Below are positions 1 through 32,628 of a stretch of 32,628 nt of DNA, one piece after another; position 1 is the stretch's first letter; each line of letters opens with the position of its first letter. The DNA is taken from positions 1-32,628 of the IMG/VR virus record IMGVR_UViG_3300048886_000288; one strand, written 5' to 3'. Below the pieces are notes generated by a model. That model searched no databases. It saw only the letters and a list, made by a program, of their open reading frames with translations, and was not told the origin of the DNA. This DNA comes from a virus (Duplodnaviria > Caudoviricetes). The position numbers and the translations under genes were made by a program.

Positions 1-33
1 GCGATAAAGTCGTTTTGGGTAAATCGGGAGGAT
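1..33. repeat. Terminal direct repeat, copy 1 (circular-permutation or assembly overlap)
   Basis: gcgataaagtcgttttgggtaaatCgggaggat matches 32596-32628 at 32/33 positions; the mismatch is synonymous (CGG/AGG, Arg) in the ORF crossing the junction. Confidence 0.95.
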
Positions 34-345
34 GCGGCTAGGGAAGATCGGGAGCGGCTGCCACTAGGTGAGTATTACCCAGCATTTGCGCCGGGGTGCT
101 GGAAAACAAAAATCGCGAGTGATTGGTATGACGATGATCGGTGGGAGAAAGTCGAAGAGAATTATTCTGCTGATCGCCGCTTACCCGGCCAATTTTTTTG
201 GAATCGAGGCTTAGTCAATGACGAGCATTATGGAGCTGGCCGATTTTCGTCTTTGATAAAAAGCCCGGAGGAGCAGGAATTGACTTTTGCGGAAGCAAAT
301 CGAGCAGAGAAAATTTATAAACGTAGGCGGCTCTGGAGGAATTAA
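1..345 (+). CDS. 3' part of a hypothetical protein of about 205 aa that starts at 32323 and crosses the junction
   Basis: Frame 1 is open from base 1 to TAA at 343-345 (AIKSFWVNREDAAREDRERLPLGEYY...RRRLWRN*) and is in frame with 32323-32628. Confidence 0.75.
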   Translation, partial: AIKSFWVNREDAAREDRERLPLGEYYPAFAPGCWKTKIASDWYDDDRWEKVEENYSADRRLPGQFFWNRGLVNDEHYGAGRFSSLIKSPEEQELTFAEANRAEKIYKRRRLWRN

Positions 346-495
346 ATGTACGAGCCTCACACTCCGATCATATTGACAGTCACCGAGGCGGCCTGGATTC
401 TTTTCGGGTTAGTCGTCGTCCTTGTCGTAGCTTACTACGTCGGGTGGTATTGTGGCGCACTCAATTACGCAGAAACTGTGATCCTTGGAGGTTAG
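346..495 (+). CDS. Small single-TM membrane protein (49 aa), not in the ORF track
   Basis: ATG directly follows the upstream TAA, with GGAGG upstream; MYEPHTPIILTVTEAAWILFGLVVVLVVAYYVGWYCGALNYAETVILGG. Confidence 0.6.
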   Translation: MYEPHTPIILTVTEAAWILFGLVVVLVVAYYVGWYCGALNYAETVILGG

Positions 496-497
496 CT

Positions 498-902
498 ATG
501 CTACCGATTGTAAGTACCTTGATGCCCATCGTTACTGATGTGATCGGGCGATTCCTTCCAGAAAATCCACAGAAACGTGCAGAGGCAGAGCGCGAAATTA
601 CAGCGGCGCTCACTGATCATCTGGCTAAGATCGACTTAGCTCAACTAGAAGTAAACAAAGTCGAAGCCGCATCGAGAAGCGTATTCGTCGCTGGCTGGCG
701 TCCATTCATCGGCTGGACATGCGGCGCAGCGCTGGCGTACACCTACGTCGTGCAGCCCCTGATGATATTTATCCTGGCGCAATCCGGCTATCTGGTTGAG
801 ATGCCTGCCCTAGATATAGCAGGGCTGATGCCGGTGCTGATGGGGATCTTGGGGCTTGGCGGAATGCGTAGCTATGAAAAAATAAAAGGCGTGGCGAGAT
901 AA
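498..902 (+). CDS. 3TM holin family protein (GTA_holin_3TM-like)
   Basis: GGAGG at 487-491 before ATG 498; motifs AQLEVNKVEA...FVAGWRPFIGW and LGLGGMRSYEK are typical of this family. Confidence 0.85.
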   Translation: MLPIVSTLMPIVTDVIGRFLPENPQKRAEAEREITAALTDHLAKIDLAQLEVNKVEAASRSVFVAGWRPFIGWTCGAALAYTYVVQPLMIFILAQSGYLVEMPALDIAGLMPVLMGILGLGGMRSYEKIKGVAR

Positions 903-1376
903 TTATACATTCGTCAGATTGTCGGCTATGCGCCGCGCCCATCCTCGCCCAAACTGATCCCAATGCTTCAAATCCGTCATATGCTTGAGCCGCTGGCCGA
1001 GGAACTTGCTCGCGATTTGATGTGGATTTGAATCTGCGATTGCAGCCAGGGTGATTGGCCCGATAACACCGTCTGCTTGCGCCCCTGCTGCTCGCTGAAG
1101 CCATTTAATCGATTGGGCGACACCAGCGTTAACTGCGCCGTCAAATAGCAGGAAACGCAATTCTGAGGGCAGCTCGTCAGCTTTTACGCGATCCCAGTAA
1201 TCTCTGCGATATATCGCTTTAGCGTCATCGAGCATCAGTCCTGCGATATTTACGTCTGGATATGATCTCTTGCTGATCCCGAATTTCGTTTCGCCGCCGG
1301 GATCGTCAGGATGATCAACATGGCCGCCTTCGTGGCCTATCAGGATCTCGAAAGCACCGTCAAATTCAGATCTCAT
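903..1376 (-). CDS. Endolysin, glycoside hydrolase family 108 with a peptidoglycan-binding C-terminal part
   Basis: HEGGHVDHPDDPGGETKFGIS catalytic signature; LQRAAG...DGVIGPITLAA; FGRGWARR. Confidence 0.93.
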   Translation of the reverse strand: MRSEFDGAFEILIGHEGGHVDHPDDPGGETKFGISKRSYPDVNIAGLMLDDAKAIYRRDYWDRVKADELPSELRFLLFDGAVNAGVAQSIKWLQRAAGAQADGVIGPITLAAIADSNPHQIASKFLGQRLKHMTDLKHWDQFGRGWARRIADNLTNV

Positions 1377-1567
1377 CCGATGGGTTTGCCGTTTAGGAAT
1401 ACAAGGCAGAAAACAAACACGACACCTACTATAAAGAATATCTTTTTAACTACTGAGCGGCCAACTTCAACCAGTACCAAATCAAGCGCTCGCCTCGCAG
1501 CTCGCTCGGCAATCATGTCGATATCGGCCGTCGTGAGGACTCGCCTTTCGCTGTCTGTCTCGGGCAT
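1373..1567 (-). CDS. Small membrane protein with a C-terminal TM helix (lysis-cassette candidate)
   Basis: IFFIVGVVFVFCLVFL hydrophobic stretch; 4-nt overlap with the endolysin start. Confidence 0.65.
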   Translation of the reverse strand: MPETDSERRVLTTADIDMIAERAARRALDLVLVEVGRSVVKKIFFIVGVVFVFCLVFLNGKPIG

Positions 1568-1570
1568 CGC

Positions 1571-1822
1571 TCAACCTGTGGATTCTTTTTTCTTTATGAA
1601 ATCTGCTAACAAGCGCAGTTCTGTTTTCATCTCGGCTATGTCAACTTGCAATTGGTCAATCGCCTCTGCATGGGCGATATGATAGCGACTAAATTCCTGC
1701 TTCACGTCGATTAAGCACCATGCCGTAAACCGCCAGAGGGCATAGATCGCACCCAACAGCAGCACCAACGGCAACCCATATTTTTCAACAGTGTCTAAAC
1801 TGAAAAGTCCAGCAGGCTCCAT
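1571..1822 (-). CDS. Small membrane protein, N-terminal TM plus coiled coil (holin-like candidate)
   Basis: YGLPLVLLLGAIYALWRF followed by a heptad-like IDQLQVDIAEMKTELRLL; lies in the lysis region. Confidence 0.65.
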   Translation of the reverse strand: MEPAGLFSLDTVEKYGLPLVLLLGAIYALWRFTAWCLIDVKQEFSRYHIAHAEAIDQLQVDIAEMKTELRLLADFIKKKESTG

Positions 1823-1831
1823 ATCACTAAT

Positions 1832-1993
1832 TTATATCACGCCTTTTTCTTTCAAAATAAACCCAGCAACACCGCCGACAATGCCCAGCATTATTAGCCA
1901 ATTCTGTCCCGTCAGCATACCGATGCCCATGACGACGGCTCCAGCAGCGGCGTAGCTCGAAGGTTCCTTAAATCTGTCAATGATCCATTTCAT
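1832..1993 (-). CDS. Small two-TM membrane protein (53 aa, holin-like candidate)
   Basis: ATG at 1993 just after the tail-fibre stop; MKWIIDRFKEPSSYAAAGAVVMGIGMLTGQNWLIMLGIVGGVAGFILKEK. Confidence 0.7.
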   Translation of the reverse strand: MKWIIDRFKEPSSYAAAGAVVMGIGMLTGQNWLIMLGIVGGVAGFILKEKGVI

Positions 1994-1995
1994 AA

Positions 1996-4197
1996 TTAAT
2001 CCTCTGGTGGCGGTGGTGGCGGCACGTCGCTTGGACACTCAACAATTAGATGACCATTGGAATCCGTTTTGCTCGTTGCTCTGATGTTGGGATCGTCGCG
2101 TTCGGCGATTACCATCCATGAAATCGTATCTGTGGATGAAGAATTTTGGCATTCGATTGTGATCGTATCTCCGCTGAAAGAACTGCGAACTGCATCCCAA
2201 CCGGTTTCATTAGATGTGAATGTCTGTGGATTTTTTGTAAGCCATTCAAAAGTTCCAGCGGTCATTCCAAATTTCGTGTCGATAGAAATAGAGGCTACTC
2301 CATCTACTAAGTCGACCTTTCCTCTATATATGAGGTCTATTAACGGCCCTTCGATACTTGAGTGTACTAAATCGTACCCTTCTCGAAGTCCGTGCGGAAT
2401 TTGAAAACTCTTGATGGCCCCTGATGTCAGACTTGTCGTCCAAACACCATAAGTATCTTGGTATCCCAAAATCGCGTACTCGGACGAGTCTGCGCTAAAC
2501 CCGATAAGCCCACCGTATGTCGCAGATCCTGTCGTGAAATAGCCGCCGTACCCACTAACAGAATGACCGCGTGTTCCGATTCCAATGGAAGTGCTGGAGT
2601 TGTGGTATCCGTAAACGGCTGAACCCGTACCCAAGTTGACCTGTCCATAAATTCCGTTTCCCGTCCCCTCATGCGTAAGGTAAATTCCAGCTTGGCCGTT
2701 TCCGGCATTGGCTTGATACAGGCTCAGGAGTTGATCGGTGGTCGTATTGTCATAGACATACACTTGCTTTGTGTCTGAAGCCGCCGCACCGATACCGATA
2801 TTCCCGTCAGACCGTATGGCAATCGCATCGGTGTCTGAAGCGCTACCGATTGTGCCGTCGTCTGGAACTTGAATGCCGGTGTCCGAAATCGTTAACGCCG
2901 CAGTAGCCGTGCCAGCTTTCATCGTGTTAAAAATTAACTTACCGTCTTCACTTCCATCAGTAACGTCGGTTGCTACTGAATAGATTTGAGCAGCAGTCCA
3001 CAGTTGATCGTTGTCGTTTTCCATATTGAATTGGATAATTCCGCCGCCGTCGCTATCAGCGGGGCTTGCAGAATATCTCGTTAAATTTAGATACGGGCCA
3101 ACGTTTGCGTCGTCCTTATCTTCACTCACTGTCAACTGAGCAACGTTGTTTCCTGTGACGCTCATAGTCAGACCAGAGTCCGCCACATGAGTGAGCAGGA
3201 CGTCGCTGTTAACTCCGGCGGCAATGACAACCCCATCCGTGGGTAGTGTTAAGTTTCCTCCAGAAGACAGCGACATCTTTTCCGTAGCTGCCTCGGATGC
3301 GCCTGTTTTAAATGCTAACTTCGTCGCGTTATTGCTGGCGCTGAAATCACCCTCGGACACGGCGGCTATTTCTGCCGCAACTAAAATAGCGTCTGTTCCC
3401 GCAGCTTCATCCGGTGCTTGGAATTGTATTTTCCCCAGCGCGTCATTGAGTGCTATGTCGGTTTCGCCGGTTTGCACAAGTAAAACGAAAGGCGTGTCAT
3501 CCGCAGTTGACGTGTTTTTAAACGTCAGCCCCGAATCATGCACATGCGTAATCGTGACGTCCTGATTGTCACCTAGCTTAATGACCGCAGCATCCGAATC
3601 TAGCAATAAGTCATCGCCGATGGTTGCGTCGCCGGTCACAGTCAAGCTCGAAATAATGAGTGGATCTGTACCGCTCACCTGGACTTGCATGATTTGGACA
3701 GTGCTGGTGGTATTCAAAATACCCATGAACATCTTGCCAGCCGCGTGCTGGCCCGCCGTCAGCGCCGCCCCATTGTCTTGCAGCGCAATCGCACCCAGGC
3801 CCGATATGGCTACCGTTGTCGCACCCGTATTGGTGCTACCGCTCGCCATCCACACAAAGCGCTGTCCTGCCGCGTAAGCCGTGATCGCAGGCGAGGGCGA
3901 TAAGGTTATAGCATCGGCGCTTCCGCCCGCTGTACCGCACCACACGAAGGCCTCAGCCTGCGCCTGACCCAGTGATAGGCTGTCTGTGGCAGCGGTGCCG
4001 ACTTTCATGGCCGTAAATTTGTGCGTAGCAAGCGGAATATCGCCCGTGACGACGGATTGCCCATCAACCGCAATGGATTGCGTTAGCGCCGTGGCGATGT
4101 CGGAATTGTTAGCATCTACTTCGCTGGACGATATAACCGTCCCGCTCACAAAATCAGGATACGGGTTTGAATAAGTGCCTGATCCATTTCTAGCCAT
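1996..4197 (-). CDS. Tail fibre / receptor-binding protein
   Basis: N-terminal MARNGSGTY...SDIATALTQSIAVDGQ resembles podophage fibre anchor domains; G/S/T/D-rich beta repeats; last structural gene before lysis genes. Confidence 0.85.
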   Translation of the reverse strand: MARNGSGTYSNPYPDFVSGTVISSSEVDANNSDIATALTQSIAVDGQSVVTGDIPLATHKFTAMKVGTAATDSLSLGQAQAEAFVWCGTAGGSADAITLSPSPAITAYAAGQRFVWMASGSTNTGATTVAISGLGAIALQDNGAALTAGQHAAGKMFMGILNTTSTVQIMQVQVSGTDPLIISSLTVTGDATIGDDLLLDSDAAVIKLGDNQDVTITHVHDSGLTFKNTSTADDTPFVLLVQTGETDIALNDALGKIQFQAPDEAAGTDAILVAAEIAAVSEGDFSASNNATKLAFKTGASEAATEKMSLSSGGNLTLPTDGVVIAAGVNSDVLLTHVADSGLTMSVTGNNVAQLTVSEDKDDANVGPYLNLTRYSASPADSDGGGIIQFNMENDNDQLWTAAQIYSVATDVTDGSEDGKLIFNTMKAGTATAALTISDTGIQVPDDGTIGSASDTDAIAIRSDGNIGIGAAASDTKQVYVYDNTTTDQLLSLYQANAGNGQAGIYLTHEGTGNGIYGQVNLGTGSAVYGYHNSSTSIGIGTRGHSVSGYGGYFTTGSATYGGLIGFSADSSEYAILGYQDTYGVWTTSLTSGAIKSFQIPHGLREGYDLVHSSIEGPLIDLIYRGKVDLVDGVASISIDTKFGMTAGTFEWLTKNPQTFTSNETGWDAVRSSFSGDTITIECQNSSSTDTISWMVIAERDDPNIRATSKTDSNGHLIVECPSDVPPPPPPED

Positions 4198-4220
4198 TGT
4201 TTAATTTCCTAGTGTTTCGC

Positions 4221-6401
4221 TCAAAAGTTAACCATCTCGTTGGGGATGCGCTCTCTGAGATCTTGCGTTTCGTAGGGCGTTTGTTCTGCCGTTATGCTAC
4301 CCATCAGCGCCTTAACCATATCAAGATTGTGCGCCTTCGTTGTTGACGCCCCTTGCAGCGCGTCGAGCATCGTTTTTTGTTTCGCGGGGTCTAGTTCAAA
4401 TAAATACCTTGCCAACCCTTCCGCCGTTTTTGAGCTTGGTCTTTTTACCCAATCGATAGCCGGTCTTGCAAAAGCGGCTGCTGCCCGAAGAGGATGACCT
4501 GTGAGTAACTGCGTCCCCACTTCAAGTCCTAACGCTGTGTTTGCTGGCATTCTTGAAAGTTCAGCAATATCTTCTTTAAGACCAGTCGTTTGTGACCCTG
4601 CTTTTGGCCCCGCAAAATACTCGACCTGCCCCTTCGTTAATTCTTTTTCGACATCAGCGGCGAAAATATTAAATGATTCATCGTCGGGGAACACCGTTCT
4701 TAATTTATTCCAAAATGTAACCTTTTTGGGTGCGAATTTTGTTAATGCTGTTTGCGTGTCATCATTAATAATCTGAGAGATTTGACGCCTAGCGCCAACC
4801 CTAAAGGCTGCTCTCTCACCTTCCGACATGGCGGCAACAGCTTTCGCCGATACTTCCTCATCACCCTGAATAAACTTTCTACCCATGCGGGCCGCATCAT
4901 CTAGTGATGCTGGCCCTGCGTATGCTGCTCTCGCCTCCTTATAGGCAGACCGCCCTGATTGGTCTGTTGTGATGTCGTCTAATTTTGCTACGAGAGCCTT
5001 ACGCAGTTCCTCGATGGCTTTTAATTTTGGCGTCCATTTGATGTTTCCAAAGTCATCCTTGGCCTCGTTGATTTTCTGGTCAAGCCCTCGTTTTGCCGCA
5101 TCCATCGCACGCAAGTTGGGCGTCCCTTCAATTATCAAATTGCCATTTTCGTCGAACCCTTTAACCGCAAATTCCTTGAAATTAAAAGGTTGATTCCTAG
5201 CGACCGCTTCCATTCGCTGTATTTTTATTCCAGCCGCCATTCCTCGTTGTATCTCAGGCTCATCGAGAAACCGTTGCAGCCTATCATCCCACTGAGCAAA
5301 TACTTTTCCTTCGAGGTCTGATATTGGCGCGAACGCTTCGTCATATAGAGGCTTAGCGTCTTTCGACATTTTTGCGCCTAATGCTTCAAGAAGCTCATAG
5401 TATTGGTTAGGCGCGAGCGTATCGGCTGCTTTCTGTAGTCGCCCCCCACGTTCTCCTGCTCTGGTTTGAACGAACTCGTCAGCTATAACTGGGCCTTGGC
5501 CTTCCGGCACATTAGCGGCCGCTCTCCCCATTTTTGCGCCTCGAATGTCGAGCGTATCAACCAGCGCAGTATCGTCGCCACCGGCTGCGAGCCGTCTTTG
5601 AACTTCAGCAAATCCAGCAGCTTCATCGCCGTCGCCGAGTTCCCTGATCAACTGCATTATTTTCTTTTCTGCCGCCGTCGTGGCCCCATGCTGTGCAAGT
5701 TTATTTGCCATCATAGACAACCCAACGCCTGAGCCTAATGCCGCGACAAGGCCAGCCCACGGGCTACCAGTGACCTCTTCCGCCACACCACCGGCAGCAC
5801 CGGCAGCGAGTTGTATGTTTGGTTGGGCGGCCATAGACCTAGCGACGTTTTGAGGAATTGACCCAGCCCGAGCAAGATTAGCAACGCCGGTTGCCGCGCC
5901 AACAAATGGCATCGCCATTCCTATACCCCTCCCCGTGCCAGATAAAGCACGCTCCATCGGTGTCCGAGCAGATGGCCCATACGTTCCTGTCGGCTGTCCT
6001 TCTGGGTCGGCGTACCCTAAAGCACGATTAAAAGGGGCGGACAGAACTTCTCCAGTCCCTCTTACCGCTTCTTTTATTTTTCTCGGATAGTATCCCGGCC
6101 CCGGCATGTAATCTCGAACGACAGGTATTTGTCGCCCCACCCAAGAAGTAACTTCTGGCAATGCTCCAGCAGCGCCCGCCAAAGAATCTATTACGCCCTC
6201 GGCAAGCGCTTCACCGCCTCGAAGGACTTGTGTGCCAAAGCCAGGAGATTGCGGTGCGGTTGTAACGGTTTGTTGCGGTGCTGCGGCAATGGGCGGCGCT
6301 AATGCAATCGCTTGTCGTGACGCCTCCTCTGGCGTCACATTATCATCCACGTCAATACGGATAGTGCGCCCGTCGTCCAGCGTTACATCGTATTTAGCCA
6401 T
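4221..6401 (-). CDS. Large internal virion / DNA ejection protein (putative)
   Basis: 726 aa, helical, Ala/Gly-rich hydrophobic segments; located between the GNAT-like tail assembly gene and the tail fibre. Confidence 0.65.
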   Translation of the reverse strand: MAKYDVTLDDGRTIRIDVDDNVTPEEASRQAIALAPPIAAAPQQTVTTAPQSPGFGTQVLRGGEALAEGVIDSLAGAAGALPEVTSWVGRQIPVVRDYMPGPGYYPRKIKEAVRGTGEVLSAPFNRALGYADPEGQPTGTYGPSARTPMERALSGTGRGIGMAMPFVGAATGVANLARAGSIPQNVARSMAAQPNIQLAAGAAGGVAEEVTGSPWAGLVAALGSGVGLSMMANKLAQHGATTAAEKKIMQLIRELGDGDEAAGFAEVQRRLAAGGDDTALVDTLDIRGAKMGRAAANVPEGQGPVIADEFVQTRAGERGGRLQKAADTLAPNQYYELLEALGAKMSKDAKPLYDEAFAPISDLEGKVFAQWDDRLQRFLDEPEIQRGMAAGIKIQRMEAVARNQPFNFKEFAVKGFDENGNLIIEGTPNLRAMDAAKRGLDQKINEAKDDFGNIKWTPKLKAIEELRKALVAKLDDITTDQSGRSAYKEARAAYAGPASLDDAARMGRKFIQGDEEVSAKAVAAMSEGERAAFRVGARRQISQIINDDTQTALTKFAPKKVTFWNKLRTVFPDDESFNIFAADVEKELTKGQVEYFAGPKAGSQTTGLKEDIAELSRMPANTALGLEVGTQLLTGHPLRAAAAFARPAIDWVKRPSSKTAEGLARYLFELDPAKQKTMLDALQGASTTKAHNLDMVKALMGSITAEQTPYETQDLRERIPNEMVNF

Positions 6402-8012
6402 CTAATCCGCCACCGCTTGCACGGATCTCACGCCAGCGGGCAAATTAGCTTGTGGGGGGGAGTCGAAATCAAGCCCAGTAAAGTCCGATTTTTTTGGCAA
6501 AACTCCCTTCCATCCGCGCAGCGTCCCATTATCTTCGTAATATTGAGCAGCCGACATTTTAGCCGCCAATGCTTTTCTCATCGCGCCGACGAGTCTATTC
6601 AGCCGCGCCACGTTCACGTCTTCCTGCAACCGGTCGTTGTACGCTCGACTGATCAGCCTTTCGCCTTCTCTTTCGGTGAACTGAGCGCCCAAAATGAGCC
6701 GCAGGTTACGCTGTACCACTTCTTCGATGCGCTCCTTAATGTCTACTGCCTGCGGGTTGGTAAACGCCCTAATAGAATCCGGCATCGCGCCTCTCGCCGG
6801 TCCGGTAAGGTCGTCGCTCGTCCCTAACTCTGCAATAGCACTTTCTAATTGGTCTATCTGCTTCGATGCGTCTGCATATCCGCCACCGGCTACGCCTATC
6901 GCGTACTCCTGTGCAAACTCCTCGTCTATCTTTTGTTGTGCGATAGTGCCTTTTACTTCTTCCTCGCCTTCAGCCGTCGCCGTCGCCTGTTCTTTTCGCG
7001 TTGTTGGCTGGTCTTTGATATTTAACCCAATCGGTATTCGTTCGCGTTCTCCCCCAGGCACAGGCGAAGGCACTAACATATAATCACCAACAGAAAACGG
7101 ACTCGGTGGGCCACGGCGCGTAGCCAAGTAGTTCTCTTGCAACTGCTTGCCGCCTGGTTGTTTGCCAAGCCACTCGTAATATTGATGCTCTTGCACTGCT
7201 GACGGGGGGCCGTCGCCTGTTGTTGGCCCTGTTCTTTTCAATTCTAAATCAAGTTCATGTTTACGTTGTTCATCTACTAATGCTTGATCTCTTTCGATTT
7301 GGCTTAATTCATACGCATATTGGGCATCTCTACCCGCCTTCGTTTGCGGAGTAAGATCTCGAACCGCTTGTCTCGGCGTTATTCGATTACGGTATTGCTC
7401 TGCCATATAAGCCGCTTCATCTTCAGCCCTTGTTCCTACATCGCCGTCTACGGCTCCTAAGAGCGCCGCTTGCATGGCTCGGTTACTGGCTGGGTCTGAC
7501 CCAAACAACGCCCTTTGTCCTGCGTCTACTGCTGCGCCATCCTCTCCTTCAGATGGGTCTATAAACCTAAATGGCTCCACGCCGGTCGCCGGTAGCAATA
7601 CGTCGTCCGCGCTAACGCCCAGCGAAGACGGCTGCATCCCATCGACCGGCATTGCCTGCGGTTCAAATACGTCGTCCGCGCTAACGCCTAGCGGCGATTG
7701 TGGCGTTCCGGCCAAAGCCTGCGCCATGTCTTCGCGCTGAACGGATAAATAAGGAGAATCTTCTGCAAGCGGAGTAATAGCTGACGGGTCAAATCGTTTA
7801 GAGAGCGCAGCCATGTGTGCGGCCATGTCTTCCTTTTCTCTATTTTCTTGTGCTTTAGCAGTCAGCGCCCTAACCATATCTGCGGCGAAGGTGTATCGCG
7901 CAGAGGCGGGCGTAATTATGTCGTAAGGCTTTGCGGTGTAAGACGGAATGCGAGCAACCTGCCCGCCTAACAAGCCACGACCTCCGCTACGATATAAATC
8001 AATTTTTCGCAT
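6402..8012 (-). CDS. Internal virion / ejection protein (putative)
   Basis: 536 aa helical protein in the ejection-protein cluster; abuts the downstream gene. Confidence 0.6.
   Translation of the reverse strand: MRKIDLYRSGGRGLLGGQVARIPSYTAKPYDIITPASARYTFAADMVRALTAKAQENREKEDMAAHMAALSKRFDPSAITPLAEDSPYLSVQREDMAQALAGTPQSPLGVSADDVFEPQAMPVDGMQPSSLGVSADDVLLPATGVEPFRFIDPSEGEDGAAVDAGQRALFGSDPASNRAMQAALLGAVDGDVGTRAEDEAAYMAEQYRNRITPRQAVRDLTPQTKAGRDAQYAYELSQIERDQALVDEQRKHELDLELKRTGPTTGDGPPSAVQEHQYYEWLGKQPGGKQLQENYLATRRGPPSPFSVGDYMLVPSPVPGGERERIPIGLNIKDQPTTRKEQATATAEGEEEVKGTIAQQKIDEEFAQEYAIGVAGGGYADASKQIDQLESAIAELGTSDDLTGPARGAMPDSIRAFTNPQAVDIKERIEEVVQRNLRLILGAQFTEREGERLISRAYNDRLQEDVNVARLNRLVGAMRKALAAKMSAAQYYEDNGTLRGWKGVLPKKSDFTGLDFDSPPQANLPAGVRSVQAVAD
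7597..7688. repeat. 23-nt intragenic direct repeat, two copies 69 nt apart
   Basis: aatacgtcgtccgcgctaacgcc at 7597-7619 and 7666-7688; encodes the GVSADDV core of a peptide that occurs twice. Confidence 0.9.
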
Positions 8013-8029
8013 TATTTGATCACCAAGCC

Positions 8030-9349
8030 TTAACTTTTAGCTATTGCATAGCCGCCGAGAGCGGCAGCTAAATCGCCCTGTGCGCCATATTTTGCGCCCT
8101 TCAGACCTAACTGCGTGTTGTACGCATTGACTTGATTCGCATACTTGCTCGCAGTCAATCCAGAATAATCCGGCGCTGCTATGGCTGATTGATAAGCCGC
8201 ACCGAACTGGGGCGTTTGAATTTGAGTGCCGGACATCAGTGCGGCGGTTTCATTCAGCGGCAGATTACGCAAGTAAGCCTGTTCCTGAATAACCCGCTGG
8301 CGCTGTTGATCACTCAATCCAAACAGTCCGGTTTGCGCTTGTGCTAAGTTCTGCATTTCCTGCATCGGAATTTGACGCTGGCGTAACTGCTCATCAATTT
8401 CTCGATCACGCACCGCGCCCATCGCATCGAATTGCCCCTGGCGCAAAGCCTGCTCTTGGCCGTACATGCCCATGAGTTGCTGCTGCTCCGCTGCTGGTAA
8501 CGCACGCAAGTAATTCTGCTCAGCGATGGCATTTTGCCGTGCTTGAGTGCCGAGGCCGAATAACCGTGATTGCTCTGCGCCGCCCGCTTGAATTGCAGCG
8601 TTTAGGGCAGTTTGATACGCATCAGTTTTGCCAAGGTTAAAGTCTCGCATCGCGCTCGAAAATGCCTCGCTGCCTCTCGGAATACCGGAATTAGCAAGCT
8701 GGTTTTCCATCGCTCTCTGCTCGCTTTCGAAGCGTGGATCTAAGCGAGACTGAGATTGTCCGTAAAGTGAATCGATCACCTGCTGCCTAGCCGCCGCATC
8801 GGCTTCGGGCGCTGCGGGGGCAGAAGAGTAATCGAAAGGCGTACTATAAGATTCTGCGGCGGTGATCGCGGCCTGTGTGCCAGCGTCCGCCGCTGCGCCT
8901 ATGCCTTGCGCTGTCGGCGCGAAGGATTTACCAGCCTGCAAATCATACGGATTTTGTGTCATTGCAGCTAAGTTTGAAACCGTTTGTCCGAGATTCGCTG
9001 CGCTACCGCCAGCGGGCATTCCCTCGTAATTAAACGGCGTTGCCAGCGTTTCGCCGACTCGGCTAACTTGATCTCCGGCAACCGTACTCAGTTCGCGACT
9101 TACTCGATTTTGTTGATCTAGAATCGCTTGCTGATCTGGATCTAACTCGAAGGTTCTCTTGTATCTCTGGATGCCCTGCGGCGTCGGATCGCCAGTTGTC
9201 TCGTAAACAGATGAGCCGTATGGCGTAAATTCATCGAGCTGATTGAGCTGCGTTTGAGCAATAGCCGTTTCTTTGTTTATTGCGCCCTGCGAAGCTGCAA
9301 CTTGTGATGGATTAAATCCAGGGGGTGCGTCAGGTGTCTTTTTACCCAT
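8030..9349 (-). CDS. Internal virion / DNA pilot-like protein (putative)
   Basis: MGKKTPDAPP start, Q/A-rich helices, C-terminal hydrophobic Gly/Ala tail; follows the GNAT-like gene as in many podophages. Confidence 0.65.
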   Translation of the reverse strand: MGKKTPDAPPGFNPSQVAASQGAINKETAIAQTQLNQLDEFTPYGSSVYETTGDPTPQGIQRYKRTFELDPDQQAILDQQNRVSRELSTVAGDQVSRVGETLATPFNYEGMPAGGSAANLGQTVSNLAAMTQNPYDLQAGKSFAPTAQGIGAAADAGTQAAITAAESYSTPFDYSSAPAAPEADAAARQQVIDSLYGQSQSRLDPRFESEQRAMENQLANSGIPRGSEAFSSAMRDFNLGKTDAYQTALNAAIQAGGAEQSRLFGLGTQARQNAIAEQNYLRALPAAEQQQLMGMYGQEQALRQGQFDAMGAVRDREIDEQLRQRQIPMQEMQNLAQAQTGLFGLSDQQRQRVIQEQAYLRNLPLNETAALMSGTQIQTPQFGAAYQSAIAAPDYSGLTASKYANQVNAYNTQLGLKGAKYGAQGDLAAALGGYAIAKS

Positions 9350-9770
9350 TGTTTTCTACCCATTTTTTCGCTGGCTCGGAATAGAGTCCGTAGGTGATCG
9401 CAGTCGCTTGGTTTTCTCCGGCGAACGGGTGAACGCCTTCCTGCTTAAAACCAAGCCCGGTAAGTAATTTACGACAACGTTTGTTTTTCTTAGTCGTGAT
9501 AGCAGACAACCTTTTAACGCCGAGCTGGACAAAGGGATAAGCTAACATTGCCCGAATATTGCCCTGCGTGGCCCAACGTGGGGTCGCTGCAACGAAAGAA
9601 ACTTCGATATCGGCAGAATAACGATAATTGTTGTAGATTGCCACTGCCATAATTTTATCCTCGTCGTCAGCTACCCCGATGGCTGTCAATGGCCGTTGGA
9701 ATGGGCCAATGCCGCTGCGCTCTGCCCACGTCACCAGTTCTTCATCTCGACCGAATACCAAGGTTGTCAA
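9342..9770 (-). CDS. GNAT-fold acetyltransferase-like protein (tail/virion assembly region)
   Basis: PRWAT...YPFVQLGVKRL...KNKRCRKLLTGLGFKQEG matches the GNAT C-terminal motif; probable TTG start at 9770 overlapping the upstream TGA. Confidence 0.75.
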   Translation of the reverse strand: MTTLVFGRDEELVTWAERSGIGPFQRPLTAIGVADDEDKIMAVAIYNNYRYSADIEVSFVAATPRWATQGNIRAMLAYPFVQLGVKRLSAITTKKNKRCRKLLTGLGFKQEGVHPFAGENQATAITYGLYSEPAKKWVENNG

Positions 9771-11308
9771 ATCGCGTTGCCCTGCTGCCACACCATATCG
9801 TAGCTGTTAAATTTTATCGTGATTGACTTTGTAGCGCCGTGGATCGCAGGCGAAGCAGCCTCACCTAGCCCCGTCACAGTCACCCAGTTAGCAACCTGAG
9901 CCTCGCCCGTCCACAAGCCGGTGTCCCATCTTGCGACATCCCAAAGCGCACCAGCAATCGTGGATTCTGTCGGGACTGAAGTCGGAATTGTGTCAGAAAA
10001 GTCTAGGTTCAAATCTATTGCAAAACCCGGCGATCCCGTAGACGTAAAATGCGGGCGGCAAAGCGTGAACAGCTTTTGATTGCCTCGCGCTCCGTAATAC
10101 GAAAACGCGGGCCGTATTTTCCAATCAATATTATTTGAATTGTCGGAAACGCCGGTATCGGCTTTGTAGATTATTCCGCCGTCTTGAGCGCCGAAATACA
10201 GATCACCGTTATAGATCGCCCAACATGCCGCATTTTGGTTAGTGAATCGGCACCACGCGCCAGTTTGCGTGTTTATAACGTACTGGTAAGCAGTCGTTGT
10301 GCTGATCGGGATATTATATAATTGGTACGATCCTTGCGCGTAATGCAGCGATTGCCAACCGAAATTCGTGCCATAATTTCGCGCTGAACTCACAAACTCA
10401 TTTTGAATATTGGTTGACAGCGCCATGCTGGTGCTGCCGACTTGATCAATCGGCAGGAATGTCGTCAGCGATATTGCACCGTCTTGCGTCGTTACGATTA
10501 AATCTGCGCCGACTTTTTCAATGCACCGCCTGCCGATTGGCTTACCGATGCTGAAAACACCAGATAAAACCCAATCTGCTGCCGTGCTGGGATCGTTGCC
10601 CGAGTACAAAATCACTTCACCTTCGGACGTTATCGCAACGAATAAATCATCAGGGCCAGAGCCACCGTCCCTCGTCCATGAGCCGATCGCCATCAAATAG
10701 CCGCCTTTACGACATAGCCCACTCAAATCGAACGTCGAAACCGTGCCAGCTATTGATACAACTGGCAAATAACCAAACGTCAGGCTTTCTTTGAAAACGA
10801 AAAACAACCGCCGCTGATGCGTCGTAACGTGAATAATGTCGGCCGCTGTCACGCTCGAAAGCGTTGGCGTAACAAATGCCGAGCCGTTGTAATAAATTGG
10901 CGCATCTTCCCCATTTACAAAATACAGAAAGTTCCCCCCCGCTGTCCCCATCATCGTGGTTTGCCATCTGGCATTTGTTTTGCCGGTGGCAATGGAGGTC
11001 GAAGCGCCTGCTGCGCTCGAATCATAGATAACACTACCGGCAGCGCTGAGTAACTTGCGCGTTACCGGACCTGCGTATTCCACCAGCGTTTCTACAGCGC
11101 CAGTGCCGTTGCCGGTGCTATGCGATTCGTAGCCGCTACGCACGTCGCAGCTTGTGAGGTTCGGAAATACATTATCGAGCGATACCGCGAAATCTTCGGA
11201 CATATTTGCGAGCGATTCGCGGGCGTTCCAGCCGCGCACAGGCGCAGGAATGCTTACGCTTTGCGATGTTTTAACTCTCTTAGAGTTGTTATTAAGCGGC
11301 TGTAACAT
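9767..11308 (-). CDS. Tail nozzle / packaged-DNA stabilisation protein (tubular protein B-like)
   Basis: 513 aa beta-propeller-like composition (PAPVRGWNAR, RLFF, TGAWCRFT); position downstream of the adaptor. Confidence 0.75.
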   Translation of the reverse strand: MLQPLNNNSKRVKTSQSVSIPAPVRGWNARESLANMSEDFAVSLDNVFPNLTSCDVRSGYESHSTGNGTGAVETLVEYAGPVTRKLLSAAGSVIYDSSAAGASTSIATGKTNARWQTTMMGTAGGNFLYFVNGEDAPIYYNGSAFVTPTLSSVTAADIIHVTTHQRRLFFVFKESLTFGYLPVVSIAGTVSTFDLSGLCRKGGYLMAIGSWTRDGGSGPDDLFVAITSEGEVILYSGNDPSTAADWVLSGVFSIGKPIGRRCIEKVGADLIVTTQDGAISLTTFLPIDQVGSTSMALSTNIQNEFVSSARNYGTNFGWQSLHYAQGSYQLYNIPISTTTAYQYVINTQTGAWCRFTNQNAACWAIYNGDLYFGAQDGGIIYKADTGVSDNSNNIDWKIRPAFSYYGARGNQKLFTLCRPHFTSTGSPGFAIDLNLDFSDTIPTSVPTESTIAGALWDVARWDTGLWTGEAQVANWVTVTGLGEAASPAIHGATKSITIKFNSYDMVWQQGNAI

Positions 11309-12371
11309 TTTGGGATCGGCGGCGAGTCGCTGCGGGGCGCATTAACGCCTGCTGCATTGTTGCTGCGCGTGGGCTTGATTGTTGTGTAAGCTGCGCATAA
11401 TTTCTGCTTGGATCGTAATTAACTATAGGAATATTCGGCGCAATCGGAATGCGCGTTGGGGCGACATAAGGCCGCGCAGCGTTTGCAGTTCCAGCTATCG
11501 GGGTAGTTTCGGTTCGAGCTATTGGGGCTGCTGGAGTCGTGCTTATTGGACTTGCGGTAGTCGCTGTTGGGGTAGAAGCGCCGGGGTATGCCGCAAGATA
11601 GGCGCTTGTTGGAAATTTTCTAAAAGCTATGTCTTGATTTTCCGGCTCGAAAGTTGTGATTTTTGGATTTCCACCCTCACGAAGACTATATTGATCGGGA
11701 CTTAAATTAGCCCCTGAAGACGCTAGAGATTGGTAGCCAGCCATTCCTAGTTTGCCTGCCGTCACTAGAGGTCCGCTATTGGGAAAAGCACCAGCTAGTC
11801 CCGCCGATAGCGCAATATCCTCAATATCCCCCCCTTGTAGCGCGGTGCCGCCACCAGCCATCGCTGCGGCTGCAACAGGGTTGCCAACGAAAATAGCGCC
11901 CACGGATAACGCTAATCCGAATGCGTCTTTGATCCCAAACTTTCGTTTAGGCCGCTGATTTTTCCACTGACTTAATCGCCCCGCATAGTCCATCGCAGCG
12001 AATTTCTGCATGTCGGTCGCTGTGGCCGCATCTATGCCGTTTTCGGCTAGAAACTGCCTCGAATTTCGCGCATACGCAGTGCCTGGATGGTTTTGCTGAT
12101 ATACGTCATATGCGTACCCACCGTCTGCATAAGTTCGCGACATTTGCATCCCCATGCCGGGTATTGTCGGATCGAACCGATGATAGCCATCGGCGTTGTG
12201 ATTTGGATCGTAATTTGGATTGATCCAGCCAACTTCGCCGAATTGCGGCTGATCGCTGGGTGTTTTGAGTCCCATACCGATAGCAGGATTGGGTCTACCA
12301 GCAACGACCGCCTGATTTGCTTGATCGCTGACTGCGGGCGGGATATTTTGGCTAAAGCGTCGAGTACCCAT
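11292..12371 (-). CDS. Hypothetical virion-region protein with a central Gly/Ala hydrophobic segment and a Pro/Thr-rich tail
   Basis: 359-aa ORF; AFGLALSVGAIFVGNPVAAAAMAGGGTAL; same strand and tightly packed with its neighbours. Confidence 0.6.
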   Translation of the reverse strand: MGTRRFSQNIPPAVSDQANQAVVAGRPNPAIGMGLKTPSDQPQFGEVGWINPNYDPNHNADGYHRFDPTIPGMGMQMSRTYADGGYAYDVYQQNHPGTAYARNSRQFLAENGIDAATATDMQKFAAMDYAGRLSQWKNQRPKRKFGIKDAFGLALSVGAIFVGNPVAAAAMAGGGTALQGGDIEDIALSAGLAGAFPNSGPLVTAGKLGMAGYQSLASSGANLSPDQYSLREGGNPKITTFEPENQDIAFRKFPTSAYLAAYPGASTPTATTASPISTTPAAPIARTETTPIAGTANAARPYVAPTRIPIAPNIPIVNYDPSRNYAQLTQQSSPRAATMQQALMRPAATRRRSQNVTAA

Positions 12372-12372
12372 G

Positions 12373-12819
12373 TTAGTAACGATAACGTAAGCCTAGAAAA
12401 TACCTTGCCTCGGCAGGCGACAATTCCAGCGCAATTGCCAGCGCCTCTTTTTTATCGGGCGGCAGCAAATCGATTTCGCCACGAAGGTTGGCTGCTGCGG
12501 GGTCTGACAATGGAAGGCTGGCATCAACATGGAATCGATCATCACCTATTCCAGCATTGACAGCTTGCGGCCCCAATTTGTTAATTTCGACATTGGCGTA
12601 GCCGGACAGATCGTCACCTCTCGCCGCTACGCCAGGAATAAGCATGCCGTTTTGATAGTCAATCGTCGGATTTATGCTGCTTCCTGCACCGAGAGGGATG
12701 CTTAAAGCCGGATCGGCAGTTAAATTATCAACTGAAAAATCATCCGGCAGTCCGTATTTTGCCTTCCTCTCAGCATCGAGCCGATCTAACAACGCCGCGA
12801 TTTCTTCCGCGGTCGGCAC
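12373..12819 (-). CDS. Hypothetical beta-rich protein ending in an OMP-like beta-signal (148 aa)
   Basis: GTG at 12819 just after the adaptor stop (12824); C-terminus RYFLGLRYRY. Confidence 0.6.
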   Translation of the reverse strand: MPTAEEIAALLDRLDAERKAKYGLPDDFSVDNLTADPALSIPLGAGSSINPTIDYQNGMLIPGVAARGDDLSGYANVEINKLGPQAVNAGIGDDRFHVDASLPLSDPAAANLRGEIDLLPPDKKEALAIALELSPAEARYFLGLRYRY

Positions 12820-12823
12820 TACA

Positions 12824-13519
12824 CTACGCCCAGCTTCCTTCAGGGATGTAGACGCCTCGCGTTGGCGTGTAGCCAACCATGTCTAAGATCGGCCTGCCGC
12901 CAGCGCGGGAAGTTTCCGTCGCTAGTTTTTGCTCATATGAGCGATAATCTTCAGAGTAATCAAGGCCGTTCTTTTTTCTGAATCGCCAGATGATGCCCAT
13001 TTCCATCAAATGCTCATCGAGTACCCCGGTATCCGTGTCCGCTGTCCATTTCGACTGATTCGCGCCTGCGGCTGATTGACAGAAGTATGTCGATTGGTAC
13101 TCAAATACCCACGTATTACCAGCACTCGGGGCGGGATACGCATATAACTTGCCGCCGAATATTCGGTAGCTTGCAGATGGTCCCGTCGCAGTCATCGCTT
13201 TCAGCGCTTGCCATTCGATGGGCGATAATGGCCCACGCACTGGTTGCGTTAGCGTTCGATCCCAAAACGTTGAGCTGGTGATATAGCTGAAGCCTGGGGC
13301 GAGAGTTGTCATAACGCCTTGTAATTCAGCGGCCAGCGAAGTGTGCGTGACTTCAAGTTGGGTGGCTGGCCACGAAAATCTGTCTAACAACTCCCGCCCT
13401 TCCGTATTTGCCATCGCTTGCAGTGCGGTTATGTTTTGATCTGTCGAGCCGATCACCGCCGAGGGCTGCGCCAAGCCAATCGTATCGCACACATTTTGAA
13501 CGATAGTCAGCAGGCTCAT
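12824..13519 (-). CDS. Head-tail adaptor (tubular protein A-like)
   Basis: MSLLTIVQNVC start, W-x-x motifs, LYAYPAP, GIIWRFRKKNGLDY; size and position match podophage adaptors. Confidence 0.75.
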   Translation of the reverse strand: MSLLTIVQNVCDTIGLAQPSAVIGSTDQNITALQAMANTEGRELLDRFSWPATQLEVTHTSLAAELQGVMTTLAPGFSYITSSTFWDRTLTQPVRGPLSPIEWQALKAMTATGPSASYRIFGGKLYAYPAPSAGNTWVFEYQSTYFCQSAAGANQSKWTADTDTGVLDEHLMEMGIIWRFRKKNGLDYSEDYRSYEQKLATETSRAGGRPILDMVGYTPTRGVYIPEGSWA

Positions 13520-14142
13520 GCTGCCTCTTTTTTCGGCCTGCCGCGTTTTGCGGGGCGCGACTCTAAGTCATCTTGAAGCTCGGTTATTTGCTCGCTTTGA
13601 GTTTTTACTAGACTTTCCATCGCTTCAATTTTCAGTTCCAGCGCAGAAATTTGCTCTGCGGCTTTATTTGTCCCAGCATTTTCTAAATAGATTTGAGCTT
13701 TTTTCACCAAAGCTAAACCGCCCATACCCAACCGCCGAATACTGTCCGCGTTCGAACTGGCTAAATCTTCGACTGTTTTAATGCCCGCCTCTTGACACGT
13801 TTTCAGTTGCGCGGGGGTGACCCCCGGCCAATGTTTAACGTCGGAGCCATTCACTGGCATTTCTAGTCCTTGCTTCCAAGCCTCATAGGCTTGTATGTAA
13901 TACGGAATTGGACCATCACCGCGCCTGTTGCCATGACGCCACTCGTTGAGTAGCTGCTCTGTGACTACTTTATCAGAAACCAAGGTGCCTTGACTGCCTG
14001 CTGGTGTTAATTTCGCGTACTCAACGTCTTTGAATACCGGCATACCAGCCTCAATCGATGCGTTCCTGTCCTCGTCGGCGCGAAGCTCGAACTCGATATA
14101 ACAGGGCCGTTCTTTGTTGTCGCTCGGCAGAATGTCAACCAT
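13516..14142 (-). CDS. Hypothetical head-region protein with a helix-hairpin-helix-like segment and a coiled coil
   Basis: WPGVTPAQLKTCQEAGIKTVEDLA; C-terminal coiled coil and KRGRPKK. Confidence 0.65.
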   Translation of the reverse strand: MVDILPSDNKERPCYIEFELRADEDRNASIEAGMPVFKDVEYAKLTPAGSQGTLVSDKVVTEQLLNEWRHGNRRGDGPIPYYIQAYEAWKQGLEMPVNGSDVKHWPGVTPAQLKTCQEAGIKTVEDLASSNADSIRRLGMGGLALVKKAQIYLENAGTNKAAEQISALELKIEAMESLVKTQSEQITELQDDLESRPAKRGRPKKEAA

Positions 14143-14159
14143 AAAGGCCTCCGCAGATT

Positions 14160-14193
14160 AAAAAGATGAGCGCCCCGAAAATAGGGCGCTCAC
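14160..14193 (-). terminator. Intrinsic terminator after the capsid and minor-capsid genes
   Basis: Perfect 9-bp inverted repeat tgagcgccc (14167-14175) / gggcgctca (14184-14192), followed on the - strand by CUUUUU. Confidence 0.8.
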
Positions 14194-14214
14194 GATGGGA
14201 CTGCCTGGGCCTAA

Positions 14215-14718
14215 TTAAGCAGCGCTTCCGTCATCCATAAACGGATATTGGATCTCAAACTCGGCAAGGCCGGTCGATGGGGTGTCGATTGCCGATGCAC
14301 CAATAGCCAGCTTCACTCGATCGCCAGAAACAACGGCATCATCAATGCTGCCTGCCGTAGCAGTTGCATAAACGAGTCCGTCATCAGCATAACTGGCGAG
14401 ACACTTGCCGACACCCTTGCCATAAATCTGATACCAGCCGTACTGACTGGCAACATTAATTGACATCGAGATGCCGACCGGCCCGATAGCGTTCGCCGCT
14501 AACAGCGTTGTGGTGTTGTCGTCTTGGCTAAAAGTGACAAACGAGCCGAGTACCGTCGATGCAACGCCCGCAAGATAAATAAACATCCCAGAGCCATAGG
14601 CGGTTGAGGCGACATCGTTCGCTTGAACGATAGTCCCGAGCGGCTGGTTCTGAGTTGTCGAAGTGTCGGCAATGTTTTGCATACCGACAATTGGATTAAC
14701 GATTTGATAGTCAGACAT
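14215..14718 (-). CDS. Minor capsid / decoration (cement) protein (putative)
   Basis: 167-aa small beta-rich protein (QYGWYQIYGK) directly after the major capsid gene and before the terminator. Confidence 0.65.
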   Translation of the reverse strand: MSDYQIVNPIVGMQNIADTSTTQNQPLGTIVQANDVASTAYGSGMFIYLAGVASTVLGSFVTFSQDDNTTTLLAANAIGPVGISMSINVASQYGWYQIYGKGVGKCLASYADDGLVYATATAGSIDDAVVSGDRVKLAIGASAIDTPSTGLAEFEIQYPFMDDGSAA

Positions 14719-14743
14719 GATTTTCTCCTGATCTGATTGCCGG

Positions 14744-15718
14744 TTACGCTACTACGACGCCCTGAAGCGAACGATTGCTCACAGTCATGTTGCCCTGCCA
14801 AATAATCGGCAGAACTTCAGCGTCCTGATTCACCGATGATTTCTCGGGGACTTCCGTCCAATTTGCGTCACGATGAGCGCAAAGGCCGATGTAATCGGTA
14901 TTCAAGAAGTATGCGTGTTGATCAGGCATACCCCCGGCCAACGAGTCATACACCACGTCCGCGCCTTTGTATTTGAGCGAAGTCGTGCCGGTTTTCAGAT
15001 CTGTCGTGTTGGTATAACGCTGAATGCTGGTTTGGCTGTTGTCGAAGAACGTAAAATACGTGTCATCCATTACGATCAGGTCAGGCTGATCATTGTTTCG
15101 CGTCAACTGCAACCACAGCGGGAGCATCAAGCTCTCGATAGTTGTTGCAGATGGCGTGATCGCACCACCGCCCTGAATCGGCGAAGCAGCCGACTGCACC
15201 CCGGACTTCCAAAACGTGTACGTGGAGGAATTGATACCGCCAACCGTTCCCGTTCCGGCGTCAGAGACTAACGCTTGCAAACCGTTGATCTGATTTGCAG
15301 CGGTGCCATCCGAATACATGTCGCTGGAGAAATTATTACCGGCAGTCTTCATGGCGTTTTTCAGCTTGTTTTTAACGAGCTTGATCACGCCGTCCTTACC
15401 GGCATTCTGGCGCACTTCGAGTCCACTCGCGACAACGTTAATCGCAAGCTGTTTCCATGAGAAATTCACAGCGGTGAAGACCTCCGACTGCGCGATGTCC
15501 AGCGTGTCGTAACCGCTGTAGCGCTGGTAAGTGCCGTTTTCCGCATAATCCAACGGGATCTGAATTTCCCAGCCGCCGGAAATGAGATCAACCCGATCCT
15601 TTTCCGTCAGCCGCTGGTGCAAGGCAGTGTGGTTTGAGACGTTATCTGTGACAAACCGATCCTTAAAATGACGATACGTGATCGCCGAGATTTCCGTAAA
15701 GCTACTATTAGCTGGCAT
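14744..15718 (-). CDS. Major capsid protein
   Basis: 324 aa; SGGWEIQIPLDY, RYSGYDTL, YSDGT...QINGLQAL, YFLNTDY motifs; follows the scaffold; AGGTGG RBS. Confidence 0.85.
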   Translation of the reverse strand: MPANSSFTEISAITYRHFKDRFVTDNVSNHTALHQRLTEKDRVDLISGGWEIQIPLDYAENGTYQRYSGYDTLDIAQSEVFTAVNFSWKQLAINVVASGLEVRQNAGKDGVIKLVKNKLKNAMKTAGNNFSSDMYSDGTAANQINGLQALVSDAGTGTVGGINSSTYTFWKSGVQSAASPIQGGGAITPSATTIESLMLPLWLQLTRNNDQPDLIVMDDTYFTFFDNSQTSIQRYTNTTDLKTGTTSLKYKGADVVYDSLAGGMPDQHAYFLNTDYIGLCAHRDANWTEVPEKSSVNQDAEVLPIIWQGNMTVSNRSLQGVVVA

Positions 15719-15736
15719 GGTTTATTCCACCTTTAT

Positions 15737-16762
15737 CTAAGCTGAGATGCGTTCGTCTACGAGCGCTCCGATAAAATCATCCACATTTTTTGAATGAGCG
15801 ACAGTCGGCGGCAATGTGCCAGTCGATTGAATGTTAGTGCCCCCGGCGCGTCGAGCGTTTGCGGCATTTTCTTTTGCCTTGGCGACTCGTTCAGCGTTCG
15901 CCTGCGCTCGGCGATCAATTTCCATCTTGCTCGACACACTTTCGTTGGCCGCTGCGGCCATTTTGTACGCCATGTCAAGATATTGATCGTGCGACAGTCC
16001 GGGTTTACTTTCTTTCAATGTAACGACGATAGGGACCATGTCATCATGGAGTTCCTCATAAAACGGATGCGCTGCCGCAAAATCGTTTATGACGCCGGTA
16101 ACAACTTGGCTTTGCTGCTGTAATTGTTGCTGATTCTGTTGTGCAAGATGATTTTCCTGAGCGGCTAAACGCTGCTGCAAATCAACAATTTGAGGGTCGC
16201 CAGGTTCTACCCCGGCGTTATCTGTTAGGGCAGATAGTGGAATGCCACGGTTGTGGAGCAGATAGCGCGTGAAACTTACCGGATCTCGTTCAGCATAATC
16301 GGACAGGGCAAATAGCTGCGTAAGCGCTGTGCTATCGTCCATGCCGTTCATTGCAAATTGTTGACGCCGGGGCGCGATGGCCTGCTCTAATTTCTCGTAA
16401 AATTTCCTCTGTTCTGCAACTTCCATTGTCTTGCGCGTGTAATCGGCTTCTTGCTCTTTGACGCGATCTGATATCCATTGCTGGCTCTCAGGCGGCAAAG
16501 TATAGAATGCCTCACGATCCTTGGCCGACATAGATTGAGGCGCTGTAGCGGTCTGAGATTCAGGCTCAGCACTCACCTCGTCGGTTTCCGCCGATACTTC
16601 GACGGCTTCATCCTGGGGCGCGGATTCCTCCGCACGATCCCGAATTTCTTCGGCAGGTGATGACTCAATATCGGATGCTTCGGCGACGTCGAATTGCTCG
16701 CCAATAAAATCACCGATAGATGCCTCTACCGGCTCTGCACCAATTATTGCGTCGTCTGCCAT
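15737..16762 (-). CDS. Capsid scaffolding protein
   Basis: ATG at 16762 with AGGTGA RBS; acidic N-terminus, EADYTRKTMEVAEQRK, Q-rich coiled coil; directly upstream of the capsid gene. Confidence 0.8.
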   Translation of the reverse strand: MADDAIIGAEPVEASIGDFIGEQFDVAEASDIESSPAEEIRDRAEESAPQDEAVEVSAETDEVSAEPESQTATAPQSMSAKDREAFYTLPPESQQWISDRVKEQEADYTRKTMEVAEQRKFYEKLEQAIAPRRQQFAMNGMDDSTALTQLFALSDYAERDPVSFTRYLLHNRGIPLSALTDNAGVEPGDPQIVDLQQRLAAQENHLAQQNQQQLQQQSQVVTGVINDFAAAHPFYEELHDDMVPIVVTLKESKPGLSHDQYLDMAYKMAAAANESVSSKMEIDRRAQANAERVAKAKENAANARRAGGTNIQSTGTLPPTVAHSKNVDDFIGALVDERISA

Positions 16763-16781
16763 AATATGATCACCTGTCTTT

Positions 16782-17099
16782 TTACCAATCAATTTCATGG
16801 GCCGCAGCTTCCGCTGCTTTGTCAATCGCTCGATCTAATTCCGCTTCGTAGCGCTGACGACCATACTTCTTGACCTCTTCAAATTCGCCTTTTTCGTGAA
16901 CTCGACACCCATGTTTCTCTAAATTCTGCGCGTGTTCGCGCTTCCCGTCAATAATATTCCCCGTTATTGGGCATTCATACGGCGCATAATCGCCCTGCAC
17001 ATACGGCCCATCGACTCGCTTTTTCCGCGCATGTGTCGCTGTCGAATACCCGGAACGATCCCATGTAATTTTGTCGTAATTGTCTTTGTAAGCGCTCAT
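16782..17099 (-). CDS. Small hypothetical protein between portal and scaffold
   Basis: ATG at 17099; YECPITGNIIDGKREHAQNLEKHGC motif. Confidence 0.65.
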   Translation of the reverse strand: MSAYKDNYDKITWDRSGYSTATHARKKRVDGPYVQGDYAPYECPITGNIIDGKREHAQNLEKHGCRVHEKGEFEEVKKYGRQRYEAELDRAIDKAAEAAAHEIDW

Positions 17100-17106
17100 A
17101 GTCGCA

Positions 17107-19530
17107 TTATTGCAAGATCTGGTCATCAACAACAATCGTTGTTTCGGTGATCTCTGGTTCCTCGGCAACAAGCATTGTTGTCTCGGCCAAAGGTAAATTG
17201 GTTGCTGATACGACTTCTTTGATTCTCGCCATAATTTCCGCTGCTCGATTGAGTGCCTGCGCCGGATCTGTCAATGTTTCTTCACCACCAAATTCCGCCA
17301 TGATCGTCTTAGCCAGTTCCACTTGCCGCTGTTTGTCGGCTTCCATCGCCTCGAACTGCATTTTTTCACGCGCTAACATCACATCAGCCTGAATTTTGCT
17401 TTCAGGCTCTGGCTTTTGCGCCTCAAATTCCTTCAACGCTAATTCACGTTCCCGCAAGCCTAAATCTCTTTCTTCCATCTGCAAGTCTGCTTGCTTGCTC
17501 TGCGATTCAAGCGACATCTTCGCTTGTTCGATTTGCATCTTCTGTTGCACTTCTTGTGCCTTGATCTTGGCTTCCTGCTGTTCGATCTGCAATTTCATCT
17601 GCAACGCTTGCTCAACACCTGCGCCTTCCTGCGCCTCTGCATTGGCTACTGGATCGTTCTCGCCAATCATATCGAGCGCATCCTCGACCTCGCGGCCGAG
17701 TCTGAATCGACGCACCGCCGTCATGATCATGGCTTTGGCCGCTTCAATCGGTAAATATCCAGCCTCGACCGCTGGGCCTGCGTCGGCAATAAATGCGGAA
17801 ACGCCTTGCAGCAACTTCGTGATCGCTTCCTGATCTGCCGCGTAATCACCCGAAATCGTCGAATCCGTCTCGATATCAACGCGGAAACTGCGCTGCTTAT
17901 CATCACGCAGCAGTTGAATACATTCGTCCCACGTCGGTTTTTCGAGCATTTCGAGCATCTCAGGCGTCAGTGCAGGCGGTGCAGGCGGTGCAGGCTGCGG
18001 CGGTAATTCAGGTTGTCCGGGTTGTCCAGGCGGCATCGGTGGCCCCATCGGCGGCGCTTGCATCGCCATTTGTTGACTTTGCAACATCATCTGCACTTGC
18101 TGCTTTTCTTGCATCGACGGCAATTGAATGTCCGTCATCATTTGCAACGATTCGGGCGTAAATTGCTCGCTAATAATTTCAGCCGCGATGCGAATTAAAT
18201 CCCTGGCGTAACGCTGTATGTCTCGGCGTGAATCATCGAGACGCATGGTGCCGAACTGCACCTTGAGCTGTTGTGCGCCCAATGTTTCCATCGCCGCAGA
18301 GCTGCCGCGCATAATGTCCGCGATGCCGGTAATTTCGTAGATCGTCGTCTTGATCTGCTCGCGCTGGATATAAAGCTGACCGAGAATGCCTGCGATTTTC
18401 TCAATCGGCCACATCCAGATAGCATTATCGAGTCCACCGGATTGCATCAGCGGCAGGACATCTTGCGCTGGGATCATCTCATTTTCCCGAGCGTCCATTA
18501 TGTTCTGCATCTCGGTAATGGTGCTGTCGTAAATGCCGCGCACTTTGCACGCATCGATGATGTCTGAGATCCGAATCGTGATTTTGTCTAATTCGTTGGC
18601 TTGATCGCGATAAAAGATAAACGGTTCGACGGGCACTAGACTGTCAGTACTTTCCATCGCATAAAGCGGGCGCGGTGTTGGGAAAAAGTCTTTCAGTTGT
18701 AGCGGATCGGGTTCCGTTTTCAACGGGCGCTCTTTCAGCGTCTTGGAAATAAAGATCACCTCTTTTTGCCGATTACACCAAATCTCCCAAATCGTCGCCC
18801 GTTTGAAGGTGTCGGTTATCGGCGCACCATCTTTGTCTTCCATCCCCATCGGAGAGTAATCAAGCTGCACCTCATTACCGAGATCGTCACCAAATTTGGC
18901 TCGCAACTCGTCTCTTGTCATCAGGTGCCGGAACGCCACCCACTGCACCTGTTCCCACGTTTTACCGGGACCGTGCCGAAAATCCGGCCAACCGACATGC
19001 TCAAATTTGACTTCCTCGCCTTGCAGGGATTCGTAGCTGTCACCGCTCATTTCGTCGGTTTCGTCAGCGAACGCAGGGTTGTAACGCACGCGAGTCACGC
19101 CGCGACCGCAGAGTTGTTGATCTTTCACCGCTAGGCGCATGTAACGATCAAAATCACACTCGTCCATCGTAAATGACAGACAGCGCTCTAAAACTTCGCA
19201 TACTTCTTTGCCTACGGGATCGGCATCGCGATACCGGCGACGAACGTCTGGCGTCGGACTTTGGTTATACAGCGTCGGGCATATCGTCTGCACGTTGCTG
19301 TACAGTATGTTGAATCGCTTACCGTTTGAGTATCGCCCTGGACGGGCATTATCGACTTGCTCGTCGCGATACCGCGCTTCAACATCCTTAGCGCGAGTGC
19401 GCCAATTTGCTTCTTGCTTGTCCGCTAAATCAAGCTCAGTCACCCAACGATTGACAACACCCGGCGGGCCTTTGCCCGCATCGGCTGGCGTTTCCATCGT
19501 GCCATCGTTTGTATAATCGTTATCAGACAT
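17107..19530 (-). CDS. Portal protein with a long C-terminal helical barrel
   Basis: 807 aa; FNILYSNVQT, IYEITGIADIMRG, ETLGAQQLK; long Q/E/K coiled-coil C-terminus; located between terminase and scaffold. Confidence 0.88.
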   Translation of the reverse strand: MSDNDYTNDGTMETPADAGKGPPGVVNRWVTELDLADKQEANWRTRAKDVEARYRDEQVDNARPGRYSNGKRFNILYSNVQTICPTLYNQSPTPDVRRRYRDADPVGKEVCEVLERCLSFTMDECDFDRYMRLAVKDQQLCGRGVTRVRYNPAFADETDEMSGDSYESLQGEEVKFEHVGWPDFRHGPGKTWEQVQWVAFRHLMTRDELRAKFGDDLGNEVQLDYSPMGMEDKDGAPITDTFKRATIWEIWCNRQKEVIFISKTLKERPLKTEPDPLQLKDFFPTPRPLYAMESTDSLVPVEPFIFYRDQANELDKITIRISDIIDACKVRGIYDSTITEMQNIMDARENEMIPAQDVLPLMQSGGLDNAIWMWPIEKIAGILGQLYIQREQIKTTIYEITGIADIMRGSSAAMETLGAQQLKVQFGTMRLDDSRRDIQRYARDLIRIAAEIISEQFTPESLQMMTDIQLPSMQEKQQVQMMLQSQQMAMQAPPMGPPMPPGQPGQPELPPQPAPPAPPALTPEMLEMLEKPTWDECIQLLRDDKQRSFRVDIETDSTISGDYAADQEAITKLLQGVSAFIADAGPAVEAGYLPIEAAKAMIMTAVRRFRLGREVEDALDMIGENDPVANAEAQEGAGVEQALQMKLQIEQQEAKIKAQEVQQKMQIEQAKMSLESQSKQADLQMEERDLGLRERELALKEFEAQKPEPESKIQADVMLAREKMQFEAMEADKQRQVELAKTIMAEFGGEETLTDPAQALNRAAEIMARIKEVVSATNLPLAETTMLVAEEPEITETTIVVDDQILQ

Positions 19531-19717
19531 AGCCTTTATTCTCTGACGTCAGAGCGCCAATCATACTCGGCTTTGCTGCGTTTTTCTTTTTCTGCTTCTT
19601 GTCCGCCCGGTGAAAGCCCTTGGCGACAGACTGCGATATGCCCGCTTTTTTAGCGAAACCGGGACTATTGGCAGCAGCAGCCATAAATTTGCGTTGTCGT
19701 TTGCTTGTGCTTGGCAT
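19523..19717 (-). CDS. Small basic hypothetical phage protein
   Basis: MPSTSKRQRKFMAAAANSPGFAKKAGISQSVAKGF resembles a small ORF often seen near head genes. Confidence 0.7.
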   Translation of the reverse strand: MPSTSKRQRKFMAAAANSPGFAKKAGISQSVAKGFHRADKKQKKKNAAKPSMIGALTSENKGYV

Positions 19718-19720
19718 TGC

Positions 19721-22276
19721 TTAATCCTCTAACAACTTACCAATAAACTCATCGACTGACTCATCTGCATAACCACCGTAGACCTCGCTCGCGCCCCACT
19801 TGCCATCTGATCTGGCGGCGCGCTGTATTGCGTCGATCAATTCTTGAGGATTTTCATCTCCGTCAAGCACAATTTCGTCTGTCCAGCCATGACCGCCCCT
19901 AGCTATTGTGTCGGCGCGTTGTGGCGTATCGGGTAAATAATGATCGCTCAAACGCACCTCATATTTCTTATCTGGAGATAGAATGTAACGGCTTGATTTC
20001 CGGCCACCACGACCGGCGGACGAATGCCTCATTGACCAGCCCAGTTTTTTCAGTTGTCGCGGGACTGCTTCCATATTAGCGCGAGAAATGGCTTCCCTAA
20101 CCTCCCTACCTAACCCCCGTGCCCCTAAAGAATAGTTAGACGCTTCTCTAATTTCGTTTGAGAAACGCGCATTCCAAAGGCCACCAGCCGATTCGATTCT
20201 GTTCTCAGTCTCTTCAGCCGCCGCAGCCTTTTGTTTGCTGTCCTTATGCCATTGTAGACGTTGGTGTATGTCGGCAGAAAATTGACTTAATCTATCCCGG
20301 TTCGAGTATTTCAGATCGTGGCGAGCGTCTCTCTTCGCTTTGATTTCCTTTCGTAACGCTTGAGCCATACTTCCGTATTTTATTTTTTTTGATGGGCGTT
20401 GCGACCGCGTATATTCTTCCAATGTTGGACGACCTGCTTTGGCGCGCGTCTCGTCCACGGGTGATTTGGGACTGCTCGCGCTAGGGCCATCGCCGTAACG
20501 CACGATCTGATCTGCTTCGTCCAGAGGAAGTTCGTCATCCAGCAACTTACCAATAAACTCATCGACTGATGGCTCGGCTTGGGCGTGCGTTGCGTCATAA
20601 AATCGTTTCAATTCTTCTTCGCTTTGTGGAATCTGTTTATTATATGCGTCTGCTTCTTCTATAGCTTCGTCTAATGGTACAACTCGTTTAACTTTAGCTT
20701 TTGACGCGTTCTCTATAAAAAACTCATTTCCTTGACCACGACCAACTTGTTTATAATCGTTTCGAGGAACGTCAGACATATCAATTTCAGCAACATATTT
20801 TCTGCTGTCTTGATACCCTTCAGCCCAATATGGTAAATCACTCGTTATCATTAACGACCCTTTTTGCGGTTTGCTAGCGCTGTAAGACATCGTATCAGAA
20901 GCGCCTTTTTCTGGGTCTATTCTAAAGTTTGGGTCTTCCGTAATGTGATAATATTTGCCATGTTTTATTTGTTGCGTATAGTCTTTTCTAAAATCTTCAA
21001 AAGACGATGCTTTTAACGCATCGACTCGTAGACCGTGGAGTACATCGACTGATGGCTGCTCTATTATCTCGTCATTGCGTTTTAGGACTTTGGCGCGTCT
21101 GGCTAAGTCATCGAACAGCACAAAGTTACGAGTGCCCTTACCTGCTGCGCGGCTGTTGCCGTCGTAGTATTTGATGCCGGGGATGCCTGCTTCGTTTAAC
21201 AAAATCGACGTATCTCCGCCTCCGCCTAGCGCGTTATACAATTCGCCCCCTGTTGGATTGTTAGATGCCCCTCTTTCAAACGCCACAGATAACACTTCGT
21301 GATTTGATAGCGCATCCCGCACACTCTCCGGTTGCTCACTCAGCGGCGCATCCCAATCCAGCATCTTGGCTATGTCTTCATCGGGGACATCTATTTCGTA
21401 GAGGTATTTGTTCAACGGGGCTGATAGGGCATCCCACGCCCCCTGATTGCCGATTTCTATTATTTCTGAGCCGTCATCCATGACGTGATGTATTCCATCA
21501 TCGTCTGTGTATTTAGATGCCCTCAGACTGTCTAATACGTCAAACAAGTCATCGCCAAGCTCGTCTGCTAAATTGGTAGCAATTGACGGGGCCGTATCCG
21601 CACCGCCTGTTACCCTGTCAAAGCTGCCCAAATCATCGGCATACCGTTGCCCCACTCCCTTATTCTGTGCCACATACATTCCATGCCCATAGGTCTGAGC
21701 GCCTTGCCCTGTGCCTATCTTGGTGGGATCTAAGGCTTCAAACTTATGCGGGGAACCTTGATAGGTAACCATCCCACGCTGAGCCGACCATTTGCCCGGC
21801 CCTGGGGGCATATTAGCTGCTCGTTTTAGAGCGCCTGCGAATGCCTTCGTGCCTGGGACTAGCGGCGCACCACCGCCGAAAACGCCGCCGAGAATCCGGC
21901 CCACGGTTTCGGGCGTCGTATGTTCAAACGGGATACCAAGTTTCTTTGCCCAGAAATCAGTGGTGCCGGGGATATCCGCAAGGTCGTCCCACTTCTCGGT
22001 GTGGAAGTCAATCGGGTAATCTTTTTTGACTTGCGCCGCAGGCATTCCGGTTAGCGCGTGTAACATTGTCGGATGATACGTCCTGCGTCCACGAAAATCG
22101 GCGTGTTTCAGTTGGTTGAGCATCGCGGCCAGATCCATCATCCATGACGTCCCTGCTGTTGACGCTGCAATTCCGCCTTCTTTCGCTAACCCGCTGGCAA
22201 ATTGCCCCCCGGCAGAATGCTTATTGCTGATTCGTTCAGGTTCTTTGAGCAACGCATCGAACATAGACCTAGCCAT
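19721..22276 (-). CDS. Modular polyvalent protein with two ADP-ribosyltransferase-like modules and a third module with an RLSDH motif
   Basis: YQGSPHKF...IGTGQGAQTYGHGMY...RNFVLFDD (ART-PolyVal-like); YYHIT...LMITSD...GNEFF (second ART-like); EVRLSDH; modules separated by SVD(EFIGKLL) repeats. Confidence 0.7.
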   Translation of the reverse strand: MARSMFDALLKEPERISNKHSAGGQFASGLAKEGGIAASTAGTSWMMDLAAMLNQLKHADFRGRRTYHPTMLHALTGMPAAQVKKDYPIDFHTEKWDDLADIPGTTDFWAKKLGIPFEHTTPETVGRILGGVFGGGAPLVPGTKAFAGALKRAANMPPGPGKWSAQRGMVTYQGSPHKFEALDPTKIGTGQGAQTYGHGMYVAQNKGVGQRYADDLGSFDRVTGGADTAPSIATNLADELGDDLFDVLDSLRASKYTDDDGIHHVMDDGSEIIEIGNQGAWDALSAPLNKYLYEIDVPDEDIAKMLDWDAPLSEQPESVRDALSNHEVLSVAFERGASNNPTGGELYNALGGGGDTSILLNEAGIPGIKYYDGNSRAAGKGTRNFVLFDDLARRAKVLKRNDEIIEQPSVDVLHGLRVDALKASSFEDFRKDYTQQIKHGKYYHITEDPNFRIDPEKGASDTMSYSASKPQKGSLMITSDLPYWAEGYQDSRKYVAEIDMSDVPRNDYKQVGRGQGNEFFIENASKAKVKRVVPLDEAIEEADAYNKQIPQSEEELKRFYDATHAQAEPSVDEFIGKLLDDELPLDEADQIVRYGDGPSASSPKSPVDETRAKAGRPTLEEYTRSQRPSKKIKYGSMAQALRKEIKAKRDARHDLKYSNRDRLSQFSADIHQRLQWHKDSKQKAAAAEETENRIESAGGLWNARFSNEIREASNYSLGARGLGREVREAISRANMEAVPRQLKKLGWSMRHSSAGRGGRKSSRYILSPDKKYEVRLSDHYLPDTPQRADTIARGGHGWTDEIVLDGDENPQELIDAIQRAARSDGKWGASEVYGGYADESVDEFIGKLLED
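19733..21057. repeat. Three related direct repeats marking module boundaries in the polyvalent gene
   Basis: caacttaccaataaactcatcgactga is identical at 19733-19759 and 20543-20569; catcgactgatggct is identical at 20560-20574 and 21043-21057. Confidence 0.9.
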
Positions 22277-23652
22277 CAGTTGTACGCCTCGGCTTTGCGC
22301 CGTCTGGTACTGGCTTTGACTAAATCATGCATCGTCAGCGTCGATTTCCCATCGATCGTGATGATCGGGTTCGTTTTTTCAACCTTCGGCTTAGGTGGCT
22401 CGCGCCAAGTCCAAGCAAGGTAACGCAGCGCATCGGCAAAGTGATTCGTCCAGTCATGCACCGGCCTGTCCCGAAAGCACTTGCTTGGGTCATCCCATTC
22501 TCGCCGAAACTGGCTGATGGCGTTGATAAATTCCTCTTGCTCGCGGTCAATCCAAAGCCGTGGAAATAAATGCCGAGCGGCTAGTATGCCTTGTTGTTCG
22601 CTGTTTGTATTCCGCAGAATCGTCACATGCTTCATTTTGTGGTCGCTGACGAGCTGTTCGTACACAGACCGCCCCGCTGCTGCCAGCGTCCGGGCTTGCG
22701 CATCATGCGGTAGTACATGGCGCGAATAGTTGTAATCTTTCGATGCAATTAACTCTGCGTAATGCTGCAACGGCTGGCCGTTTGCCGAGTAGGTGTCGAT
22801 GATCCGCACCTCGTTCGCGACTACTTGCACGAAGAGTATGACTGTGTCGTCCGAAAATCCGATGTCCCAAATTGTCTGTACCGGCAAGTCTGGGTCGTGC
22901 TTGACCTCGCAGATCCGACCGGCTGCACGCGCTGCTGCCAGCTCCCCGCCGTAATAGCTGCCCAAAATTGCAGCCTCGAACGAGCAAAAATACTCCTGTT
23001 CAAACTGACTTGCCCCGAAATCCTTGCCGTAAAGCGCGGTGTACTCATCGCGAATGCCGTCGAGCTGCTCGTCGGTAAAAGCCTTCGTCGCTTTCGCATC
23101 CGAAAGTTCCGCAAACCAATCGTCCGATTTCATCGCGTGGTTGAACATGTCGTAGGCGTGATTCTTGCCCCGAGGCGTCGTTATAAACAAGGCCCAGCCG
23201 TTGTTTTCGCGCATCATCGGCGAGAGGTAGCCCCACGCCGAGGGATTCGCCAGCGCCCATTCTGAGAAGACGATCCCTGCGACACCCGCACCGACTAGCG
23301 AGTCGTAGGTGTCGGAGCCTATCACCTGCCACGTCGAACCGTTGAGGAAGCGAATAAACATCTCCTGCTCATTCGTGACCTCACGCAGCTCTACGGGGAA
23401 TGCTTCGTCGATCCGGCGTCGGCCGCTATGCGGATTGACCGCTGTCCATATCGCTTTTCGGGCCTGATTGAGCTGTGGCAGGCAGTGCCAATAGGTTGCA
23501 GGTCGATCAGTAATTGCCTGGAATGTCCATGCCAACGCTATCTCGTCCTTACCCCACCTCCGGTGCGCTATCTCAATCGCTCGCTTACCTCCGCCAGCTA
23601 GATACTGGTGCAGCGGGGCTTGATAGTTCCGAATCCGGCGTTCAACCAGCAT
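22276..23652 (-). CDS. terL: Terminase large subunit
   Basis: Walker A-like AHRRWGKD, Walker B-like GIVFSEW, ITTPRGKN, nuclease WDIGFSDDT, HDWTNHFADALRY. Confidence 0.93.
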   Translation of the reverse strand: MLVERRIRNYQAPLHQYLAGGGKRAIEIAHRRWGKDEIALAWTFQAITDRPATYWHCLPQLNQARKAIWTAVNPHSGRRRIDEAFPVELREVTNEQEMFIRFLNGSTWQVIGSDTYDSLVGAGVAGIVFSEWALANPSAWGYLSPMMRENNGWALFITTPRGKNHAYDMFNHAMKSDDWFAELSDAKATKAFTDEQLDGIRDEYTALYGKDFGASQFEQEYFCSFEAAILGSYYGGELAAARAAGRICEVKHDPDLPVQTIWDIGFSDDTVILFVQVVANEVRIIDTYSANGQPLQHYAELIASKDYNYSRHVLPHDAQARTLAAAGRSVYEQLVSDHKMKHVTILRNTNSEQQGILAARHLFPRLWIDREQEEFINAISQFRREWDDPSKCFRDRPVHDWTNHFADALRYLAWTWREPPKPKVEKTNPIITIDGKSTLTMHDLVKASTRRRKAEAYN

Positions 23653-23990
23653 TATTTCTCGTAGACATTTTTAATTGTCCACACTGCATCGCCGGTATGC
23701 TCGACCTCTTGCTTCTCGCTCCACTTCATGCGGGTCTTAGTCCACCAAATCAATGCCGTAGTGTCGCCGCCCATCGCCTTGCTGAACAGCGTTTGAGCCA
23801 CTTTAGCGTTTGCTTTGGTCGCAGATGTATCCAGCTCACGCCGAAAGTGCTTGCGAAGCGTTTTCTCATCGATTCCATCACGAACCACTAGGCACTGGGA
23901 TGCCTGCGGGATTCCAACGGCAGTCATCTGCTCGACGAGCTTTCGCTCGGCTGCTGTCGGTTTGAACGGTGGTCTGCGTTTCAATGGCAT
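23652..23990 (-). CDS. terS: Terminase small subunit
   Basis: HTH-like GIPQ...IDEKTLRKHFRRELD, ANAKVAQTLFSKA...TALIWWTK; 1-nt overlap with terL. Confidence 0.8.
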   Translation of the reverse strand: MPLKRRPPFKPTAAERKLVEQMTAVGIPQASQCLVVRDGIDEKTLRKHFRRELDTSATKANAKVAQTLFSKAMGGDTTALIWWTKTRMKWSEKQEVEHTGDAVWTIKNVYEK

Positions 23991-24013
23991 GTTTTCTCTG
24001 CCTTTTTATATGC

Positions 24014-24043
24014 GGGAATAATTCCCCGTTAAATTCTAGCATA
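24014..24043 (-). promoter_or_regulatory. Candidate late promoter (extended -10) with a downstream palindrome
   Basis: TGcTAGAAT on the - strand within TATGCTAGAATTT (24043-24031); GGGAAT-a-ATTCCC palindrome at 24014-24026; in the only gap before terS. Confidence 0.5.
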
Positions 24044-24073
24044 GCAGTCCGAGATTAGTGTTAAGGCCGTAAC

Positions 24074-24337
24074 TTAAACCCCATAGAGTTCCGCTAACAC
24101 ATCTGCCATATGCTGTAGCTCTGTTTTCTTTGTTATTCGCAGCATGGACTTATCGCCGTGTACGCCAGTTTCGCCGCGGTGACACGCCAAGCAGAGCGGG
24201 ATCGTCGCCATGTCGCCTATTCGGCTGCCTTGCTCGCGTATGTGATGAGCCTCGCTCGGACTGTCGCCGCAGGTGCAGCAAGGCAATGCTTTGACTCGCA
24301 ACATATGCTCTTTATTTGATGTGACGCCACGTTTCAT
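24074..24337 (-). CDS. Ref-like / DUF968-like HNH Zn-finger nuclease
   Basis: LPCCTCG...EAHHIR...TIPLCLACHRG..GVH. Confidence 0.75.
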   Translation of the reverse strand: MKRGVTSNKEHMLRVKALPCCTCGDSPSEAHHIREQGSRIGDMATIPLCLACHRGETGVHGDKSMLRITKKTELQHMADVLAELYGV

Positions 24338-24713
24338 GGTTTAACACCGCCTGCACTGTGGATTTGCTGATGCCGTACCGCTCGGCTAAGACGTTTTGCG
24401 TAACATCTTTTGCTTTTCGTATTGCGCGAACCTTTTTCTCATTCAGTTTGGCATTGCGTTTCGTCTCGCCTTTTGCCTTCGTGTAACCGTCCTTCAGTTT
24501 GTCAAGGTTGCGACGGACAGTAGATTCGGCACAGTCCATATCTTTCGCAATAAGGGCGCACGACACACCAGCGGCATGGCGTTTCGCCATATGACCAACT
24601 TCTTCGTCAGTGATGATTTTGCCCATTCTGCGATTCGGTATCGCATCGCGAGGTCGTATCGGTGACTTCCATCCCTTGTCTAATATTCGCAGGCATTCCT
24701 GTCCGAGGTTCAT
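24312..24713 (-). CDS. Tandem HTH DNA-binding protein
   Basis: GVSCALIAKDMDCAESTVRRNL and KGE...AKLNEKKVRAIR...LAERYGISKSTVQAVL...WRHI. Confidence 0.7.
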   Translation of the reverse strand: MNLGQECLRILDKGWKSPIRPRDAIPNRRMGKIITDEEVGHMAKRHAAGVSCALIAKDMDCAESTVRRNLDKLKDGYTKAKGETKRNAKLNEKKVRAIRKAKDVTQNVLAERYGISKSTVQAVLNHETWRHIK

Positions 24714-25027
24714 AACGTCCGCCCCTGTTTGTTTAAGCTACGCCACACCTCTATTACGGTGTTCATTCGGCTGCGTGTATTTTCCAGTAACTTGAAATCA
24801 GCTACCGCATTTTCCCATTCGGTGATTGCCTCGGCCACCTCGATGCTGCTGTCCGCTGTGGCGTTTCGTTCAGCAACGCTACCCGTCGCGCTCAAGAATT
24901 TCACGGCACGCACTAATTTGATTCTTTCCTTCTGTACGTCTTTCGCTGCGAACAGTAGCGCGTGGCTTCTGTCCGTCTTCGCCAGGTAGTCCAGCGCATC
25001 CTCTAATTTCTCTCTGTCTGGCAGCAT
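24710..25027 (-). CDS. Hypothetical helical phage protein
   Basis: 105 aa, GSVAERNATA...VIEVWRS; 4-nt overlap with the next gene. Confidence 0.65.
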   Translation of the reverse strand: MLPDREKLEDALDYLAKTDRSHALLFAAKDVQKERIKLVRAVKFLSATGSVAERNATADSSIEVAEAITEWENAVADFKLLENTRSRMNTVIEVWRSLNKQGRTL

Positions 25028-25202
25028 CTTTAGCGTCCTCGGGCGTGCTGTGTTTGCTCAAGAATTCGGCCGGTCTGCCTAGCTTCCACAGGCAGTATTT
25101 CGGAACGCCATCGCATATGACCTTCGCTATCTGATAGCCGCCTGAACGAATAGCATATTTGTTTTTCGTCCCGTCGCGGTTGCGAATTGCTGTCCATGTC
25201 AT
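24879..25202 (-). CDS. Hypothetical protein
   Basis: ATGA overlap with the upstream gene; YAIRSGGYQIAKV...YCLW; the last 149 nt overlap the next gene. Confidence 0.55.
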   Translation of the reverse strand: MTWTAIRNRDGTKNKYAIRSGGYQIAKVICDGVPKYCLWKLGRPAEFLSKHSTPEDAKDAARQREIRGCAGLPGEDGQKPRATVRSERRTEGKNQISACREILERDG

Positions 25203-25630
25203 CGCGACCGCTCGGCTATCACGCGAAGCCGTTTTGCTTGTTTCTCTAACTCGCCCGCCATGTCGGTAAATAGTTTTATCGAGTCTTCGCCAATCGTTAA
25301 AGTTTCGTCCGTCTGTTTCTGGTAATACGGCGCGACCATTAACGCATGACCTTCAATCATATAATCGACAAGTTCCGCAAACGTAAAATTCCACTGCACC
25401 CAATTTAGGTCGTTCAACTGCACCGACACTACAACAGTACCGATCTTATTTTCGTCTAAATATGCATACGTGTATTCAGCGTCAAACGCTACCTGGATCA
25501 ATTCGCCCATGTGGCGTAACAACTCTTTCTTCATCGCCGCTTCGAACTCTTTCGATGTGTCGCCGTATTCCCAGCCCGTTATATCAACGGACTCGCTATC
25601 CGGCGCTGCCTTCAGCCTTACTTTGCTCAT
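25199..25630 (-). CDS. Hypothetical protein
   Basis: 143-aa ORF with 4-nt overlaps on both sides. Confidence 0.6.
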   Translation of the reverse strand: MSKVRLKAAPDSESVDITGWEYGDTSKEFEAAMKKELLRHMGELIQVAFDAEYTYAYLDENKIGTVVVSVQLNDLNWVQWNFTFAELVDYMIEGHALMVAPYYQKQTDETLTIGEDSIKLFTDMAGELEKQAKRLRVIAERSR

Positions 25631-25950
25631 AATGCTTTCCTCATGGCCGCCAAGCCCCGCTCGGCGGTTTTCTTGTCACTGGTAGGCAGTTCAATAACTT
25701 TCGCCGTGCTGTGGCTTGCAGGGCGTTTCTGTCGCCTGAAATCGTCCTTGCCAAATATCCCAATCCATCCGTTATTCACTGCGTAATCGATGCACTCAAT
25801 TATGTCGAATCCGTCGTTGTGCAGCCTCTCGATTTTCTTCAGTGCCCGCTTTTGTGCAATCGGGCCGAACGCTTTGCGCTTGCACTCTGTTAAGCGGTAT
25901 TTTTTGTAATCCGCCCATGTTTCTTGGTCGAGGCAGTCAGGTAAGTCCAT
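25627..25950 (-). CDS. Stand-alone C-terminal domain of a phage replication-initiator-like protein
   Basis: LPDCLDQETWADYKKYR...AQKRALKKIERL...IDYAVNNGWIGIF resembles the 'PxW...W..R...L.KL...SI.NGW.G.F' C-terminal domain of phage replication proteins; no N-terminal HTH. Confidence 0.65.
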   Translation of the reverse strand: MDLPDCLDQETWADYKKYRLTECKRKAFGPIAQKRALKKIERLHNDGFDIIECIDYAVNNGWIGIFGKDDFRRQKRPASHSTAKVIELPTSDKKTAERGLAAMRKAL

Positions 25951-26289
25951 AGTATAAGTACCTGTTATATATGCTGACTGGTGGATTTAGAGCAAAGAGA
26001 ACCCATAGCCTCGCAGCTATTTGTTCTCTTATGCTGACCGGAGCCATTCGTCGCATTAGAGTCTGGTTTCTGATGGCTCCTGCCAAGACTTCTAGCCCAT
26101 ATCCGTCCCAGATACACCCTGGATAGGGGTTAATACGATGTGCGCGAACTGATGCCGTCCCTGTGGCTGATAACGCACAAAGTCGGGGTTTTGGCTTGAT
26201 GGGGCTTCGGTATGCTAGAATTTGCATGTCGGGGCGGCCATCAACCATATTCCCGATACCGGGGTCAGGCAATCGCCGCCCCGGTTCTC
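25951..26289 (-). ncRNA. Putative structured RNA of about 340 nt (long leader or replication pre-primer)
   Basis: Own promoter at 26295-26323; stems 26258-26264/26279-26285, 26196-26202/26238-26244, 26139-26144/26174-26179, 26040-26047/26073-26080, 25995-26002/26023-26030, the last capped by a GCGA tetraloop on the - strand. Confidence 0.55.
26211..26223 (+). promoter_or_regulatory. Candidate extended -10 promoter for an antisense RNA
   Basis: TGcTAGAAT at 26213-26221; the 13-mer TATGCTAGAATTT is identical to the candidate late promoter; no canonical -35. Confidence 0.45.
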
Positions 26290-26293
26290 TTTT
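26228..26293 (+). ncRNA. Putative antisense RNA of about 66 nt with two stem-loops and an intrinsic terminator
   Basis: Stem 26227-26234/26251-26258 needs G-U pairs available only on the + strand; GC-rich stem 26258-26285 followed by UCUCUUUU. Confidence 0.45.
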
Positions 26294-26294
26294 C

Positions 26295-26323
26295 AATTTA
26301 CGCCTAGTCGGGCGCATGTGCAA
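26295..26323 (-). promoter_or_regulatory. Sigma70-like promoter for the structured RNA
   Basis: TTGCAC (26323-26318), 17 nt, TAAATT (26300-26295). Confidence 0.6.
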
Positions 26324-26328
26324 CTAGG

Positions 26329-26847
26329 TTATGCCGCTTCACGGCGGCTACTTGTCGCAACAATAAATTCTGCCGGGAATTCACCCCATCTGAACGCCGC
26401 AAAACTGCTTGACCCGTCTGTATTGTTTTTTGCTATGCCAGGGACGTTGCCTGCGTCCATACCTACTAATTTACGATTGTAGCCAACCCGGAACACTCGC
26501 AAGTCGGCAAGCGTCCAACGGGCTAATCTTTCTTCTGCTTCATCGCAGAAGCCATAAAAAAAGTAATCGCCCCATCCTTCCAGTATTTTTGTCAATTCTG
26601 TTTTTGTCCCACTCGGACGCCCCGCCCGGATTGTGAACTCGTTAGCGTACTGCGGATTGCGTAAATAACTGTTTTTTCTAATCCGACAGCCAACACGTAC
26701 CGCATCGAGGCGCAGCACCATTAAATCGGTATTACGTTCAGCGTCTTCCTCGACGGGCGGTTCCGCTATCAGGTGCAGCCCTAGCGCCGCCTTTATTTCC
26801 GGCAGAAACCGGTCCGACCACCGCTTGTCGCGTTGCCAATTACTCAT
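26329..26847 (-). CDS. Putative PD-(D/E)XK-like restriction-endonuclease-fold protein
   Basis: EED...NTDLMVL...VGCRIR...EFTIR..RPSG..TEL.KI..GWGDYFFYGF; overlaps the MT-A70 gene by 8 nt. Confidence 0.5.
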   Translation of the reverse strand: MSNWQRDKRWSDRFLPEIKAALGLHLIAEPPVEEDAERNTDLMVLRLDAVRVGCRIRKNSYLRNPQYANEFTIRAGRPSGTKTELTKILEGWGDYFFYGFCDEAEERLARWTLADLRVFRVGYNRKLVGMDAGNVPGIAKNNTDGSSSFAAFRWGEFPAEFIVATSSRREAA

Positions 26848-27784
26848 TTATTTCGTTCCCCCACGGGGCAAACCCATCAATTTCGCGTCGTGCAAACATA
26901 TCAATACGCGGGCCGGTAGTTACGCGGCTTACCATGTCGTAAAAGGCTTCCGGTTTCTCGCTATGCTCCCCTCTGGGCGCGTTGAATACGGTTGAAAATG
27001 CCTTAGTGTCCACAAACTGCGGTGTGCCGATGCGGGCATATAGCGCAAATTCACCGTTGTACTGCGGTAGCCCTACCGGCTGGTAGCCACCTGGCTTGTG
27101 CCAGACAAACGTGCATACATAACGTGCGCCCCACGTTTCGAGGCACTGAAACGCAAGAGGTAAAAACTTTTGCGTAGTCCATGCAAACAAATGCGCATCT
27201 TCAGCAGCCGGTAATTTGATGGCTAATATCTCGTCTTCGCTCATTACCGGATAATCAAAAGCCACTTGGTTCGGACGCACTTCGCGCTCGATTTTTTCCA
27301 TCGGCCAGGGCGGGTCAATAACAATACATGAGTATGTGCCTTCCGGCGGGGCAACGTTCTGCTGTGTGCCGGTTAGCGCTTTCTGCGCCTTTACATATTG
27401 CCTAGCTTCGCGGACGGTCCAGCCTTCTGTGGCTGCTTGTTTAATTGCGTCCGCCCGGTCCGCCTCCGGCATTGCCGCGAGCTGTCTGCAAACGGTCCAC
27501 CCTACATTTTCGTTTCGATACGAAAGTTTGATTGCGTTAGCGACCCATTTATAATCCGCGAGCGCTTGGTATTCCGCTTCTGTTACGTCAATCGCTTGGG
27601 CGTAATTTTCCCCGTAATTCTTTTCGCCAATATTTAGCCAGTCACCAATCCACCACTGTACGGCCCGGTCCATGCGCTTGAGTGTTTCGCCCATTGCTAG
27701 CCACTCGTCAAACGTCGTGCCTTCGGCCATTTGCAAGCCGGTGAGTTTGAATTCAAAGCTATTCGATACTACCAGTTCACGCAC
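26840..27784 (-). CDS. MT-A70-family N6-adenine methyltransferase with an N-terminal LmbU/ParB-HTH-like domain
   Basis: IVIDPPW, HLFAWTT, FVWHK, REHSEKP-like GEHSEKPE, RIDMFAR; N-terminal FDEW..MG..L...VQWWIGDWL..GE..YGE.Y. Confidence 0.88.
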   Translation of the reverse strand: MRELVVSNSFEFKLTGLQMAEGTTFDEWLAMGETLKRMDRAVQWWIGDWLNIGEKNYGENYAQAIDVTEAEYQALADYKWVANAIKLSYRNENVGWTVCRQLAAMPEADRADAIKQAATEGWTVREARQYVKAQKALTGTQQNVAPPEGTYSCIVIDPPWPMEKIEREVRPNQVAFDYPVMSEDEILAIKLPAAEDAHLFAWTTQKFLPLAFQCLETWGARYVCTFVWHKPGGYQPVGLPQYNGEFALYARIGTPQFVDTKAFSTVFNAPRGEHSEKPEAFYDMVSRVTTGPRIDMFARREIDGFAPWGNEINE

Positions 27785-27863
27785 AGATTACCCCAAAATT
27801 AAAGCTGACTGCCGGGCACCGCGCCAGCTAAACGGCATTCCGGGGAGGAGGCCCCTGCCCTTG

Positions 27864-27904
27864 AATAAAAAGCCCGCAGCACCCCTCCGATGAGATGCGC
27901 GGGC
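27864..27904 (-). terminator. Intrinsic terminator downstream of the cro-like gene (possibly an attenuator)
   Basis: - strand GCCCGC GCAUCUC...GGGGUGC U GCGGGC followed by UUUUUAUU. Confidence 0.6.
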
Positions 27905-27963
27905 GAAAGCCACCGCTGACCATAAGCATCGCCCAGGATGCTCATAGCGAGGGGTAGCGGTGG

Positions 27964-28146
27964 TTAGTCGGCGGTTCTAACACGCTGTTCGAGTGCAACG
28001 ATGTTTGTGCCGAGAGTGTATTGCGGTTCGCGGTTCTCGCCGATTCGTAATCGGTGAATCTGTCGCCGCGTACACCCGCATTCCTCGGCTATTCCAGTGT
28101 CGGAATAGCCTTTCCGCCTTAAATACTCAAGTTTTCTAGTCCACAT
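27964..28146 (-). CDS. Cro-like HTH repressor (60 aa), probably leaderless
   Basis: LRRKGYSDTGIAEECGCTRRQIHRLRIGENREPQYTLG; ATG lies 6 nt after the -10 box with no RBS. Confidence 0.75.
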   Translation of the reverse strand: MWTRKLEYLRRKGYSDTGIAEECGCTRRQIHRLRIGENREPQYTLGTNIVALEQRVRTAD

Positions 28147-28152
28147 GCAGCA

Positions 28153-28181
28153 AGCATAGCGGGCCGTGCGCGGCCTGTCTA
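28153..28181 (-). promoter_or_regulatory. Leftward sigma70-like promoter with a palindromic operator in the spacer
   Basis: TAGACA (28181-28176), 17 nt, TATGCT (28158-28153); GGCCG-N4-CGGCC at 28162-28175. Confidence 0.65.
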
Positions 28182-28207
28182 CCTGAATATTTATTTGTAA
28201 ATAAAAC

Positions 28208-28236
28208 TTGCTATTTGTGCCGCGTGCGTCCATACT
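28208..28236 (+). promoter_or_regulatory. Rightward sigma70-like promoter
   Basis: TTGCTA (28208-28213), 17 nt, CATACT (28231-28236); AT-rich tract upstream; spacer holds a degenerate TGCCG-N4-CGTCC. Confidence 0.6.
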
Positions 28237-28268
28237 CTATATACGCACTACCAAAGAGGGGACAAGGG

Positions 28269-28550
28269 ATGAGCTTATCTAAATCACAACAAGCGAAAGT
28301 GCAGCGCGCATTGGCGCAACACGCGAGGCACCTCAACAGCTTTCACTGGACGCCACCAGTGAGCGCGGGACAGCGTCGTTACACTGAGCAGCAAAACAAC
28401 TGGTGTGTGTCATTCAAGCACGCCGGGGACACCTACACGTATGAATCCTGTGTCAGTTGTTCGTGCAAGAACTACTACTACCGCGGGGAATTTGCCGTTA
28501 ACGGCAAAAAGCGCACTGTTCGGGCTTTTCGGGCATTATTAGAAGGCTAA
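28269..28550 (+). CDS. Hypothetical early protein (93 aa)
   Basis: ATG at 28269 after a purine-rich RBS; first gene after the rightward promoter. Confidence 0.65.
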   Translation: MSLSKSQQAKVQRALAQHARHLNSFHWTPPVSAGQRRYTEQQNNWCVSFKHAGDTYTYESCVSCSCKNYYYRGEFAVNGKKRTVRAFRALLEG

Positions 28551-28580
28551 TGCCATTCTTTCCAAACTAGGGGAAACGAA

Positions 28581-28799
28581 ATGAATACACGCACTGAAAC
28601 AACCGTTAGGGTTGCGTGTCTGGGCTGCGGCCGAAAGGTCGCAATCGTCCCCGGGTCTCGGTCGACGAAGCGGCGTGTTAGGCATAAATGCCAGCACGGC
28701 CAATGGTGTGTTTTTGGGCACAGGCTGATGGGCAACGCAGGCATGAATCATTCGACATGCGAGAAGTGCCGAAGAGGAGGAACCGATGAAAGACTTTAA
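28581..28799 (+). CDS. Small Cys-rich (Zn-finger-like) hypothetical protein
   Basis: CLGC...HKCQHGQWC...CEKC; AGGGAA upstream. Confidence 0.5.
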   Translation: MNTRTETTVRVACLGCGRKVAIVPGSRSTKRRVRHKCQHGQWCVFGHRLMGNAGMNHSTCEKCRRGGTDERL

Positions 28800-28905
28800 C
28801 TACCTCGCGAACCAGCAGCCGAAGCGATCAGCATTCGACCGCTACCTTGTCGTCGAATGCCTGATGATTGCAGCGGTCGTCGCGTTTGCGTTTTTTCTAA
28901 TCTGA
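28786..28905 (+). CDS. Small membrane peptide (39 aa), not in the ORF track
   Basis: GAGGAGG RBS; MKDFNYLANQQPKRSAFDRYLVVECLMIAAVVAFAFFLI. Confidence 0.55.
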   Translation: MKDFNYLANQQPKRSAFDRYLVVECLMIAAVVAFAFFLI

Positions 28906-28918
28906 GGAGGAGACTGAA

Positions 28919-29221
28919 ATGAAGAAGCAAAATTTTATAGTACTGCACCGAATCACCGAAGCCGGAAGTTGGTATGTCGCGTCGTACTGCGAGGCGGACC
29001 AAGCAGAGACAGAGGTGGCTCGTTTGTCGGAAGAATTTCCCTCGACTGAAGTGAAAATGATGACGCTAGTCGGCAATAAATTTGAAGATGTGACCGGCGA
29101 GGGAGATAACTACGCAGATATTGAGCTGCCTGGATACAATTCAAAACAGCTCTTCGCCGACATCAACAAGATCACCGAAGATTACATCGCAATCAAAAAA
29201 TTGACGGGCGAATTAAAGTGA
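28919..29221 (+). CDS. Hypothetical protein
   Basis: GAGGAGG RBS, 100-aa ORF. Confidence 0.65.
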   Translation: MKKQNFIVLHRITEAGSWYVASYCEADQAETEVARLSEEFPSTEVKMMTLVGNKFEDVTGEGDNYADIELPGYNSKQLFADINKITEDYIAIKKLTGELK

Positions 29222-29430
29222 GTCGTCAAGAGTTCGACCGGCAGGGTGAAAATGCACCCAAAATGCTAGAACTAACCGAGAAAAAGGTAACCATGATGCG
29301 GGCTTTACGAGTCATTCGCGACGTTAGCAATCGCGCAAGTGACGAAGGCGTTAGGGTCGCTAGATTGCGTGGGGCGATAAAAGCAATTTCTACAGAAGCT
29401 GAAAAAGCACTAGCTAAGGTGGAACAATGA
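29218..29430 (+). CDS. Hypothetical protein
   Basis: GTGA and ATGA overlaps on both sides. Confidence 0.55.
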   Translation: MSRQEFDRQGENAPKMLELTEKKVTMMRALRVIRDVSNRASDEGVRVARLRGAIKAISTEAEKALAKVEQ

Positions 29431-30119
29431 GCGGCGCATCGCGAGACGCTTGGGACGACTACCAGGAAGAATTAACGAACGATCCAGGTTACAGCCAATG
29501 GCTCGATGACTTGGATTCCAAAACATACCAACAACAGGAGGACGAAATGTCATTAATATCTAAAACCGGATCAAGCGACGATTTTAAGCTGGTCCCAGAA
29601 GGAACTCATCTGGCTAGGTGTTATTTAATGGTAGATATCGGGCTGCAAGAAACGCCCTACGGCGACAAGGAGAAGGTCGTTTTGGGTTGGGAAATTCCCG
29701 AGCAGCTCACGGACGACGGGCGTCCGCTGATTATTTATTCGACTTATACCAATTCGATGCACGAAAAGTCGAATCTTCGCCGGGACATTGAGAACTGGCG
29801 CGGAAAGAAGTTGACCGACGACGAATCTCGGGCGTTCGACCTTCGTAACGTTCTCGGGCATCCATGTCAGCTTTCAATCGTTCACAACGAAAACAACAGC
29901 AGAACTTACGCCAACGTCCAGGCCGTCACTGGCATTCCCAAAGGTCTACCGGTCGCCGAAGCCGTCAACGATGTCGTCTGCTTCGACCTCGACGCCGGGG
30001 ACGACGTTTCTACTCTGCCTGATTGGCTACAAAGAAAAGTGTCAGATCGAAAATCAGCAGAGACAGCCGAGTTTGTCGAGGCTGTCGCAGAATCATTCGA
30101 CGACGACATACCGTTCTAA
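29427..30119 (+). CDS. Phage single-stranded DNA-binding-like protein (probable second start at 29547)
   Basis: VPEGTHLARCY..VDIG.Q...SMHEKSNLR..IE.WRG...YANV; acidic C-terminal DDDIPF typical of SSB tails; GGAGG precedes ATG 29547. Confidence 0.75.
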   Translation: MSGASRDAWDDYQEELTNDPGYSQWLDDLDSKTYQQQEDEMSLISKTGSSDDFKLVPEGTHLARCYLMVDIGLQETPYGDKEKVVLGWEIPEQLTDDGRPLIIYSTYTNSMHEKSNLRRDIENWRGKKLTDDESRAFDLRNVLGHPCQLSIVHNENNSRTYANVQAVTGIPKGLPVAEAVNDVVCFDLDAGDDVSTLPDWLQRKVSDRKSAETAEFVEAVAESFDDDIPF

Positions 30120-30120
30120 A

Positions 30121-30153
30121 GGGCAAAGGTAGGCTAACCCCTACCTTTTGCCC
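30121..30153. other. Strong intergenic hairpin after the SSB-like gene
   Basis: gggcaaa-ggtagg / cctacc-t-tttgccc, 13 bp with one bulge; second hairpin gggcc/ggccc at about 30168-30183; no U-tract. Confidence 0.55.
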
Positions 30154-30208
30154 GATAACCTCGTAGCGGGCCTGAAATGGCCCCGGAATCAACCATAGAG
30201 GGCGAATA

Positions 30209-30967
30209 ATGACTCACATAGCAGAATCGACGCACTGGTACGACAAAAACGGCAATCCGGCCTACGAGGTGCCGTATGCAGACCCGAAAAAAGGCATGCG
30301 GGCCGCTACGCTACGAGATGCGCGAAAGCTGGACTTATGGCCCGGATTTACCACCGTTAACAAGATGCTCGCGGCGCCGGGGCTGGAGCGGTGGAAACAG
30401 AATCAAATCTTCATGGCTGCACTCACTCTGCCGACAATCGAAGGTGAAACGGCAAAAGAGTTCGAGGCGCGAATCTGGGAAGACGCTAACGAACATAGCA
30501 GACAAGCCCGCGAACGCGGCACTGCAATACATGCTGCGGTGCAAGGCTGGTTTGAGAACGAAATACCACCGGGCGAATACCAAGAAATCTACGAAGCGGC
30601 GGACCTCGCTATGGACGAGCAGTTTGGCTACCAGGATTGGCGGTGTGAGCAGAGCTTTTATCACCCGGCCGGCTATGGCGGGAAGGTAGATATTAACGCA
30701 ACCGGCTATATCGGCGATTTCAAAACTAAAGAATTCGACAAAGACAACCCGCCTAAAGCCTACCCCGAGAACGGCATGCAGTTAGCCGCCTATCGGGAAG
30801 GGCTGAAGATGCCGGATGCGGTTTGCTTCAACTGTTTCATCAGCACGAATAACCCGGGCCTTGTTCATATCCATATCTGGGAAGAGGCGGAAATATCGGA
30901 CGAATGGAACGTATTTCGCAACCTGCTTGAGATTTGGCAGATACGCAATAGGCATAGGCCAGGATGA
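30209..30967 (+). CDS. PD-(D/E)XK exonuclease-like protein (Cas4/RecB-like fold)
   Basis: RGTAIH...E...GYGGKVD...IGDFKT...MQLAAY. Confidence 0.82.
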   Translation: MTHIAESTHWYDKNGNPAYEVPYADPKKGMRAATLRDARKLDLWPGFTTVNKMLAAPGLERWKQNQIFMAALTLPTIEGETAKEFEARIWEDANEHSRQARERGTAIHAAVQGWFENEIPPGEYQEIYEAADLAMDEQFGYQDWRCEQSFYHPAGYGGKVDINATGYIGDFKTKEFDKDNPPKAYPENGMQLAAYREGLKMPDAVCFNCFISTNNPGLVHIHIWEEAEISDEWNVFRNLLEIWQIRNRHRPG

Positions 30968-31734
30968 AAACCATTTTAAGTCTTGGTGCAGGGGTGCAGT
31001 CCTCTACGCTGGCACTGATGGCGGCGCATGGTGAGATAACGCCGATGCCAACGTGCGCTATTTTCGCTGATACGGGAAACGAGCCGGGGCATGTCTACGA
31101 ACACTTGGCCTTTCTCAAGACGTTATTGCCTTTTCCGGTTTACGAGGTCAGCGCAGGAAACTTAATTGCTGACGCTTTAGCCGATAAGCGTTCCGCATCA
31201 CTGCCTTATTTTACGGAAGATCGCGGGATGCACCCAAGGCAATGCACGTCAGATTACAAAATAGCGCCTGTCGATAAGAAAATACGGGAATTATTGGGCT
31301 TAAAGCGCGGCCAGCATTGGCCTAAAGAAAAAGTAGTTGATAAGTGGTTTGGCATATCGCTAGATGAAATCCAGCGTATGCGAGTTAGCCAAAGGCCAGC
31401 AGTCGAAAATCAATATCCTTTGATCGACAAACGGATGAACCGATGGGATTGCCTGAATTGGATGCGAGATAACGGCTACCCGAAACCACCACGGTCCGCC
31501 TGTATTGTTTGCCCATTTCACGACAATGAGGAATGGCATCGAATGAAAGCGGAAAACCCTAACGATTGGGCCTTTGCTGTCTCGTTTGATGAACAAGTAC
31601 GCAACAAGGTTGGTAACGATGCGGTTTATTTGCACCGTGATCGTGTGCCGCTTGATCAAGTCGATCTATCCACAGCCGCAGATCATGGGCAGTTATCGAT
31701 GCTGGACGAATGCGAAGGCATGTGCGGCATATGA
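30964..31734 (+). CDS. PP-loop (adenine nucleotide alpha hydrolase / PAPS-reductase-like) protein with a Cys cluster
   Basis: ILSLGAGVQSS, IFADTGNE, RQCTSDYKI, PPRSACIVCPF, ECEGMCG. Confidence 0.78.
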   Translation: MKTILSLGAGVQSSTLALMAAHGEITPMPTCAIFADTGNEPGHVYEHLAFLKTLLPFPVYEVSAGNLIADALADKRSASLPYFTEDRGMHPRQCTSDYKIAPVDKKIRELLGLKRGQHWPKEKVVDKWFGISLDEIQRMRVSQRPAVENQYPLIDKRMNRWDCLNWMRDNGYPKPPRSACIVCPFHDNEEWHRMKAENPNDWAFAVSFDEQVRNKVGNDAVYLHRDRVPLDQVDLSTAADHGQLSMLDECEGMCGI

Positions 31735-31877
31735 ATACTCAGTGCGACATAAGCGGCCGCTGGTTTGAGCTATGGGATGGGCATGGATTTCTAGGCACGC
31801 TGGACGATTCGGAGGATTGTTCCCCGTTTACTCCAATAATTGCCTTATGCCCAAAATGCTACGAGGGGCAGGAGTGA
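31731..31877 (+). CDS. Small hypothetical protein (48 aa), not in the ORF track
   Basis: ATGA overlap with the upstream gene; MNTQCDISGRWFELWDG...LCPKCYEGQE. Confidence 0.45.
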   Translation: MNTQCDISGRWFELWDGHGFLGTLDDSEDCSPFTPIIALCPKCYEGQE

Positions 31878-31950
31878 GAGACACCTACATTCAAAGCCAG
31901 CTCAAGGAATGGGCAGTGACGCAGGATTCTGACTCGGCGTCAGCACAAGC

Positions 31951-32319
31951 ATGAAAATGACATTGCCGCTTGCGCCATCGCAGAATCAGTTGTTAAGGAT
32001 GCACTGGGCAAAACGAAAAAGGATACAAAAAGATTTTGAATGGTTGATCGTTCAACAAGTCGGAAATCGAAGTTCCGCTTTGCGTGGTGTGCATGTCACG
32101 ATCACTCGGAAAAGTGTTGGCGTTGAGCCAGACCCTGACAATCTAACCGCCTCGGCTAAACTTATTCTTGATGCGCTACAACGTGTAAACGCCATCAAAG
32201 ATGACAGCCCTAAAAACATATCGTTAAAGGTGACGTGGGAAAGGGCATCAAAGAAAACAGATCAAGGCACTTTGGTTGAAATTGAAAAGTGGGATCTGGA
32301 TAAGGTGCAAGATGGCTGA
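31951..32319 (+). CDS. rusA: RusA-like Holliday junction resolvase
   Basis: LPLAPSQN...HW...DPDNL...K.ILDAL....IKDD catalytic Asp/Lys pattern. Confidence 0.82.
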   Translation: MKMTLPLAPSQNQLLRMHWAKRKRIQKDFEWLIVQQVGNRSSALRGVHVTITRKSVGVEPDPDNLTASAKLILDALQRVNAIKDDSPKNISLKVTWERASKKTDQGTLVEIEKWDLDKVQDG

Positions 32320-32322
32320 TAG

Positions 32323-32628
32323 ATGAGCGTCATCGAGCAACAACTGCAAAGCCTCATCGATGAGCAAAGCGTTGGACGACAAGGGCTGCCCGCTGCTGAC
32401 AGTGACGAGGTGTACATACAGCGGGTACTTGCCTTTTGTCCCAAAATAAGCCGCCACTACATTCAAAATCGTCTCGACGAAAATTTTATTCGGATCCGCA
32501 GAAATAGGGACTTTGCGCGGTTGCTGGAGGAGGCAAAGCGGCGCGATGAGAGAGCGACAGAAATAGCTCTCGGAGAAGAGCAAGAGAAGCGGGCGGCGAT
32601 AAAGTCGTTTTGGGTAAATAGGGAGGAT
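32323..32628 (+). CDS. 5' part of the junction-spanning hypothetical protein (continues at 34-345)
   Basis: ATG at 32323, open to the window end: MSVIEQQLQSLIDEQ...AAIKSFWVNRED. Confidence 0.75.
   Translation, partial: MSVIEQQLQSLIDEQSVGRQGLPAADSDEVYIQRVLAFCPKISRHYIQNRLDENFIRIRRNRDFARLLEEAKRRDERATEIALGEEQEKRAAIKSFWVNRED
32596..32628. repeat. Terminal direct repeat, copy 2
   Basis: 32/33 identical to bases 1-33. Confidence 0.95.

Follow-up and report, generated by a model that had tools for sequence, protein, structure and literature searches.

A structured non-coding element in the initiator slot of an uncultured lambdoid phage: a candidate RNA origin module beside a stand-alone O C-terminal domain

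Introduction

The rep leaders of pT181 and pIP501 contain attenuators that are driven by antisense RNA, and P1 c4 and P4 CI are immunity RNAs. Replication origins based on RNA are described for ColE1 (PMC5043065) and for the prophages of cluster A mycobacteriophages (PMC7157519). A partnership between such an RNA and the C-terminal domain (CTD) of a protein initiator, if true, would be a new class. We found no description in the literature of the element reported here; the tables of PMC10690425, with 10,000 candidate viral RNAs, may hold the two families of related elements that we designate as A and B.

The window, by which we mean the whole stretch of DNA analysed (32,628 nucleotides), is a whole 32.6-kb linear virus record with an estimated completeness of 92%. 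The phage has a P22-like portal, terminase and lysis genes, and its early region is divergent. On the - strand, the genes are arranged in the order of a small repressor-like gene (27964-28233), an MT-A70 methylase gene, a gene for a 172-aa unknown protein, a 384-nt non-coding gap, a 107-aa gene, small genes and terminase. An initial annotation, made from the sequence alone, interpreted the gap as a long structured RNA accompanied by a short antisense RNA in a ColE1-like layout.

The locus resembles ColE1 RNA II/RNA I, as outlined in PMC5043065, in its predicted long non-coding transcript with its own promoter and alternative 5' folds and, in the window phage, in a candidate for a short RNA antisense to its 5' end. 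It differs in that it has no sequence or Rfam match, in the length of the predicted RNA (340 vs 550 nt in ColE1, PMC5043065), in a 5' domain ending in a terminator-like stem with a U-run, in an antisense promoter that is not conserved among 7 relatives, and in its position in a phage beside an O CTD gene. With the O/P module of lambda, it shares the slot after cro and a homologous CTD (PMC5043065), and a P-like loader follows in some relatives. Unlike lambda, the window has a non-coding element in place of the N-terminal DNA-binding domain and the iteron array (there is one 12-nt two-copy repeat), and no P-like gene was detected in it. Cluster A mycobacteriophages likewise have an initiator-less region that is exchanged for a rep gene among close relatives; however, their origins maintain plasmid prophages beside parABS (PMC7157519), whereas the phages studied here are lambdoid and carry an O CTD, and the gap in the window has no INPHARED match. 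Our best explanation, to which we assign a probability of about 0.5, is that the gap is an RNA origin module gated by an attenuator, which stands in for the DNA-binding half of the O initiator.

Results and Discussion

A stand-alone CTD gene downstream of the gap

The initial annotation had noted the absence of a recognisable polymerase, primase, helicase or complete initiator. Neither these three enzymes nor a loader were found among the 47 window ORFs scanned for families. As for an initiator, the gene downstream of the gap (25627..25950, - strand) does encode part of one: its 107-aa product matches positions 218-296 of the 346 in PHROG 678 (E 2e-8) and, by tblastn, O-like proteins, which identifies it as a stand-alone CTD of a lambda-O-like replication initiator. 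A stop codon lies 12 codons upstream of its ATG, and the N-terminal DNA-binding domain is not in the same protein. No full-length initiator was found among the 47 ORFs of this record (estimated 92% complete), in which the CTD gene adjoins the gap.

Judged by sequence comparison, this gene belongs to a family and is not a fragment, because 311 representatives match its product, the best ten phmmer matches are all 106-118 aa long, 59 of the 149 scored matches stand alone, and the three best Atlas clusters consist of virus-only proteins of 107-116 aa. The structure model of the protein has a pLDDT of 90. Fold searches with it gave no clear structural match; the DnaD domain 2i5u (Z 4.1, rmsd 2.8, 60 residues) ranked fifth, within background.

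The CTD was matched in 12 of 401 Burkholderiales genomes, always within frames of 257-447 aa, and a pattern scan of the genome collection returned 9 stretches and no stand-alone CTD gene. In the genome search, the CTD profile had no match in any of 34 terminase relatives; these use other replication modules. Protein-seeded viral scans yielded one chance locus, no locus and five chance matches, respectively. The inspected matches in cultured phages are full-length O proteins, except in Pseudomonas phage Solano (L132:1263-2282), in which the O-like gene is annotated as a CTD of 108 aa preceded by a 690-nt stretch, reflecting either a miscall or a split; phage Hali has a single 342-aa gene at the corresponding place. 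The O-like gene of L011 (53-656) is split by a frameshift relative to that of L003, which is either an assembly error or real. In L053, L055, L069, L174 and L209, stand-alone CTD genes are packed right behind other genes and have no adjacent gap.

A frame of 128 codons (ORF128; 25937..26323, - strand) runs open across the gap and overlaps the CTD start, and its length would suit the N-terminal half of O. One could accordingly regard the gap as a gene, or as a decayed or frameshifted front half of O, and we find this scarcely credible. The initial annotation had named protein-like conservation of this frame as evidence against an RNA, and nothing of the kind was seen. The frame has no homologue and no family match, and thus no O N-terminal domain was recognised there; its codon score of -0.05 is shadow-like, given scores of -0.21 to 0.08 in 10 shadow frames and of 0.10-0.25 in 10 of 12 accepted genes (the other two are near 0). 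Related elements likewise contain open frames of 39-149 codons. The frequency of stand-alone CTDs among the best matches also argues against a lost front half. No direct DNA relatives of the gap were found in INPHARED or PLSDB; the sole ones found are two near-identical metagenome contigs, in which the gap is identical and the body of the CTD gene differs, in one of them, at 8 sites. Since the three contigs agree, a sequencing frameshift is excluded. We judge that the frame is not a gene.

Structure and signals of the gap element

On either strand, the folding of the gap surpasses that of 60 dinucleotide-shuffled sequences (sense z -3.4, antisense z -3.8), so folding does not reveal the strand. 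Windows of 120 nt within the coding gene upstream also reach z -3.6 to -3.9, and folding alone therefore proves little. On the - strand, this strong folding (z to -3.9) lies at 26440-26640, inside the 172-aa gene. The proposal that the replication slot holds a long, folded element without coding function is supported; in relatives, initiators occupy this slot, as described below.

All motif positions given in the initial annotation proved exact when rechecked in the sequence. The stems that it described are present, with 6-9 bp at 26285/26258, 26256/26183, 26146/26173, 26081/26040 and 26030/25995, and the U-GCGA-G loop was confirmed on the - strand as UAGC-U-GCGA-G-GCUA. The last two stems, with this loop, belong to the 3' structured region (25948..26175, - strand), which ends in ACTATG and contains a 12-nt direct repeat (copies at 26041-26030 and 25981-25970). 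This repeat is the best local one, and no iteron or tandem array occurs in 25500-26500. No DnaA box was found near the element; its U-run is weak, and its G skew is slight (0.10 for the 3' half). A search of the gap against Rfam gave no match at the gathering threshold or at E<=10.

The predicted sense promoter (26295..26323, - strand) consists of TTGCAC (26323-26318), a 17-nt spacer and TAAATT (26300-26295), with a start near 26289. It matches the consensus at only 7 of 12 positions, and a promoter/terminator scanner, which across 24000-29500 reported 6 sites resembling promoters and 5 resembling terminators, none of them inside the gap, listed neither it nor the proposed antisense promoter and antisense terminator. 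Relatives support it, as a promoter of the same TTG[AC]-17-like type lies at the same distance from the 5' switch in relatives (G442, G443, G458, G459, G463 and G447/G456), and the -35 hexamer of G456 is identical to that of the window. The -35 box is enclosed by an inverted repeat (CCTAGT...ACTAGG, 26303-26328), which could serve as an operator or mark where the operon upstream ends.

A predicted two-state switch in the 5' domain

In minimum-energy folds, the first hairpin (26258..26285, - strand) contains a strand, a (26283-26275), to which a second strand, a' (26230..26238, - strand), is a perfect 9-bp complement. A long stem formed by b (26256-26238) and b' (26202-26183) and followed by the weak U-run CUUUGUG constitutes a predicted terminator-like state (26176..26256, - strand). 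The b:b' state and a:a' pairing are predicted to be mutually exclusive: the latter is the predicted lowest-energy fold at transcript lengths of 60-90 nt (-33 to -37 kcal/mol), while b:b' is preferred from 100 nt (at 120 nt, -46.3 vs -40.4 kcal/mol for a:a'). Modelled in this way, the 5' domain of the window looks like a sense-strand attenuator in its anatomy and not like the primer-folding switch of ColE1. Exclusive folds of a:a' versus b:b' plus U-run upstream of a replication gene recall the attenuators of pT181 and pIP501, from which the locus differs in its non-conserved antisense promoter and in that the switch is followed not by a full rep gene but by another 230-350 nt of structured RNA.

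In relatives, the layout is a promoter, a hairpin with strand a, then b, a', b' and a U-run, with the cores of the elements downstream. The equivalent stem terminates in 4-7 U, and the a and a' sequences vary among phages yet remain 7-14-bp complements. The 5' layout of the window is common to these related elements, although the detector that recovered it was relaxed after the window had been seen: the strict form gave three matches and missed the window, which was found once the -35 rule was relaxed. The relaxed form gave 6 matches in 386 promoter-like sites (6 of 32 records, including the window), all within 3.1 kb of a CTD gene, and its match in the window is exactly the promoter of the initial annotation. 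Controls gave one match in shuffled DNA and one in 77 long-frame loci. The latter (L064:845-1010) comprises a promoter and an a/b/a'/b' switch with a U-run directly before a full-length O-like initiator gene, and, as far as sequence tells, is probably an undescribed attenuator leader of phage initiators. Because this switch runs straight into a full-length initiator, the switch by itself would be a rep leader.

These observations bring in the possibility that the whole gap is only a regulatory leader, an attenuator of the downstream operon acting with or without antisense RNA, and that the origin lies elsewhere. The attenuator anatomy of the 5' domain and the example of L064 are consistent with it, as are the ending of the window element at the CTD start codon and the open frames of 2-8 codons at the 3' end of the element in several relatives. 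It leaves unexplained, however, the 230-350 further, covarying bases and the exchange with an initiator gene, and the same element precedes different genes or is inverted relative to the CTD gene. We consider a leader alone rather unlikely, but the rival to be taken most seriously.

Two candidate antisense promoters on the + strand, an extended -10 (TG-c-TAGAAT, 26213-26221) and TTGCAT-18-CATATT (26222-26251), are aimed at the first hairpin and the U-rich tract at 26286-26296; shuffles contain 0.23 such candidates on average against these two. An antisense -10 of at least 4/6 was found in none of 7 relatives and, in a separate comparison, in one of 9. Antisense control as a shared mechanism is thus not upheld, and of the promoter pair whose conservation had been proposed as a check, the sense member recurs in relatives and the antisense member does not. 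The antisense RNA had also been drawn as two stem-loops, but its minimum-energy fold is one branched stem. A ColE1-like pair, in which an antisense RNA of 40-65 nt exerts copy control by acting on primer folding, would account for the two facing promoter candidates and for a long RNA with its own promoter. It fits less well with the relatives, which lack the antisense -10 and in which the 5' domain ends in a sense-strand U-run that points to termination; it has no Rfam or plasmid match, and a phage-encoded initiator domain is present. We therefore regard such a pair as unlikely.

Families of related elements

Pattern scans of IMG/VR for stand-alone CTD loci returned 3 of 80 and 4 of 88 loci (a fifth short match, L201, arose by chance). 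A third scan, covering half the collection, returned 31 of 120 loci with a short upstream frame, of which 7 were set aside as edge-cut or frameshifted long forms. The final set comprises 32 records including the window; many are fragments and some are closely related. Comparable elements consist of a promoter, a 5' switch with two states that ends in a U-run, and 230-350 further structured bases. A program tally found one in 14 of the 32 records (7 with family A, 5 with family B, G458 and the window). G445 shows the 5' layout by eye only, and bare gaps, 290-470 nt long, occur in G038, G039 and G462. In the other 14 records, there is neither an element nor an adjacent gap, including 4 of the 12 that are at least 90% complete (G444, G453, G466 and G467). 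A motif common to G038 and G039 scored above 100 shuffles and has a z of 3.6-3.9, which we regard as weak.

Family A is defined by a core of 230-360 nt and occurs in 7 of the 32 records and in L247. Among 256 control loci, the core was found at these records only, and at none of about 160 long-frame O loci, many of which are redundant and have flanks of 0.3-2 kb. In an alignment of six members, both partners vary at 14 of 32 predicted pairs and 88% of cells pair, with the structure taken from these six rows themselves; none of 500 shuffles attains 14 of 32, and slid controls reach at most 7 pairs. G451 is also recovered by the family A model (E 2e-10), as is G443, though weakly. Family B is present in 5 of the 32 records. 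Rfam gave no match on 8 stretches with family A members or G445, nor on 6 other loci, the 14 related loci scanned. Family A had no match in INPHARED (searched with G461) or PLSDB (with G463), and no plasmid or cultured phage in these collections matches the elements.

The relationship of the window to these families is less direct. Its gap has no nhmmer match to the family A core (best model score 1.6 bits, E 1.1). Its 3' part forms a colinear local alignment of about 160 nt with G447 of family B (z 6.4 and 8.6) and scores lower with G449 (z 2.5 and 3.0), as assessed with 30 shuffles in 14 comparisons; the alignment with family B takes in the last hairpin and the words after it. A family B profile built from four near-identical rows misses the window, with no match at E<=2 in 1.75 Mb, and in a four-row fold of the window with family B, both partners vary at only 2 of 42 pairs, and many pairs are disrupted in the row of the window. 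On balance, we lean towards homology between the 3' region of the window and family B. The covariation that the initial annotation proposed to look for is seen in family A; the joint fold of the window with family B is poor. A 14-mer common to the window and G443 was not taken as homology, since another 14-mer matched by chance.

The structure could instead act as single-stranded DNA, that is, as a priming or helicase-loading signal that is exposed by transcription. Both strands fold equally well, the element lies in the initiator slot, and perfect DnaA boxes are located just beyond its 3' end in G440, L247 and family B (G447, G449, G450 and G456), all of which would suit such a signal. A dedicated promoter and a terminator-like 5' switch, the G-U pairs kept in family A helices and a GNRA-type loop on the transcribed strand only speak for RNA, and we hold a DNA signal to be distinctly unlikely. 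A phage RNA that acts in trans and has nothing to do with opening the origin, such as an immunity RNA of the P1 c4 or P4 CI type, is in our view very improbable. A hairpin and a downstream complement that vary between phages do resemble the specificity of c4 and CI, and the orientation relative to the CTD gene varies; however, neither the window nor 14 related loci match Rfam (including c4), no antirepressor was found among the window ORFs scanned, and the element swaps with an initiator gene.

Exchange with a full-length initiator gene

Two small-terminase relatives (L003 and L010) carry, at the place of the gap, a 227-229-aa initiator with HTH and CTD, together with a P-like loader, and the gap therefore occupies the normal place of the DNA-binding half of O. 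Within one clade, the contents of the slot directly upstream of the same 125-135-aa gene differ between phages: G455 has a 248-aa full-length initiator (CTD match E 1e-9) of the kind labelled DUF1376, G440 has a family A element, and G447, G449, G450 and G456 have a family B element. The same slot thus interchangeably holds an element or a complete initiator gene in related phages, which supports the replication role that had been proposed for the locus. In G038, a complete temperate phage with an integrase, cro is followed by a 369-nt gap, the CTD and a P-like loader, and no other initiator was found among the 33 early ORFs scanned.

The initial annotation offered a translational leader of the downstream gene as the alternative. 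This is weakened by elements of the homologous type that are inverted relative to the CTD gene (G440, G458, G460 and the other family B records) or lie 1-3 kb upstream of it (G442 and G459). In G455 (L376), a full-length initiator and a stand-alone CTD occur in one record on opposite strands, so the CTD need not partner an RNA and may have another job.

A model for the proposed origin module

In the attenuator-gated RNA origin that we favour, transcription would start near 26289 and produce an RNA of about 340 nt, the first 110 nt of which would act as a switch. Pairing of a with a' would come first and let the polymerase read on, whereas b:b' with the U-run would stop it, and the switch would thereby set the frequency of long-RNA production. 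We infer that the 3' part may remain hybridised to the template as an R-loop or a primer, and that the RNA would substitute for the missing DNA-binding half of O in opening or priming the replication origin. The displaced strand would be passed to the host helicase, possibly with the help of the stand-alone O CTD. An antisense RNA from 26216-26251 is plausible as the trigger of the switch in the window phage only.

A broader proposal, which we put forward tentatively and with less confidence than the module itself, is a widespread and undescribed class of phage replicons whose origin recognition passed from the DNA-binding half of lambda O to a structured RNA. In such replicons, the attenuator-gated transcript would form an R-loop, the freed CTD would load the host helicase, and several unrelated RNA families would interchange with the protein initiator. 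If true, this would explain how replication starts in many uncultured lambdoid phages that have no recognisable initiator, and would show, in nature, one job being exchanged between an RNA and a protein domain among close relatives. It would also yield new compact origins whose specificity is encoded in sequence, as a and a' differ per phage. Even if the elements had no role at the origin, families A and B would still be structured elements that recur among phages and are missing from Rfam 15.

Variation around the elements

The distance between switch and core varies among the relatives. G459 carries a 170-nt insert there, and in L247 an extra stem module, which resembles one of the core, lies upstream of the core and was apparently duplicated between switch and core. 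At their 3' ends, elements of several records bear CTATG, as identified by eye (G461, G463, G440, G442, G458, G462, L247 and the window, 25948-25953). In several of these, the ATG opens a frame of just 2-8 codons, and some of them overlap the CTD start.
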